A stretch of 64,000 nt of DNA, taken from contig CAIQHG010000018.1 of assembly GCA_903871545.1 (NCBI GenBank), forward strand, positions 5,163 to 69,162. The letters run 5' to 3'. Numbering within the stretch: the first letter of the stretch is position 1; the number at the start of each line of letters is the position of its first letter. Under the pieces are notes generated by a model. The model worked only from the letters and a program-made list of their open reading frames with translations. It had not been told where the DNA came from and made no database searches. The position numbers and the translations under genes are program-made. Of this stretch, positions 1 through 64,000 are shown piece after piece. Source of the DNA: an uncultured Burkholderiales bacterium (lineage in GTDB: Bacteria > Pseudomonadota > Gammaproteobacteria > Burkholderiales > Burkholderiaceae_C).

Positions 1-47
1 TGTTGAACAAAAGCTTAGTAATATAAGAATTAAAGTAAAACTTAAGA

Positions 48-1142
48 TTGGCAGAGTTAATGATTGAATATTTTTGGAAAATTTACGCCAGGCTGATAGT
101 GGCTTTTACAGTTTGTATTTTGGCTTCCTCCGCACAGGCAGCAGCAGATAATGAGATACAGGGAGCTGGATCGTCGCTGTCAAATACGCTTATGCAAAGA
201 CTTTTGGGGCAGTATGGCCCTGCTCATAGAGTAGATATTACGTATAAGGCAGTAGGATCTGGTGAAGGCATTAAAAGTATAGCCGCTGCAACTGTTGACT
301 TTGCCTTGACGGATGTCCCCTTGACTAAATATGAATTGGAATTGCTAGGGGTAATTCAATTTCCAGTATTTTTGAGCGCCATAACTCCAATTGTGAACAT
401 ACCTGGATTACCGATTGGATCAGTGAAGCTGAGTGGTCCCTTATTAGCTGCGATTTATTTAGGACGAATCCAAAACTGGAACGATCCTAGCATTGCCGCA
501 TTGAATCCTGATTTAACTCTTCCTAACCTGGCGATCTTAGTTGTTACACGTTCTGATGCATCGGGGTCAAGTTATGTTTTTACGGGCTATTTAAGCAAAG
601 AAAGCAAAGAGTGGGCTAATTCTTTAGGTATTGGTTCAAAACTTAAATGGCCAACTGGCCAAAGCGTAAGAGGGGCAGAGGGGGTTATAAAAGCGGTCAA
701 TCAAATTCCTGGCGCCATTGGCTATGTCGAATACGGAGACGCACTTCGTAATAAAGCATCTATTGTTCAATTAAAGGTGGGGGACACTTTTGCAAACCCA
801 AGCTTTGATTCGCTTAAACAAATTAGCGCCACGCTTCGCTTCGGTACCAGCAGTTACTACCCCTTAACGGTAGAGGAGGGTTTGCCCGAGTCACATTGGC
901 CTATGCTTGCTGTAACCTACTCATTAATAAGACGAGTATGCGTAGATGATCAAGATGCCAGAGACACACTACTTTTCTTTGATTGGATACTTACCCATAA
1001 AAATTCTGTTTTCCAAGAGCTGCATATGATCACCCCACAAAGCGGTGCTCTCTTGGCGAGCATTCGTAAAAAATTCAGTGAAGTTGTTAATGTAAAGGGT
1101 ACTGTGATACAAACGTTCGAGCCTTTAAAGGTTGCCCCATGA
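48..1142 (+). CDS. PstS-family phosphate-binding periplasmic protein (divergent second copy)
   Basis: Signal peptide, then GAGSSL, GSGEG, FALTD, RSDASGS and GAIGYVE, matching the PstS motifs GAGA(T/S)FP, GSGAG, FGASD and RSDGSGT. Start may be TTG 48 or ATG 60. Confidence 0.85.
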   Translation: MAELMIEYFWKIYARLIVAFTVCILASSAQAAADNEIQGAGSSLSNTLMQRLLGQYGPAHRVDITYKAVGSGEGIKSIAAATVDFALTDVPLTKYELELLGVIQFPVFLSAITPIVNIPGLPIGSVKLSGPLLAAIYLGRIQNWNDPSIAALNPDLTLPNLAILVVTRSDASGSSYVFTGYLSKESKEWANSLGIGSKLKWPTGQSVRGAEGVIKAVNQIPGAIGYVEYGDALRNKASIVQLKVGDTFANPSFDSLKQISATLRFGTSSYYPLTVEEGLPESHWPMLAVTYSLIRRVCVDDQDARDTLLFFDWILTHKNSVFQELHMITPQSGALLASIRKKFSEVVNVKGTVIQTFEPLKVAP

Positions 1143-1549
1143 AGTCCATTAGCCCAATTAGACTTTGTGTAGCTTTAATTGCGCTAATCTTTACGCAACA
1201 AGCTTACTGCGCGGGTTCTTCTGTTGCTAATAAAAGTGTAAAAATATTTAAAGAGCTCATCGTTGAGGGGGAGCGGCCCGAGATAAGCTCATGCTTGACT
1301 GCGGCCATACAGTCTGTGAAAGTAAACCCAGTTTATAGCAAAATTAATTGGGAACCTGAAATGTCCATCGGCGCCGTCGTCAAGGAATATTTGGTAAGCG
1401 GTTCTTTGGTAAAAGAAACCACCTTGAAAGCATTAGCGCTTGTGCGTGATGAAAGATTGCTGCATCTAGATAACTGGACGAACGTTACGATTAATTGTCA
1501 ACAGATCAACGAGGGTAAGCCAATATTAAGCTTCAAGAAAGATTTTTAA
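1139..1549 (+). CDS. Hypothetical secreted protein
   Basis: 136 aa with an N-terminal signal peptide (LCVALIALIFTQQAYC). ATGA overlap with the upstream stop; terminator follows. Confidence 0.7.
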   Translation: MKSISPIRLCVALIALIFTQQAYCAGSSVANKSVKIFKELIVEGERPEISSCLTAAIQSVKVNPVYSKINWEPEMSIGAVVKEYLVSGSLVKETTLKALALVRDERLLHLDNWTNVTINCQQINEGKPILSFKKDF

Positions 1550-1571
1550 TTAAACTATTTTTTTAAAATCT

Positions 1572-1609
1572 AAGACCTGTCACAGTTCCTTGATGTGTCA
1601 GGTCTTTTT
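1572..1609 (+). terminator. Rho-independent terminator
   Basis: AAGACCTGTCACA...TGTGTCAGGTCTT stem (one mismatch) running into a T tract just after the 1549 stop. Confidence 0.75.
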
Positions 1610-1811
1610 GTTATTCTCTAGTTTTTTCGAATTTGTGGGCTCGGCGAAAAGGCCAAGTTCTAAAACATTGCTTAAGCGATTATTTTGGAGACGGCAAAGA
1701 CGGTCGCCATTAAAGAGCAAATCTTTGATCTTAATCAATGCTCAAAAGCAAACTATCTTTAGATAAATAGCTCGCTCGCAAGAAATATCTTTAAGATCAG
1801 ATTTCTATAGT

Positions 1812-3674
1812 TTGTCCGAAGTGACTATTGATTCGGCTCATCTTGAATTTAGAAAGTGTCCTCTGATAAAAATTAAAGTAAATCATGGTTCGCCTTATTT
1901 AGTAGATTCTTTTTTTTCAGTAAGCGAGAAAATTACGGCAATTTATTATCCGAAAAATTTTTCACCCTACGATATAAATTTTCAAGCCAATCCACACTGG
2001 ATTTGGGTCGGATTGGGCTCGTTATCTGCTTTCGCGGGTATTTGTTGGGCAATGGGAAAAAGTCTAAGTCAGATATCTAATAGCCATTCCTCTCTAAACG
2101 ATCTCTCCAAGCTCTGGGCAATGCGAATAATTCAGTTTGTTGGGTTGCTTTTGTTTGTTGCAATATCTCTTAAGTTGACAGTGCTATCCGATTTATCAAG
2201 TTTAGGTATTTTGATGTATTTGAGCATGAGCTGTCTGTTTGGATTGATGGGCGGGGTATTGGGTAAATTGATAGCCTATAGGGTTAAGGATAGAGCAAAA
2301 ACTAACTCTGGTTTAAGAGATATAAGAGAGGTCGACCATTGGTTTAAGGACATGAAAGCATATGACCCGATTGAATATATCGACATAAATAAAGGAGTTT
2401 TTGTGGGACTTGAGCAGGTCTTAGACGGAGAAATATCAAATACAAGTGGTAAATCTAATCCAATTTACGTGCCTTGGCCGCTATTTAGAGAAACCCATGC
2501 ACAAATACTGGGGTCAACTGGTAGCGGCAAGGGAATATCTTTAGGCGTTTTGAGTTATCAGTTTATTTTAAATAAGGAGGCGCTGATCGTGTTTGATCCT
2601 AAGGGCGATGCAAGGTTGCCGCTGGTTTTGACTTTAGCGGCGAGCAAAATCGGATCCGAACTCGTTCACCTTGACCTACAAGCTGAAGCCTTTCCTCAGT
2701 TTAATATCTTAGAGAGTGCCAGTGCCATTGAAATTGAGGAGTTATTGGTGGCTGGTCTCGGACTGCAGCCCTCCAGTGGAGATGGGAACTACTATAGAGG
2801 GATCGATCAAGACGCAGCAGAGCAGGTCTCCAAAATTGCTAAAGCCTCACAACTCACAAAAACAATTGCCTTGCCTGAGTTGTTGAAAATTGCTCAAACT
2901 AATAAGCATCTAAGTAAGGCTGATAATTTTGTAAGGCGGCTCAGGCAAGTCTGTGATCTTAAAGCCATACAAACCACTCACGGCATCAATATTTCTGAAC
3001 ATATAAAAAAAGGTCATGTAATCTACATAAGAGGGAGCACTGATAACCACCGAGTCAAAATGCTGCAAACAATGCTCTTAATTCGAATATTACAAATCGT
3101 CAAGTCTCGCTATCTTGAGGACTCTAAGAGCCAAATAAAGAGATCTGTTTGCATGGTACTGGATGAATTCAAGCACCTGTTGTCACCAGTCGCGCTCGAT
3201 ATGTTGGGCGTCGTGAGAGAGATGGGATGTCACGCGCTCTTGGCTCACCAATCCTTAGCTGATTTGGCGGCTTGTCCTGGACTTGATAGAAAGGATGTCG
3301 AGCCTGTTGTTGTGGACAATGCAACTTTAAAACTTGTCTTTAGAATTGGGGATGAGCAAGCGGCAAAGGGGTTTGCAAATAAATCAGGGCAGCAAAAAGT
3401 CTATAAAGAAACTATAAAGCCTGCCCAAAGCTCTATTGAGTACGACAAAAGCTGGGCAGAAGCTCAACACACCCGAATTAGCCAGGATATGTTTTTGCAT
3501 CTTCACCGACCCAGTGAATCAAAATCCCCCTATACAGCAGGCGTCTTATTTGGATTAGGTCTAGCAAAATTATTTTCCTTGTCCCCCGTTATGGTGAGCG
3601 GCTCACTTGACCCTCCGCTAAGAGCACCTATTCAAACGCAAATTAATGTGGCTAGTCTTGAGGACTTAATTTAA
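1812..3674 (+). CDS. mobB: Type IV coupling protein (MobB/TraD/VirD4-like)
   Basis: N-terminal TM helices, Walker A GSTGSGKG, VFDPKGD, Walker B VLDEFKH, and AHQSLADL / DNATLKLVFR motifs. The only in-frame start is TTG, so the start is uncertain. Confidence 0.85.
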   Translation: MSEVTIDSAHLEFRKCPLIKIKVNHGSPYLVDSFFSVSEKITAIYYPKNFSPYDINFQANPHWIWVGLGSLSAFAGICWAMGKSLSQISNSHSSLNDLSKLWAMRIIQFVGLLLFVAISLKLTVLSDLSSLGILMYLSMSCLFGLMGGVLGKLIAYRVKDRAKTNSGLRDIREVDHWFKDMKAYDPIEYIDINKGVFVGLEQVLDGEISNTSGKSNPIYVPWPLFRETHAQILGSTGSGKGISLGVLSYQFILNKEALIVFDPKGDARLPLVLTLAASKIGSELVHLDLQAEAFPQFNILESASAIEIEELLVAGLGLQPSSGDGNYYRGIDQDAAEQVSKIAKASQLTKTIALPELLKIAQTNKHLSKADNFVRRLRQVCDLKAIQTTHGINISEHIKKGHVIYIRGSTDNHRVKMLQTMLLIRILQIVKSRYLEDSKSQIKRSVCMVLDEFKHLLSPVALDMLGVVREMGCHALLAHQSLADLAACPGLDRKDVEPVVVDNATLKLVFRIGDEQAAKGFANKSGQQKVYKETIKPAQSSIEYDKSWAEAQHTRISQDMFLHLHRPSESKSPYTAGVLFGLGLAKLFSLSPVMVSGSLDPPLRAPIQTQINVASLEDLI

Positions 3675-3715
3675 ATCTAAGATTTAAGTTAGACAAAATA
3701 ACCCAAATATGCAAC

Positions 3716-4501
3716 ATGCAACTTAGATTGATCTCAACACCAAAGGCTCAGTCTCAACTTTTGATACTTAATTTTTTGAAGTTAGAGTCATGGACAAATG
3801 ATAAAAATCTGTGTGAATTATTGGAAATAAATACCAAACAATTGAAAATTATTTTAAATCCATTGATAGAAGAAAAACTAGTTAAACGAGTTTTACAAGA
3901 AATTATGGGAGGTAAGACTCAACTCTACGGCATCACCCACTCTGGCTGTAAAAGATTTGACCAATTGAGACTATCAACCCTGCATTCCAATGATGTAATT
4001 GCAAATAAAATGCAATCTACGCCCAGTTTACTCACTGAACGAATCTCGCCTACATTCGTGCCTCACAGACTTGATATTCAAATGCTGCGGATCAAAGCAG
4101 AGAGGGCGGGTTGGACTGATTGGGTAAGCGCTGACTTGGGCAGGTCTGTATGTGTTCGAGAGCGTAACCCCCTCAAGCTAGGCGGGTCTCTGGCAGAAAG
4201 AGCTTTTAGACCTGACGCCTGGTGTACAGACCCTCAAAAACAAAGGGTCTGCGTAGAATGCGAACGCACGATGAAATCAAAGATCCGTTATAGCCAAATA
4301 CTGTGTGATTATTTACTGGCTCTAAAAAGGGGAGAGTTTGAGCGGGTGATTTGGGTATGCCCCGATCAAAAGATTAGGCAAAGCTTACAAAACACGATCA
4401 TGTCAATCACTCACGTACAAATCGGATCCCTTATGGTAGTTGTTCCAAGAGGGCGCTTCGATCAATTAAGTTTTATGACTTTTGACGAATGGGCGAATTA
4501 A
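3716..4501 (+). CDS. mobC: MOBC-type relaxase (replication-relaxation family)
   Basis: N-terminal wHTH-like region (LYGITHSG), HRLDIQ, restriction-like active site RPDA...VECERTMKSKIRY; directly downstream of a coupling protein, as in CloDF13-type mobBC. Confidence 0.8.
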   Translation: MQLRLISTPKAQSQLLILNFLKLESWTNDKNLCELLEINTKQLKIILNPLIEEKLVKRVLQEIMGGKTQLYGITHSGCKRFDQLRLSTLHSNDVIANKMQSTPSLLTERISPTFVPHRLDIQMLRIKAERAGWTDWVSADLGRSVCVRERNPLKLGGSLAERAFRPDAWCTDPQKQRVCVECERTMKSKIRYSQILCDYLLALKRGEFERVIWVCPDQKIRQSLQNTIMSITHVQIGSLMVVVPRGRFDQLSFMTFDEWAN

Positions 4502-4713
4502 AATCCAACTGGAGGCCTTCTGCCCTGAGCCAATGACTTTGTGATGACTCTTTTTTTAGCGCCTAAGGTGTAACCTTGAGACATGCTTCCTGCTGTTCCT
4601 CCTAAAATTTTAACAAACACCAATCCAATGAGAATAGGAAAAAATACAATCGCAGCAAAATAAAGCATGATATTTTCTAAATTGAATTTTTTAAATAGAT
4701 CTGAAAAATTCAT
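4498..4713 (-). CDS. Small hypothetical membrane protein
   Basis: 71 aa, one hydrophobic helix, SD-like AGAGG upstream of ATG; stop overlaps the mobC stop. Confidence 0.55.
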   Translation of the reverse strand: MNFSDLFKKFNLENIMLYFAAIVFFPILIGLVFVKILGGTAGSMSQGYTLGAKKRVITKSLAQGRRPPVGF

Positions 4714-4854
4714 AAATTGACCTCTTTGATGTAGAAACGCTATGGTGTGTTAATCTACATAATCGGCACAAAACTAAAAAACTTGAATTTTTAATCAAAC
4801 TTTCGTTAAACGAAGCCGATATGAGGAAAACAGTCTTGTCAGTACCAAGATTAC

Positions 4855-5265
4855 CTACCAGGCACACACAAAGTAAAGCAACTGTTGTTCGTTTTTATTT
4901 TTTCCAGATGGGATCCATTCAGACTGATAATCCATTGTTCTTACAACTTTGCCAGTACCCATCCGATCGGCAAACCCAACCGCATTAATGGATTTAGCAC
5001 TGGCTGTGTCACAGTTAAATTCTTCGAATGATTTTATCGATCTTTGACCAGAGGCATCTGTACGTCGCAAGTCGTAGAGAACATCCATTCTTTTATTTCG
5101 ACCTATTCGAACAATAGTACCCGTATCTGCGTAGACACTGACGTCCGCGTTTTCAGTGACTTTCATCCAAAAGGCAAGGCATTCGTGGGTGAATATCCCA
5201 GAGACTAGGAGCGCGGAAAAAATACACTTGCAACTGAGTTTGGATAAAGAGCGGAAATTCTTCAT
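4855..5265 (-). CDS. Surface-adhesin E-like secreted protein
   Basis: Signal peptide, then W..V.....VSVYAD..TI, EEFNC, MGTGKVV and a terminal C, typical of this small exported beta-sheet family. Confidence 0.6.
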   Translation of the reverse strand: MKNFRSLSKLSCKCIFSALLVSGIFTHECLAFWMKVTENADVSVYADTGTIVRIGRNKRMDVLYDLRRTDASGQRSIKSFEEFNCDTASAKSINAVGFADRMGTGKVVRTMDYQSEWIPSGKNKNEQQLLYFVCAW

Positions 5266-5293
5266 AAGGGAATTTTATGCGTCAGCAATTTGA

Positions 5294-8200
5294 TCATTTG
5301 ATTTTAGAGTGATCCGTTGCAATAAACAAGTACATTGCAGGAACTACAAAAAGGGTAAATAACGTCCCAATCGAAAGACCTGTGAATATTACTAAACCCA
5401 TTGAGAATCGACCCGCAGCCCCTGCTCCGGAGGCTACAACAAGGGGTATCACACCAAACACCATCGCCGATGTTGTCATTAAGATCGGCCTTAAACGGAT
5501 GCCAGCAGCCTGCTCTATTGCCGCTCTTTTTTCGACCCCCTTCTTTTGAAGTTGGTTGGCCACTTCGACAATTAATATTCCGTGTTTACTAATCAAACCC
5601 ATGAGGGTTACCAGGCCTACTTCCGTATATATATTAATAGATGTAAAGCCCAGGAAAATAAACATCATTGCACCAAATAACGCCAAAGGGACAGATACCA
5701 AAATAACGATGGGATCCCTAAAACTCTCAAACTGTGCGGCGAGCGCCAAAAAGACAATAATGATTGCAAATAAAAGGGTAGTAACGAATCCTCCGGACTC
5801 TTTCATGAATTGCCTGGATTGACCCGCATAGTCAACGCTATAGCCTGAGGGGGCTACTTCTGTTACTGTATTTCTTAAGAACTCAAGTACTTCTCCTTGA
5901 GATGCTCCAGACACCCCTATGATGGTTGCGGAGTTTAGTTGCTGAAAACGGTTGATTGATTCAGGTACAACACTGTATTCGATCCGGGCAACCGTGCTAG
6001 CTTGAATAAGTTGGCCGGTGGGTAATTTGATCGTGAAGTCCAATACGTCGGATGGGTTTAATCGGTCAACTTGCTGCACTTGAGGGATGACTTTGTAGGA
6101 CCTACCAGCAATAGTGAAGTAATTTACGTATCCGCCCCCTAAAGCAGAGCTCATGGAGTTACCTACATCTGCCTCGGTTAGGCCTAGAGCTGCAATTTTG
6201 TCCCTATCTACAACCAAAGTAGCTTGGGGCTTATCCACTTTTAGGTCCACATCGACGAAATAAAATTTCCCAGACGCTCTCGCCTTGTCCATGACTTGTT
6301 GGGCAACAAGGTTTAAATTTTGGTAAGGCTCGGTGGTGGATAATACAAATTGAACTGGTAGACCTGATGATCCGGGCAGTGCAGGGAATAAAAAAGCTGC
6401 AACTCTAGTGCCTGCAATTTGATTCCATTTTTGTTGTAAATCAATTTGAATCTGTTTCGCACTTCTTGTTCTCTCGTCCCAATTTTTAAGCAAAACGCCC
6501 CCTATGCCAGAATTGATCGTAGGTACACCCGTGATCTGGAACATTTGCTGGTATTCAGGTATTGATTTGGCGACTTTATAAATCTGGTCAGCGTACGTGA
6601 GCATTTGATCAGATGTTGAAGTGGGCGGTCCGGTGACCAATGAGATCACTATTCCTTGGTCCTCATCAGGAGCCAACTCGGAGCGGGACATCTTAAACAT
6701 GACGACCAACAAGGCCAACAGCAGCGCGCCCATAACGATTAAAACAGGCCAAGTGTGAAGAATGCTGTGTAGGATTTTTAGATAACGGGAATGTACGCGC
6801 TCAAAAGTTTTGTCAATTTTTTGAACAAATGTATTGTTCGTATCCTCGGGCTTCAAAAATCTGGAGCACATCATAGGGGATAGGGTCAAGGCAACAACAC
6901 CAGAGATCGTCACAGAGCCGGCCAATGTAAAGGCAAACTCAGTAAACAAAGCCCCTGTTAAACCGCCTTGAAATCCGATAGGAATATAAACGGCAATGAG
7001 AACCAGGGTCATTGCGATAATAGGGCTTCCTAACTCCCGGGCGGCGAGGAGGGCTGATTCAAAGGCGCTTTTACCTTCCTCTTTCATGTGTCTGTCTACA
7101 TTCTCAACCACAATAATGGCGTCATCGACGACCAAACCAATTGCGAGAACAAGAGCCAATAATGTGAGTAAATTAATGGAGTATCCAAGCACCAGCATCC
7201 CTAAAAAAGTGCCGATGAGAGACAAAGGCATTGCAATCACTGGAATAATGACGGCTCTTAAATTGCCTAAGAAAAGAAAAATAACAACCGTGACGATTAA
7301 AAGCGCTTCTCCCAAAGTTTTCATAACCTCTATGATTGAGGTATTGATAAAGGAGGTAGAGTCATAAACAATCTCTCCTGTTAACCCACTGGGGAGTGCA
7401 TTTCGAATACCAGGAAATACGTTTCTTACCCTTTGTGCAACCTCTAATATATTAGCCTCAGGAGCTACTTTGATGCCCAAAAAAACTGAGCGTACACCGC
7501 TAAACGCTACATTAAAGTCATAATTCTCTGACCCTAGGCTGATGGTTGCAACATCCTCTAGCCTGACTATTGAATTGCCAGTTTGTTTAATTGCTAATAG
7601 TTTAAACTCATCAACAGAATGAAGATCTGTGCCAGCGGTTAAAGGAATCGTCACCATCTGTCCCTTAGAGGCTCCAAGTGTGGCCAGAAAGTTATTGTTC
7701 CCTAGTGCCCTGCTGACCTCGGCGGCTGTGACGTTATGAGCGGCCATCTTGGAGGAGTCGAGCCAGGCTCGGAGGGCAAAAAGCCTACCTCCCAATAATT
7801 CTGCGGTTTGCACGCCCTCTATGGAATCGAGTTTTGGTTTAACAACTCTAATCAGATAGTCAGTGACGTTATTGGTTGGCAGCACATCGCTGTAGAAACC
7901 TAAATACATCGCATCCGTTGTTTGACCCATTTGAACAGTTAAAACGGGTTGCTGAGCCTGAGCGGGAAGCTGGTTTCGAACACTGGCGACTTGAGTGTTG
8001 ATTTCAGTTAAAGCGCGATTAGCGTCGTAGTTTAAGCGAAGGGTTGCTGTGATCGTTGAGACGCCGCTTGTACTGCTAGAGGAGAGGTAATCGATGCCCT
8101 GAGCCTGAGCGATCGCAGATTCAAGGGGCTGAGTGATAAACCCAGCAATGGACTGGGCGTCGGCACCAAAGTAAGTGGTGCTGATGGTGACCACTGCATT

Positions 8201-8323
8201 TTGAGTTTTTGGATACTGATTCACCGGTAGACTAAATACCGCTTTGAGTCCCAACACAACTATAAAGAGTGAAACGACAGAGGACAGTACGGGTCTGCGG
8301 ATGAAGATATCTGTAAAGTTCAT
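5294..8323 (-). CDS. RND efflux permease (MexW/MexI-like)
   Basis: 1009 aa; MNFTDIFIRRPV start, GLVVDDAIIVVENV and RLRPILMTT motifs. Confidence 0.95.
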   Translation of the reverse strand: MNFTDIFIRRPVLSSVVSLFIVVLGLKAVFSLPVNQYPKTQNAVVTISTTYFGADAQSIAGFITQPLESAIAQAQGIDYLSSSSTSGVSTITATLRLNYDANRALTEINTQVASVRNQLPAQAQQPVLTVQMGQTTDAMYLGFYSDVLPTNNVTDYLIRVVKPKLDSIEGVQTAELLGGRLFALRAWLDSSKMAAHNVTAAEVSRALGNNNFLATLGASKGQMVTIPLTAGTDLHSVDEFKLLAIKQTGNSIVRLEDVATISLGSENYDFNVAFSGVRSVFLGIKVAPEANILEVAQRVRNVFPGIRNALPSGLTGEIVYDSTSFINTSIIEVMKTLGEALLIVTVVIFLFLGNLRAVIIPVIAMPLSLIGTFLGMLVLGYSINLLTLLALVLAIGLVVDDAIIVVENVDRHMKEEGKSAFESALLAARELGSPIIAMTLVLIAVYIPIGFQGGLTGALFTEFAFTLAGSVTISGVVALTLSPMMCSRFLKPEDTNNTFVQKIDKTFERVHSRYLKILHSILHTWPVLIVMGALLLALLVVMFKMSRSELAPDEDQGIVISLVTGPPTSTSDQMLTYADQIYKVAKSIPEYQQMFQITGVPTINSGIGGVLLKNWDERTRSAKQIQIDLQQKWNQIAGTRVAAFLFPALPGSSGLPVQFVLSTTEPYQNLNLVAQQVMDKARASGKFYFVDVDLKVDKPQATLVVDRDKIAALGLTEADVGNSMSSALGGGYVNYFTIAGRSYKVIPQVQQVDRLNPSDVLDFTIKLPTGQLIQASTVARIEYSVVPESINRFQQLNSATIIGVSGASQGEVLEFLRNTVTEVAPSGYSVDYAGQSRQFMKESGGFVTTLLFAIIIVFLALAAQFESFRDPIVILVSVPLALFGAMMFIFLGFTSINIYTEVGLVTLMGLISKHGILIVEVANQLQKKGVEKRAAIEQAAGIRLRPILMTTSAMVFGVIPLVVASGAGAAGRFSMGLVIFTGLSIGTLFTLFVVPAMYLFIATDHSKIK

Positions 8324-8352
8324 TTTTTAAAATCCCACTTTGGTTATTTCGC

Positions 8353-9480
8353 TCACTTCTCTTGCGGAGTGGGACTCGCACTATTGGCGGGCAAGACCGT
8401 GTTGTCTATTACTAAAGGGGTGTCGTTCTTTAATTTGATCATCCCGCTAGTAACAACGTCTTGCCCGGGCTCAATTCCTTTTAATATCGCAACTTGGTCT
8501 CCTCTAGTGTCCCCTGTAGTAACAAAGACTTGCTGAGCCACTAATGGTTTTTTGCCGCTTGCATCTGCTTTTTCAGATATCTTGGCAATAAAGACAGTCG
8601 ACCCGTAGGGGTTGTACGTTATTGCTGTTTGTGGAATGGTCAGGTATTTCTTTTTTGCACCTATCAGAACGTTGACATTTGCGAACATGCCCGGTAAAAG
8701 TAAGTGGTTTGAATTGTCCAGGGTAGCTTGAACCTGAATATTTCGCATGGCTGTGTCAACTTTAGGATTGATTGCAGTAATGTGAGCCACAAAAGTTTTT
8801 CCTGGGTAAGAGTCGCTTGTTAGGTTTACAGTTTGACCTTTGGAGATTTGGGAGAGTTTTTGCTCAGGTAAATAAAAATCAGCATATAAAGAGTTGATGT
8901 TTTGAATGGGAACAATTTTGTCACCCGGGTTAAGGTATTGGCCTGGAATAATGGTTGTGATACCAAGTTTCCCAGCAAATGGAGCTCGTATTGACTTTTT
9001 CTCTAAAGTGGCAAGTTGTTGATCTGCGATTGCTTTTTTGCTTTTTAAATCGGCAAGATCGTTATCCACCTGCGCCTGAGAGACTGCTTGAGCCGCTAAC
9101 TGAGCCTGATCGCGCTTTAGCACAACTTCTGCAAGCTCTGCGGCAGCGCTGGCGGCGCGCCAAGAAGCATTGTCCGTATCAGCGTTCAATTGAATCAGCA
9201 GTTGACCCATCTGTACCTCCTCACCGGATCGGAAATTAACGGTACGCACCAAACCTGCAATTTCGCTTGACACATCTACGCCGCGAGTTGGTGACAACGA
9301 GCCTATGGCGGAGATTTGCGGTTGCCACTCAATCATTTCCGCTTTAATGGTGCTTACGGTTTGAGGACCTGGCTTAGGGACACTGGCTATAAGTTTTTGA
9401 ATATTTAAATAAAAACCAAACCCCAGGCCAGCAATTAACAAGAGCACTGCGCCGAGCATGATAAGCATGCGTTTTGTCAT
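8353..9480 (-). CDS. RND periplasmic adaptor (membrane fusion protein)
   Basis: MTKRMLIML signal anchor, IRAPFAG and LLPGMFA motifs. Start moved to ATG 9480 (ORF track gives 9555). Confidence 0.92.
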   Translation of the reverse strand: MTKRMLIMLGAVLLLIAGLGFGFYLNIQKLIASVPKPGPQTVSTIKAEMIEWQPQISAIGSLSPTRGVDVSSEIAGLVRTVNFRSGEEVQMGQLLIQLNADTDNASWRAASAAAELAEVVLKRDQAQLAAQAVSQAQVDNDLADLKSKKAIADQQLATLEKKSIRAPFAGKLGITTIIPGQYLNPGDKIVPIQNINSLYADFYLPEQKLSQISKGQTVNLTSDSYPGKTFVAHITAINPKVDTAMRNIQVQATLDNSNHLLLPGMFANVNVLIGAKKKYLTIPQTAITYNPYGSTVFIAKISEKADASGKKPLVAQQVFVTTGDTRGDQVAILKGIEPGQDVVTSGMIKLKNDTPLVIDNTVLPANSASPTPQEK

Positions 9481-9532
9481 GATAGTAAAACTCTCAAAAT
9501 AAGTTAATGTTGAAGATAGGAGGATATGTGGA

Positions 9533-11104
9533 TCAATTTGCCTTTGACAAAGCATTGGGCTGAGCCGACGAGATGGATTGTCTTAATTCCCTTAATTCCT
9601 TATCTGCGGAGTTATCGGATGTGTTTGTCGGTTTATTTAACCAACCACCACCTAGGGACTGAAAGAGAGCTGCCGTATCCGCATACCTAGCGGCTTTAGC
9701 GTTGATTAGACCAATTAATGCTTGTTGATAAGTTCTTTGTGAGTCCAATAATGCCAAATAGCTAGTGGCCCCTAATTGATATTGCTTCGTACTCAGCTCT
9801 AGCGCTTCTTTTGAAATAGATTCCACCTGGGCTTGATCTTTTAAAGTTTGAGTGTCAGCCTCTAACGCTTTCAAAGAGTCTGCAACATTTTGAAAGGCAC
9901 TTAAAACGGTGGCTCTGTATTGTTGTGTTGCCTGCTCGTAGGTGGCCTTGGAGGCCTTTAATTTTGCACTCAGAGCCCCTCCATTGAAAATCGGTGCAGT
10001 AACTCCACCCGCCAAGTTCCAAAACATGGATGGACCGTTGAAAAGTCCGCCCTGATTGCCTGCGGACGATCCGTAACTTGCAGATATATTGAACTGCGGG
10101 TATTGATTAGCAGTAGCTACGCCCACTAAAGCGCTTGCTTGGTGAAGCAAGGCCTCACTTGCTTTTATATCTGGCCTTTGCTTGACCAAGTCCGATGCCA
10201 GGGAAACAGGGAGGTCCTGTGGCAGGTCTAATGAATCTAAGTCAAATTGTGTCTCTACTGGCTCATTAGGGGGGAGACCCGCGTAGACGGAGAGTTGGTG
10301 ACGCGTTTGAGATAAGGACTTCTCCAGGGCCGGCAAAGTAGAGCTAGTTTGAGCAACAATGTTAATCTGCTGTAGTACAGGTGCTTTACTAATAGCGCCT
10401 GCATTAAATTGTTTTTGTATTACTTCTAGCTGAGTAGTTTGGGCTTTTATTAGCTCTTTGGTTGCTTTAATTTGCTCTCGCAATGAGGCCTCCTTAATGG
10501 AGGTCGTAACAACATTTGCTGTAAGTGTGAGGTAAGTCGCTTCAAGCTGATAGTTTTGATACTCCATTAAAGCTTTTTGGCTCTCTATCAGTCTGCGATT
10601 TGCGCCAAAGAGGTCAAATGTATAGCTCACATTGACAGATGCATTAACTAAGCCGAAAACTGTCCCTTGCCCATTAGGAAGACCTGCCTGCTGGGATTGA
10701 AGTTGATTGAGTTTTTCTCGCTGGGAGCTAAAGCTCCCCGAGACGTTAGGAGTCATCAGACTTGCATATTGATAGTTGTATATTTCAAAAGCAGACTTTA
10801 GGGATGATTGCGCAGCTAAAAGATTAGGATTATTTTGAAGTGATTTAACAATGAGTCGGTTTAAGGGCTCATTGTGAAACAGTTGCCACCACTCGGCTGG
10901 GATTTGTCCACCTGGGATAAACTTTTGTTTTTTTGGAGAGCCCGTGCCTGGGTCTAATTGGTCCTGTAGGGGGGGTTGTGTATAGGAGGAGGCCTGCAAA
11001 GAGGTCTGTGCTAGCTTGGGGGGTACAAAATCGGGTCCGACTGCGCATCCCACTAAGAGTGATAAGAAAATAAAACAGCCTAAGATATGACTGTGTTTTT
11101 TCAT
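9533..11104 (-). CDS. Outer-membrane efflux lipoprotein (NodT/OprM family)
   Basis: Lipobox LVGC-AVGPDF, RPDIKASE and ALFQSLGGGW motifs. Start moved to ATG 11104 (ORF track gives 11347). Confidence 0.92.
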   Translation of the reverse strand: MKKHSHILGCFIFLSLLVGCAVGPDFVPPKLAQTSLQASSYTQPPLQDQLDPGTGSPKKQKFIPGGQIPAEWWQLFHNEPLNRLIVKSLQNNPNLLAAQSSLKSAFEIYNYQYASLMTPNVSGSFSSQREKLNQLQSQQAGLPNGQGTVFGLVNASVNVSYTFDLFGANRRLIESQKALMEYQNYQLEATYLTLTANVVTTSIKEASLREQIKATKELIKAQTTQLEVIQKQFNAGAISKAPVLQQINIVAQTSSTLPALEKSLSQTRHQLSVYAGLPPNEPVETQFDLDSLDLPQDLPVSLASDLVKQRPDIKASEALLHQASALVGVATANQYPQFNISASYGSSAGNQGGLFNGPSMFWNLAGGVTAPIFNGGALSAKLKASKATYEQATQQYRATVLSAFQNVADSLKALEADTQTLKDQAQVESISKEALELSTKQYQLGATSYLALLDSQRTYQQALIGLINAKAARYADTAALFQSLGGGWLNKPTNTSDNSADKELRELRQSISSAQPNALSKAN

Positions 11105-11288
11105 TTGTGGGGACCTATGAGGTGGGTCAAGTAGACGGTTGGGATTTTTTGACTTCATAAATTTGGAGCTCAGAGCGCAGCGTTTGGACGGTTTCACGTC
11201 TAAGCCTCGTATCATGCCACAGGAAAACCCTAGGTCACATTTGAAGGGTATCAAATTCTCACACACGCACCAATATGGTGCATATATT

Positions 11289-12038
11289 TTATTCCACACT
11301 TCTGAAAAACAGCATGCTCCAAATCTTTTTCTCATTAATCCTTTCAAAGCCGCACTCTACTCTGCGCATAGAGTTTTCATAGGTACCAAAAATAATATCC
11401 CAAAGGGGTATTCCATAGTTGTTAGAGTGTTTATTCTTCTCATGATGAACTCGGTGCATTTCAGGTCTTACGATGAAGTAACCTATCCATTTGGGCGTTT
11501 TTATATTTGTGTGCTCCCACAGTTCAAAAACCCCTACCCAAAAAGTAGTCCAAAGGGCTGCCTCTAAGTTATACCCCAGCAAAAAGTAAGAGACGGCATT
11601 AACTATCAAAGCGTTAGATAGAAAATCGCTTGGGTGGGCATAAAAAGCGGTCACAGTCTCAAGTCGGTAAGTGCTGTGGTGAATCTGGTGAAACCACCTC
11701 CAAACAGTGTCGCTGTAGTGCCTCAAACGGTGCCACCAGTAGACAAAAAAAGTGACACAGTAATATCCTACTATTCCTTGGACAAATTCGTTCAGGTGGG
11801 TTGTTAACCAATTTGCCCTAAATAACAAATTGAAATGACTATTTGTATCATTGAGGTTGGCCTGGATAAAACTACCCAAGACCAATGTAAGCGAAATACC
11901 CGCACCTGCAAGTAATACGGCGCGTATGGTCCAAGACCAGTCCCATTCATAAGACTGGTTGGGCCAAATACGCTCTATGCCTATCAGTAAAACGGCTAAA
12001 CAAGCGTTCAACAAAAAGGTGAGTACCGAAGTATCCAT
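11289..12038 (-). CDS. Sterol desaturase / fatty-acid hydroxylase family protein
   Basis: Histidine boxes YWWHRLRH, HQIHHS, EHTN, HRVHH and NYG...WD.IFGT. Confidence 0.88.
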   Translation of the reverse strand: MDTSVLTFLLNACLAVLLIGIERIWPNQSYEWDWSWTIRAVLLAGAGISLTLVLGSFIQANLNDTNSHFNLLFRANWLTTHLNEFVQGIVGYYCVTFFVYWWHRLRHYSDTVWRWFHQIHHSTYRLETVTAFYAHPSDFLSNALIVNAVSYFLLGYNLEAALWTTFWVGVFELWEHTNIKTPKWIGYFIVRPEMHRVHHEKNKHSNNYGIPLWDIIFGTYENSMRRVECGFERINEKKIWSMLFFRSVE

Positions 12039-12094
12039 GTGGAATTTATATTAAATTGATACAGCCTACCAAAAATAATTAGGCTTGGCGTAGG

Positions 12095-14332
12095 TCAGAT
12101 TTTTTTAAGGGTTTCAAAAAATTCGTTTGATTGGTCTTGATCCGATCTAGGCCAAAATTCTTTTAATGCATGGGATAATTTTTGTTTGCTAATTAAAAGT
12201 TGCTGCGAGTCAAGCGCCAACTGTAAAGCGCGCTGGTAATATTCGCTCTCTGTCTCACACACATTTTCCATCATGTCAACGTCGTTTAGTAGACTTGATG
12301 CAACTCGAGACGCAAAGCTTGAGCCTCTCAAAGTGACAACCGGCACGCCGCACAAAAGGGAATCCCCAACAGTGGTGTGTCCATTGTACGGGTATGTGTC
12401 TAAAAACAAATCAGCATGTTTGTACCGTGCAAGGTGATCCTCTAGGTTGGGGACCCTAGAGGCAAAGATAATTCTCTCGGAATTAATTCCTGAAGCGGTG
12501 GCTGTTTTGAGTAGGTTAATCTGCGTGTCCTGGGTAAGTTTCATGAGCCATAGAACGCTGTTTGGAACTTCCTTTAAAAGTCGCATCCAGCATGCAAAAA
12601 TAGAGGGGGTTACTTTGAAGTTGTGATTAAAGCTACAAAAAACAAATGCATCTGGGGGCAAGCCGTATTCGTTTTTTGCTAGGGGCTTTGCACTAGGCTT
12701 AACCGAATTATCTCTAGGCAAATAACAGTGCTTTAGCTCTAGAATTTTCTCTGAAAAGGAGTCTCTAAACTCAGGGGGAACAGTGACAGGGTCGACAATC
12801 AGATAGTCCACATAGGGCAAACAAAGAGTTCCGGGAAACCCAAGGTAAGTCATCTGAACGGGGCAGGGTCTGTGTGATAAAACGTCAAGTCGTTCTCCCT
12901 CAGTGTGACCAGACAGATCAATCACAATATCGACTTCTAGGGCCCTAAGGATTTTTGCTATTTCAATGCTTGTTTTAGTTTGGCAGTCTAAGTAGTGCTC
13001 AAAAGCACATCTATACCTCCTCCAAAGCTCGCTTTGATCGTTTATTCCGACAGACAAGCCAATTAATTCAAAATCATTTTTGTTGGCTTTCTCAACCATT
13101 GATATGAATAAGTAGCCCACTGGGTGAATCCTGTAATCAGCGGACAAAAAAGCAACTCGTTTCCTAGGGTGCTTGTAAACCTCTCCTGTCCAGAGCGCTG
13201 GATTTGATGATTTGATTTTTTCTGCTACGTACCCCTGAGTTGCTTTTTTTACCAAACGCACGTCCCCTGATATACCTGTAAAGGTCAGTGGCGCGCAGAC
13301 CAAAGAGCCAGTCTCTACGCCTTTGATAATTCTTTGCTGAATTAAATCAAAGTCCTCCCACTCACAGTTATGGACCATACACAGCATAAGTTGTGAGTTG
13401 GCTTTTGGTGAATTTGGGTCTATTTCTATGATGCGTTTAAAAATATTACCGGCTAATTTAAACTCTTTAAATTGGGTCAGCATAACTCCTTGGCTCTCTA
13501 AGAGGGGAATGTTATTGGGCACTTGCTCGCACCCCTCAACCAAAATAAGTAAAGCTTCTTTATGTCTATTCAAAAACTGTAGTAAGGCAGCAATATTAAG
13601 ATACATACCCGTGTGTTTGGGGTCTACGCTTATCCCTTGGCGATAACAGTCTATGGCCTCTGGGTAACGTCCTAAATCAGTGAGGAGTTTTCCTTTGGCG
13701 TGATAGCTTGGCGCAACAGTTGGATAAAATTCAATGGCACTTGAGAAAAGCGATAGGGCTTTGTCATTTTCACCAAAAGCAATATTAACTATTCCAAGGG
13801 TGTATAGAGCTGTAAAATTTTTAGGATCTAACTCAAGCGCTCTTAGAAGAAGTTTTTCAGCCCCGGCGTTATCACCACTATTTTGCAGACCTACTCCCTT
13901 TGAGGTGAGAGAGATGACTTCGGGGGAGGTTTCACTGCCATTAGCGGGTTTGGTTTTAAGAAGAACCTCCACCATTTCAAGATGTGCCTTGGCCGGAGCA
14001 AGTTTGGCGTCTAACAAGAGAGCTTGCTTAGCAGAGTTGATTGACTCCTCAAATTTCCCCGTATTTGAATAAACGATCGACATAGCCAAGTGACCCAATG
14101 CAAATTTGGGACTTAAAAGAAGTAATTTCTTTAAGTACTCATGCGCTATTTCAAAATTCTTAGCTGTAGACTCAACTGCCCCCAAGGAGTAAAGCACCGC
14201 AGAGCTCTTGGGTTCGGCTTTTAAAAGCTCTAGAAATAAGTCACGCGCTTTGTCCAAATCTCCACCAGTTTGAAGACCAATAGCCTGATTTAAACGTTCT
14301 TGAAACACTTTAGGGGAGATTTTCGGCTTCAT
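12095..14332 (-). CDS. TPR-fused GT41 (OGT/SPINDLY-like) glycosyltransferase
   Basis: TPRs, then SADYRIHPVG, DLSGHT, QMTYLGFPGT, FNHNFKV, DTYPYNGHTT and SFASRVASSLL. Confidence 0.9.
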   Translation of the reverse strand: MKPKISPKVFQERLNQAIGLQTGGDLDKARDLFLELLKAEPKSSAVLYSLGAVESTAKNFEIAHEYLKKLLLLSPKFALGHLAMSIVYSNTGKFEESINSAKQALLLDAKLAPAKAHLEMVEVLLKTKPANGSETSPEVISLTSKGVGLQNSGDNAGAEKLLLRALELDPKNFTALYTLGIVNIAFGENDKALSLFSSAIEFYPTVAPSYHAKGKLLTDLGRYPEAIDCYRQGISVDPKHTGMYLNIAALLQFLNRHKEALLILVEGCEQVPNNIPLLESQGVMLTQFKEFKLAGNIFKRIIEIDPNSPKANSQLMLCMVHNCEWEDFDLIQQRIIKGVETGSLVCAPLTFTGISGDVRLVKKATQGYVAEKIKSSNPALWTGEVYKHPRKRVAFLSADYRIHPVGYLFISMVEKANKNDFELIGLSVGINDQSELWRRYRCAFEHYLDCQTKTSIEIAKILRALEVDIVIDLSGHTEGERLDVLSHRPCPVQMTYLGFPGTLCLPYVDYLIVDPVTVPPEFRDSFSEKILELKHCYLPRDNSVKPSAKPLAKNEYGLPPDAFVFCSFNHNFKVTPSIFACWMRLLKEVPNSVLWLMKLTQDTQINLLKTATASGINSERIIFASRVPNLEDHLARYKHADLFLDTYPYNGHTTVGDSLLCGVPVVTLRGSSFASRVASSLLNDVDMMENVCETESEYYQRALQLALDSQQLLISKQKLSHALKEFWPRSDQDQSNEFFETLKKI

Positions 14333-14489
14333 AATTAGAAATGTGGAGTGGGCGAAAGTCTGGGTAACCCGTTGATTTTAGACTCAGTTAAACTAAATTG
14401 CTTTCAATGCTTGTTCGCAGTTACGTGCAGTTTTATTAAGTTGTAGGGTTAAAATGAGTGTTTAGGCTTAAAAAAATGATCCATTTACC

Positions 14490-14861
14490 ATGATCTTGTT
14501 AATGGTTTTACAAGCTCTGTTGGCTATTTTATATTTTTATACAGCCCCATTTTCAATGTCCCCGGCTTTGTATATTACTTTGATTATCAATGTAGGCGCT
14601 CTTTTTAAGCTTGGGCAAGCATTTCAAAATTTAGGAGCTGATTTTTTTGACCGCATTAGACTTTTAAGATGGATTTTTTCGATAACTCTACTGTTGCTTG
14701 AGTTTTTTATATATTTGCGTCCCGATCCTGTAAGTTTGACGGCGCTTCAAGGCTTTATCAATGATGCTGAGGTATTTGTGACGGGATTGTTGGTGGGCGT
14801 ATTGTGGCAAGATAAACTAATAGGCTTTAAATTTAATCTTTTTGGCAAGTTAAAAGATTGA
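14490..14861 (+). CDS. Hypothetical multi-pass membrane protein
   Basis: 123 aa, about 4 hydrophobic helices, 13 nt upstream of the next gene. Confidence 0.6.
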   Translation: MILLMVLQALLAILYFYTAPFSMSPALYITLIINVGALFKLGQAFQNLGADFFDRIRLLRWIFSITLLLLEFFIYLRPDPVSLTALQGFINDAEVFVTGLLVGVLWQDKLIGFKFNLFGKLKD

Positions 14862-14874
14862 TACAGGTAACTTC

Positions 14875-16497
14875 ATGCGTCCCCCTTTTCAGCCTCAGCC
14901 CCAAAAGCTTAACAAGGCACTAATCATACGTTTGACGCAGTTGCTTACTCAGGCGGTAGATGCCCAAAACAAGGGGCAAATGCAAGAGGCAAAGTCTTTG
15001 TACCAGCAAGTTGTTAAGTTACAGCCAGCTAATTTTGAGTGCTGGCATATTTTGGGTATCTTTGAATATCAAAATAAAAACTATGCAGAGTCACAAAAAC
15101 TTTTTAGAAAAGTTCTTTCGATAAATCCCCGATATGCACCTGCTCACTGCAACTTGGGGTTAGTTCTTCAAGATATGGGTGATCTGGCTGGATCTATTTT
15201 GTGTTACGACAAAGCACTCAGTTTGGATCCTGCCCTCGCTGCGGCTCACAATAACAAAGGCAATTCTTTAAAAGTTATGGGCGACTTGGCCCATGCGTTG
15301 ACTCATTTCCTCAACGCAGTTTGTTATTTACCAGACTATCCACAGGCTCTTTACAATGCGGCCGAAGTGTACAAATCCCTTGAGATGTGGGACTTGTCCT
15401 TAGCTTTTTATAACAGAGCTATCCAGGCTCGGGTCGATTACTTCGAGGCCTATAACAACCGAGGCCTATTGCTACAGTTCTTAAACCGCGTTGAAGAGGC
15501 TATCGATAGCTTTAACAAAAGTATTGAGCTTCAACCCGGCTATGCTCCAGCTCATACCAATAAATCACTAGCGCTTTTGCTCAAAGGGGACTTTGAAGAG
15601 GGTTGGAGAGAACATGAGTGGCGCTGGAGGATGGTTGAATTCACCTCAGCGCAACGTAATTTCACCAAGCCTCAATGGACGGGTCAATTTGGTTTTAGTG
15701 GAGGATTGAAAGGAAAAAAGATTCTCGTCCACTGCGAGCAAGGTATTGGTGATACGCTTCAGTTTTGTAGGTATTTGCCGCTTGTACATAAAACCGGTGC
15801 GGAGGTTTTTGTGGAGGTGCAAGACTCTTTATACAGTTTGATCGCACAGCTTGTCTCACCTGATTATTTAATCAGGCAAGGAGATCCTTTGCCGGAATTC
15901 GATTTTCATTGCCCGATGATCAGTTTGCCCTTTGCAGTTTTTGCCTTTCACCCTGAAATACCAGCACATGAACACTATCTAAAACCAAATGACGCCATAA
16001 AAATGGCTTGGTCTCAAAGATTGGGTAACCAAAGGAAAAAGAGGATAGGCTGGGTATGGAGTGGCAATCAATTCCACCATAACGATGGCCACAGAAGCTT
16101 GCCTTTGCAAACTTTAAAGCCCTTTATTGAACTACTTGACAATGATTTTGAGCAATTTAGTTTGCAAAAAGATCTAAGGCAGGGAGAGTCGGAGATTTTG
16201 AACGATTTACCCTGTATGCTTAATCTGTCTGAATCGATTGCGAGCTTCGAGGACACAGCAGCTTTATGCGCTTTGATGGATATCGTAATAACAGTTGACA
16301 CGAGTGTTGCTCACCTATCTGGATCTTTGGGCCGACCTACATGGCTTTTGCTTGCGTTCGCTCCAGATTGGCGGTGGATGCTTGATAGGGACGACTCCCC
16401 ATGGTATCCCTCTTTTAAACTTTTTAGACAAAAAGCAATTTCAGATTGGGCAAGCGTTTTGAGTTCGCTTTGTGCCGAACTAGAAAAACATGATTAA
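14875..16497 (+). CDS. TPR-fused GT-B glycosyltransferase (GT9-like, FlmG-type architecture)
   Basis: TPRs, then EQGIGDTLQFCRY and DTAALC..MD.VITVDTSVAHLSG.LG.PTW, DWRW, SPWYPS. Confidence 0.85.
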   Translation: MRPPFQPQPQKLNKALIIRLTQLLTQAVDAQNKGQMQEAKSLYQQVVKLQPANFECWHILGIFEYQNKNYAESQKLFRKVLSINPRYAPAHCNLGLVLQDMGDLAGSILCYDKALSLDPALAAAHNNKGNSLKVMGDLAHALTHFLNAVCYLPDYPQALYNAAEVYKSLEMWDLSLAFYNRAIQARVDYFEAYNNRGLLLQFLNRVEEAIDSFNKSIELQPGYAPAHTNKSLALLLKGDFEEGWREHEWRWRMVEFTSAQRNFTKPQWTGQFGFSGGLKGKKILVHCEQGIGDTLQFCRYLPLVHKTGAEVFVEVQDSLYSLIAQLVSPDYLIRQGDPLPEFDFHCPMISLPFAVFAFHPEIPAHEHYLKPNDAIKMAWSQRLGNQRKKRIGWVWSGNQFHHNDGHRSLPLQTLKPFIELLDNDFEQFSLQKDLRQGESEILNDLPCMLNLSESIASFEDTAALCALMDIVITVDTSVAHLSGSLGRPTWLLLAFAPDWRWMLDRDDSPWYPSFKLFRQKAISDWASVLSSLCAELEKHD

Positions 16498-17458
16498 AGA
16501 TGGCACATCAGAATTTACAACTGGCGTTACAGTAAATATCTCTTTCACTAGCCTAAAGAGTTCACTTTCATTGTTACATGCAGTATTGCTTTTATTGATC
16601 GTAGCTATTTGGGGCACTAACTTTGTGGTTATGAAATATACCGTTGATGTTATTCCACCCCTGATGCTAGCTACTTTGAGGTTTTTTTTCACCCTTATAC
16701 CGACAGTATTCTTTGTAAAAAGACCTAAAGCGGATTTAGCTAATTTGGCAGGCTACGGTTTATCAATTGGTGTATTGCAATTTGGATTTTTGTATGTTGC
16801 TGTGAACGGACGCATTACCCCTGGACTTGCCTCTTTGGTAGTCCAGACCCAAGTACTTTTTACGATTGCTTTATCGGCTTACTTAAATAAGGAGAGTGTG
16901 AGGCCCCACCAACTCATCGCTTTGGTGATTGCTGTAGTTGGTCTGCTAATTATCGCCTCCAATACAGATTCCAATACGACACCACTTGGTTTAGGATTGA
17001 CTTTCGTTGCGGCGCTAGGATGGGCTATCGGCAATTTATTTTCAAAGAGGGCAGTAGACGTCGATATGCTGAGTTATGTGGTTTGGTCCGCTGCATTTTC
17101 CTGTCCAGCATTGCTTTGTCTATCTTTTTACTTTGAGGGTGTAGATCATTTCTTTCAAGTCATTCAAGTTATAAGTTGGCAAACATGGGCAGGAGTTATT
17201 TGGCAAGGCTGGTTTAGCACTATCCTTTGTTACGCTGTTTGGGGGTGGCTGCTTGCAAGGTATACGGCGGCAACAGTCTCTCCATTTGCATTGCTTATCC
17301 CGGTATTTGGGATGGGGGCATCTGCTTTTTTTCTAGACGAATCAATACCGATGTGGAAAAGTGGTGCTGCTTTAATAGTCATTTTTGCGATGCTATTGAA
17401 TACATTTGGTGCAAAACTAATTCAGGGGTGGAGTAAAAATCCACACGTAAAAGGTTAG
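16490..17458 (+). CDS. EamA/DMT family exporter
   Basis: 10-TM pattern; IWGTNFVV, GLASLVVQTQ and FALLIPVFG resemble the O-acetylserine/cysteine exporter EamA. Confidence 0.88.
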   Translation: MIKDGTSEFTTGVTVNISFTSLKSSLSLLHAVLLLLIVAIWGTNFVVMKYTVDVIPPLMLATLRFFFTLIPTVFFVKRPKADLANLAGYGLSIGVLQFGFLYVAVNGRITPGLASLVVQTQVLFTIALSAYLNKESVRPHQLIALVIAVVGLLIIASNTDSNTTPLGLGLTFVAALGWAIGNLFSKRAVDVDMLSYVVWSAAFSCPALLCLSFYFEGVDHFFQVIQVISWQTWAGVIWQGWFSTILCYAVWGWLLARYTAATVSPFALLIPVFGMGASAFFLDESIPMWKSGAALIVIFAMLLNTFGAKLIQGWSKNPHVKG

Positions 17459-17471
17459 CGCAGTTATTTAT

Positions 17472-19874
17472 ATGTCTTTAATACTTTTAAGCATACAAGA
17501 CCATAAAACCAAAGCTGACCATTTCTTAGCATTGGGAGACCTATCAAGCGCATTAGAAATATATATAAGCGGTCTAATTATTCATCCTGAGAGTTTAGAG
17601 CTTAATTTGTGTGCTGGGTTTGTTAAAGGGCAATTAAACTTAATGCCAGGAGCCTTAGAGCATTTTCGACAGGCTTCTCAATTAGATCCAAACTCTCTTG
17701 ATGCTTACAGAGGCTTAGCGCTGTGCGCAGAAAATTTAAACGATTGGACACTTGCCCTGCAAGCCAACAAAAAAACGATTGATCTTATAAGTCGTGATTT
17801 ACGAAATTCAAATTTAGATGATCTTCGTAACATCTTAAGTATTTTTAAAAAAACAATTGATATTTACTGCACATTAAATCTTGAAGATCAGGCGTTAGAT
17901 TTTATCGATGACACTTTAGTGCTCTTTCCTTGTGAAGGTTTAATTTATACTTATAAAGGGTTGATCAGTGATCAAAAAAGGGCAACCGATCCTTGCGATA
18001 AGTGTTCTTTGAGAAGAAGTATTGAGTGTTATGAAAGGGCTATTTCAATTGACCCCTCAAGGGCTGAAAATCATTATTTTCTGGCAAATCTTTTATCCAC
18101 ACTTAAGCAGTGGCAAAAAGCGGTAAATACCTTTAATGTGGCGTTACAACTCCGCCCCAATCATATAGAGTCGCACAATAATATTGCCGTAGCTTATCAG
18201 GCGCTTGATGATGGAGAACGTGCTTCATACCACTTTAAAAGATGTATTGAGTTTTTAGAAGTCTTATCAATTGAAGCCACTAACCCAAAGCTTTGTGCGC
18301 CGCAATTGTTTTTTAATGCTGGTGCCGCATTGGTTTTGCAATTCAAGGACGAAGAAGCTAGAGCCTACTTTGAAAGAGCCCTTTTGCTAGATCCCCGGTA
18401 TCCGCAGCTTTTGGGGGCTTACGTGCATTTGAGAATGAAGCTGTGCGACTGGTACACACGAACTAAAATTGCATACCCATCAAAAACCCAATTCAGTAGG
18501 TTTGACTTAAACGAGCTTATTCGTATTTTGCTCAAGTGGGTTCAAAAAAAAGAGATATTGGTTCATCCCTTCACACTGCTATCTATAACGGACAATGCTC
18601 CGATACATCTTCAAGCTTCAATCACTTGGGCAAACAGTATAGTCAAAGAGGTGAGTTTCTTTAAAAAAGAATTCAATCAACACGCGAGCCAACTTGGTGT
18701 GCTAAAAGTAAATCAGGGGATGGTTGAGGCCGGTGTATGTGAAATTCAAACAAATTCTCAACTCAAGCAACGCAAGGCAAAGATTCGAATAGGTTATTTT
18801 TCTTCTGATTTTAAAGAGCATGCAACCGCCTACCTCATTGCTTCACTGTTTGAGTTGCATAACAGGGAAGATTTTGAAGTTCTAGCCTATTCTTGGAGCG
18901 TTAACGACGAAAGTCTGATTCGCAGCCGGTTACAGGCTTCCTTTGATTATTGGTATGAAGTACAAAATCTCACCGATATTGAATTAGCTCAACTTGCTCG
19001 CAGCCATAATTTAGCAATCGCTGTAGATCTTAAAGGCTATACCCAAGGGGCAAGAACTTCAATTTTTGCTCTAAGAGTAGCTCCAATCCAACTTAGTTAC
19101 CTGGGGTATCCGGGATCTTTGGGGGCTGATTTCATGGATTACTGCGTGGTGGATCACGTTGTTGTTCCACCAGAGCACAGTTCGTTTATGCATGAAAAAT
19201 TAATATTTTTGCCTCCCTCATACCAGGTAAATGATTACAAACAACTAGCTAAACCACGTCTTACAGCAAAGACTGAGCACGGTTTGCCCCTAGAAGGTGC
19301 TGTTTTATGCGCGCTAAATAGTAGCTATAAAATCACACCCGATATGTTCAGTATCTGGGTATCAATTCTTCTTGAACAAGAGCAGGCGATTATTTGGTTA
19401 CTCGAGGATACAGATTCTGTAGTGAATAATCTTCGAGAATTTGCGCTGCAAAGAGGTGTTAACCCAAAGCGTTTGGTATTTGCCAAAAGGGTATCTCATG
19501 ATCTTCATCTAGAAAGACTCAAGCATGCGGACTTATTTTTGGATACATTTCCCTGCAACGCCCATACATCAGCAAGCGACGCCCTAGGGTCCGGATTACC
19601 GTTGGTAACAATGTGCGGAGGTTCATTTGCCTCAAGGGTTGCAGCAAGTTTGTTAGCTTCTTTAGGACTCAATGAGTTAGTGACTTACAGTTTACAGGGC
19701 TATAAGAATAAAGTGCTTGAGCTTCTTAAGGAGCCTGAACGGTTGAGTTTGATAAAAGCGCAACTCTTAACTAGAAAAGAATCCTCAAGCATGCCCTTAT
19801 TTGATACTCACAGATTTATACTTCATTATGAGAAATGCCTAAATTCGATTGTTGGAGTTGAGTCAGCTCAATGA
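17472..19874 (+). CDS. TPR-fused GT41 (OGT-like) glycosyltransferase
   Basis: TPRs, then SSDFKEHATAYL, DLKGYT, QLSYLGYPGS, NSSYKIT, DTFPCNAHTS and SFASRVAASLL. Confidence 0.9.
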   Translation: MSLILLSIQDHKTKADHFLALGDLSSALEIYISGLIIHPESLELNLCAGFVKGQLNLMPGALEHFRQASQLDPNSLDAYRGLALCAENLNDWTLALQANKKTIDLISRDLRNSNLDDLRNILSIFKKTIDIYCTLNLEDQALDFIDDTLVLFPCEGLIYTYKGLISDQKRATDPCDKCSLRRSIECYERAISIDPSRAENHYFLANLLSTLKQWQKAVNTFNVALQLRPNHIESHNNIAVAYQALDDGERASYHFKRCIEFLEVLSIEATNPKLCAPQLFFNAGAALVLQFKDEEARAYFERALLLDPRYPQLLGAYVHLRMKLCDWYTRTKIAYPSKTQFSRFDLNELIRILLKWVQKKEILVHPFTLLSITDNAPIHLQASITWANSIVKEVSFFKKEFNQHASQLGVLKVNQGMVEAGVCEIQTNSQLKQRKAKIRIGYFSSDFKEHATAYLIASLFELHNREDFEVLAYSWSVNDESLIRSRLQASFDYWYEVQNLTDIELAQLARSHNLAIAVDLKGYTQGARTSIFALRVAPIQLSYLGYPGSLGADFMDYCVVDHVVVPPEHSSFMHEKLIFLPPSYQVNDYKQLAKPRLTAKTEHGLPLEGAVLCALNSSYKITPDMFSIWVSILLEQEQAIIWLLEDTDSVVNNLREFALQRGVNPKRLVFAKRVSHDLHLERLKHADLFLDTFPCNAHTSASDALGSGLPLVTMCGGSFASRVAASLLASLGLNELVTYSLQGYKNKVLELLKEPERLSLIKAQLLTRKESSSMPLFDTHRFILHYEKCLNSIVGVESAQ

Positions 19875-19928
19875 CATAAAACTACCGGCTACTCTTTACA
19901 TTCAACGATATCAGCCTCGATATGACCC

Positions 19929-21392
19929 ATGAATAAATTAGTCAATCCGACTTCAAATAAAGACAATATAGAGGTACTTTTTGATCTTGCGTCAAGAAAT
20001 GCGGCTATGGGCCAATTCGAGCTTGCGCGCGAGCAGTATCTTCAGATACTGAGAACTGAGCCCACTCATCTTGAAACGTTGATTAATTTTGCTGTTCTAT
20101 TAGTGGACGCTGGCTATACCAGTGCTGCAAAAACAGCATACCTTCAAGCACTTAATCATCACCCTAATAATAGGTTAGCTAATATAAATCTGGCTAATTT
20201 GTATTTCATGGAAAGAGAGTTTGAAAAAGCAAAAATTCACTATAAATTTGTCCTAGGTGTTGATCTTAATAAGCACCCAATAGACGCAGAGCATCAAAGA
20301 AACACGGCACACGCACATCAAGGCCTTGCGCTTGTTTATTTTGAGGAGGGTAATCATGAGCTAGCAGCTTATCACCACGCTCAAGGTTATGCGCTGGAGA
20401 CAGTTCGTGTGTTTCAAAATCAAGGTAATGCAAGTCCCAAATCTTTATTGGTATTTATCGCGGGAAGAGGCGGAGATGTGCCCTGGCGCTCCGTGGTTGA
20501 TTCAGCCTACTTTAAGGTGCATACGATAGCGGTCGATTATTTCAAAAGTATGAGCAATGGAGTCAACTCGCTTCCAATGCACGATTTGATTTTCAATGCA
20601 ATAGGAGACGCAGACTCCAGTGCTGAGTCTCTAAATAAAGCGATTGATTTAATAGACTCTTGTGGGAACGATCCGCCTAGGCCTTTAATTAACGATCCGA
20701 TTGCTGTTTTAAAAACTGGTCGCCTTAACAATGCAAGAAGATTTGGGTTTCTTGAGGGTGTACGCACTCCTAAAACTTATTTGCTCAAAAGAGGAGAACT
20801 AGATCATTTAGCGCTTTTGGAACAAACTTTAGCGCAAACCCTCGAGTTTCCTTTAGTTGTGAGAAGTCTTGGTTTTCAAACGGGTCAACATTTTGAATAC
20901 GTTGCTGATTTCCAGGATTTGATCAAGTTTGCCAGAACTCTTCCCGGTGACCAATTGTTATTGATGGAGTTTTTAAACGCATGTGACAAGAAAGGATTTT
21001 TTAGAAAATACCGTGTGATGAGCATTAACGGTGAGTTGTTTCCACTGCACCTTGCACTCTCAAAGCATTGGAAAGTCCACTACTTTAGTGCAGCTATGAA
21101 AGACTCACCCGAGAACAGAGTCGAGGAGCAACATTTCTTAGAACACATGAACCAATCGATTGGACGCTCTGCGTTTGAAGCTTTGAAGACAATTTCAGAA
21201 TTAGTCGGATTAGACTATGCAGGAATTGATTTTGGGTTGAGTGATACTGGAGAGGTATTGTTTTTTGAGGCTAATTCCACAATGGTTATGGCGCTACCCC
21301 CTGTCGAGTCAATATGGGACTACAGACGAGGGGCAATCCTTGCCGCCAAACATGCAGCCACTCAAATGCTAATTCAAAAATCGAGCCTTTAA
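19929..21392 (+). CDS. TPR-fused ATP-grasp protein
   Basis: N-terminal TPRs; C-terminal FPLVVRS.GFQTG, LLMEFL, FRKYRVM and LDYAGIDFG...LFFEAN, the RimK-like ATP-grasp signature. Confidence 0.8.
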   Translation: MNKLVNPTSNKDNIEVLFDLASRNAAMGQFELAREQYLQILRTEPTHLETLINFAVLLVDAGYTSAAKTAYLQALNHHPNNRLANINLANLYFMEREFEKAKIHYKFVLGVDLNKHPIDAEHQRNTAHAHQGLALVYFEEGNHELAAYHHAQGYALETVRVFQNQGNASPKSLLVFIAGRGGDVPWRSVVDSAYFKVHTIAVDYFKSMSNGVNSLPMHDLIFNAIGDADSSAESLNKAIDLIDSCGNDPPRPLINDPIAVLKTGRLNNARRFGFLEGVRTPKTYLLKRGELDHLALLEQTLAQTLEFPLVVRSLGFQTGQHFEYVADFQDLIKFARTLPGDQLLLMEFLNACDKKGFFRKYRVMSINGELFPLHLALSKHWKVHYFSAAMKDSPENRVEEQHFLEHMNQSIGRSAFEALKTISELVGLDYAGIDFGLSDTGEVLFFEANSTMVMALPPVESIWDYRRGAILAAKHAATQMLIQKSSL

Positions 21393-21552
21393 GACTGCCC
21401 CTAAATGTTTTAGCTAAATACCCTTTCAAAGGTCATTCTTTGTTTTTTGCCTGTAATGTAAAGCTAGTAATAATTAAAGCGTCTAAAATAGACTAAATTC
21501 AGTGCTTACAAAATTTGGTTTCGTTTCCCCCCTTTTCCTATTTTTCTAACTT

Positions 21553-22590
21553 ATGTTTATTCAAAATACCTGGTATGTTGCCGCTTCAAGTGAGGATATT
21601 AAAGACAAGCCATTAGGTCGCATGATTTGCAATCATCGAATGGTTTTCTTTCGCAACTTGGATAATGAAGTTGCTGCTTTAGAGGATTTCTGTCCCCACA
21701 GAGGCGCTCCCTTGTCTCTTGGTTTCACCAGTGGTGGAAATATTGTTTGCGGATACCATGGCTTGGCCGTTGACTGTAGCGGCCACGCTGCTGCGATGAC
21801 GGGTCAAAATACCTCCCAATTTCCTAAAGTAAAAAGTTTTCCTGCCGTCGAACGCTACGGCTTTATTTGGGTATGGCCAGGCAACGCAGAGTTGGCCAAT
21901 GAATCGCTAATTCCAGTCATGCACTGGTATAACAACCCTGACTGGGCGTACGGGGGAGGGATGTACCACATCAATTGCAACTATCTGCTCATGATTGATA
22001 ACCTGATGGACTTAACCCACGAAACTTACGTGCACGCCTCAAGTATTGGACAATCCGAGATTGAGCAAGAACCAGTTAAAACAACCTTTGATGAAAAGAC
22101 GGTCTGTACAAGCCGTCATATGTCCGGTATTAAGGCCCCCCCCTTTTGGCAACAAGCTTTATTAGCCCAGGGTTTGCCTGCTAATGAAGCAGTGGACCGG
22201 TGGCAAGTCTGCAAATTCTCACTTCCCACTCATGTGATGATTGATGTGGGTGTGGCGGTGGCGGGTAAAGGCGGTTATGACGCACCGAACCAATACAAGG
22301 CCGCTAGCACTGTTGTAGATTTCATTACGCCTGAGAGTGAGACATCGATGTGGTATTTTTGGGGTATGGCTAGACAATTCAAAACTCAGGATCCTGCAGT
22401 TACCGATCAAATTAGGCAGGGACAGGGCGGTATTTTTGGAGAGGACTTACAAATGCTTGAGCGCCAACAAAGCAACTTGTTGCACTGGCCACAACGTAGA
22501 CTTATGAAGTTAAATATTGACGCCGGCGGAGTTCACTCGCGAAGAATAATTGAAAAAGAGATCTCTCTTGAAACTCAATTAACCACTTAA
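21553..22590 (+). CDS. Rieske non-heme iron oxygenase, VanA (vanillate O-demethylase)-like
   Basis: Rieske CPHRGAPLS...CGYHG, mononuclear Fe site DNLMDLTHETYVH, and EDLQMLERQQ. Confidence 0.88.
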   Translation: MFIQNTWYVAASSEDIKDKPLGRMICNHRMVFFRNLDNEVAALEDFCPHRGAPLSLGFTSGGNIVCGYHGLAVDCSGHAAAMTGQNTSQFPKVKSFPAVERYGFIWVWPGNAELANESLIPVMHWYNNPDWAYGGGMYHINCNYLLMIDNLMDLTHETYVHASSIGQSEIEQEPVKTTFDEKTVCTSRHMSGIKAPPFWQQALLAQGLPANEAVDRWQVCKFSLPTHVMIDVGVAVAGKGGYDAPNQYKAASTVVDFITPESETSMWYFWGMARQFKTQDPAVTDQIRQGQGGIFGEDLQMLERQQSNLLHWPQRRLMKLNIDAGGVHSRRIIEKEISLETQLTT

Positions 22591-22628
22591 TTGAACCCAG
22601 TGAGGTGTGGGGAAAGCAGAGCAATCGA

Positions 22629-25190
22629 CTAAGAGCAGAATTGGATGTGAATACTCTCTTTGGGCAAAGCCAATTTATGTCGTTTAAATATTTCCTCAAA
22701 CGCCTTCTCCAAATACTTGGTAAATTCAGCGCTTTTGAATAACGGAGCTTTGGCTTTAGCTAAGTTCAGTTTATGTCTAATAGCGTCCAACTCATCCCTA
22801 TGAGTTGCAAGGTGTATCGCCAACTGCATGTAGTCTTCATCATTTTGGGTAATCATCTCCGCAAGCCCTAGGGCGCTCAGCAAACTGGCACAAACTCTGG
22901 CGGCAAATCCTTTTCCAATTTGTGTCAAAACCGGCAAGCCAGCCCAAAGGGCATCACTAGCTGTGGTGTGGGCGTTATAGGGCAGCGTGTCTAAAAATAG
23001 ATCGGCGTGAATATGCCGGCCTAAATGCTCAGAAAGCGGCAGTCTATTTGCAAATATAAGCCGTTGTGGATCAACACCTCTTTTAAGTGCTTCTAATTTA
23101 AGATTCTCGGCAATTTGTAAATCGTCCTCTAAAAGCCAGAGGACACTTGACCCAACTTTTTTCAATAAATCCATCCAAATTGTAAAAACAGAGGGAGTGA
23201 TTTTATAAGTACTATTAAAGCAACAAAATACAAAACTATGCATGGGCAGTCCGTGGTCTAGTTTAGTTTTTTTGCAGGGCTTAATTAAGCGCTTCGTATC
23301 GTTGATTTGATAGGAATCAGGTAAGTAGATAATTTTCTCGCTGTAACAAGCTTCATACTCAGGGGGGATGCAGACTTTATCTGCAATCAAATAGTCCATG
23401 CATTCTGAGCCGCTTGTGCCTGGGTACCCAAGGTAGGATACTTGAATGGGGGCACAGCGGTGCACAAAGATGTTAAATTTGCTGTCTAGCGTAAAACCTT
23501 TTAAATCAATAGCAATATCAATACCTTTTGCTTTGCAAAGATCAGCTATTTCTTTATCGCCTATGTCCTTGACATCTATAAAGTGTTCGACTGCGCTTTT
23601 GATCCTCTTTTGCATATCGTCTTCAGTATGTGGGCCAAAGGAAATTGCAAACACTTCAAATTTATCTTTTGCATGCAATTCAAAGAGCTCTGCTATCAAA
23701 AAGGCCGTGGCGTGATTATGAAAATCGGCTGACAAATAAGCAATTCGGATCCTTTTATTTAAATCCTCGGTTATGAGCGGGCCTATGCGTGGGTTTAGAA
23801 GGGGTTTACTGCATTCCTCTACGCCGATTGGTTTAGGGTGTTTATCTTGAACCCAAAGCACAGAGCTTTTAAGATGGAGTAAAGGGGAATCAATTAATGC
23901 GAGAACAGGAAAGGGGTGACTGATATTTTTAGATTGTTCAATTAATGCAATCATTTGATCCACTAAAAACCCTGTTTTTTTAAAAGGCTCATTTTCGAAA
24001 AGGTATCTCTTTGAGTTTATTTTTGTTAAGTCATTCAAACTCGACGCCTTCGACGCATTCGACCCATTCGAATGATCTGACTCATCTGACCAACTGGACC
24101 AATCGCCAGCGTGCATTTGAGTGTGAATGAGATTACCCAACGCATATTCATAATTAGGGTCAATAGATATCAGGTGTTTAAAGTCTTCTATGGCTAGTTT
24201 GTAGTGTTTTAGCTGCCTAAGTGTGAGTGCTCGACCATTTAATGCCTTAATGAAACTAGCATCAATTTCCAGTGCCTGGTCGTAGTTTTGTTTTGCGTCC
24301 TCATAAAACCCAAGCTGGTGTTGTACGACCCCTAGGTTGTAAAGTGTCTCTAGCCGTTCGGAATTATTGGCCAGCTCTAATGCGTATTTATAAGACTTAT
24401 TTGCGCTGTTAAATTGTGATAGTTCTTTACACGCATTTCCCAAATTGTTCCAGCCCCCATAAGAACCCGGGTTGAGGAGAACGGCACAAGTTAATGACTC
24501 CTTAGACAGTTCGTACATGGCGCCTAAAAATTGGACTGTACCTTTATTAAAGTAGGCATCTGAGAGTGCAGGCTCTATTGAAATTGAGCGGCTTAGTAGT
24601 AGGATAGCCTCCTCGTAGTCTTTTTTTGCGCTCAGTTCGTTTGCAAGATTAATATACGCGGGGTAATGTTGGGGGCTCAACTCGATAGATTTTTCAAAGG
24701 CTTTTAGACATTTTGATTGAGATTTTTCATCTTTCATGTCTCTGAGCAAACATGCCAAATTAAAATGCGCTGGAGCAAAATCTCCTTTTATGCAGATACT
24801 TCTTTTATAGCTCAAAAGAGAGCCCTGAAGGTCCCCAAGTTTATGAAGTGCGGTACCTTTGTTTATGTATGCTTGGTGCTCTTGAGGATTCAGCACAATA
24901 GATGCATTCAAGTAATGAACTGCTAGTTGGTGCTCTGCAAGCTTTAGACACGAAGTGGCAGCGCTGTAATAGGTTAGGAAATAATTTCGTTCAAACATCA
25001 AAGCATTTTTAAATTTCTCTAAAGCCAATCGATCTTGACCCTGCTCTTGGTATAAAAGACCCACTAAATTAAGCGTTTGAAAGTGATTAGGCTCTTCTTT
25101 TAAAATGCAGAGATATAGTTCCAAGGCTTTGGCCAAGTCCTTTTTTTCATGAAAGCTAAGAGCTCGATCGATTGCTAATTTAAGATTCAT
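22629..25190 (-). CDS. TPR-fused GT41 (OGT-like) glycosyltransferase
   Basis: Long TPR array, then SADFHNHATAFL, DLKGFT, QVSYLGYPGT, FNSTYKIT, DTLPYNAHTT and FAARVCASLL. Confidence 0.9.
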   Translation of the reverse strand: MNLKLAIDRALSFHEKKDLAKALELYLCILKEEPNHFQTLNLVGLLYQEQGQDRLALEKFKNALMFERNYFLTYYSAATSCLKLAEHQLAVHYLNASIVLNPQEHQAYINKGTALHKLGDLQGSLLSYKRSICIKGDFAPAHFNLACLLRDMKDEKSQSKCLKAFEKSIELSPQHYPAYINLANELSAKKDYEEAILLLSRSISIEPALSDAYFNKGTVQFLGAMYELSKESLTCAVLLNPGSYGGWNNLGNACKELSQFNSANKSYKYALELANNSERLETLYNLGVVQHQLGFYEDAKQNYDQALEIDASFIKALNGRALTLRQLKHYKLAIEDFKHLISIDPNYEYALGNLIHTQMHAGDWSSWSDESDHSNGSNASKASSLNDLTKINSKRYLFENEPFKKTGFLVDQMIALIEQSKNISHPFPVLALIDSPLLHLKSSVLWVQDKHPKPIGVEECSKPLLNPRIGPLITEDLNKRIRIAYLSADFHNHATAFLIAELFELHAKDKFEVFAISFGPHTEDDMQKRIKSAVEHFIDVKDIGDKEIADLCKAKGIDIAIDLKGFTLDSKFNIFVHRCAPIQVSYLGYPGTSGSECMDYLIADKVCIPPEYEACYSEKIIYLPDSYQINDTKRLIKPCKKTKLDHGLPMHSFVFCCFNSTYKITPSVFTIWMDLLKKVGSSVLWLLEDDLQIAENLKLEALKRGVDPQRLIFANRLPLSEHLGRHIHADLFLDTLPYNAHTTASDALWAGLPVLTQIGKGFAARVCASLLSALGLAEMITQNDEDYMQLAIHLATHRDELDAIRHKLNLAKAKAPLFKSAEFTKYLEKAFEEIFKRHKLALPKESIHIQFCS
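24041..24076. repeat. 9-bp degenerate tandem repeat inside the GT41 gene
   Basis: TCGACGCCT TCGACGCAT TCGACCCAT TCGAATGAT; encodes the HSNGSNASKASS stretch. Confidence 0.6.
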
Positions 25191-25380
25191 TTAATGGATC
25201 ACTCTATTAATTAGGATCTTCGGATTCTGTGTAAAGAAGGCGAAAAAGACTCAGTTTACAATCAGCTAGTTAGTTTAAGGTTTTTATTTTTAGCTCACAA
25301 ATAGTATACAAAGCTGAATACACGAAAAGTTTTTAGTTTGTGCTAATTAAGTCAAACTCACATGGAATGATGGGATATTA

Positions 25381-26235
25381 ATGCGTTTTGCTTTCACCGC
25401 CTCCGATAGATATCTAGGGATTGTTGAGACTTTTGTGGAAGCTGGTTGGACGCCAGTCAAACTGTTTACGCTTCCAACAGACGATAACCGAGTCTTTCCA
25501 GTAACAGCAACCCTTAATTTCGCGGCTCAAAGGGGTTTGCCCATACAGCTCTCACCGATTCAAGAGGAGGATCTGAAGACTTTGGCTGAAAAGGGCTGTG
25601 AGGTATTAATTGTTGCCAGTTATAGTTTCAAGATCCCCGACTGGACGCCTTACCTTAAATATGCAATAAATTTTCATCCCTCTCCACTGCCAGTGGGTCG
25701 AGGCCCTTACCCAATGATTCGCGCCATACAACAAAGGCTGCCAAGTTGGGGAGTCGCCTGTCATAAGTTAGCACCAGCCTTTGACTCTGGGGACATTTTA
25801 GCGATAGAGGAGTTTCCTTTATCAGCAACGGATAATCACGACATATTAGACCTAAAAATTCAAATGGCTAATAAAAGACTCGCCAAACGTGTTGTCAACG
25901 ACTTTCAATCGCTTTGGGGCCAATCCCAGCCGCAAAGTCCCAGTGAGTTTTGGCGGCTTTGGAGAGAAGGGGACAAAACCATTAATTTCAACTCTAAAGT
26001 TGGAGATATTCTGACCCAGATTGATGCTTTTGGAATCCATGAGGTGATCGCACATGTTAATGGTTTTAAAGTTCGTGTAAAACGCGCCCTGGGCTGGGTC
26101 GAAAACCATGAAAATATCCCAGGGCACGTAATTCATGCATTTGGCTCCAATGTAGTGGTTGCTGCGCTGGACGGCTATATTGCTCTGACAGAATGGACCG
26201 CAGAGGGGCCCAGTTCGGCACAAAGTAAATCTTGA
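25381..26235 (+). CDS. Formyltransferase family protein (Fmt-like fold)
   Basis: INFHPSPLPVGRGPYP and FDSGDIL catalytic motifs plus a C-terminal Fmt-like domain. Confidence 0.85.
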   Translation: MRFAFTASDRYLGIVETFVEAGWTPVKLFTLPTDDNRVFPVTATLNFAAQRGLPIQLSPIQEEDLKTLAEKGCEVLIVASYSFKIPDWTPYLKYAINFHPSPLPVGRGPYPMIRAIQQRLPSWGVACHKLAPAFDSGDILAIEEFPLSATDNHDILDLKIQMANKRLAKRVVNDFQSLWGQSQPQSPSEFWRLWREGDKTINFNSKVGDILTQIDAFGIHEVIAHVNGFKVRVKRALGWVENHENIPGHVIHAFGSNVVVAALDGYIALTEWTAEGPSSAQSKS

Positions 26236-26363
26236 TTATTCATTACGTGCGCATTTTGACAAACTCACAATAGCTAGGAGTTTAAGAAACAGGCATTAAT
26301 TTAACAATGTTGGTTAGTTTTTTCTCATAGAATACTGCAAAGTATTAGTTAATGAATTTATCA

Positions 26364-26373
26364 CCCCCCCCCC
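26364..26373. repeat. Poly-C(10) homopolymer upstream of the TerC-family gene
   Basis: tcaCCCCCCCCCCtcccgag, 23 nt upstream of the ATG. Confidence 0.8.
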
Positions 26374-26396
26374 TCCCGAGTAAATAGGACCACCAT

Positions 26397-27095
26397 ATGT
26401 TAGATTTATTTACCAATCCAGATACTTGGTTGGCACTGTTACAAATTTGTATTATCAACATTGTGTTGAGTGGGGACAATGCGGTTGTAATTGCTTTGGC
26501 TTGCCGCTCTTTGCCTCCCAAGCAAGCTAAAACGGCTTTTATGATAGGTGCAGTTGGTATCATAGTTCTGAGGGTAGGATTAACGGCCGTCGCGTCCCTT
26601 TTGCTTGATATCCCCTTTGTCTCAATTGTGGGTAGTGTTCTCTTGGTCTGGATTGCGGTCAAGCTATTTGCTAGTGATGAGGATGATCAGGACCTAGAGG
26701 GAGGCTCCCATTTTTGGGAGGCTGTGAGAATTATTATCATCGCCGATATTGTCATGAGCCTTGACAATGTCTTAGGTGTGGCAGCAGTTGCAAAAGGACA
26801 CACTTGGATGCTTATTCTTGGAATGGTTATAACTGTGCCGCTCATCCTATTTGGCAGCGCCCTCATAATGAGACTGATGGACCGTTTCCCTTTGGTCATC
26901 CCCCTCGGAGCTGCTTTGTTGGGTTATGTGGCAGGCGAAATGCTGATAGGCGATCCTGCAATATCTAGCTATATAGCTACCAATATTCCAATGGCTAATT
27001 TTATTTTCCCTTTAGCGGGAGCTGCATTAGTTTTTGCTATTGGCAAGTTCTTGGAGCGTCGCAATCAATCCAGTCGCTCTGAGCAATCGAGCTGA
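26397..27095 (+). CDS. TerC family (YjbE-like) membrane protein
   Basis: INIVLSGDNAVVIALACR, IIIADIVMSLDNVLGVA and LMDRFP motifs. Confidence 0.93.
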   Translation: MLDLFTNPDTWLALLQICIINIVLSGDNAVVIALACRSLPPKQAKTAFMIGAVGIIVLRVGLTAVASLLLDIPFVSIVGSVLLVWIAVKLFASDEDDQDLEGGSHFWEAVRIIIIADIVMSLDNVLGVAAVAKGHTWMLILGMVITVPLILFGSALIMRLMDRFPLVIPLGAALLGYVAGEMLIGDPAISSYIATNIPMANFIFPLAGAALVFAIGKFLERRNQSSRSEQSS

Positions 27096-27320
27096 AGCTT
27101 ATACGTATGGGATTAAATAGGCACACACTCTAGCGAGACCATTGATTTGAATCCATGATTCAAAAAATACACTGCCTGCTTGAAACTTGAACTTATTGAG
27201 GCTTCTTTTTAGCAGCCCAATTACCGTAAACCCTAATTTTACTTTGAAGCAATTGACCTATTATTTGGCATCAGTTTTAAATTCGCGTGGTGCGAAACTT
27301 TTTTTAGGGTTCAAAAATTT

Positions 27321-28298
27321 ATGCCAACGAACAGAATGTTCAATAGAAGAGAAATCGTCTCAGGTCTAGGTGCACTTGCTATACCTTTGTCTGGGCTTTG
27401 CGCCGATGACCCTGATTTTCCCAATAAACCAATAGAGATTGTGGTCCCAGCCTCTGCAGGGGGCGGGACAGATGCAGTTTCACGTGCTTTTTCTGAAGCA
27501 GCAAAAAAATACTTAAGCCAGCCCGTAACTATAAATAACAAACCTGGAGCCTCTGGGGCTATAGGAATGGGTGACATGATCAATGCTAAACCAGATGGCT
27601 ATAAGTTGTGTATGGTGATTGTTGAAATTACTATCTTGCCTTCTTTGGGTTTGACCAAATATACCTATGAGGATTTCATTCCTATCGCCCAGCTAAATGC
27701 AGATCCTGCCGCGATAACTGTGAAGGCAGATTCGCCTTGGAATACGATTGAAGAATTTCTAAGCGATGCCCAAAAATCCCCTGATAGCATTAAGATGGGC
27801 AACTCCGGAAACGGGTCTATATGGCATTTGGCACATGCTTCTCTTGAGGATAAAGTCGGGGTGAAATTCAATCCAATTCCCTTTCAAGGCGCTGCTCCCG
27901 CGGTCGTCGCTTTGCTGGGAGGGCATATTGATGCTGTGTCCGTGAGTCCGGGCGAGGTCTCAGCCCAAGTTGCAGCTGGAAAACTGCGCACACTAGCCGT
28001 CATGTCGGACCAAAGAGTCAAAGGTTTTGACAAAGTTCCAACGCTTAAAGAGCGTAAGATTGATCTATCTATAGGCGCTTGGAGAGGGCTTGCTACACCA
28101 AAAGGAACCCCGGCTAATGTCGTTGCCACATTGAGAGCGGCCGCAAAAGGGGCTGCCTCTGAGTCCATGTTTAAAGATTCTTTGGATAAGCTAAATCTTG
28201 GGTTTGCCTATAATGATGCGGATGTCTTTAAGCAAATTATGCAAAAAGACAGCGAGATGTTTAAAAAACTCATCGCAAAAATAGGGCTTAAAGTTTGA
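27321..28298 (+). CDS. Bug/TctC tripartite tricarboxylate transporter substrate-binding protein
   Basis: Tat-like RR signal, FPNKPIEIVVPASAGGGTD, NKPGASGAIG, PDGY and WRGLATPKGTP motifs. Confidence 0.93.
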   Translation: MPTNRMFNRREIVSGLGALAIPLSGLCADDPDFPNKPIEIVVPASAGGGTDAVSRAFSEAAKKYLSQPVTINNKPGASGAIGMGDMINAKPDGYKLCMVIVEITILPSLGLTKYTYEDFIPIAQLNADPAAITVKADSPWNTIEEFLSDAQKSPDSIKMGNSGNGSIWHLAHASLEDKVGVKFNPIPFQGAAPAVVALLGGHIDAVSVSPGEVSAQVAAGKLRTLAVMSDQRVKGFDKVPTLKERKIDLSIGAWRGLATPKGTPANVVATLRAAAKGAASESMFKDSLDKLNLGFAYNDADVFKQIMQKDSEMFKKLIAKIGLKV

Positions 28299-28391
28299 CA
28301 AAAAAGATTTGAATCTTAAACTTATTGTCTATTCATTATTTTTAAAGCGTGTTGATCTAAGGGTTAGGGGGTTTTTAAGTTAAGCCTCGGT

Positions 28392-28530
28392 TATAATGAA
28401 GAGCTTTTTAGCACCTTTTAATCACACGCCCACGCTTTATTTAAAGACCAATCCCTCAATCGAACACACCCTCGAAGAGTTAACTCTTAAAGGTGCGATG
28501 GGCGTCACCGAAATTTAAACGGAGAACCCA
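28392..28530 (+). promoter_or_regulatory. carA promoter (-10 TATAAT) and structured 5' leader
   Basis: TATAAT at 28392-28397; several complementary segments (see findings); SD GGAG at 28521-28524. Confidence 0.55.
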
Positions 28531-29706
28531 TTGCTTTTGTCTCTTCAGGGAAAATTTCCTCTAGCCATTTTGGCGTTAAACGACGGCACCGTCTATGTGG
28601 GTCATTCAATTGGGGCTGCGGGCCTAAGCGTTGGAGAGGTTGTCTTCAACACAGCTTTGACCGGTTATCAAGAAATCCTTACCGATCCCAGTTACTGTCA
28701 GCAGTTGGTGACCTTAACTTACCCTCACATCGGGAACTACGGCATTAGTCGAGAGGACGTTGAATCGGACCGCGTTTACGCGGCCGGTTTAATCATCAAA
28801 GATCTTGCCCTGAGAGCATCTAACTTTAGAAGCACTGAGGATCTCACTGCTTATTTAACTCGTCAAGGTACGGTTGCCATTGCGGGTATTGACACCAGAA
28901 GTTTAACCAGAAGACTGAGAACCCATGGTGCTCAAAATGGAGCTATTCTTTGCTTACCTGTAGGTCAAGGGCTTGACGCGGCAACCCTTAAGTCGGCATC
29001 TGAAAAAGCTTTGGCTGCGGCACGCTCTGCGCCCTCCATGAGCGGACTAGACCTTGCTCAAAAGGTATCCGTTACTAAATCTTTTGAATGGACTGAGTCG
29101 CAGTGGGTTTTAGGCAAAGGTTACGGCACGCCCAAAGATCTTAAGTATCACGTGGTTGCCTATGACTTTGGTGTGAAACGAAATATTCTTCGTATGCTGA
29201 GTCAAAGAGGATGCAAAATAACTGTGGTTCCTGCAAAGACAACTGCTGAACAAGTTTTATCTCTTAAGCCCAGTGGAGTCTTCTTGTCCAATGGCCCAGG
29301 CGACCCACAACCTTGTGATTACGCCATCCACGCGGTAACTACTTTGATTGAATCGGGTCTTCCAACTTTTGGTATTTGTTTGGGCCACCAAATCATGGCA
29401 CTTGCCAGTGGCGCAAAAACATTCAAAATGAAATTTGGACATCACGGTGCCAATCATCCTGTGCAAGAGATATCCTCTAAAAGAGTTTCCATTACAAGTC
29501 AAAATCACGGCTTCGCAGTTGACGGTGAAACTTTGCCTGCTAATTTAAAGCCAACTCACGTCTCTCTTTTTGATGGCACGATTCAAGGGCTAATGCGCAC
29601 CGATCGGCCCGCATTTTGTTTTCAAGGACACCCCGAAGCATCACCCGGACCACACGATATAGATTATTTGTTTGACCGCTTTACAGCGCTCATGGAGAAG
29701 AGTTAA
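28531..29706 (+). CDS. carA: Carbamoyl-phosphate synthase small subunit
   Basis: [33 protein letters not shown] and [11 protein letters not shown] motifs; TTG start. Confidence 0.99.
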
Positions 29707-32700
29707 ATGCCAAAGCGCACCGATATAAAAAGTATTTTGATCATTGGCGCAGGCCCCATTATTATTGGTCAAGCTTGTGAGTTTGATTATTCAGGTGTTC
29801 AGGCCTGCAAGGCTTTACGAGAGGAGGGCTTCAAAGTTATTTTGATCAACAGTAATCCGGCCACGATAATGACAGATCCCTCAACTGCGGATGTCACCTA
29901 CATTGAGCCGATTACTTGGCAAACGGTTGAGAAAATCATCCTTAAAGAAAGGCCTGATGCGATTTTGCCGACCATGGGGGGGCAAACTGCTTTGAACTGC
30001 GCACTCGACTTGTGGCATCAAGGGATACTCAAAAAATACAATGTAGAGTTGATTGGCGCTAGCCCACAGGCCATAGACAAAGCTGAGGACCGTCTCAAGT
30101 TCAAGGAGGCAATGACGAAAATCGGTCTAGGCTCTGCAAGATCAGGTATAGCTCACAGCATGGACGAGGCCTGGACAGTTCAAAAGACTTTGGGTTTCCC
30201 AACCGTCATTCGTCCTAGTTTCACGCTCGGCGGAACCGGGGGCGGCATTGCTTACAACTCAGAAGAATTCGAAACCATTTGCAAGCGTGGACTTGAGGCC
30301 TCTCCCACCAATGAATTGCTCATTGAGGAGTCACTACTGGGGTGGAAAGAGTATGAGATGGAGGTGGTAAGGGACAAGGCAGATAACTGCATTATTGTTT
30401 GTTCTATCGAAAATTTGGACCCTATGGGGGTTCATACGGGAGACTCCATAACAGTTGCTCCAGCCCAGACGCTCACTGATAAAGAGTATCAAATAATGCG
30501 CAACGCGTCTCTTGCTGTGCTTAGAGAAATAGGTGTGGATACGGGAGGCTCGAACGTGCAGTTTGCGATAAACCCTGTTGACGGTCGTATGATCGTAATT
30601 GAGATGAATCCGCGGGTCTCAAGGTCGTCTGCGCTCGCCTCAAAAGCAACTGGTTTTCCGATCGCCAAAGTAGCAGCCAAATTGGCGGTTGGTTACACAT
30701 TGGATGAGTTAAGAAATGAGATCACTGGTGGAGCCACTCCGGCAAGCTTTGAGCCCAGTATTGACTATGTTGTCACTAAGATACCGCGCTTTGCATTTGA
30801 GAAATTCCCCCAAGCTGACTCAAGACTTACAACCCAAATGAAGTCAGTGGGCGAAGTAATGGCGATGGGCAGAACCTTTCAAGAGTCCTTTCAAAAAGCG
30901 TTGAGAGGGTTGGAAGTGGGGGTGGACGGCATGAACCAAAAGACAGTCGACCGGGAGGTTTTAGAGAAGGAACTAGGCGAGCCCGGTCCAGAAAGAATTT
31001 GGTACGTTGGGGACGCCTTTGGTCTTGGAATGAGCGTTGATGAAGTTCATGCGATTACTAAAATCGACCCTTGGTTCTTGGTACAAATTGAAGAAATAAT
31101 CAAAATAGAGCTTGACATCGATAAATTAGCAGAAACCAAAGGCGCCTTAGCTCTTGAGTCTATTGATGCTCAAACTTTGAGAAAGTTAAAGCAAAAGGGC
31201 TTCTCCGATAGACGACTAGCTAAGTTGCTTCATACAACAGAGCAATCTTTTCGTTCGCGTCGTCATGCATTGGGCATAAGACCAGTCTATAAACGGGTAG
31301 ATACCTGCGCTGCAGAATTTGAAACACGCACTGCTTACATGTACTCAACCTATGAGGAAGAGTGCGAGTCCGAGCCTACGGATAAAAAGAAAATAATGGT
31401 CTTAGGCGGAGGACCTAACCGGATTGGCCAAGGAATCGAATTTGATTACTGCTGCGTGCACGCGGCTCTTGCACTGCGAGAGGACGGCTATGAGACGATT
31501 ATGGTCAACTGCAACCCTGAAACTGTTTCAACAGATTTTGACATTAGCGACCGACTTTACTTTGAGCCACTGACCCTTGAAGATGTTTTAGAGATCGTTG
31601 AAAAAGAAAAGCCACTGGGTGTAATCGTTCAGTACGGTGGTCAAACCCCGCTGAAACTTGCGCTCGGATTAGAGGCCGCTGGCGTGCCCATTATTGGGAC
31701 AAGCCCAGATATGATCGATGCAGCAGAGGACCGTGAACGGTTTCAAAAGTTGCTGCACGAACTCAAATTGCTGCAGCCACCAAATGCAACTGCCAGAACT
31801 GAGCCTGAAGCTCTTTTAAAAGCCCAAGCTCTTGGTTATCCACTGGTTGTTCGCCCAAGCTACGTCCTTGGGGGACGAGCTATGGAGATTGTTCATGAGC
31901 AAAAAGACCTAGAAAGATACATGCGCGAGGCAGTTAAGGTCAGTCACGACTCTCCAGTCTTGCTAGACCGTTTCTTAAACGACGCGATTGAATGCGATGT
32001 GGACGCCTTGTCAGATGGTGTAGATGTGTTTATTGGCGGCGTGATGGAGCACATTGAGCAGGCCGGCGTTCACAGCGGTGACTCCGCTTGCTCTTTACCT
32101 CCCTACTCTTTATCAGCCCAGACCATTAAAACCCTGAAGCTCCAGACCGCCGCGATGGCTAAAGGTCTCAATGTAGTGGGTCTGATGAATGTTCAATTTG
32201 CAATACAAAAGCAAAATGGGGTGGATGTTATTTATGTTTTGGAAGTTAACCCAAGGGCTAGCAGAACAGTACCCTACGTTAGCAAGGCTACAGGTATCCA
32301 ACTTGCTAAAGTTGCTGCCCGTTGCATGGTTGGTCAGTCTTTGGTGTCCCAAGGCGTCACTCAAGAGGTAAATCCTCCCTACTTTAGCGTTAAGGAGGCA
32401 GTATTTCCTTTCGTCAAGTTTCCAGGAGTCGACACAATACTTGGTCCAGAGATGAAATCTACCGGCGAGGTTATGGGTGTTGGAAAAACTTTTGGGGAGG
32501 CATTTGTAAAGAGTCAAATAGGTGCAGGCACCCGTTTTCCAAGGCCAACTGATCCAGTTAAAAAAATATTTTTAACAGTCAAAAACAATGACAAACCAAG
32601 GGCGGTAGAGTTGGCTAGGACTCTTTTGGAGATGGGCTTTGAGATAGTGGCCACGCGGGGTACAGCATTGGCTATCTCTGGGGCTGGTCTTAGGGTCGCT

Positions 32701-32958
32701 GCAGTTAACAAAGTGGCAGAGGGACGCCCACACGTGGTCGATATGATTAAAAACAATGAAATCGCCATGGTTATAAATACCGTAGAAGAGCGACGCAACG
32801 CAATTGCTGATTCACGTCAAATCAGAACTTCCTCTCTCACGGCGCGCGTCACAACCATCACTACAATGGCTGGAGCCGAGGCTGCGGTTGAGGGCATGAA
32901 ACACATGGACACATTAGAGGTGTACTCAGTGCAAGAATTGCACGCACAATTGGTTTGA
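29707..32958 (+). CDS. carB: Carbamoyl-phosphate synthase large subunit
   Basis: [30 protein letters not shown]; duplicated ATP-grasp domains and a C-terminal MGS domain. Confidence 0.99.
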
Positions 32959-33036
32959 AATTGGGTGAAATTGGGTGGATATGAGACCATCACCCAATCT
33001 TAAAATGTTGAACGATGGAACTTTTGGATTGAACTT

Positions 33037-33513
33037 ATGGCGACTATTCCTATTACAAAGCGTGGGTCAGAAAAACTAAAGGACGAACTTCACCGTCTTA
33101 AAACGGTGGATCGACCATGGGTTATAAACGCCATCTCAGAGGCCCGTGCACAGGGCGATTTATCTGAAAATGCGGAATACGATGCAGCTAAAGATCGTCA
33201 AGGCTTCATTGAGGGAAGAATTCAAGAAATTGAGAGCAAACTCTCGATTGCCCAAATTATTGATCCTGCCTCTTTGAATGCTGACGGCCTAGTTGTCTTT
33301 GGCTCTACAGTAGAGTTAGAAGACGAGGCGAGCGGAGATAAAGTTACTTACCAAATTGTGGGCGAGGATGAGGCCGACTTAAAGCTTGGTTTGATTAATA
33401 TCAGCAGCCCAATTGCGCGCGCGCTGATTGGTAAAGAGGAGGGCGACGCAGCCGTGGTTCAGGCCCCTGGGGGCGAAAAGCGCTACGAAATCGTAGCCGT
33501 TTCCTACAAGTAA
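33037..33513 (+). CDS. greA: Transcription elongation factor GreA
   Basis: GDLSENAEYDAAK and ISSPIARALIGK motifs. Confidence 0.98.
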   Translation: MATIPITKRGSEKLKDELHRLKTVDRPWVINAISEARAQGDLSENAEYDAAKDRQGFIEGRIQEIESKLSIAQIIDPASLNADGLVVFGSTVELEDEASGDKVTYQIVGEDEADLKLGLINISSPIARALIGKEEGDAAVVQAPGGEKRYEIVAVSYK

Positions 33514-33530
33514 CGGCCCAGTCAACCCAA

Positions 33531-33962
33531 ATGGGGCGAATTAAACTTTTTCTAGCTGCCTTTTGGTGGGGAAGTTTAAGTGCAGTGGGGTTTATGGTGG
33601 TACCTTTGCTTTTTATACATTTGGAAACCCCATCCATGGCAGGTCAAATGGCTAGTTTTTTATTTACGGCCCAAACCTGGGTCTGCTTAATTTGCGGGCT
33701 AAGCTTGATCGTTGCATCGCGAAGGCAAACCCAGGACGACTCCCTTTTCAATAGGGAGAATATAAAAATATCTCCCTCCGGGTGGGTAGTTACGGGTATG
33801 CTTTGCGCAGTTGTATTGGAGTTTGCGGTTTCTCCGCGCATTATGATGCGAGAGAATTTAGCGCTTTGGCATGCTGTTGGAAGCGGCCTTTACGTTGCTC
33901 AGTGGATTTGTGCTACTGGATATATGTGGCGGTATTACTCTAAAATAACCAGGCCGCGTTAA
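33531..33962 (+). CDS. DUF4149-like membrane protein
   Basis: 4-TM protein, WWGSL...VVPLLF and WHAVGS motifs; usual position after greA. Confidence 0.75.
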   Translation: MGRIKLFLAAFWWGSLSAVGFMVVPLLFIHLETPSMAGQMASFLFTAQTWVCLICGLSLIVASRRQTQDDSLFNRENIKISPSGWVVTGMLCAVVLEFAVSPRIMMRENLALWHAVGSGLYVAQWICATGYMWRYYSKITRPR

Positions 33963-34020
33963 GTTGGCGCCGCCAAAAATTTCCCCCACTAGGCTTAAGC
34001 TGGAAGAACGATTGTTCAGA

Positions 34021-34497
34021 CTAATTGTCTAAATTTTGTTTTTTGATCGATTTCTGCTTGGGCTTAGCTCTTTTGACTTGTCCACCAGCACTAAGTCGTT
34101 GATTGCCAAGGACTTTAACTGTTTTAACCTCAGGACGTTGACCACCGCGTTTTGAGTATTTGAGAACTTTAAATTCCCGTGGACCTGGTTTGCGGTCCTC
34201 ACTAATTGGTTTTTCTTTTTCTTCAATGGGCCGCCAAAGAACCAAAAGTTTGCCGATGTGCTGAATGGGTGCGGCATTTAAGTGCTCTGCAAGGGACAGA
34301 AATATCTCCTCACGAGCTGCTCTGTCGTCCCCATGAACTCGGATTTTGATCAATCCGTGGGCATCAAGGGCGGCTTTGATTTCTTTTGTAACAGAGGCGC
34401 TCAGGCCCTCTTGCCCAATCATTACGACGGGGGTGAGGTGGTGAGCATTGGCGCGGTGAACTTTGCGCTGGCTTGGAGTTAGGATAATTGCAGACAT
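34021..34497 (-). CDS. yhbY: YhbY RNA-binding protein with basic C-terminal tail
   Basis: [19 protein letters not shown] and [11 protein letters not shown] motifs. Start moved to ATG 34497. Confidence 0.92.
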
Positions 34498-34531
34498 CGT
34501 TGTATTATCCTCTCTCAAAACGGGAACTCCA

Positions 34532-35197
34532 TTGAAAGTCAAAACTCAAAGCAAAAAAGTTAATAAGGCGTGGTTAAATGACCATGTTAATGACCCTTAC
34601 GTCAAGTTGGCTAAAAAAGAGGGCTACCGAGCGCGGGCCGCCTACAAGCTGAAAGAAATTGATGAGGAATTAAAACTCATCAAACCTGGAAGCATCGTGG
34701 TCGATTTAGGCTCTGCACCTGGCGCTTGGAGTCAGTATGTGAGGCGCAAACTAGCGCCTGAGGGCGCCGCTATAGGAGAACTCGACGGCTCCATCATTGC
34801 ACTTGATCTATTGCCAATGGAGCCAATTGAAGGGGTTGAATTCATAATGGGGGACTTTCGCGAACCAAGTGTAGGCGAGCAGATGTCACAACTCTTAAGG
34901 GGACGGGTCGTGGATGTGGTTGTATCAGATATGGCCCCTAATTTGTCCGGCATTGAATCTGCCGATGCTGCGCGTATCTCACATTTAGTAGAGTTGGCAT
35001 TGGAATTTTCCCAAAATCATATGAAAAAAGAGGGCTCCTTGGTGGTGAAGGTTTTTCACGGAAGTGGCTATAGCCAGTTAGTGAAACTTTTTAAAAATAC
35101 CTTCAAAATTGTGAAGCCTATGAAACCCAAAGCCAGCCGCTCAAATTCTGCTGAAAACTTCATTGTCGGTATAGGATTAAAGGAGGGAGGGATCTAG
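34532..35197 (+). CDS. rlmE: 23S rRNA (U2552) 2'-O-methyltransferase
   Basis: [38 protein letters not shown] and ASRSNSAE motifs. Start moved to TTG 34532. Confidence 0.96.
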
Positions 35198-35386
35198 GTT
35201 TTACGGGGTACTAAAGGCCTTTAGTTACATTTTTTAAAGGTCTTGGTTGCAAAATCAGCAAAACCTTAAGGGTATTAGGGGTGAAAGTATAAAAAGAGTC
35301 CCCCGGCACTCTTGAAAAGACTAAAATGGACATTCTCAAGAATTCTTTACCAAGTCGTTAAGAATTTAATCTATCTGGAGCTTGCG

Positions 35387-37303
35387 TTGAATAATCAATG
35401 GTTTTCTAAAGTGGCCGTATGGCTAGTCATTGCTTTGGTGCTTTTTACAGTATTTAAGCAATTTGATTCACACACTCAGGGTAACACCGGGTATCTGGCT
35501 TATTCTGACTTTTTAGACGAAGTTCACAGTAAGAGGATTAAATCTGCTGTGATCCAAGAAGGCCAAGGCGGGTCAGAGATTTTAGCCATCACTACGGATG
35601 ACAGAAAGATCCATACCAACGCCACTTATTTGGATCGCGGTTTAGTGGGCGACCTAATCTCCAATAACGTGAAATTTGACGTTAAGCCTCGCGAAGAGAG
35701 CTCTTTGTTGATGACACTTTTAGTGAGCTGGGGCCCAATGCTACTTTTGATTGGCGTGTGGGTTTACTTTATGCGACAAATGCAAGGTGGCGGTAAGGGC
35801 GGCGCATTTAGCTTTGGAAAAAGTCGTGCGCGTATGCTAGACGATTCCAACAACCAAGTAACCTTTGCTGACGTTGCGGGTTGCGATGAGGCCAAAGAAG
35901 AGGTTAAGGAAGTAGTTGAATTCTTGAAAGATCCTCAAAAATTTCAAAAGTTAGGCGGGCGTATACCAAGAGGTTTGCTACTCGTTGGTCCCCCCGGCAC
36001 TGGAAAGACCTTACTTGCCAAAGGTATCGCTGGCGAAGCCAAAGTTCCTTTTTTCAGCATCTCAGGCTCAGATTTCGTTGAGATGTTTGTTGGTGTGGGT
36101 GCCGCCCGCGTCCGAGACATGTTCGAGAACGCCAAGAAAAATGCCCCATGCATCATATTCATTGATGAGATTGATGCAGTAGGACGTCAGCGCGGTGCCG
36201 GCCTTGGGGGCGGCAATGACGAGCGCGAACAAACGCTTAACCAAATGTTGGTTGAGATGGACGGCTTTGAAACTAATTTAGGCGTTATCGTTGTAGCAGC
36301 CACAAACCGGCCAGATATATTGGACTCCGCTTTACTCAGACCAGGCCGATTTGATCGTCAGGTTTACGTTCAGTTGCCAGACATTCGTGGACGTGAGCAA
36401 ATTTTAAATGTCCACATGCGCAAAGTGCCAATTGGGCAAGACGTTAATGCCTCCGTAATCGCCCGCGGAACACCGGGGATGAGTGGCGCAGATTTAGCCA
36501 ATCTTTGCAATGAAGCTGCCTTGATGGCAGCCCGTCGCAACGCTCGTGTGGTTGAGATGCAAGATTTTGAGAAAGCGAAAGACAAAATCTTAATGGGTCC
36601 GGAGAGAAAGAGCATGGTTATGCCAGAAGAGGAGCGAGTCAACACCGCCTACCACGAGTCAGGACATGCTTTGATCGGACGTTTATTACCCAAGTGCGAT
36701 CCGATTCATAAAGTCACTATTATTCCTAGAGGCCGAGCGTTAGGTGTCACAATGAGTTTGCCGGAAAAAGATAGGTATAGTTATGACCGTGAATACATGC
36801 TGAATCAAATTAGCATGCTGTTTGGAGGACGTATTGCAGAAGAAGTCTTTATGAATCAGATGACAACTGGTGCGTCTAATGACTTCGAGCGCGCCACGCA
36901 AATTGCGCGAGATATGGTGATGCGATACGGAATGTCACAAGCTCTTGGACCTATGGTTTATGCTGAAAATGAGGGGGAAGTCTTTTTGGGCAGATCCGTT
37001 ACTAAGACCACCCACATGAGCGAGTCAACGATGAAAAAAGTGGACGATGAAGTTCGCTCCATCATTGATACTCAGTACAACTCGGCCAGACGTTTGATTG
37101 AGGAAAATCAAGACAAAATGCACGCAATGGCCCATGCGTTGCTTGAGTGGGAAACAATTGATATCGAGCAATTGGACGACATCATGGCTGGACGTGCTCC
37201 CCGTCCTCCAAAGGATTGGTCACCGCGCACCCCTCCCTCAGGGGACGGTAGCGGAGGTAGTGGTCAATCTGTGCCCGTAGCTCCAGCCCATAACGCGGCT
37301 TGA
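35387..37303 (+). CDS. ftsH: ATP-dependent zinc metalloprotease FtsH
   Basis: [18 protein letters not shown] and HESGH motifs. Start moved to TTG 35387 (SD GGAG at 35377-35380). Confidence 0.99.
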
Positions 37304-37397
37304 GCCTGCTCAATCATCCGTTGTAAATACAAATCCCAACTAAGGTATCTGCATATTTGTTCGATACCAAATGATGAGTTAATTTTGAGTCAACTAA

Positions 37398-38276
37398 ATG
37401 GTTGAAAATACTGGATTCTCGGGGCTTCGGCCCCTTGATTTTTTTTGGTCCACTTCGCGGTTTAATCTTTCCCTGCATAAGCCTCTTTTGATGGGAATCG
37501 TAAACGTCACTCCAGACTCATTCTCCGATAATGGCAAATATTTAAATAACGAACTTGCCATACTGCATGCTGCTAAGTTAGTAAAAGAGGGTGCTGATAT
37601 TTTAGATATTGGTGGTGAGTCCTCTCGCCCTGGAGCAACCCCTATTAACGCTCAGCAAGAGTGGCAAAGAATTGGAGCAGTTATTGACGAATTGGTTCGC
37701 TGGGGGGTTCCGCTGTCCCTTGACTCTTATCGATTGGAAACTCAGCTTAGAGCTTTAGATAAGGGTGTAGACATCATTAATGACATTTGGGCCTTACAAC
37801 ATAGCGGAGCTGTTGAGAGGTTGCTAAATTACAGATGTGGCGTGTGCCTGATGCATATGAACGGTGAGCCTCTTACTATGCAGCGTTCACCCATGATTGG
37901 CACAGGATCTGAGGGCTTCGCGCGCGTAAAGAAATTTTTGGCTCAAAGAGCAAATTCACTTAGGGCAGCTGGTTTCGCTAAAGAGAGAATAGTTTTGGAT
38001 CCGGGAATAGGTTTCGGTAAAACAGTGCCTCAAAATTTGTTTCTTTTAAAGAATCAAACTGAACTCATGGATTTAGGTTATCCAACGCTTATGGGTTGGT
38101 CGCGTAAATCAACCCTGGGCGAGGTCACCGAGTGCGCCGTAGATGAGCGCTTGACCCCTAGCATTGCTGCACTCATCATGGCTTTAGACAGGGGCGCCAA
38201 TATACTAAGAGTGCACGACGTTAAGGAAAGCGCTCAAGCCCTCAAGGTTTGGAGTGCAGTGCAGTGCAGTCAATAG
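37398..38276 (+). CDS. folP: Dihydropteroate synthase
   Basis: MGIVNVTPDSFSD, DIGGESSRPG, DPGIGFGK, GWSRKS and LRVHDV motifs. Confidence 0.97.
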   Translation: MVENTGFSGLRPLDFFWSTSRFNLSLHKPLLMGIVNVTPDSFSDNGKYLNNELAILHAAKLVKEGADILDIGGESSRPGATPINAQQEWQRIGAVIDELVRWGVPLSLDSYRLETQLRALDKGVDIINDIWALQHSGAVERLLNYRCGVCLMHMNGEPLTMQRSPMIGTGSEGFARVKKFLAQRANSLRAAGFAKERIVLDPGIGFGKTVPQNLFLLKNQTELMDLGYPTLMGWSRKSTLGEVTECAVDERLTPSIAALIMALDRGANILRVHDVKESAQALKVWSAVQCSQ

Positions 38277-38335
38277 CCTCGTGTTAAGTATGAGAAAATA
38301 TAATCTTTTTGATCTTTTGCAATTTAATAAATAAA

Positions 38336-39667
38336 ATGACAAGACAATACTTTGGTACCGACGGCATTCGCGGTACTGTTGGTAAAGCGCCAATTACGCC
38401 TGACTTTGTTTTAAAGCTAGCACACTCAGTTGGCCATGTTCTTAGGCAAGCGGAGCCGCGTCCCACAGTCTTGATCGGAAAAGATACCCGCATATCGGGC
38501 TACATGCTGGAGTCTGCACTTGAGTCAGGATTTAATTCGGCTGGCGTAGATGTTATTTTGCTTGGACCGCTGCCCACTCCAGGGGTTGCCTATCTGACCC
38601 GTGCACAAAGAGCATCTTTGGGCGTTGTAATCAGCGCAAGTCACAACCCTTACGCAGATAATGGCATCAAATTCTTTAGCTCTAATGGAACTAAGTTGGA
38701 TGATGCATGGGAGTTAAAAGTGGAGCAAGCACTTCTAAGGCCTCCTGAGTGGGTTGAGTCTAGTGTGCTTGGACGATCCAAACGACTTGACGACGCAGCC
38801 GGAAGGTACATAGAGTTTTGCAAAAGCACATTTGCAAATAACTTGACTTTAAAGGGCCTAAAAATAGTAGTTGATGCAGCTAATGGGGCTGCCTATCAAA
38901 TTGCCCCTAAAGTGTTCCATGAGTTGGGTGCTGAGGTGATCTCTATTGGTTGTTCACCGGATGGATTTAATATCAACAGGGAAGTTGGCGCGACTCACCC
39001 GCAGGCACTTTTAAATGCGGTTTTAGAAAATCAGGCGGATTTTGGCATTGCTCTTGACGGAGATGCGGACCGTCTTCAGTTTGCTGACAAAACAGGACGA
39101 CTATTTAATGGGGATGAAATACTTTATTTAATGGTGGATGAGCGAATTACGAGCGGTCAAAAAGTCGAGGGCGTTGTTGGGACATTAATGACCAATATGG
39201 CCGTTGAACTCGCTTTAAAGGGGCGGGGAGTGACTATGGTTCGAGCTAAGGTTGGCGACAGGTACGTTTTGGAGGAACTCGAGCGCAGGGGTTGGAACTT
39301 GGGCGGAGAGGGCTCTGGCCATTTACTGGCTCTTGATAAACACACAACGGGTGACGGCATCATCAGCGCCTTGCAAGTCTTGCAGGCCTGCGTGAGAAGT
39401 AAGTCGACCCCTGCCCAGATGTTAAAAGAGGTCAAGCTATTTCCTCAAATATTATTGAACTTACCCATCAAACCCGATGAGGATTGGCAAAAAAATGCTG
39501 AATTCAAGCGCCGCACTGCTGAGGTCACTCAGCAACTCAGCGGTCAGGGCCGACTACTCATCCGCGCCAGTGGAACTGAGCCATTGCTGCGCATTATGGT
39601 GGAGGCTAAACAAGGAATTGATGTCAAACCCATGGCTCAATATTTAGCCGAAGCTTTTGATATCTAG
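38336..39667 (+). CDS. glmM: Phosphoglucosamine mutase
   Basis: [22 protein letters not shown] and RASGTEP motifs. Start moved to ATG 38336. Confidence 0.98.
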
Positions 39668-39716
39668 GTCTGTAGGTCTGTAGGTCTTTTGCGATCCCCC
39701 GCTTGCCCTCGGGGGA
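39665..39716. repeat. 8-bp tandem repeat (TAGGTCTG, about 3 copies) followed by a 7-bp GC hairpin
   Basis: TAGGTCTG TAGGTCTG TAGGTCT starting at the glmM stop; TCCCCCG-N8-CGGGGGA at 39695-39716. Confidence 0.7.
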
Positions 39717-39943
39717 AATGACAGAAAATAAGCAAATTCAATTCTTGTGTTCAATTTAAGATTTTTAAACTTTTTAATCTTTTTGAATTTTGCTCAACGG
39801 TCAACCAAAAAGACTTTAAAAACGTTTAAATTAAGTACATAATCTTAATTAAACATAACAATATGGGTTCATTGGAATCAGGGCGTATGAAGCCTAAATT
39901 TATCATGGGCCTCTTAAGGTTCAAAACCAATTTTCTTTAAACG

Positions 39944-40672
39944 GTGAATAAAGTGAAATCAAATCAAAAGTCTATCTCCCAATTAGCGATTACATTGATC
40001 TGCTTTGGATCCTTAGGGTCTGCGAATGCTCAAGATCAGGCGCGCGTACTTTCAAGCACTCCGGTCGTAAAACAGTTCTACGTTCCCCAGCAAGTATGCG
40101 GCACTTCGCAAGTCGCGGTCGCTGAGCCCAAAACAGGGGCAGGAGTCGTTGTGGGTGCCGTGGCTGGTGGATTAATTGGAAATACGCTAGGCTCGGGTGC
40201 TGGGCAGGCTGCGGCAACCGCTATAGGTGCAATATCGGGTGCAATAGTGGGTAATAACTTAGAAGCCCCTAACGTGGATTTACAAAACGTTGCGACCTGT
40301 TCAACACAAAATACGTTACAAAGCGCCACTATTTACCAGGTTGTTTACGAATATGCAGGCAAACAATACAACATTGAGATGCAATCAGACCCCGGCAAGT
40401 TCGTCACTCTTCAACTTAACCCAGTTGCACAAGGCCAATTACAACCATCTGGAACCGCGCCTCCCCCAGGATCAGCTCCATCTGTTAGTTACGCCTCTGG
40501 AGCTCCAACTCTAGCAACCACCATCGTTACACCCGCACCTGCCTACACTGTTTCAACCTATCGGTATCCAAGTGCCTATCCTTACGGCTATGGATATGGA
40601 TACGGCTATGTTTACCCCCCCGTTGCAATTGGTTTTGGCTATTACGGCGGATGTTGTGGACGTCGCCGCTAG
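39944..40672 (+). CDS. Glycine-zipper 2TM domain exported protein
   Basis: Signal peptide, GVVVGAVAGGLIGNTLG.G.G.AAATAIGAISGAIVG zipper, and a Tyr/Gly/Pro-rich tail. Confidence 0.85.
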   Translation: MNKVKSNQKSISQLAITLICFGSLGSANAQDQARVLSSTPVVKQFYVPQQVCGTSQVAVAEPKTGAGVVVGAVAGGLIGNTLGSGAGQAAATAIGAISGAIVGNNLEAPNVDLQNVATCSTQNTLQSATIYQVVYEYAGKQYNIEMQSDPGKFVTLQLNPVAQGQLQPSGTAPPPGSAPSVSYASGAPTLATTIVTPAPAYTVSTYRYPSAYPYGYGYGYGYVYPPVAIGFGYYGGCCGRRR

Positions 40673-40711
40673 TATCTATAGATTTCAAATCTAAAATTTT
40701 AGTTTTATTGC

Positions 40712-40750
40712 CCCGTATCAGAACTGCTTTTTGATACGGGTGCTACTTTT
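40712..40750 (+). terminator. Probable intrinsic terminator
   Basis: CCCGTATCA-N11-TGATACGGG followed by tgctactttt. Confidence 0.6.
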
Positions 40751-40868
40751 TAGGATTACTAATTTAAACTTTATAATACAAAAGTTCTATTCCTGTGAGA
40801 TTTGCTCTTTAAAAGCCGCTACTAAATGATGTTAAAGTGAGATACTAAGTTCGCAATTTAGATCGTTT

Positions 40869-42347
40869 TTGCTCAGTCATTACGAAACTTTAATCAACAT
40901 CATGGCTTTACCCGGCAAGAAACAACGAAACAAGATAAGCGGCGGACCTGGCGTTATTGGTTGGATGCGAGGATTTTTTAGCACTCCGCAGAAAGCTGCC
41001 AATTTAATGTCTTTTGAAATTGAGGAGCTGTCCCGCAAGTTCAAAATCACTGATGAAGCAAAACGTTTGGGTGCGATGGGATTGCCTGCCTTTCATGCAA
41101 AAGACCTCACAAGTGTTGAGTCTCAATTGGTACGGCATTTAAACGTAGAGCGTGATCAAATCTTAATTAATGCCCAAAACGAAATAGCCGAGCTGGACCG
41201 GGAATTAACAGAGAAAGAATATGAATACCAAAGCTATGTCACTCAAAGTTTGAGCGCTGAGTTTGAGCGCAAGGCCAGACAAATTATGGATAGCCAAGGA
41301 GCTTGGCTAAAAAAATTAGCTTCTAATGCAATCTCCAATATAAAAGAGCTTGAGATTTTTAGAGAAGAAAACGATCTAAAAAGACAAGCCAATTACCCTG
41401 AGAAAGCTCAAATATTTTTTCAATACTCCCTTCTCCTTGTACTAATTGTTATTGAGGGTGCTTTGAACTCCAGTTTTTTCTCTGAGGGATTAAGCACGGG
41501 ACTAATAGGCGGCTTTGTATTTGCCGCCTCACTGGCTTTGATCAACATAGCGAGTTGTTTTTTTCTGGGAAAAGTAGGATTGCGTTGGATAAACCATAGG
41601 AAGTCTTATGGGAAGACGATTGGATTTTTTAGTTTATTTGTTGCGATTTTATTTTTGAGTGGCATGGCTCTATCTATTGCACATATAAGGGAGGCAATGG
41701 CGCTTGGGATTGAGAGCCCAACCCGAGTTGCTTGGGAGATGATGCAAAGTGGCTTATGGAACTTCAAAGATATAACTTCCTGGTTTTTAATCATCCTCAC
41801 ACTTGGTTTTGGAATTGCAGCTTTAGTAGACGGCGTGTATATTGACGACATTTACCCTGGCTACGGTAATATATTTAGGCGTACTGAGTCTGCAAAAGAG
41901 GAGTTTGAATCCGAGTATGAGGACATACGTATCGAGCTTGAGGCGTTAAAACAAGAAAAATTAGATTTTGTGGATCAACAAGTCATCACTTGTAATGAGC
42001 TGTTGTTCTCAGTACAAAAATTAATGGATTTAAAACTATCCATTGTTAAAAAATATCAAGACAGACTTAACGACACCGAGGTGGTACTTTACGCAACTAT
42101 TAGAAAATTTAGATTTGAAAATGAAATCGTGAGAGAGGACGGTTTAATCCCTGCCTACTTTAATACGATGCCTTCTTTAAACCCCATAGCGTTGCCGAAA
42201 ATCGAGCAAGTCCGTGGCGTAACTTTAATCGCTAAGCTAAGCGAGTTAATTAAAAATCATGAAGTAACGATCTCTGCTCAAAGGGAAGAGGTTTACCAAA
42301 TTTTTGAGAAATTTGTATCACAACTAAACCATCTAAGGTACTACTAA
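40869..42347 (+). CDS. Hypothetical 4-TM protein with large N- and C-terminal coiled-coil domains
   Basis: Heptad-rich helical ends, four hydrophobic segments, D.YPGYG after TM4. Start may be ATG 40902. Confidence 0.8.
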   Translation: MLSHYETLINIMALPGKKQRNKISGGPGVIGWMRGFFSTPQKAANLMSFEIEELSRKFKITDEAKRLGAMGLPAFHAKDLTSVESQLVRHLNVERDQILINAQNEIAELDRELTEKEYEYQSYVTQSLSAEFERKARQIMDSQGAWLKKLASNAISNIKELEIFREENDLKRQANYPEKAQIFFQYSLLLVLIVIEGALNSSFFSEGLSTGLIGGFVFAASLALINIASCFFLGKVGLRWINHRKSYGKTIGFFSLFVAILFLSGMALSIAHIREAMALGIESPTRVAWEMMQSGLWNFKDITSWFLIILTLGFGIAALVDGVYIDDIYPGYGNIFRRTESAKEEFESEYEDIRIELEALKQEKLDFVDQQVITCNELLFSVQKLMDLKLSIVKKYQDRLNDTEVVLYATIRKFRFENEIVREDGLIPAYFNTMPSLNPIALPKIEQVRGVTLIAKLSELIKNHEVTISAQREEVYQIFEKFVSQLNHLRYY

Positions 42348-42354
42348 AACGAGT

Positions 42355-43158
42355 ATGAGACGCAAAAGTAAGATAGCTCAAAAAAGAGCGCTCACACACA
42401 CCTTACTAGGAGGAATGTTTATTTTGGCATTGGCCGCGGTGATTGGTGCTGTGATATGGTGGCAAGGTACACGCCCCAAACCTTTAAATGCAACCACGTT
42501 GTGCCCCGCTGAGGGCCCCCTTGGGCATCAAGTCTTATTAGTGGATCGGACTGACTCGTTTAATTTAGCTCAAAAAGCTGCGTTTGATAACTTAGCCAAA
42601 GAGTTGGTTGAGAACCTACCCGTAGGCTACATGTTGTCTGTTTTCGTTTTGGGGCACGATTTCAAATCCGAAACAAAACCCCTTATTGAGCTTTGTAACC
42701 CAGGTGATGGACGAGATAAAAGTGAATTAACCCAAAATATAAAAATTCTTAAGAATCAGTACACAAATGGTTTTATTCAGCCGCTTGAGAAAGTGACAAC
42801 AGATTTGCTGAATGCAGACGCCGCCAAAGAGTCCCCCATCTTAGAGATGATTCAGCTTGTTTACCTAAACTCTATCCAATCCCGTACAAAGGCTGGTCCT
42901 GTTACTCTTTTTATATTATCGGATTTAATGCAGTTTAGCCCAGCACTAGACATGTACAAATCGACTCCTAACTTTCAGCGATACGAAACCACTTACGCCG
43001 CCAAGAAACTGTGGGTTGATTTAGAAGGTGTCGATGTAAATGTCATTTTGCTGAACAATAATATTAAAAATCAAAGCCCTGCCTTTTTGGACTTTTGGAA
43101 TGACTACTTCAAGCGCGCGCGCGTCAAATCTTTGAACGTACAGAGCCTTCCTGGTTAA
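42355..43158 (+). CDS. Membrane-anchored vWA-like protein
   Basis: Basic N-terminus, one TM, LLVDRTDSF (MIDAS-like DxTxS), SPILEMI and ILSDLMQ. Confidence 0.7.
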   Translation: MRRKSKIAQKRALTHTLLGGMFILALAAVIGAVIWWQGTRPKPLNATTLCPAEGPLGHQVLLVDRTDSFNLAQKAAFDNLAKELVENLPVGYMLSVFVLGHDFKSETKPLIELCNPGDGRDKSELTQNIKILKNQYTNGFIQPLEKVTTDLLNADAAKESPILEMIQLVYLNSIQSRTKAGPVTLFILSDLMQFSPALDMYKSTPNFQRYETTYAAKKLWVDLEGVDVNVILLNNNIKNQSPAFLDFWNDYFKRARVKSLNVQSLPG

Positions 43159-43221
43159 ATCTTTTATAACAATCCTCGCGTAGCGGCGACACGCCAATCT
43201 GATTTTGAAAGGAATCTTTAA

Positions 43222-43833
43222 ATGCATCCAGTCCACTACCACGTGATTAGTGTCGATTTGGCTAAAATAAGGCCCACCCAAGTATCCATTGGATATGAGG
43301 AGGTGATTAAAAAAAGATCAGAATGGCGTAAGTTATCTAAAAAAGATAGAAAAGCCTTACTGAGCAGCCATTGGTTTCCAAGCATTATTGGCCCAAAGGG
43401 GGAGCACTTCATCGTAGACCACCACCATCTGGGTCTGGCTTTGCATTTGGAGGAACAAAGCACTGTTAAATTGACTGTTCTAAAAGATTTTTCAATGCTT
43501 AACAGTGAAACTTTTTGGCGGGTCATGGAGTTTCATCAATGGGTACACCCCTATGATGAGAGTGGAAATAGAGTCCCTTTTTCAAAAATACCAGTCAACG
43601 TTTCTCAACTTCGAGATGATCCTTACCGCAGCTTGGCAGGACTTGCTAGAGATCACGGCGCTTTTGCCAAAGATCTAACCCCCTACAGTGAATTTTTGTG
43701 GGCTGATTTTTTTAGAACAAGAATACAAAAGAAGCTTCTCAAAAAATGGGACCTGGCGATAGAAAAGGCTCTTTTGTGTGCAAAAACTCCGCAGGCCAGT
43801 TATTTACCTGGCTGGACGCAATCTAAGAGCTAA
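43222..43833 (+). CDS. ParB/Srx-fold protein (ParBc_2-like), no HTH
   Basis: IRPTQVSIG, IGPKGEHFIVDHHHL, DDPYRSLAG and FSEF/YSEF-type WADFFR motifs. Confidence 0.8.
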   Translation: MHPVHYHVISVDLAKIRPTQVSIGYEEVIKKRSEWRKLSKKDRKALLSSHWFPSIIGPKGEHFIVDHHHLGLALHLEEQSTVKLTVLKDFSMLNSETFWRVMEFHQWVHPYDESGNRVPFSKIPVNVSQLRDDPYRSLAGLARDHGAFAKDLTPYSEFLWADFFRTRIQKKLLKKWDLAIEKALLCAKTPQASYLPGWTQSKS

Positions 43834-43981
43834 TCGAATTAATTGATTTTTCAAACTCTTAATATTCCACCGAAAAACCATAAGCCACATCACTAAATTC
43901 TTATTTGTGATGGAAGAAATACAAACACTTATTGACTGTTTTGGTGCATACTAGCATATTAGGATCTCCAGACTAACGCAC

Positions 43982-46060
43982 ATGCCCAATGACTTATCTT
44001 TAACCGCAGAGCGCACAATTGAGTTAATTGATCGGGACCTTAGTTTCTTAGCTTTTAACAGACGGGTGCTATCTTTGTCGCAGCAAAGCTCAATTCCTTT
44101 GCTTGAACGACTGCGCTATTTATGCATTGTGTCGTCTAACTTGGATGAGTTCTTTGAGGTGCGAGCGTCTTTGCATTTGAGTGCGTCCAAAAGCGATGTT
44201 CAAAACTTTCAATATTCAAGCGAAAGTTATATCAATCTTAGCCTTGCTGCACACGAGCTAGTTGCAGATCAATACCGAATCTACAACGAAAACTTGATCC
44301 CAGCATTTGCTAAAAAGGGAATACACATATTGGGTTATAACGAGCGAGACGCCGAGCAAACCGCTTGGGTAAAACGTTACTTTGATCAAGAAGTGCGTCC
44401 GTTATTAATTCCAGTGGGACTTGACCCCGCCCATCCTTTTCCTCAAGTGGCTAATAAATCCTTAAACTTTATTGTTCGTTTAAAGGGCAAGGACGCACTT
44501 GGACGGCAAAATGAAATTGCCATCGTTAAAGTACCTCGAGTTTTGCCTCGTTTGGTCAAGTTGCCCCCCAAAGTTTCCAAGAATCAGACATTGCTGATCT
44601 CCTTGTCCAGCATCATTCGAGCTCACCTTAAAGACCTCTTTGAAGGTCGCGAAGTGGTTCACTTCTCTCAGTTCAGGGTCACTAGAAATTCGGACCTCTC
44701 TGTGGACGAGGAGGATGTGAGGAATCTTCGCACCGCACTCAGACAAAGCCTGGAACACCGGCACTACGGGGAAGCCGTGCGCCTTGAGGTCTCTGCCGGA
44801 TGTACCGAGTATTTGTCTGATTTTCTTTTACGGGAGTTTGATCTCCCCAGGGAAGCTTTGTACCCAGTTTCCGGCCCCGTTAATTTAGTCAGGCTAAACC
44901 AAGCGATTGACTTAGTTGCTAACCCTGCATTGCTCTTTAAGCCCTACTCAGCTTCATTTCCTTTGCAACTCAACCCAAGCGCATCCATTTTTGATCAAGT
45001 CTCAAAAGGGGATGTCCTATTTCATCAACCCTTTGAGAGCTTTGACGGGGTGTTGGCTTTTTTGAGGGAGGCTGTAAACGATCCCAACGTGCTCGCTATC
45101 AAACAAACAATTTACAGAACTGGATCTAACTCTGAGTTGATGGATTTGCTCAGACAAGCGGTTATCAAAGGTAAGGAAGTCACCGCTGTGGTTGAACTCA
45201 AGGCCCGGTTTGACGAAGAGGCCAATATAAACTGGGCCGACCGTTTGGAGCAGATCGGTGCTCAGGTGGTTTACGGTGTGGTTGGACTTAAGACCCACGG
45301 TAAGATGCTTCTGATCACCCGAAGAGAGGGTAAATATCTCAGGCATTACGCACACCTGTCTACTGGTAATTACAACCCAATGACTGCAAAGCTTTATACA
45401 GATATCAGTTTCTTAACCAAAGATCCAGCAATTACCGCAGATGTGGAGAACATCTTTATTCACCTCGCAAGTCAAAGCACTTTGCCAAAGCTTAAAACGA
45501 TTTGGCTTGCACCTTTTGAGTTACAAAATAAACTAATTGCGATCATTGACCGGGTTGCCAAAGGTGTCAAGGCAGGGGTTGAGGGCAGGATCGTACTTAA
45601 AATGAACTCTCTAACGGATGAGCGCCTGGCCTACGCTTTAATACAAGCGGCTAGGTGGGGGGTGCGAATTGACCTTATCGTTCGAGGGGCCTGTATTTTG
45701 CCCGCCCAAGTTCCGGGTGTTTCCGAGCGGATTAAAGTTCGTTCCATTGTGGGGCGCTTTCTTGAGCATACCAGAGTCTTTTATTTTAGAACCGGTGAGG
45801 AGGAAAGTCTTTTCTTATCCAGCGCCGATTGGATGAACCGCAATATGCTCAGGCGCATCGAGTTGGTGTGGCCCGTCAAGGACGAGAAACTCAAGCGCCG
45901 GGTGATAGATGAGTGTTTGGTCGCCTATTTGTTAGACACCAAAGATGCCTGGGAGTTAGGAGCAAATGGTGAGTACACCCAAGTGATTGCGAAGGCAACA
46001 GAACCCGCATTAAGCGCTCAACAAGCCTTAATGGGGCGCTACGCTGCGAGGAGCATCTAG
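43982..46060 (+). CDS. ppk1: Polyphosphate kinase 1
   Basis: RDLSFLAFNRRV, SSNLDEFFEVR, HQPFESF, ELKARFDEEANI, KTHGK and GRFLEH motifs. Confidence 0.99.
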   Translation: MPNDLSLTAERTIELIDRDLSFLAFNRRVLSLSQQSSIPLLERLRYLCIVSSNLDEFFEVRASLHLSASKSDVQNFQYSSESYINLSLAAHELVADQYRIYNENLIPAFAKKGIHILGYNERDAEQTAWVKRYFDQEVRPLLIPVGLDPAHPFPQVANKSLNFIVRLKGKDALGRQNEIAIVKVPRVLPRLVKLPPKVSKNQTLLISLSSIIRAHLKDLFEGREVVHFSQFRVTRNSDLSVDEEDVRNLRTALRQSLEHRHYGEAVRLEVSAGCTEYLSDFLLREFDLPREALYPVSGPVNLVRLNQAIDLVANPALLFKPYSASFPLQLNPSASIFDQVSKGDVLFHQPFESFDGVLAFLREAVNDPNVLAIKQTIYRTGSNSELMDLLRQAVIKGKEVTAVVELKARFDEEANINWADRLEQIGAQVVYGVVGLKTHGKMLLITRREGKYLRHYAHLSTGNYNPMTAKLYTDISFLTKDPAITADVENIFIHLASQSTLPKLKTIWLAPFELQNKLIAIIDRVAKGVKAGVEGRIVLKMNSLTDERLAYALIQAARWGVRIDLIVRGACILPAQVPGVSERIKVRSIVGRFLEHTRVFYFRTGEEESLFLSSADWMNRNMLRRIELVWPVKDEKLKRRVIDECLVAYLLDTKDAWELGANGEYTQVIAKATEPALSAQQALMGRYAARSI

Positions 46061-46522
46061 ATGGATCTTATTTTATGGAGACACGCTGAAGCCTTTGAAG
46101 CCGAGGGGGGCGAAGACGATATGACCCGTTCTTTGACGCCTCGGGGGGAGCGGCAAGCCACGAGAATGGCCCACTGGTTGGACCGTCAACTCCCAGAGGG
46201 AGTGAGGATTTTGTGTAGTCCAGCAAAAAGGGCAGAGCAAACCGTAACCGCATTGGGTAGAAAGTACAAAATTAGAGACGAACTCTCCCCTCAAAGTCAG
46301 CCAGATCAAGTGCTCGAGCTGGCTCAGTGGCCCAACAATAAGAATTCAGTTTTGATTGTTGGACATCAACCTTTTTTAGGTCAAACCATTGCAAGGTTAC
46401 TGGGGCTCCCCGCAGGAGAGTGCTCCGTTCGCAAAGGTGCAGTCTGGTGGCTCAGGGCGCGACAAAAAGATGAGGAACTTCAAACGGTACTTATCTCTGT
46501 GCAAGCGGCAGAGATGCTTTGA
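46061..46522 (+). CDS. sixA: Phosphohistidine phosphatase SixA
   Basis: LWRHAEA, RSLTPRG, SPAKRA and VGHQP motifs. Confidence 0.93.
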   Translation: MDLILWRHAEAFEAEGGEDDMTRSLTPRGERQATRMAHWLDRQLPEGVRILCSPAKRAEQTVTALGRKYKIRDELSPQSQPDQVLELAQWPNNKNSVLIVGHQPFLGQTIARLLGLPAGECSVRKGAVWWLRARQKDEELQTVLISVQAAEML

Positions 46523-46541
46523 AAAACAAGCCGGCTCCAAC

Positions 46542-48044
46542 TCAAGAGGTAATTTCAAGCTCAAAAGTCCAAGTGGTCTTTTGCCAAGCCGTGATTTCCT
46601 CTTTAAGTAGGTGCGTTGATTGAGGGTATTTTTCGCTCCAATCTTTATTGATTGAGAGTTTAAAAATCCGGTTGATCTCACTGACCAAGCTAAGTTTGAG
46701 AGATTCAAAAAGAGGGTCTCTTTTGGCATGGCACAAAATCACTGCTAAGCGCAGCGACAGCAACTGTTTGATAAGGCCTGTGTTGTTAAAGTCAGCCTCT
46801 AATTTACGCAGTTTACCTCTGTGACCCAATATAAGTAAAGACAGTCTGTGCAGCTCAGAGGCTGCGAACCCGGGGGCATCCGTATTGTCTAAAAAGTAAG
46901 CGCCGTGTTTGTGGTAATCGCTATGGGATATAAGCGTTCCGATCTCGTGCAAGCTACTTGCCCATTCTAGTTTTTGTTTGAGTTTGTTGGCGTCTCCAGA
47001 CTTTGAGTCATCAATCAATTGGTTTACAAAAAACTGCGCCACCTTATTGACCCTAGAGGCTTGAGCGGTGTCTAAGTCAGCAACACTGCTGAGCCTTGAG
47101 ACAGTTGATCCGCGTATATCAGTGGCAAAGTCGGCTCGGTCAAGCATGTCATACATCACCCCGTGTCGAAGCGCTCCTTGGGCCAGGTGGAGCTCATCTA
47201 TTTCAAGTAAATCAAAGAGTGCGCTAAGCACACTGATACCGCCGCCAATGACGACTTTCCTGTCCTCTTTGAGCCCATCAAGCTTAAGTTTCTCACTAAA
47301 TTGGGCTCTTATCATTGAGCGCTTAAGCCAGTTGAGGCTATCTCTATTGATCACGGAGGCAGACCAGCCCGCATGGCCTAAAATATCCGCCACAGCCCCC
47401 ACAGTTCCTGAGGAACCATAAGCAACGTCCCATTCATGGCGGGGGTACCTGGAAAGAGCCTCGTCTAAGATTGCTTTTGCAGCAACTTCTGCAGTTTTAA
47501 AGGCCTGGGTGGAGTACTCACCCTCAGGAAAATACTTGATGCTCCAGGCTACGCTACCTACTCGGTAGGACTCTAAGATCTTTGCATCCAGGCCTGTACC
47601 GATGATCAGCTCAGTCGAGCGCCCGCCAATATCAATCACAAGTCGTCTGTCAGCGTTATTGGGCAGTAAGTGGGACACGCCAAGGTAAATAAGGCGAGCC
47701 TCCTCGCGCCCAGAAATAACTTCAATTGGGAAACCAAAAACTTTTTGAGCCGTTTCTAAAAAAAATTCCCTATTTCTCGCCTCTCTAAGAGTTTGTGTTG
47801 CAACGGCTCGAACTTGTGTTTTTTTGAACCCAGAGAGTCTTTCTGCAAACCTCCCCAAGCAATCCCAGCCCTTTTGCATGGCCTCCATCGTTAAATTTCG
47901 GTCCTCATCCAGGCCATTACCCTGTCGAACGGTCTCTTTTATATACTCGTTTCGGGTGATCTGACCATGGTCAAAAAGACCGATTTCAAGCCTAAAACTA
48001 TTGCTGCCCAGATCGATTCCGGCTAATTGAGTGCCATTTTGCAT
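46542..48044 (-). CDS. ppx: Exopolyphosphatase Ppx/GppA
   Basis: IDLGSNSFRL, ATQTLREARN, DIGGRSTE, GALRHG and HD-like LHEIG motifs. Confidence 0.97.
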   Translation of the reverse strand: MQNGTQLAGIDLGSNSFRLEIGLFDHGQITRNEYIKETVRQGNGLDEDRNLTMEAMQKGWDCLGRFAERLSGFKKTQVRAVATQTLREARNREFFLETAQKVFGFPIEVISGREEARLIYLGVSHLLPNNADRRLVIDIGGRSTELIIGTGLDAKILESYRVGSVAWSIKYFPEGEYSTQAFKTAEVAAKAILDEALSRYPRHEWDVAYGSSGTVGAVADILGHAGWSASVINRDSLNWLKRSMIRAQFSEKLKLDGLKEDRKVVIGGGISVLSALFDLLEIDELHLAQGALRHGVMYDMLDRADFATDIRGSTVSRLSSVADLDTAQASRVNKVAQFFVNQLIDDSKSGDANKLKQKLEWASSLHEIGTLISHSDYHKHGAYFLDNTDAPGFAASELHRLSLLILGHRGKLRKLEADFNNTGLIKQLLSLRLAVILCHAKRDPLFESLKLSLVSEINRIFKLSINKDWSEKYPQSTHLLKEEITAWQKTTWTFELEITS

Positions 48045-48053
48045 AGGAATGAA

Positions 48054-48087
48054 ATCTTAAGTGTTGTTTATGACAAAACGGTGAAAT
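48054..48087 (-). promoter_or_regulatory. Pho box and -10 element of ppx
   Basis: Minus strand reads TTTCACcgttTTGTCAT (half-sites 11 bp apart), then 10 nt, then TAAGAT. Confidence 0.65.
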
Positions 48088-48123
48088 TTTTTAAAATATG
48101 ACAAAATAATGTCAATTATTTGA

Positions 48124-48157
48124 AGGTCACGAAATTGTCATTTTATGGATTTACAGT
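48124..48157 (+). promoter_or_regulatory. Pho box and -10 element of pstS
   Basis: aGGTCACgaaaTTGTCAT (GTCAC 48126 and GTCAT 48137, 11 bp apart), then 10 nt, then TACAGT. Confidence 0.75.
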
Positions 48158-48233
48158 AAGAGCCTTGTAGGAGTTTACCAATACTTGGATAAAACTTCCA
48201 AACAGCATCCCAATTCAACTAAGGACCTATTTC

Positions 48234-49277
48234 ATGATAAATCGTTTCGCATTAAAAATAGTTGCAGCCGCAGCCATGAGCTTATCTGTTTGTGCTTTTG
48301 CTCAACAAGTAACGGGCGCTGGAGCAAGTTTTCCAGCCGACATCTACTTTAAATGGGCCAGCGATTACAACAAAGAAACTGGTGTAAAAATCAACTATCA
48401 ATCCATTGGCTCTGGCGCTGGTTTGAACCAAATTGATGCTAAAACCATTGATTTTGGTGCGTCTGACATGCCCCGTACAGACGAAGACCTAGCTAAGAAA
48501 GGTCAAATACAGTTCCCAACCGTCATTGGCGGCGTTGTGCCCGTTATCAACGTTGCTGGTGTAAGTCCAGGCCAGTTGCGCTTATCCGGCGAAGTGCTTG
48601 CTAATATCTATTTGGGTAAAGTAGGAAAGTGGAATGACCCAGCAATTAAAGCTTTAAATCCAACACTCAACTTGCCAGACGCAGAGATCACTTCAATTCG
48701 TCGTTCAGACGGCTCTGGAACGTCTTTCCTTTTTACTGATTATCTAAGCAAGGTTAGCGCTGAGTGGAAAGAAAAAGTGGGTGCAAGTACAGCCGTTAAC
48801 TGGCCTAACATTGCAAACGCCGCTGCCGGTAAGGGCAACGACGGTGTAGCCAAATACGTGAACAGCCTACCCAACTCAATTGGTTACGTAGAGTACGTGT
48901 ACGTTAAGAAAAACAAGATGAATTACGCTAGCCTTAAAAACGCAGCCGGTAACTTTATCGAGCCCAGCGAGGCTGCCTTTAAGTCTGCCGCATCGGGTGC
49001 AAACTGGGCTAAGTCTTTCTATCAAATTTTGACCAATCAAAATGAAAAAGAAGCGTGGCCAATTACAGGTGCAACATTCATCATCATGCACAAAACTCAA
49101 GAAAAGCCAGAAGTTGCTTCTCAGGTCTTAAAATTCTTTGACTGGGCTTACAAAACAGGTGATAAAAGCGCAGATTCACTCGACTTTGTTGTGATGCCGA
49201 ATGCCGTGAAGGACGAAATTCGTCATGCATGGGGTCAGATCAAAGATGAATCAGGCAAGCCCATCTCTTTTAAATAA
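48234..49277 (+). CDS. pstS: Phosphate ABC transporter substrate-binding protein
   Basis: GAGASFP, YQSIGSGAG, FGASD and RSDGSGT motifs; first gene of the pst operon. Confidence 0.98.
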   Translation: MINRFALKIVAAAAMSLSVCAFAQQVTGAGASFPADIYFKWASDYNKETGVKINYQSIGSGAGLNQIDAKTIDFGASDMPRTDEDLAKKGQIQFPTVIGGVVPVINVAGVSPGQLRLSGEVLANIYLGKVGKWNDPAIKALNPTLNLPDAEITSIRRSDGSGTSFLFTDYLSKVSAEWKEKVGASTAVNWPNIANAAAGKGNDGVAKYVNSLPNSIGYVEYVYVKKNKMNYASLKNAAGNFIEPSEAAFKSAASGANWAKSFYQILTNQNEKEAWPITGATFIIMHKTQEKPEVASQVLKFFDWAYKTGDKSADSLDFVVMPNAVKDEIRHAWGQIKDESGKPISFK

Positions 49278-49317
49278 AAAACTTATCATTTGTTGACCAT
49301 TTCGGTCATCATCCAAG

Positions 49318-49339
49318 GAGGCTTATACCCATAAGCCTC
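49318..49339 (+). other. Perfect stem-loop between pstS and pstC (likely mRNA stabiliser)
   Basis: GAGGCTTAT-ACCC-ATAAGCCTC with no U tract. Confidence 0.6.
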
Positions 49340-49373
49340 AATTAAAGTAGCTTTAATCAGGGGAGTCCATCTT

Positions 49374-50414
49374 TTGTCTATTTCATCTCTTGCTGCGCAA
49401 AAGAACTCTTCTGACTCGGCGAATTACTCTCAATCTAAAGATCGCACCATGGACGTTCCACCATCACCAAGAGGCACCAGGTACGCAAGCTTAGTAGACC
49501 AGGTATTTGGTTTTCTAGCACTGCTGTCGGTTTGCTTCACATTGCTTGTTCTTTTCGGAATTCTTTTCTCCCTTGTAGTCGGCGCTTGGCCAGCAATTGA
49601 TCACTTTGGCCTGGGTTTTTTAACCAGCACGCTTTGGGATCCCGTTAAGCAGGAATTTGGTGGCCTCGTAATGATTTACGGCACTATTGCAACTTCAATC
49701 ATTGCCTTAGGAGTCGCGGTGCCCGTGAGTTTTGGAATAGCGATTTTTCTAACTGAGCTGTCCCCAAGCTGGCTTAAACGTCCTCTTGGAACTGCCATAG
49801 AACTTTTGGCTGCTATTCCCTCTATTGTTTACGGTATGTGGGGCTTGCTTGTTTTTAGCCCTCTGTTGGCTACATATGTTCAGTTGCCGATGCAAAAATT
49901 ATTAAAGGGCATCCCTTTGCTTGGACCATTGGTGAGTGGGCCCCCAGTGGGTATCGGTATTTTGTCTGCTGGAATTATTCTCGCCATCATGATTATCCCT
50001 TTCATTTCTTCAGTAATGAGAGATGTGTTTGAAGTAACGCCGCCTCTTTTGAAGGAGTCTGCATACGGTTTGGGTGCAACGACATGGGAAGTCATCAGTA
50101 AGGTTGTGTTGCCCTACACAAAGGCAGGTGTTGTGGGCGGGGTGATGCTTGGTTTAGGGCGGGCGCTTGGTGAGACGATGGCAGTTACTTTTGTGATCGG
50201 TAACATCAATCAGCTGAGCTCAATGAGTCTTTTTTCTGCGGCAAATAGCATTACCTCCGTTTTGGCAAGTGAATTTGCTGAAGCTTCCGAGGGCTTGCAC
50301 AAGGCCTCATTGATTTATTTGGGACTCGTTTTATTCTTCATCACCTTTGTTGTACTCTCACTATCAAAAGTGATGTTGGCACAGCTTCGTAAAAGTGAGG
50401 GCACAAAATCATGA
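49374..50414 (+). CDS. pstC: Phosphate ABC transporter permease PstC
   Basis: [15 protein letters not shown] and [13 protein letters not shown] motifs; TTG start with SD GGGAG. Confidence 0.98.
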
Positions 50415-51283
50415 CCCACAAAGATATGTTAAAAGATCCAAAGTATCAAAAATTTCTAGCCCGCAACAGAGTCAACAAGGTTGCGTTGGTCTTATCAGTC
50501 CTAGCAATGGGTTTTGGCTTGTTGTGGTTGGTTTGGATTTTGTACGAAACACTGGTGCTGGGCATAGGCGGGCTAAGTTTTGCAACACTCACTCAAGATA
50601 CGCCCAACCCAGGAGAGGAAGGCGGGGGACTGGCAAATGCAATCTTTGGTTCTTTTTTGATGGTATCAATTGCCACGATCATTGGCACTCCGATCGGTAT
50701 TATGGCAGGCATCTATTTGGCCGAGTACAACCCTAAAGGGGTCTTGTCTGTTGTTACACGCTTTGTAAATGATATTTTGTTATCAGCGCCCTCAATTGTG
50801 ATTGGTCTATTTGTTTATAACATGCTCTTATTTGCGCACTTCAAAGCCTTCTCAGGCTGGGCCGGCTCGATTGCTCTTGCATTGATTGTGATCCCTGTTG
50901 TGATCAGAACAACCGAGAATATGTTGTCCTTGGTGCCACCGGGTTTAAGGGAGGCTGCATACGCCCTTGGAACGCCCAAGTGGAAGGTGATCATCAGCAT
51001 TACACTTCGCTCGGCGCAGGCAGGTGTCGTAACCGGCGTCTTGCTCGCAGTCGCTCGTATCTCTGGTGAGACAGCGCCTTTGTTGTTGACAGCTTTGAGC
51101 AATCAATTTTGGTCAACCGATCTCAGCTCACCCATGGCCAGTTTACCCGTCACTATTTTCAAATTTGCGATGAGTCCCCATGAAAATTGGCAGCAACTTG
51201 CGTGGGCAGGCGTCTTTTTAATCACCGTTGCCGTGTTGGGTTTAAACATTTTGGCGCGTTCAATCACCGGTCAAAAAAGTTAA
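50411..51283 (+). CDS. pstA: Phosphate ABC transporter permease PstA
   Basis: [20 protein letters not shown] and [11 protein letters not shown] motifs. Confidence 0.98.
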
Positions 51284-51317
51284 AAATAAAAGCCGAAATT
51301 ATTAAAGGAAATTAGTC

Positions 51318-52091
51318 ATGGAAGTAGCAGTCGCAAACAAATCAAAACTTACCGTAAAAGATCTAAATTTTTATTATGGTAAGTTTCATGCTTTAAAAAA
51401 TATTAATCTTGAAATACCTGAAAACCAGGTTACCGCCTTCATTGGACCCTCTGGTTGCGGTAAATCCACTCTCCTGCGCACTTTTAACCGTATGTTTGAG
51501 CTCGATCCAGAGCAACGCGCAGAGGGCGTGATTGAGCTAGACGGGGAGAACTTGTTGACCTCTCAATTGGATATTTCACTGATTCGTGCAAAAGTAGGTA
51601 TGGTTTTTCAAAAACCAACTCCTTTTCCCATGTCAATCTATGACAACATCGCCTTTGGGGTCCGTTTGTTTGAAAATCTCAACCAAAATGACATGGATGA
51701 CCGAGTAGAGTGGGCCCTCAAAAAGGCTGCTCTATGGACAGAGGTCAAAGACAAACTAAACCAAAGTGGTAGCGGTTTATCTGGCGGACAACAACAAAGA
51801 TTGTGTATAGCCAGGGGGATTGCCATCAAGCCTGAGGTACTGTTGTTAGATGAACCCTGCTCAGCCTTAGACCCTATCTCAACTGCAAAGGTTGAGGAAT
51901 TGATCATTGAGCTCAAGCGAGACTACACCGTCGTGATCGTGACACATAATATGCAACAGGCAGCTCGCTGCAGCGATTTCACGGCCTATATGTATTTGGG
52001 CGATTTGGTTGAATTTGGTCCCACTGAGCAACTCTTCTTCAAGCCCCAACGCAAAGAAACAGAGGATTACATCACAGGACGTTTTGGGTGA
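51318..52091 (+). CDS. pstB: Phosphate ABC transporter ATPase PstB
   Basis: [28 protein letters not shown] and YITGRFG motifs. Confidence 0.99.
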
Positions 52092-52142
52092 TATTTTTTA
52101 ATTCCCACCACAAGTAAAAGTAAAGATTTATAAGGATTTCCT

Positions 52143-52844
52143 ATGCCAGATAAACATTTATCGACACAGTTCGACAGCGAGATTAACGACGTATGCTCAA
52201 GAGTGATGGAAATGGGAGGGCTAGTTGAGTCCCAGATCAGACAATCTGTTTACTCTTTGTCTCAACTCAGTACCGAAGTCACTGACCAAGTCGCTGAAGC
52301 TGAGAATAAGGTCAACGCAATGGAGGTTGAGATAGACCGGGAACTCACATCCATTATCGGTAGACGTCAACCCACCGCCAAAGATTTGCGCTTACTCATG
52401 GCTATTTCTAAAATCACTGCCAATTTAGAGCGCGCGGGGGATGAAGCGCAAAAGATTGCCAAAATGGTTAAATCCATTATCCAAGGCGGTGCACCGCGCA
52501 AGTTGCCCGCATCTGAGCTTAGACTTGCAACCGAGATGGCAAGCAGTCAACTTAGAAAGGCACTTGACGGGTTTGCCAGGTTGGATACTCAGTCAGCAGT
52601 TTTAATTTTAAAAGAGGATGATCTGATCGATCAAGAGTTTGACGGTTTCGTTAGAAAACTCATCACCTACATGATGGAAGATCCCAGAACCATCTCTGCA
52701 AGCCTTGATTTGCTATTCATTGCTAAAGCGATCGAGCGAATTGGGGATCATGCAAAGAACATTGCAGAGTGCATCATCTACATCGTGAAGGGTGCTGACA
52801 TCAGACACACTTCAATAGCAGAGATAGAGTCTTCAGTTTTGTAA
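52143..52844 (+). CDS. phoU: Phosphate signalling protein PhoU
   Basis: RQPTAKDLR, LERAGDEA and ERIGDHAKNIAE motifs. Confidence 0.98.
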   Translation: MPDKHLSTQFDSEINDVCSRVMEMGGLVESQIRQSVYSLSQLSTEVTDQVAEAENKVNAMEVEIDRELTSIIGRRQPTAKDLRLLMAISKITANLERAGDEAQKIAKMVKSIIQGGAPRKLPASELRLATEMASSQLRKALDGFARLDTQSAVLILKEDDLIDQEFDGFVRKLITYMMEDPRTISASLDLLFIAKAIERIGDHAKNIAECIIYIVKGADIRHTSIAEIESSVL

Positions 52845-52884
52845 GAAGGATCCCCTCTGTATTTAACAATTTGAATAGAAAAAT

Positions 52885-53586
52885 ATGCGTTCACATTTAC
52901 CCAGAGTTCTCATTGTTGAGGATGAGAAATCGATTGCAGAGTTGATATCTGTTAATTTACGTCATAACGGATTTACTCCGATTTGGTCTGAGGATGGGGA
53001 TACTGCCCAACGAGAAATTGACTCTGTTTTACCAGACGTGATCTTGCTTGACTGGATGCTGCCCGGTCAAAGTGGAGTCACACTTGCTAAGAAATGGCGT
53101 GCAGATCCGAGAATAAAAGCAGTTCCAATATTAATGTTGACTGCAAGAGGGGATGAGAATGACAAAGTGATGGGTTTAGACGCAGGTGCTGATGATTACA
53201 TCACTAAGCCCTTCTCAATCCAAGAGTTGTTGGCCCGCATTCGCGCGGTTTTAAGACGCAGAGCACCCGAGCAAGTTGCGGAGAGCGTAGCAGTAGGGGC
53301 GCTTAGTTTGGACGGGTCCTCTTACCGAGTTACGTACGCTGGACAGTCGCTTAAAATGGGGCCAACTGAGTTTAAACTCCTCAGCTTCTTTATGCACCAC
53401 ACTGAGCGAGTCCATTCGCGTTCTCAACTTTTAGATAAAGTTTGGGGAGACCATGTCTTTATCGAGGAGCGTACTGTCGATGTGCACGTTAAACGCCTGC
53501 GAGAGGCACTTGGAGAGGCGGGCACCATGATTGAGACAGTCAGGGGCGCAGGATATAGGTTGACCGTTAGCTCTCAAATTATTTAG
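52885..53586 (+). CDS. phoB: Phosphate regulon response regulator PhoB
   Basis: LLDWMLPG, GADDYITKPFS and ERTVDVHVKRLR motifs; position in the operon. Confidence 0.97.
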   Translation: MRSHLPRVLIVEDEKSIAELISVNLRHNGFTPIWSEDGDTAQREIDSVLPDVILLDWMLPGQSGVTLAKKWRADPRIKAVPILMLTARGDENDKVMGLDAGADDYITKPFSIQELLARIRAVLRRRAPEQVAESVAVGALSLDGSSYRVTYAGQSLKMGPTEFKLLSFFMHHTERVHSRSQLLDKVWGDHVFIEERTVDVHVKRLREALGEAGTMIETVRGAGYRLTVSSQII

Positions 53587-53588
53587 CA

Positions 53589-54953
53589 ATGCTGGGACAA
53601 CTTTTAAGTCTCATACTTTTACTTTTACTAGGTGCTTTTGCAGGGCATCAACTTTTACAAAGTGATCCCCTTGGCCCCTGCGCGGGGATGTTCTTGGTCT
53701 GCATTTCTTGGTGTTTGTTTGATCAGTACAAAATAAAAAATGTTCTTAAATGGCTCAGAGACACCGAGCTTGAACCTAATCGAGAGATTGTTGCTAAAGG
53801 CGTTGGGGGATATATAAAAATTATTGACCGTGTCGTACGTTTGCAGCGTGCTTTGAAGAGAATAAATGCTGACAACGTGTTGCGTCTAAATGATTTTTTA
53901 TCCGCAATCCAAGTCTCGCCAAACGGAGTATTGCTTCTAGACTCAGAGTCGCGGATTGAATGGTGTAACCAAACAGCCGCATATCAGCTTGGCATTGATA
54001 TGAAAAAGGACGTTATGCAGCTGATTGCGAACTTAGTGCGTGACCCTATTTTTAGTAATTACTTGAAGCATTATGAGACGCAAAAAGAAATCGTAATCCA
54101 GTCCCGCGACAGCAGGCCCGAGATTCCCAGAATGATTTCCTTGCAACTCTTCCCCTACGGTGAGGGACGCCGTTTGTTACTGTCTAGAGACATAACGCAG
54201 TTTGAGCAGGCAGAGGTGATGCGCAGGGATTTTGTCGCAAACGTGTCTCATGAGATTAGAACACCACTCACAGTTTTGGCCGGTTTTGTTGAGACGCTTC
54301 TCACCTTGCCCGTCAGCGATGAGGAGAGACAGCGCTATTTGGAGTTGATGTCTACGCAGGCCACTCGCATGCAAACATTGGTCAATGATTTGTTGACACT
54401 CTCAAAGCTTGAAGGCTCCCCCGTGCCAAGCAAAACTGAGTGGACTCCTGTCATGGTGCTTTGGCGCCAATGCAACCAAGAGGCTCTTTCACTTTCTCAA
54501 CTTTTGTCCCTCCATCCAAGCCAACAAATTAAGTTTGAATGGTTATTGGAGGACGAAAAATGTGAAGTAGCAGGCTCTCGCAACGAACTCTTTAGCGCAA
54601 TGACGAATTTGGTGAGTAACGCTGTACGTTATACCCCTGAGGGAGGCACAATAAACGTATCCTTGACTCAACTCCTTACGGGTGATATTGAGTTCACCGT
54701 AAATGACTCAGGACCAGGTATCGCACCCGAGCACATTCCCCGTTTGACAGAGCGTTTTTACCGAATCGACCGAAGCAGATCGCGCGACAGTGGTGGAACC
54801 GGTCTTGGACTGGCGATTGTGAAACACGTTGCCCAAAGGCATGACTCCTTACTCAGCATATCTAGTCAACTAGGAAAGGGTTCCACCTTTAGCATTCGTA
54901 TACCCTCGGAGAGATTGAGAAAAAGCACCACCGAACCAGCAGGGTTAGTGTAG
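53589..54953 (+). CDS. phoR: Phosphate regulon sensor kinase PhoR
   Basis: PAS domain, FVANVSHEIRTPLT, NLVSNAVRY and GTGLGLAIVKH motifs. Confidence 0.97.
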   Translation: MLGQLLSLILLLLLGAFAGHQLLQSDPLGPCAGMFLVCISWCLFDQYKIKNVLKWLRDTELEPNREIVAKGVGGYIKIIDRVVRLQRALKRINADNVLRLNDFLSAIQVSPNGVLLLDSESRIEWCNQTAAYQLGIDMKKDVMQLIANLVRDPIFSNYLKHYETQKEIVIQSRDSRPEIPRMISLQLFPYGEGRRLLLSRDITQFEQAEVMRRDFVANVSHEIRTPLTVLAGFVETLLTLPVSDEERQRYLELMSTQATRMQTLVNDLLTLSKLEGSPVPSKTEWTPVMVLWRQCNQEALSLSQLLSLHPSQQIKFEWLLEDEKCEVAGSRNELFSAMTNLVSNAVRYTPEGGTINVSLTQLLTGDIEFTVNDSGPGIAPEHIPRLTERFYRIDRSRSRDSGGTGLGLAIVKHVAQRHDSLLSISSQLGKGSTFSIRIPSERLRKSTTEPAGLV

Positions 54954-54967
54954 GTTTTGTTTTTTGA

Positions 54968-56383
54968 CTATATTGATAAAGATTTTAATTTGTAACTTTT
55001 ATCTGCTAAAACCAATAGCGTAATCAGCATAAAAGCACTAATTAAGAGCGCGCAACTGGCCGTAATCCAAAACGCAACTGGATTCAAAAGAGGAAGTATT
55101 GAGCCCGGCCCTTGATAAGCGAGTACATAGCCTCCATAAAGACCAACTCCCCACAGCATTACGCTATAAATTAACAGGGGCTTTAAAGTAATTTTGAAAC
55201 ACCTCAATATGAAAAAGCAAAGTACCTGTAATGAATCGCCAATATGAAAAAGACAAAGCCATCCAAGCATTCTCCCAGCCAGTTCAGCCACCTGTGGGTT
55301 GGGCGCGTAAAGAGCGGCTATTTGGTGTCTAAACAAGGCCAGTAAGCTAATGTTGATAAGGGCCATGCAGATGACATTTTGAAATCCAATTTTGACGGCT
55401 TGAGTACAAAGATTTCTTTTTCCTGCGCCAATCCAGTAACTAACCCGCGCGCTGGTTGCAATGGAGAGTGATAAAGGGACCATGTACATGAGCGCTGCAA
55501 AGTTGGCCACTATTTGGTGGCTTGCTGAGGCGAGTGTGCCCAGTCTTGCAATAAAAAATGCCATCAACGTAAAGGAAGTTACTTCAACCGTAATGCTCAA
55601 AGCGTTTGGTACCCCAAGCCTGGCTAATGCCAAGATTTCGCCCCAATGGATGGCCTCCATAGGCGCCCAAATTCTGTAGGGAACGTAAAGACTTTGAGTT
55701 TTAAGTAAGACAACTGCAAGCGCCATCATCAAATAATTGACGATCAAGGTTGCAAACGCACATCCGCTTAAACCGAAGCCCTCAAAGCTGCCCACTCCAA
55801 GGGTGAGCAATAGAGATAACGGAATTTTTACGCAAAGGGCAGCAATTTGCACCCACATAATTAGTTGAGGTTTGCCTAAACTTTGGTTAAGTGTGCTGAA
55901 CATTCTAAAAAAAAGCGCAGGCGGGAGGGCTGCAGCAAGAATCATTAAATAATTTTGCGCCTCCAAGCGAAGAGTTAGCGGCACTTGCGTTCGCTCGAAA
56001 ATGAAATGTGGGGACAAGAGGGCAAGGACGCCCAGCAAGCTTGCGAATAAAAGAAGATAAATGGATTGTCTAAAAGTGGCCCCTAATGCGTGAGCTTTGC
56101 CCGATCCACGCAGCTCAGACAATACGGGTAAAAGAGCTTGTAAAAGCCCCATTAATGCAACGTACACCGTAATATAAAAGGCTGACCCAATAGAGAGGGT
56201 TGCCAACGCGTGTTCGCTAAAACGCCCTGCAACCACCGTATCTGTGATGCCAAAACTCATGACCGCAAGTTGCCCTACCCAGACTGTGAGGGCGTGACTA
56301 AATATCAACTTTCTCTCAGAAGTTGAGCTCTTGTTCACTTCGACTGTGCTTGGTTCGTGCTCTGGTAGCGCCGCGGGGCTCAT
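54968..56383 (-). CDS. MATE family efflux transporter (NorM-like)
   Basis: 12-TM pattern; GITDTVVAG, LGVPNA...VEVTSF and ASHQIVAN motifs. Confidence 0.93.
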   Translation of the reverse strand: MSPAALPEHEPSTVEVNKSSTSERKLIFSHALTVWVGQLAVMSFGITDTVVAGRFSEHALATLSIGSAFYITVYVALMGLLQALLPVLSELRGSGKAHALGATFRQSIYLLLFASLLGVLALLSPHFIFERTQVPLTLRLEAQNYLMILAAALPPALFFRMFSTLNQSLGKPQLIMWVQIAALCVKIPLSLLLTLGVGSFEGFGLSGCAFATLIVNYLMMALAVVLLKTQSLYVPYRIWAPMEAIHWGEILALARLGVPNALSITVEVTSFTLMAFFIARLGTLASASHQIVANFAALMYMVPLSLSIATSARVSYWIGAGKRNLCTQAVKIGFQNVICMALINISLLALFRHQIAALYAPNPQVAELAGRMLGWLCLFHIGDSLQVLCFFILRCFKITLKPLLIYSVMLWGVGLYGGYVLAYQGPGSILPLLNPVAFWITASCALLISAFMLITLLVLADKSYKLKSLSI

Positions 56384-58152
56384 AGCGTATGCCTAAAGAT
56401 CACAACATCCTCATCAGGGTCAGAGGGCTTCCTAATTGTTTTATAGAGTTGCCAATTGCCTGCTTGGTGTTTGTTGATGATCTTTAGGATTTCCTCTTTG
56501 TGCTCACCGTTGCTTAAAACCCAATTGCACTGCGGATTTGAGTTGCTTGGGTGTTCTCGGATTTGGTCTAACAAAGAGTTAAGGATTTGATCGCTTTTTT
56601 GGAAATCAACTAGCTTGATGTGCTCATGATACTCAAGCGCTATCATTTCAGCCCTATTGAGTTTCCATGCGTAGACACAAGAAGTCTCGCCTGTGCTCGC
56701 ATGTATGAGGCGCGCAAAGGCTGCGTAGCTGCGCGCGTAGTCCACGGGTGGTAGCCATAAACTCATCACCAATAGCCAGCACAGCGCCGCCCCTCCCGCC
56801 GGAAGGATGAGGGTCTTCCAAAGTGCAGCTGGGTTGCGTCCAACTCGCCAGAACACAATAAACCCCCAACTGAGGGTGGCGATTATTGCGAGCACGAACG
56901 ATGAAAACGAGAAGTGTGAAACAAAGCCGGGAATGAGTTTAGCCACATTCTTTGCAGGTTGGGTGGGCCAGCCAGTTTGATAGGCAATCCAAATAACCCA
57001 TATCACAAAAGCGCATCCACTAAAAAGCAGCAGGGTAAACCAATCAATCAGGGCCTTAACACCTCTTTTGAGAGTAGGCAGAGAAAACGCTGCCAAAGCG
57101 GCCATAGAGGGCAGGGCTAGCAAGAGTGTTCTCTCTTGGGAGTAACTGATAAAAGCTCCAAAAGTGATCGTCAAGCTAAAAAGCAGGGGAATGATCAGAT
57201 GACGGCTCCAGTGTGCACTCGCCCATTGATTGCGCCAACGCCACAGGGTCCAAAGCACAAGAGGCCATACGGGCCAACAAAACCATATCCATAGTTTTCC
57301 AAGACTTGGGAGCTCATCCCACGTTTTCTCAAAAGGAGAGATCCTCCACTGCCAAAGATGCAACACCTGAGCGGTGATGCCCAAACCCAAACATAGAATG
57401 AGCATCATAAAGCTGTGCTGTTTGCTGCTGTTAGAGTCTTTGTCAAAGACGCAAACGCCTGCTCCGATTAGGCCCAAAATTATTCCTAAGCTGGGCGCTC
57501 CCATTAAAGTTAGTCCGTATAAACCAATTCCTAAAACCACTTGTGCCTGGTAAGGTTTGTAGGCCATCATCGAGAAACCAAGCATGATCATGCTGACCAT
57601 TGACAATTGACCTACTGTAGGCGTGCTCTCGTGGCCCAACTGGGCTAGACCTAGAGTTGCAATAAGCGCCAAGGTGCTTGCATCTGCGAGTGCGAGTGCG
57701 TAGTCCCTTGGATCAGCTTGGCCACCAAAGGCGAATTCAACCGGTTTAGCTTGAGGGCTAAGGGCAAGAAAGTAAACGCTTTTCCAGGTGCAAAATAAAG
57801 TCAGACTCATTAGCCCGATAAACGGAATGCGAGAGGCTAACCCAATGCTCAGGACGTGCAATTGGTTGGCCAACAATTCAATAGACCATGCGCCTAAGCT
57901 ATAGACCAATGAGCCGTCTATCTCAGGAGGCAGCCCCATGATGGTTGGCGTTAAAAGTGGCCAAACTAATGGGTTTAACTCAGAGCGAGTGAGCTCTAAC
58001 ATATAGCCAAAGGCGGTGATGTCTGCCGCCTTCCAAGGAGCTCTACCCACAAACCCAGCCACTACATAAATCAAACATAAAGAACACAACGCCCAAAGCG
58101 GAAATCTTCTGACCGCGTGTTGGGGAACTATCGAGGGGTTGGGTGAGTTCAC
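56380..58152 (-). CDS. Polytopic membrane protein, ArnT/GT-C-like
   Basis: Multiple TMs, GRAPWK.ADITAFGYM, WFCWPVWP and LLALP motifs; usual position between MATE and rpmE2. Confidence 0.6.
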   Translation of the reverse strand: MNSPNPSIVPQHAVRRFPLWALCSLCLIYVVAGFVGRAPWKAADITAFGYMLELTRSELNPLVWPLLTPTIMGLPPEIDGSLVYSLGAWSIELLANQLHVLSIGLASRIPFIGLMSLTLFCTWKSVYFLALSPQAKPVEFAFGGQADPRDYALALADASTLALIATLGLAQLGHESTPTVGQLSMVSMIMLGFSMMAYKPYQAQVVLGIGLYGLTLMGAPSLGIILGLIGAGVCVFDKDSNSSKQHSFMMLILCLGLGITAQVLHLWQWRISPFEKTWDELPSLGKLWIWFCWPVWPLVLWTLWRWRNQWASAHWSRHLIIPLLFSLTITFGAFISYSQERTLLLALPSMAALAAFSLPTLKRGVKALIDWFTLLLFSGCAFVIWVIWIAYQTGWPTQPAKNVAKLIPGFVSHFSFSSFVLAIIATLSWGFIVFWRVGRNPAALWKTLILPAGGAALCWLLVMSLWLPPVDYARSYAAFARLIHASTGETSCVYAWKLNRAEMIALEYHEHIKLVDFQKSDQILNSLLDQIREHPSNSNPQCNWVLSNGEHKEEILKIINKHQAGNWQLYKTIRKPSDPDEDVVIFRHTL

Positions 58153-58221
58153 TGGGTTACTTTGTGGCGCTAATTCTTGTTCAAGATAACCGGATTTAGA
58201 GGTTTGTTACAGATGGGGAAT

Positions 58222-58257
58222 AAAAAAAGCAGCTACGGTTTCCCGTGCTGCCTTTTT
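58222..58257 (-). terminator. Intrinsic terminator after rpmE2 (bidirectional shape)
   Basis: A7-GCAGC-T-ACGG-TTTC-CCGT-GCTGC-C-T5. Confidence 0.8.
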
Positions 58258-58270
58258 GAGAAATGAGAGG

Positions 58271-58528
58271 TTATTTAGCAGCAGTTTTGCCGTACTTGTT
58301 ACGAAAGCGCTCAACCCGTCCGCCCATTGTGTCCACTGATTTTTGTGTACCAGTGTAAAAGGGATGTGATTCACTTGAAGTGTCAAGTTTGAACAATGGC
58401 AACTCACGCCCATCTTCCATCTTTGTTGTTTCTCTTGAGTTCAAGCAAGAACGAGTCACAAACTTGAAGCCATTTGATAGGTCCACGAAACAAACTTCGC
58501 GGTACTCAGGGTGGATTCCGTCTTTCAT
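58271..58528 (-). CDS. rpmE2: 50S ribosomal protein L31 type B
   Basis: [12 protein letters not shown] and [12 protein letters not shown], no CxxC zinc motifs. Start moved to ATG 58528. Confidence 0.95.
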
Positions 58529-58642
58529 TTTTATTCCTTGTATTTCAATTGCGGTAGCCACAGAGAACCATTTCACTGCACTTTTCGCTTAACAGTCAAT
58601 TATGCCACATTAACTTACACATGTGTAAATCAAAAGGATTAA

Positions 58643-59905
58643 TTAACCGCCGCGCCTCATTAAATCAAAGAAATCAACGTTGGTTTTTGTTGACTTCATG
58701 TTCTTGAGCATGAGTTCCATGGATTCAATCTCGTCCATGTTGTAAATGAGTTGTCTAAGAATACGAGTTTTTTGCAAAATCTCGGGAGCAAAAAGAAGCT
58801 CCTCGCGTCTAGTGCCACTGCGGTTGAGTTGAATAGCGGGAAAAACACGCTTTTCGTAAAGACGTCTGTCTAAATGAATCTCGCAGTTACCAGTGCCTTT
58901 GAACTCTTCAAAAATAACTTCGTCCATGCGGCTGCCGGTTTCAACCAACGCAGTTGCAATAATGGTGAGCGATCCGCCTTCCTCAACTTTACGCGCAGCT
59001 CCAAAGAATCTCTTAGGCCGTTGCAATGCATTTGCATCAACACCTCCCGTCAGGACCTTACCCGAACTTGGAACTACATTGTTGTATGCCCGGGCAAGAC
59101 GTGTAATCGAATCAAGCAAAATAACAACATCTTTTTTCAGTTCTACCAAACGCTTTGCACGCTCTATGACCATTTCAGCTACGTGGACGTGCCTGGCTGC
59201 GGCTTCATCGAAAGTTGAAGCAATCACCTCACCTTTCACGCTGCGCTGCATCTCAGTGACCTCCTCAGGTCGCTCATCCACCAAAAGCACCATCATGTGA
59301 GAATCAGGGTAATTTGCGGTGATGGCGTGAGCAATGTGTTGCATCATCACGGTTTTACCGCTCTTTGGGGGAGCAACCAATAAAGCGCGTTGCCCTTTAC
59401 CAATCGGGGCAATGATGTCAATAATTCTGCCGGTGATGTTTTCTTCCCCCTTGATATCTCTTTCAAGGCGCATGTGCTCTTTAGGAAATAAAGGTGTTAA
59501 GTTCTCAAACATCACCTTATGTTTGTTGTTTTCGGGTAAGTCGCCGTTTACTTTGTCAAGCTTAGTCAATGCAAAATAACGCTCGCCTTCTTTTGGAATG
59601 CGGACCTCGCCTTCAACCATGTCGCCTGTATGAAGATTGAACCTGCGAACCTGGCTAGGGCTGATATAGATGTCATCTGTACTGGCAGTGTAGCTAGTGT
59701 CAGGGCTTCTTAGAAAGCCAAAGCCATCGGGTAGTATTTCAAGAACCCCGTCTGCAAACACTTGTTCGCCTGCACGGGCCCTTTTTTTGATGATCGCAAA
59801 CATCAATTCTTGTTTGCGCATACGACCCGTATTTTCTATTTCAAGGTCGTCTGCTTGTTTGAGTACTTCAGACACGTGAAGTGCCTTGAGTTCATTAAGG
59901 TGCAT
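58643..59905 (-). CDS. rho: Transcription termination factor Rho
   Basis: [23 protein letters not shown] and [13 protein letters not shown] motifs. Start moved to ATG 59905. Confidence 0.99.
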
Positions 59906-60257
59906 GTATGTATCCCTATGGGGGAGTTCAAAATATAAGAGAGGAGGGGAGATTAGTTGGATTGCTTTGGGCGCGTAACCCAAAATCTGTCACTATTGCG
60001 GTCAAGTTATTTCAAAAGCTATTAAAGATTTTGTTACCGAATCAGCATTATGACAGGAAAAAAGTCCGCAAACTGTCAAACTCGTAATCTTTGGAATTTC
60101 CTTATTTTGGGCACCCCGAGCTTTTCCAAGCCCGGGAGCCCCAAACTAGCCAAAGGAGTATTCGCAGCGCAAGGATTTTTTAGGCCTGGTTTTGAGCGTC
60201 CAAAAGGACGAATTTTAACCTTAACAAGGTCTCAGAACTTAAACCGAAAAATCTAGC

Positions 60258-60590
60258 TTAGGCAAGTTGTTGGTCAATGAACTCGGTTAATTGTGATTTA
60301 GAGAGAGCGCCTACTTTCGTCGCGGCAAGTTGTCCGTTTTTAAAAAGCATGAGTGTGGGGATGCCTCGAATACCAAATTTACCAGGAATCTCGCGGTTAT
60401 CATCCACGTTCATTTTAGTAACCTGCAACTTGCCCTCATAAGTTCCTGCTATTTCGTCCAAAATAGGTGCAATCATTTTGCACGGACCGCACCACTCTGC
60501 CCAATAGTCAACCAATACAGGAGAGCTCGACTGGAGAACCTCTTTTTCAAAAGTGTCGTCTGAGATGTGTTTGATAAGTTCACTTGCCAT
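60258..60590 (-). CDS. trxA: Thioredoxin
   Basis: WAEWCGPCK and GIRGIPTL motifs. Start moved to ATG 60590. Confidence 0.98.
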
Positions 60591-60846
60591 AGTCTTTCCT
60601 TGTGTCATTGGGGGGATTTTAAGAATTTTAATACTTAGTTCAGTCAGGTGTTGCAAAACTGCTTTCAGGGTTGCTTTTAGGGGCAACCAGATAGAATCAA
60701 AAGTATATTGTGACAGAAAGTTACTGAAAACTATCCGCGCAGGGTCTCTAAGGTGTACTACACTCTTTTGAATAGTCAGCGCGTCTAGGTAGTCCATATT
60801 TAATTCCTGGCCCAAGTTTTTTTCTCTTTAGGGGAGTTTTTCTACT

Positions 60847-61491
60847 ATGTCTTTAACCATCGATGTCATATCGGATATTGTGTGTCCTTGGTGCTACATA
60901 GGGAAGAAAAAACTGCAAACTGCAATAGATATTTATGCATCTCAAAACCCCGATGCTGAAATCCCTCAAGTAAGGTGGCACGCCTTTCAACTCAACCCCG
61001 ATTTGGATGAGTCCGGTATGGACAGAGCCGAGTATGTCTTGAATAAGTTTGGAAATAGAGCCTCTACTGTGTATGACCGGGTCACAAACGTAGGGTTAGA
61101 AGTGGGGATTGAATTTGCTTTTGACAAAATCCAAAGGCAGCCCAACACCCGAAAAGCACACAGCTTAATAGCGGCATGTGCGGAGCCAGCATTACAAGAA
61201 AAAATGGTTCAGCTTTTTTTTGATGCCTATTTCATACTTTCAAAGGATCTAACAGATGATAATGTATTGAGCGCGATTGCATTGGAGGCCGGATTAGATC
61301 AGACCTTAATTGAAAAAGCATTGCATTCAGAAGAGTCTATCAAGGCCGTTGAGAAAGCGGATCAATACGCAAGAAGCATTGGTGTACAAGGCGTTCCTTT
61401 TTTTGTTTTCAATGAAAAAGTCGCCGTCTCAGGCGCTCAGGGGCCCGAGACACTGGTAAACGCGATGACTCATTCTCAAGGAATCGGTTAA
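60847..61491 (+). CDS. DsbA/FrnE family oxidoreductase
   Basis: SDIVCPWCYIGK, FQLNPD and GVQGVPFFVF motifs. Confidence 0.92.
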   Translation: MSLTIDVISDIVCPWCYIGKKKLQTAIDIYASQNPDAEIPQVRWHAFQLNPDLDESGMDRAEYVLNKFGNRASTVYDRVTNVGLEVGIEFAFDKIQRQPNTRKAHSLIAACAEPALQEKMVQLFFDAYFILSKDLTDDNVLSAIALEAGLDQTLIEKALHSEESIKAVEKADQYARSIGVQGVPFFVFNEKVAVSGAQGPETLVNAMTHSQGIG

Positions 61492-61629
61492 TCCCAACTT
61501 TATTCGATCTATTCTTAGCCGCGAAGTGGGTTTAAAGATGTTTAAAAAATAACCATCCCTCCAACCCTCACAGCGCTGAAGCCCGATTCTCTCCACAGAT
61601 TTTATTAGTTTAGTTTTTGCTATATAGAT

Positions 61630-64000
61630 ATGTTTGCCCACCTACGCTTGCACTCTGAGTATTCAATTATTGATGGGTCGATTCGAATTGACCAGTTGGT
61701 AAAAGTTGCTCATCAGGATCAACAGCCTGCAATTGCCATAACTGACTTGAATAATATTTTTGGAGCAATTAAGTTTTATAAAGAATGCAGAAGCTCAGGC
61801 ATAAAGCCCCTGATTGGAGCAGATATTCATGTCCAACACGATCCTCTAAGGCAGGACCTGAGTACCCGGTTATTGATACTTGTGCAAAATCACCGTGGCT
61901 ATTTAAATTTGTGTCAATTGCTAACCAAGGGTTGGACTGAGAATGTACATAGAACACAAAGTTTAATCAAACTTGACTGGCTTAAAGAGCGCTCAGATGG
62001 ATTAATCGCCTTATCTGGGGCGCATACTGGGGCCTTAGGTCAGGCCCTGTTAAACCAAGACAGCTCAAAAGCCAGTGAAATTGCCTTGGACTTGGCTGGT
62101 ATTTTTCCGCACCGTTTTTATATAGAAATTCAAAGGGCTGGCAGAGCTGAGGATGAAAAGCTCGTCAATTCAAGTGTGAATTTAGCCTCTAAGCTGAATT
62201 TACCAGTTGTAGCGACCCATCCGATCCAATTTTTGAATGAATCCGACTATGAGGCGCACGAGGCGAGGGTATGCATAGCGGACGGCGAAATTCTTGGTAA
62301 TTCAAGACGGGTAAGAAAATTCAACAAGGATCAATACTTTAAATCAAGCTCTGAGATGCAGGCTTTGTTTGCGGATATCCCCTCGGCCATTACAAATAGC
62401 TTGGAAATCGCAAAGCGTTGCAGCCTCTCACTGTCACTTGGCAAACCTCAGCTCCCCAACTATCCAACCCCCCTGATTGATAACAAACCGATGGAGATAG
62501 AGGATTTTTTCAGGCAAGAATCTCACGCAGGACTTCGGGATCGAATGGAGCATCTTTACCCAGTCCAAAGCGTACGGGAATCTAAGCTCGATCAATATGT
62601 TGAACGACTAGATTTTGAAATAAATACCATCCTCAAAATGGGATTTCCAGGCTATTTTTTGATTGTCAGTGACTTTATCAATTGGGCAAAGAAAAACGGC
62701 TGCCCAGTTGGCCCAGGCAGAGGCTCGGGCGCTGGCTCGCTTGTCGCTTATGCTTTAAAAATCACGGACCTCGATCCCCTTCAGTACAACTTGCTGTTTG
62801 AGAGGTTTCTCAACCCAGAGCGCGTTTCGATGCCTGATTTTGATATCGATTTTTGCCAAGCAAACAGAGATAGGGTGATTGAGTATGTAAAGCAAAAATA
62901 TGGGCGAAATGCGGTCTCTCAAATCGTCACTTTTGGTACCATGGCTGCTCGGGCTGCTATTCGAGACGTGGGGCGCGTGCTTGATTTAAATTATTCTTTT
63001 TGCGATGGAATTGCCAAACTCATACCCAATAAACCAGGCGTTCACATGACGCTTGAAAAGGCGTTGGAAGCAGAGCCCTTACTCTCAGACCGAGTTGCCA
63101 AAGAGGAGGAGACGAGGATACTTTTTTCTCTTGCCCAAAATTTAGAGGGTCTGACACGAAACATAGGCATGCACGCAGGAGGCGTATTAATTGCCCCGGG
63201 CCAGTTGACGGATTTTTGTCCTCTCTACCAACAACCCGGAAGCGATTCAGCGGTTAGCCAATTTGACAAAGACGATGTCGAAGCTGCGGGACTGGTAAAG
63301 TTTGACTTTCTTGGCCTCGCCACGCTCACCATCTTAGAGCGCGCCAAAGAAATGATCCGCTCCAGACACCCGGGACAAGAAGGCTTCGCTTTTGAAGACA
63401 TTGCACTGGACGATGCGCAGACCTACCAACTCTTTACTGAGGGTAAAACAGAGGCCGTATTTCAGTTTGAAAGCAGAGGTATGCAAGGTATGCTCAGGGA
63501 TGCTAAGCCTACTCGCTTGGAGGATCTGATTGCGCTTAACGCTCTGTACAGGCCCGGACCTATGGATTTAATTCCTAGTTTTGTAGCAAGAAAACACGGC
63601 AGAGAAGAGGTTGTGTACCCCCACCCATTGGTTGAAAAAGTTCTCTCAGAAACATACGGAATCATGGTCTATCAAGAGCAGGTGATGCAAACAGCTCAGG
63701 TCTTAGGTGGGTATACCTTAGGCGGTGCGGATTTGCTCAGACGAGCCATGGGAAAGAAAAAAGTAGAGGAAATGGCTTTGCACCGTCAAATCTTCAGGGA
63801 CGGGGCTGTCAAAAACAGTATCAGCGTTGAAGCTGCTGATGAGATTTTTGATTTGATGGAGAGATTTGCCGGGTACGGGTTTAATAAATCGCACGCTGCA
63901 GCCTACTCACTCTTGGCTTATCACACTGCGTGGGTGAAGGTGCATTTTACCGCCGAGTTTTTTTGCGCAAACATGACCATTGAGATGGACAACACGGACA
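61630..64000 (+). CDS. dnaE: DNA polymerase III alpha subunit (runs off the window end)
   Basis: Not in the ORF track; translated by hand. MFAHLRLHSEYSIIDG, GPGRGSGAGSL, ERVSMPDFDIDF and AGYGFNKSHAAAY are all in the same frame. Confidence 0.98.
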   Translation, partial: MFAHLRLHSEYSIIDGSIRIDQLVKVAHQDQQPAIAITDLNNIFGAIKFYKECRSSGIKPLIGADIHVQHDPLRQDLSTRLLILVQNHRGYLNLCQLLTKGWTENVHRTQSLIKLDWLKERSDGLIALSGAHTGALGQALLNQDSSKASEIALDLAGIFPHRFYIEIQRAGRAEDEKLVNSSVNLASKLNLPVVATHPIQFLNESDYEAHEARVCIADGEILGNSRRVRKFNKDQYFKSSSEMQALFADIPSAITNSLEIAKRCSLSLSLGKPQLPNYPTPLIDNKPMEIEDFFRQESHAGLRDRMEHLYPVQSVRESKLDQYVERLDFEINTILKMGFPGYFLIVSDFINWAKKNGCPVGPGRGSGAGSLVAYALKITDLDPLQYNLLFERFLNPERVSMPDFDIDFCQANRDRVIEYVKQKYGRNAVSQIVTFGTMAARAAIRDVGRVLDLNYSFCDGIAKLIPNKPGVHMTLEKALEAEPLLSDRVAKEEETRILFSLAQNLEGLTRNIGMHAGGVLIAPGQLTDFCPLYQQPGSDSAVSQFDKDDVEAAGLVKFDFLGLATLTILERAKEMIRSRHPGQEGFAFEDIALDDAQTYQLFTEGKTEAVFQFESRGMQGMLRDAKPTRLEDLIALNALYRPGPMDLIPSFVARKHGREEVVYPHPLVEKVLSETYGIMVYQEQVMQTAQVLGGYTLGGADLLRRAMGKKKVEEMALHRQIFRDGAVKNSISVEAADEIFDLMERFAGYGFNKSHAAAYSLLAYHTAWVKVHFTAEFFCANMTIEMDNTD

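Follow-up and report, generated by a model that had tools for sequence, protein, structure and literature searches.

A conserved inner-membrane gene pair encoding a four-TM coiled-coil protein and a membrane-anchored vWA-like protein in an uncultured Burkholderiales bacterium

The gene pair and its insertion site

The window, i.e., the whole stretch of 64,000 nucleotides that was analysed (contig CAIQHG010000018.1 of the uncultured Burkholderiales assembly GCA_903871545.1), contains two adjacent genes on the forward strand, g1 (40902..42347) and g2 (42355..43158), with 7 nt between the stop of g1 and the start of g2. g1 encodes a 481-aa inner-membrane protein and g2 a 267-aa type II (signal-anchor) membrane protein with a plausibly periplasmic domain that is vWA-like according to its AF2 model and Foldseek matches. 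An alternative version of g1 is listed from a TTG at 40869 (40869-42347, 492 aa); the ATG at 40902 is the likelier start because at least 10 homologues of 481 aa align from that ATG (MALPGKK...).

g1 was found immediately 5' of g2 in all 16 loci of the first locus set and in 69 of the 70 loci in which g2 was recovered by the ORF caller, an arrangement that is far beyond chance expectation. Both genes are under strong purifying selection: compared with a 90%-identical relative, dN/dS is 0.053 for g1 and 0.066 for g2 at a dS of approximately 0.96, and the dS of the pair equals that of the flanking genes. The GC content of g1 (0.397) and g2 (0.428) is lower than that of the genome (0.452) and of the flanks (0.47–0.50). 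g1-g2 is, in short, a real and strongly conserved inner-membrane pair. The initial annotation of this DNA had described it as a two-gene module that should recur in other genomes. The recurrence is borne out by the 69 co-inherited loci, but the description as a module of two genes is incomplete, since relatives have four components, the additional ones being either a MotA/MotB-like pair or a J-domain and a Zn-ribbon protein.

The pair is carried by an insertion of 2.5 kb (approximately 40741..43221, forward strand), which extends from the terminator of a Gly-zipper lipoprotein gene (40712-40740) to the ATG of a ParB-like (ParBc_2) gene located directly 3' of g2. The same insertion is shared with the 90%-identical relative, and empty sites with the gene order glmM-GlyZip-ParBc_2-ppk occur in three congeneric genomes that have their own pair elsewhere. 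ParBc_2 was considered as a third component and rejected on account of these three congeners, which possess the uninterrupted gene order; the Gly-zipper lipoprotein gene was likewise rejected, since it, too, belongs to the ancestral locus. The viral contigs of IMG/VR contain no relative of g2, so there is no evidence that the pair is carried by phages.

Predicted architecture of the two proteins

The AF2 model of g1 (pLDDT 84.7) is all-helical, with an N-terminal helical hairpin (residues 71-157), four TM helices (168-194, 201-231, 235-267, and 291-312) and a C-terminal part composed of a 90-residue helix (321-410) and a final helix (437-480). The four-TM bundle, delimited by AF2 secondary structure and conservation, spans residues 168-312 (41403..41837, forward strand). 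By the positive-inside rule, the N-terminal hairpin and the long C-terminal coiled-coil hairpin of this model would be cytoplasmic, and the loop of approximately 30 residues between TM3 and TM4 would face the periplasm. Several polar residues within the membrane, i.e., E185 and N189 in TM1 and N215 in TM2, are at least 98% conserved, most of them invariant (67 sequences; also A8), and the same degree of conservation holds for H261 and R263 at the periplasmic end of TM3 (67 sequences; also A8). Conservation also defines a juxtamembrane cytoplasmic motif, D315-D316-x-Y318-P319-G320-Y321-G322 (41844..41867, forward strand), in which D316, Y318, P319, and Y321 are at least 98% conserved in the 67 sequences.

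The g1 family is large, comprising 3258 clusters at 50% identity (E ≤ 1e-3), but is not represented by any model in Pfam, NCBIfam, or PADLOC and is without structural relatives. Searches of g1 and g2 against the models of these three collections gave nothing above noise; with PADLOC-DB v2 no significant system match was obtained for either protein, a single PglZ match (E 0.01) being at chance level. A profile search of the PDB with g1 retrieved coiled-coil noise only, and Foldseek comparison of its model with the PDB and BFVD gave no match at E ≤ 1e-3. g1 is, accordingly, a new 4-TM coiled-coil protein without a family or a relative of solved fold, and neither gene matched a characterised family or system in the Pfam, NCBIfam, PADLOC, and PDB searches, in line with the initial annotation, which recognised no named family.

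g2 possesses an N-terminal TM anchor at residues ~17-39 (42403..42471, forward strand; AF2), preceded by a basic N-terminus. Its AF2 model (pLDDT 82.8, pTM 0.75) gives top Foldseek matches in the PDB that are all vWA domains (E 2e-5 to 6e-4, probability 1.0; target-normalised TM-score up to 0.57), including those of the Sec23/24 trunk, CMG2/ANTXR, the integrin I-domain, Rpn10, and ArnAB. The vWA fold proposed in the initial annotation is, therefore, recovered in the predicted structure. At the level of sequence profiles, none of the Pfam models of the VWA clan recognised g2 even at E ≤ 1, and the sole match in the PDB profile search, the integrin alpha-M I-domain, was non-significant (E 0.28). 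A periplasmic location of the vWA domain is plausible because of the basic N-terminus, the signal-anchor helix, and two invariant cysteines, C50 (42502-42504) and C114 (42694-42696).

In a canonical MIDAS, D-x-S-x-S follows strand beta-1, an Asp follows beta-4, and a Thr completes the site. In g2, the corresponding MIDAS-like loop after beta-1 is D64-R-T66-D67-S68 (42544..42558, forward strand), and S160 (42832-42834) and D190 (42922-42924) are further candidate metal ligands. D64, T66, S160, D190, C50, and C114 are 98-100% conserved in both clades of relatives described below (67 sequences), with the two cysteines, D64, S160, and D190 being invariant. The position of S68 is occupied by Ser in the window and by Pro in most relatives. 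Four of the five MIDAS positions are thus conserved in a putative metal site with a non-canonical pattern, D-x-T-x-S/P. These data and the ORFs and models of both proteins agree with the adjacency, topology, and motifs noted initially. The qualification of the pair as "trans-envelope" is, however, unsupported: the TM helix of g2 ends at approximately residue 39 and the first vWA strand starts at residue 58, so that the vWA domain, which begins ~15 residues past the helix, would sit on the inner membrane without spanning the periplasm. The observation underlying the initial annotation is confirmed as a whole, and its interpretation is partly supported.

Partner genes in related genomes

Across Proteobacteria and Desulfobacterota, g1-g2 opens a cassette of four genes, which is completed by a divergent MotA/ExbB-like gene with a long tail (g3) and a MotB-like gene (g4), often accompanied by an exported nuclease. 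The g1 and g2 of the window are 24-33% identical to the first two genes of the cassette, with the same order and the same tight spacing, and the proteins align over their full length with those of the motor-bearing clade while keeping all invariant residues. Of 31 g3 members, 21 match PF01618 (MotA_ExbB) at sub-threshold scores (best 22.1 bits, cut-off 22.9), and g3 matches the ZorA models of PADLOC with E down to 4e-9. The TM helix of g4 contains an invariant Glu; g4 matches ZorB weakly and is devoid of an OmpA-type peptidoglycan-binding domain. PDB profile searches with g3 and g4 were dominated by coiled-coil matches, and the apparent likeness to MotAB/ZorAB rests on the sub-threshold matches. 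As judged from these sequences, the cassette resembles the Zorya anti-phage motor and is unnamed; literature searches on Zorya type IV/Zorya-like systems and on J-domain defence systems revealed no description of the cassette or the pair. Among unannotated membrane operons, the cassette is one of the commoner ones. The idea that g1/g3 and g2/g4 are paralogues was rejected (hhalign probability <1% for both). The cassette-associated nucleases are SNase (staphylococcal-type nuclease) proteins carrying signal peptides. Azoarcus sp. KH32C is one bacterium that possesses a full cassette of the motor-bearing clade. Neighbouring genes in the motor-bearing clade include DarTG, restriction-modification genes, Hhe, Mokosh, LmuA, PycTM, and others, i.e., this clade sits in defence islands or among defence genes.

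The pair of the window belongs to a monophyletic clade from freshwater Comamonadaceae in which the motor has been lost. Profile searches of the whole genome from which the window derives revealed no g3 or g4, and none lies beside the pair in the window. Most members of the motor-less clade carry J-domain and Zn-ribbon genes in place of the motor, and the window is phylogenetically nested in the subclade carrying them. J-domain proteins recruit DnaK, and the J-domain partner, which is small, soluble, and equipped with a C-terminal domain of its own, has an intact HPD motif. In the genome of the window the J-domain and Zn-ribbon genes are located on another contig (C54:25-1464), at 25-660 and 685-1464, respectively, unlinked to the pair, and on scaffolds of the same species they are not flanked by g1-g2 either, a GST gene being located upstream. 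The existence of a second, unassembled g1-g2 copy upstream on C54 was rejected, as tblastn of the whole assembly found none and the GST gene occupies that place on the scaffolds of the same species.

Among 60 genomes of the genus, 16 contain both g2 and the Zn-ribbon gene, 4 the Zn-ribbon gene alone, 6 g2 alone, and 34 neither. The partnership of the pair with the J-domain/Zn-ribbon genes is not obligatory, because a bare subclade (5 genomes of the genus) possesses g1-g2 with no motor and no J-domain/Zn-ribbon genes anywhere in the genome, and two genomes that are 89-100% complete possess the J-domain and Zn-ribbon genes without g1-g2. The distribution of the pair is patchy: within the order it is present in 2 of 201 genomes and within the genus in 22 of 60. 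It occurs in at least six genomic contexts, with two copies in three genomes. The motor-less clade is old and diverse, its members being 39-90% identical. The genes around them have metabolic or housekeeping functions, e.g., TRAP transporters, aminotransferases, and oxidoreductases, and include few defence matches, which places the clade of the window outside defence islands.

Possible function of the pair

The reading that we favour, tentatively and at slightly less than even chances, is that a system of envelope surveillance or defence has the pair as its core, which would sense a periplasmic ligand, transduce the signal, and combine with interchangeable partner modules. g1 and g2 would form one complex in the inner membrane, with the vWA/MIDAS-like head of g2 at the periplasmic membrane face, probably docked on the conserved TM3-TM4 loop of g1, and g1 would couple this head through its four-TM bundle, with the buried Glu/Asn/Asn, to the two long cytoplasmic coiled-coil hairpins. 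The pair would be the conserved core of a widespread cassette family in which the partner module is swappable. In most phyla, this partner would be an ion-driven motor of a divergent ZorAB/MotAB-like type, which has a long cytoplasmic tail and is often accompanied by the exported nuclease, and in the freshwater Comamonadaceae a cytoplasmic J-domain protein and a Zn-ribbon protein would have taken its place. A periplasmic ligand or a perturbation of the envelope, e.g., phage entry, may be sensed at the vWA head, from which the signal would pass via g1 and the cytoplasmic arms to the partner module. The contact between g1 and g2, the sensing of a ligand, a signal reaching the J-domain and Zn-ribbon proteins, and a role in defence are all inferred. 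The position of the own clade outside defence islands and the lack of an effector domain at the locus argue against this reading, as do the non-canonical MIDAS, the lack of a Pfam VWA match for g2, the non-obligatory partnership with the J-domain/Zn-ribbon genes, and the sub-threshold matches behind the likeness of g3 and g4 to MotAB/ZorAB. Of the functions suggested in the initial annotation, that of an effector finds no counterpart in a recognisable catalytic or toxic domain in g1 or g2, and an anti-phage role is plausible only by extension from the defence-rich neighbourhoods of the motor-bearing clade, whereas the window's own clade resides among metabolic genes.

Three groups of known systems offer partial parallels. 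Zorya types I-III combine a ZorA5B2 motor with ZorC/D, ZorE, or ZorF/G (PMC11946911, PMC11890865). Relatives of the pair similarly occur in defence islands, in one operon with genes for a MotB-like single-TM protein and a MotA/ExbB-like protein whose cytoplasmic coiled-coil tail is long, and an inner-membrane machine with long cytoplasmic helices is a common theme. However, g1 and g2 match no ZorC-G model, the g3 and g4 profiles detect no ZorA- or ZorB-like gene in the window or its genome, the g4 of relatives has a Glu instead of an Asp in its TM helix and lacks the peptidoglycan-binding domain, and the nuclease associated with the cassette is exported rather than cytoplasmic. The clade of the window also differs from the four-gene cassette itself, as it is devoid of motor genes and nuclease and usually has the J-domain and Zn-ribbon genes instead. 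A tie of a J-domain/Hsp70 system to a membrane or immune sensor is likewise a known theme, as for DjlA-like co-chaperones and for bNACHT25, which senses phage in a DnaJ-dependent manner (PMC12169576). The J-protein considered here differs in being small, soluble, and encoded beside g1-g2 in relatives; there is no NACHT/STAND protein, and any interaction is suggested by gene linkage and co-occurrence only.

Inner-membrane-tethered vWA proteins that adjoin tolQR-like genes have been proposed to act as "force transducers" (Mol Biol Evol 2025, PMC12204202), and g2 could be such a motor-driven periplasmic protein, borrowing the housekeeping TolQR/ExbBD for adhesion, gliding, or outer-membrane work. 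As in these proteins, the TM helix of g2 is N-terminal and precedes a periplasmic vWA domain, and in the motor-bearing clade the pair is syntenic with 5:2-motor-like (MotA/ExbB-like and MotB-like) genes. This explanation is nevertheless very unlikely: column composition in 67 sequences reveals no conserved His, Asp, or Glu in the TM helix of g2, which lacks the SHLS/His motif and the transpore-helix Asp of these proteins; the short distance between helix and vWA domain leaves no room for their long, extended linker; and g2 is always paired with g1, an obligate 4-TM partner that does not feature in PMC12204202, and not directly with motor genes, which are neither adjacent in the window nor found in its genome.

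A non-defence function in envelope homeostasis or proteostasis seems somewhat unlikely. g1-g2 would then report or repair the state of the periplasm or membrane, the J-domain partner would bring DnaK to the membrane, and the freshwater clade would have been exapted from defence. DjlA-type membrane J-proteins feed envelope stress pathways, and the intact HPD motif of the partner, the metabolic and housekeeping neighbours of the motor-less clade, and an insertion residing stably between housekeeping genes, with a dS like that of its flanks, all fit such a function. However, presence in so few genomes of the genus and order, the many insertion sites, and the two divergent copies in some genomes would be unusual for a homeostatic function, and the sister (motor-bearing) clade sits in defence islands. 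It is quite unlikely that g1 is an ion-conducting or membrane-permeabilising protein, i.e., an abortive-infection-type effector or a channel gated by the vWA head of g2 that needs no other partner. The conserved E185, N189, and N215 inside TM1 and TM2 and the persistence of the bare subclade would agree with this, but g1 shows no similarity to channels or transporters in the Pfam, PDB, and Foldseek searches, and its extensive, conserved coiled coils in the cytoplasm point to the binding of other proteins and not to a simple pore. Finally, the loss of the motor genes and, at the locus in the window, also of the J-domain and Zn-ribbon genes might suggest a decaying remnant of the four-gene cassette without function of its own. 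This is highly improbable and effectively refuted by the selection analysis, since dN/dS is 0.05-0.07 over a dS of approximately 0.96; moreover, the ORFs are intact, all family-invariant residues are kept, and the motor-less clade is old and diverse.

A bolder form of the sensor-transducer reading, which we regard as unlikely, holds that systems of envelope surveillance of a new class have g1-g2 as their autonomous sensing and transducing core and that their power or output module has been swapped in evolution. This module would be a rotary motor in most lineages, proton-driven, ZorAB-like, and combined with a periplasmic nuclease, and in freshwater Comamonadaceae an ATP-driven Hsp70 machine recruited by the dedicated J-domain protein with its Zn-ribbon partner. 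Were this so, the same membrane sensor could be powered by a chaperone cycle in place of an ion-driven stator. Should the system serve defence, it would exemplify the exchange of partner modules in bacterial immunity. In the window, the half composed of the 4-TM and vWA proteins survives alone, with strong purifying selection acting on it, and in relatives the place of the motor is repeatedly taken by a J-domain co-chaperone module. These observations provide a testable handle on what is sensed by the pair and on the role of the motor in the complete cassette. For genome annotation, g1 and g2 can be assigned to a defined family with defined partner genes.

The gene pair and its products

The two genes lie on the same strand, 7 nt apart, and encode a four-TM coiled-coil protein (g1, 40869-42347 from its TTG start) and a TM-anchored periplasmic vWA protein (g2, 42355-43158). 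An ATG alternative for g1 at 40902 is the likelier start, because at least 10 homologues of exactly 481 aa align from there. The initial annotation described two ORFs in this arrangement, the first helical with four TMs and a YPGYG motif, and recognised no named family; this description is accurate, and neither g1 nor g2 has a model above noise in Pfam, NCBIfam or PADLOC. The genes also form the co-occurring unit that had been proposed: g1 directly precedes g2 in every one of the 16 loci examined first; among the loci on one-genome-per-species contigs where the ORF caller recovered g2, it does so in 69 of 70. The pair is rare and patchy (2 of 201 genomes in an order-wide sample, 22 of 60 within the genus). 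Its homologues, with identities of 39% to 75%, occupy at least six different genomic contexts, and three genomes possess two divergent copies. Among the more distant carriers are Azoarcus, Acidovorax, Ralstonia, Pseudomonas, Pasteurellaceae, Methylotuvimicrobium, Thiomicrospira, Desulfobacterota and one alphaproteobacterium; no relative was found in IMG/VR.

In the AlphaFold2 model (pLDDT 84.7) g1 is all-helical. It opens with a disordered N-terminus and a hairpin of helices (residues 71-157), continues through four TM helices (168-194, 201-231, 235-267 and 291-312) and ends in two further helices, one of 90 residues (321-410) and a last one at 437-480; the motif D-D-x-Y-P-G-Y-G stands after TM4, before the long helix. 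The charge distribution suggests that both termini and the TM2-TM3 loop are cytoplasmic and that the TM3-TM4 loop of ca. 30 residues is periplasmic. The protein is a four-TM bundle with buried conserved polar residues and two long coiled-coil arms, predicted to be cytoplasmic. Conserved at ≥98%, and mostly invariant, are E185 and N189 (TM1), N215 (TM2), H261 and R263 (periplasmic end of TM3), D316/Y318/P319/Y321, and K378/F403/R404/N407/P417 in the C-terminal arm. The fold has no significant match in the PDB or BFVD. Among 1.84 billion representatives, 3258 clusters (50% identity) match the g1 profile at E≤1e-3 and 1704 at E≤1e-30, almost all ca. 475-490 aa long; the g1 family is large, uniform and without annotation.

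The g2 protein starts with a strongly basic N-terminal stretch, followed by a single TM helix (ca. 17-39) and an alpha/beta domain. Its structure model (pLDDT 82.8, pTM 0.75) matches only vWA domains in the PDB (E 2e-5 to 6e-4, probability 1.0), i.e., Sec23/24 trunk, CMG2/ANTXR, integrin I-domains, ITIH1, ArnAB and Rpn10, in agreement with the fold first assigned to it. This vWA/MIDAS-like head lies near the membrane and is predicted to face the periplasm. Of the MIDAS-like residues noted initially, D64 and T66 at the D-x-S position and S160 and D190 at the Thr and Asp positions are, like C50 and C114, 98-100% conserved (67 sequences, both clades discussed below), but the fifth position, Ser in the window, is Pro in most relatives. 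Judging from the fold matches and these conserved positions with their Ser/Pro change, g2 is a divergent vWA domain with a non-canonical putative metal site, which is possibly still functional. The two invariant Cys, previously suggested as a possible disulfide, would in a signal-anchored protein fit a periplasmic one.

Two alternative partner sets

A maximum-likelihood tree of concatenated g1 and g2 (67 loci, midpoint-rooted) splits a motor clade from one monophyletic motor-less clade of freshwater Comamonadaceae, and the pair has two alternative partner sets. In the distant carriers it makes up the first half of a cassette of four genes, g1-g2-g3-g4. The g3 protein has N-terminal TM helices with an invariant F-A-D-x-C-Y-Y-x-G-F-x-F-T motif and, 32 residues on, a second invariant Thr; after this TM core comes a coiled-coil tail of ca. 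400 residues. PF01618 (MotA_ExbB) is matched on the TM core by 21 of 31 members, always sub-threshold (best score 22.1 bits, cut-off 22.9), and PADLOC ZorA models match down to 4e-9, chiefly on the tail. In the g4 protein, an N-terminal TM helix with an invariant Glu (F-Q-L-S-L-T-E-I-A-F) leads into a coiled coil, after which a C-terminal domain contains two Cys that are likewise invariant; the g4 N-terminus shows a weak match to ZorB (ca. 1e-3). These sub-threshold matches suggest that g3 and g4 are MotAB/ZorAB-like. Direct comparisons rejected g1 as a paralogue of g3 and g2 as a paralogue of g4.

About one third of the four-gene cassettes have a staphylococcal-type nuclease with a signal peptide attached. 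Within three genes of the cassettes on either side lie, among others, DarT/NADAR, restriction-modification genes of types I, II and III, Vsr, Mrr, DUF4011 helicases, Hhe, Mokosh, LmuA, PycTM-type effectors, PD-T4-1, AbiO, UmuCD and resolvases. The cassettes of Azoarcus sp. KH32C (L026, AP012304.1) and Ramlibacter (L027, L028) adjoin DarT-NADAR (DarTG), a kinase-DUF4011-AAA_11/12-MTES_1575 giant helicase and an EcoRII/Vsr/Dcm/Mrr cluster. These regions are clear defence islands and also contain several genes of 1000-1300 aa that lack annotation. One Burkholderiales MAG locus within the motor clade (L081) lacks g3/g4 downstream of g1-g2 and may represent an independent second motor loss.

The motor-less clade, with ordinary metabolic neighbours and few defence matches, contains a bare subclade and one with J-domain and Zn-ribbon genes, in which the window is nested. 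The latter genes follow the pair or precede it divergently, and encode a J-domain protein of 150-230 aa (PF00226 at 1e-16, HPD intact) and a protein of ca. 260 aa ending in a double CxxC Zn ribbon, whose family is limited to this lineage. Among the 60 genus genomes, which are kin so that the counts are descriptive only, 16 have g2 and the Zn-ribbon gene, 4 the Zn-ribbon gene alone, 6 g2 alone (5 in the bare subclade) and 34 neither.

In the bare subclade a small exported two-Cys protein is often encoded upstream of g1; at L075-L093 its gene always shares the strand of g1 and precedes it by 47-130 nt (e.g., L076:8078-8452). This protein has a signal peptide, a mature length of ca. 105 aa, two conserved Cys and W-x-L-S-D/E-F-N-C motifs, and might serve the vWA head as periplasmic partner or ligand. 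A different exported two-Cys protein (141-147 aa; e.g., L067:10863-11288) follows g2 after 13-56 nt in five loci with divergent J-domain/Zn-ribbon genes (L060, L064, L066, L067, L069).

An insertion between glmM and ppk

Three congeners possess glmM, a Gly-zipper lipoprotein gene, ParBc_2 and ppk with a lipoprotein-to-ParBc_2 gap of just 60-120 nt; in two of these, a separate g1-g2 pair stands at another site, together with J-domain and Zn-ribbon genes. The pair in the window, therefore, sits in an insertion of ca. 2.5 kb (ca. 40741 to 43221), following the lipoprotein gene terminator (40712-40740) and with a GC content below its surroundings (g1 0.397 vs. genome 0.452). A relative with 90% identity shares this insertion. 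Against that relative, the dS of the pair (ca. 0.96) equals that of ParBc_2 and ppk, so the insertion is older than the split between the two lineages. The corresponding dN/dS values of 0.053 (g1) and 0.066 (g2) indicate strong purifying selection on both genes at this site.

Genes for g3 and g4 were not found in the window's genome. It does encode J-domain and Zn-ribbon proteins at the start of another contig (C54), 56% and 67% identical, respectively, to those of a congener's cassette. Longer same-species scaffolds have a GST gene upstream of these genes and no g1-g2, while the orthologous congener locus reads GST ... g1-g2, then J-domain and Zn-ribbon genes. All four components, the pair plus the J-domain and Zn-ribbon genes, have thus been kept, but split over two loci; the assembly contains no second g1-g2 copy.

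The lipoprotein gene (39944-40672, + strand; PF05433; NF008437, PRK11280-like, 1e-22) encodes an outer-membrane-type protein with an unusual C-terminal tail, P/A/S/T-rich and then YPYGYGYGYGYVYPP...GGCCGRRR, and adjoins glmM in congeners too. ParBc_2 ('putative ParB-like nuclease', 43222-43833, + strand; PF08857, 1.6e-57), between the insertion and ppk, is part of the ancestral glmM-ppk locus and itself patchy (12 of 60 genus genomes). Both were rejected as module members, as they occur in the congeners' locus without the pair. No terminator was detected between g2 and ParBc_2; transcription of the inserted pair could thus read through into ParBc_2. On C54, a 400-aa Ser/Asn/Gln/Thr-rich low-complexity protein (1642-2844, - strand; L135), with no Pfam hit on record, is encoded convergently to the J-domain/Zn-ribbon genes and is kept there in same-species scaffolds and congeners (388-408 aa).

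Possible function of the pair

Of the characterised systems, Zorya (PMC11946911, PMC11890865) comes closest. Its defining ZorAB motor is absent from the window, and neither g1 nor g2 matches a Zor protein; hence, the window is not a Zorya member. We rate the pair as belonging with membrane-embedded, Zorya-like envelope cassettes. No publication was found on the four-gene cassette or the J-domain-linked variant; what the window adds is a non-motor half that is autonomous and whose partner module is exchanged. For this strictly linked inner-membrane pair under selection, we envisage that g2 would dock on the periplasmic loop of g1 and bind a ligand, and that the signal would pass via g1 to its cytoplasmic arms. 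These would engage the partner module. In most lineages that would be a ZorA-like tail with its motor; in the window's clade, it would be the J-domain protein (hence DnaK) with the Zn-ribbon protein.

A role in defence, suggested by the patchy multi-copy distribution, horizontal transfer, the defence-island context of the motor clade and the likeness to Zorya, is a serious but tentative possibility. It is weakened for the motor-less clade by the metabolic neighbourhoods and the lack of an effector, and a non-defence envelope or proteostasis module is a rather unlikely, though reasonable, alternative. That g2 gates g1 as a channel or as a permeabilising effector seems improbable. Inner-membrane-tethered vWA force transducers (PMC12204202) share a related theme, although the g1/g2 family is not covered there; a transducer borrowing the housekeeping TolQR/ExbBD motors is slightly more improbable still, being weakened by a g2 TM helix without conserved His or acidic residue and by the lack of a long linker in g2. 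The dN/dS values effectively exclude a dead remnant, to which we give hardly any credence.

Next after the bare pair in one congener (L035:6476-9287, - strand) comes a Mg-chelatase-like ChlI/ChlD pair, which combines AAA+ with a vWA domain at the C-terminus. It brings in another vWA protein, though the adjacency is probably coincidental.
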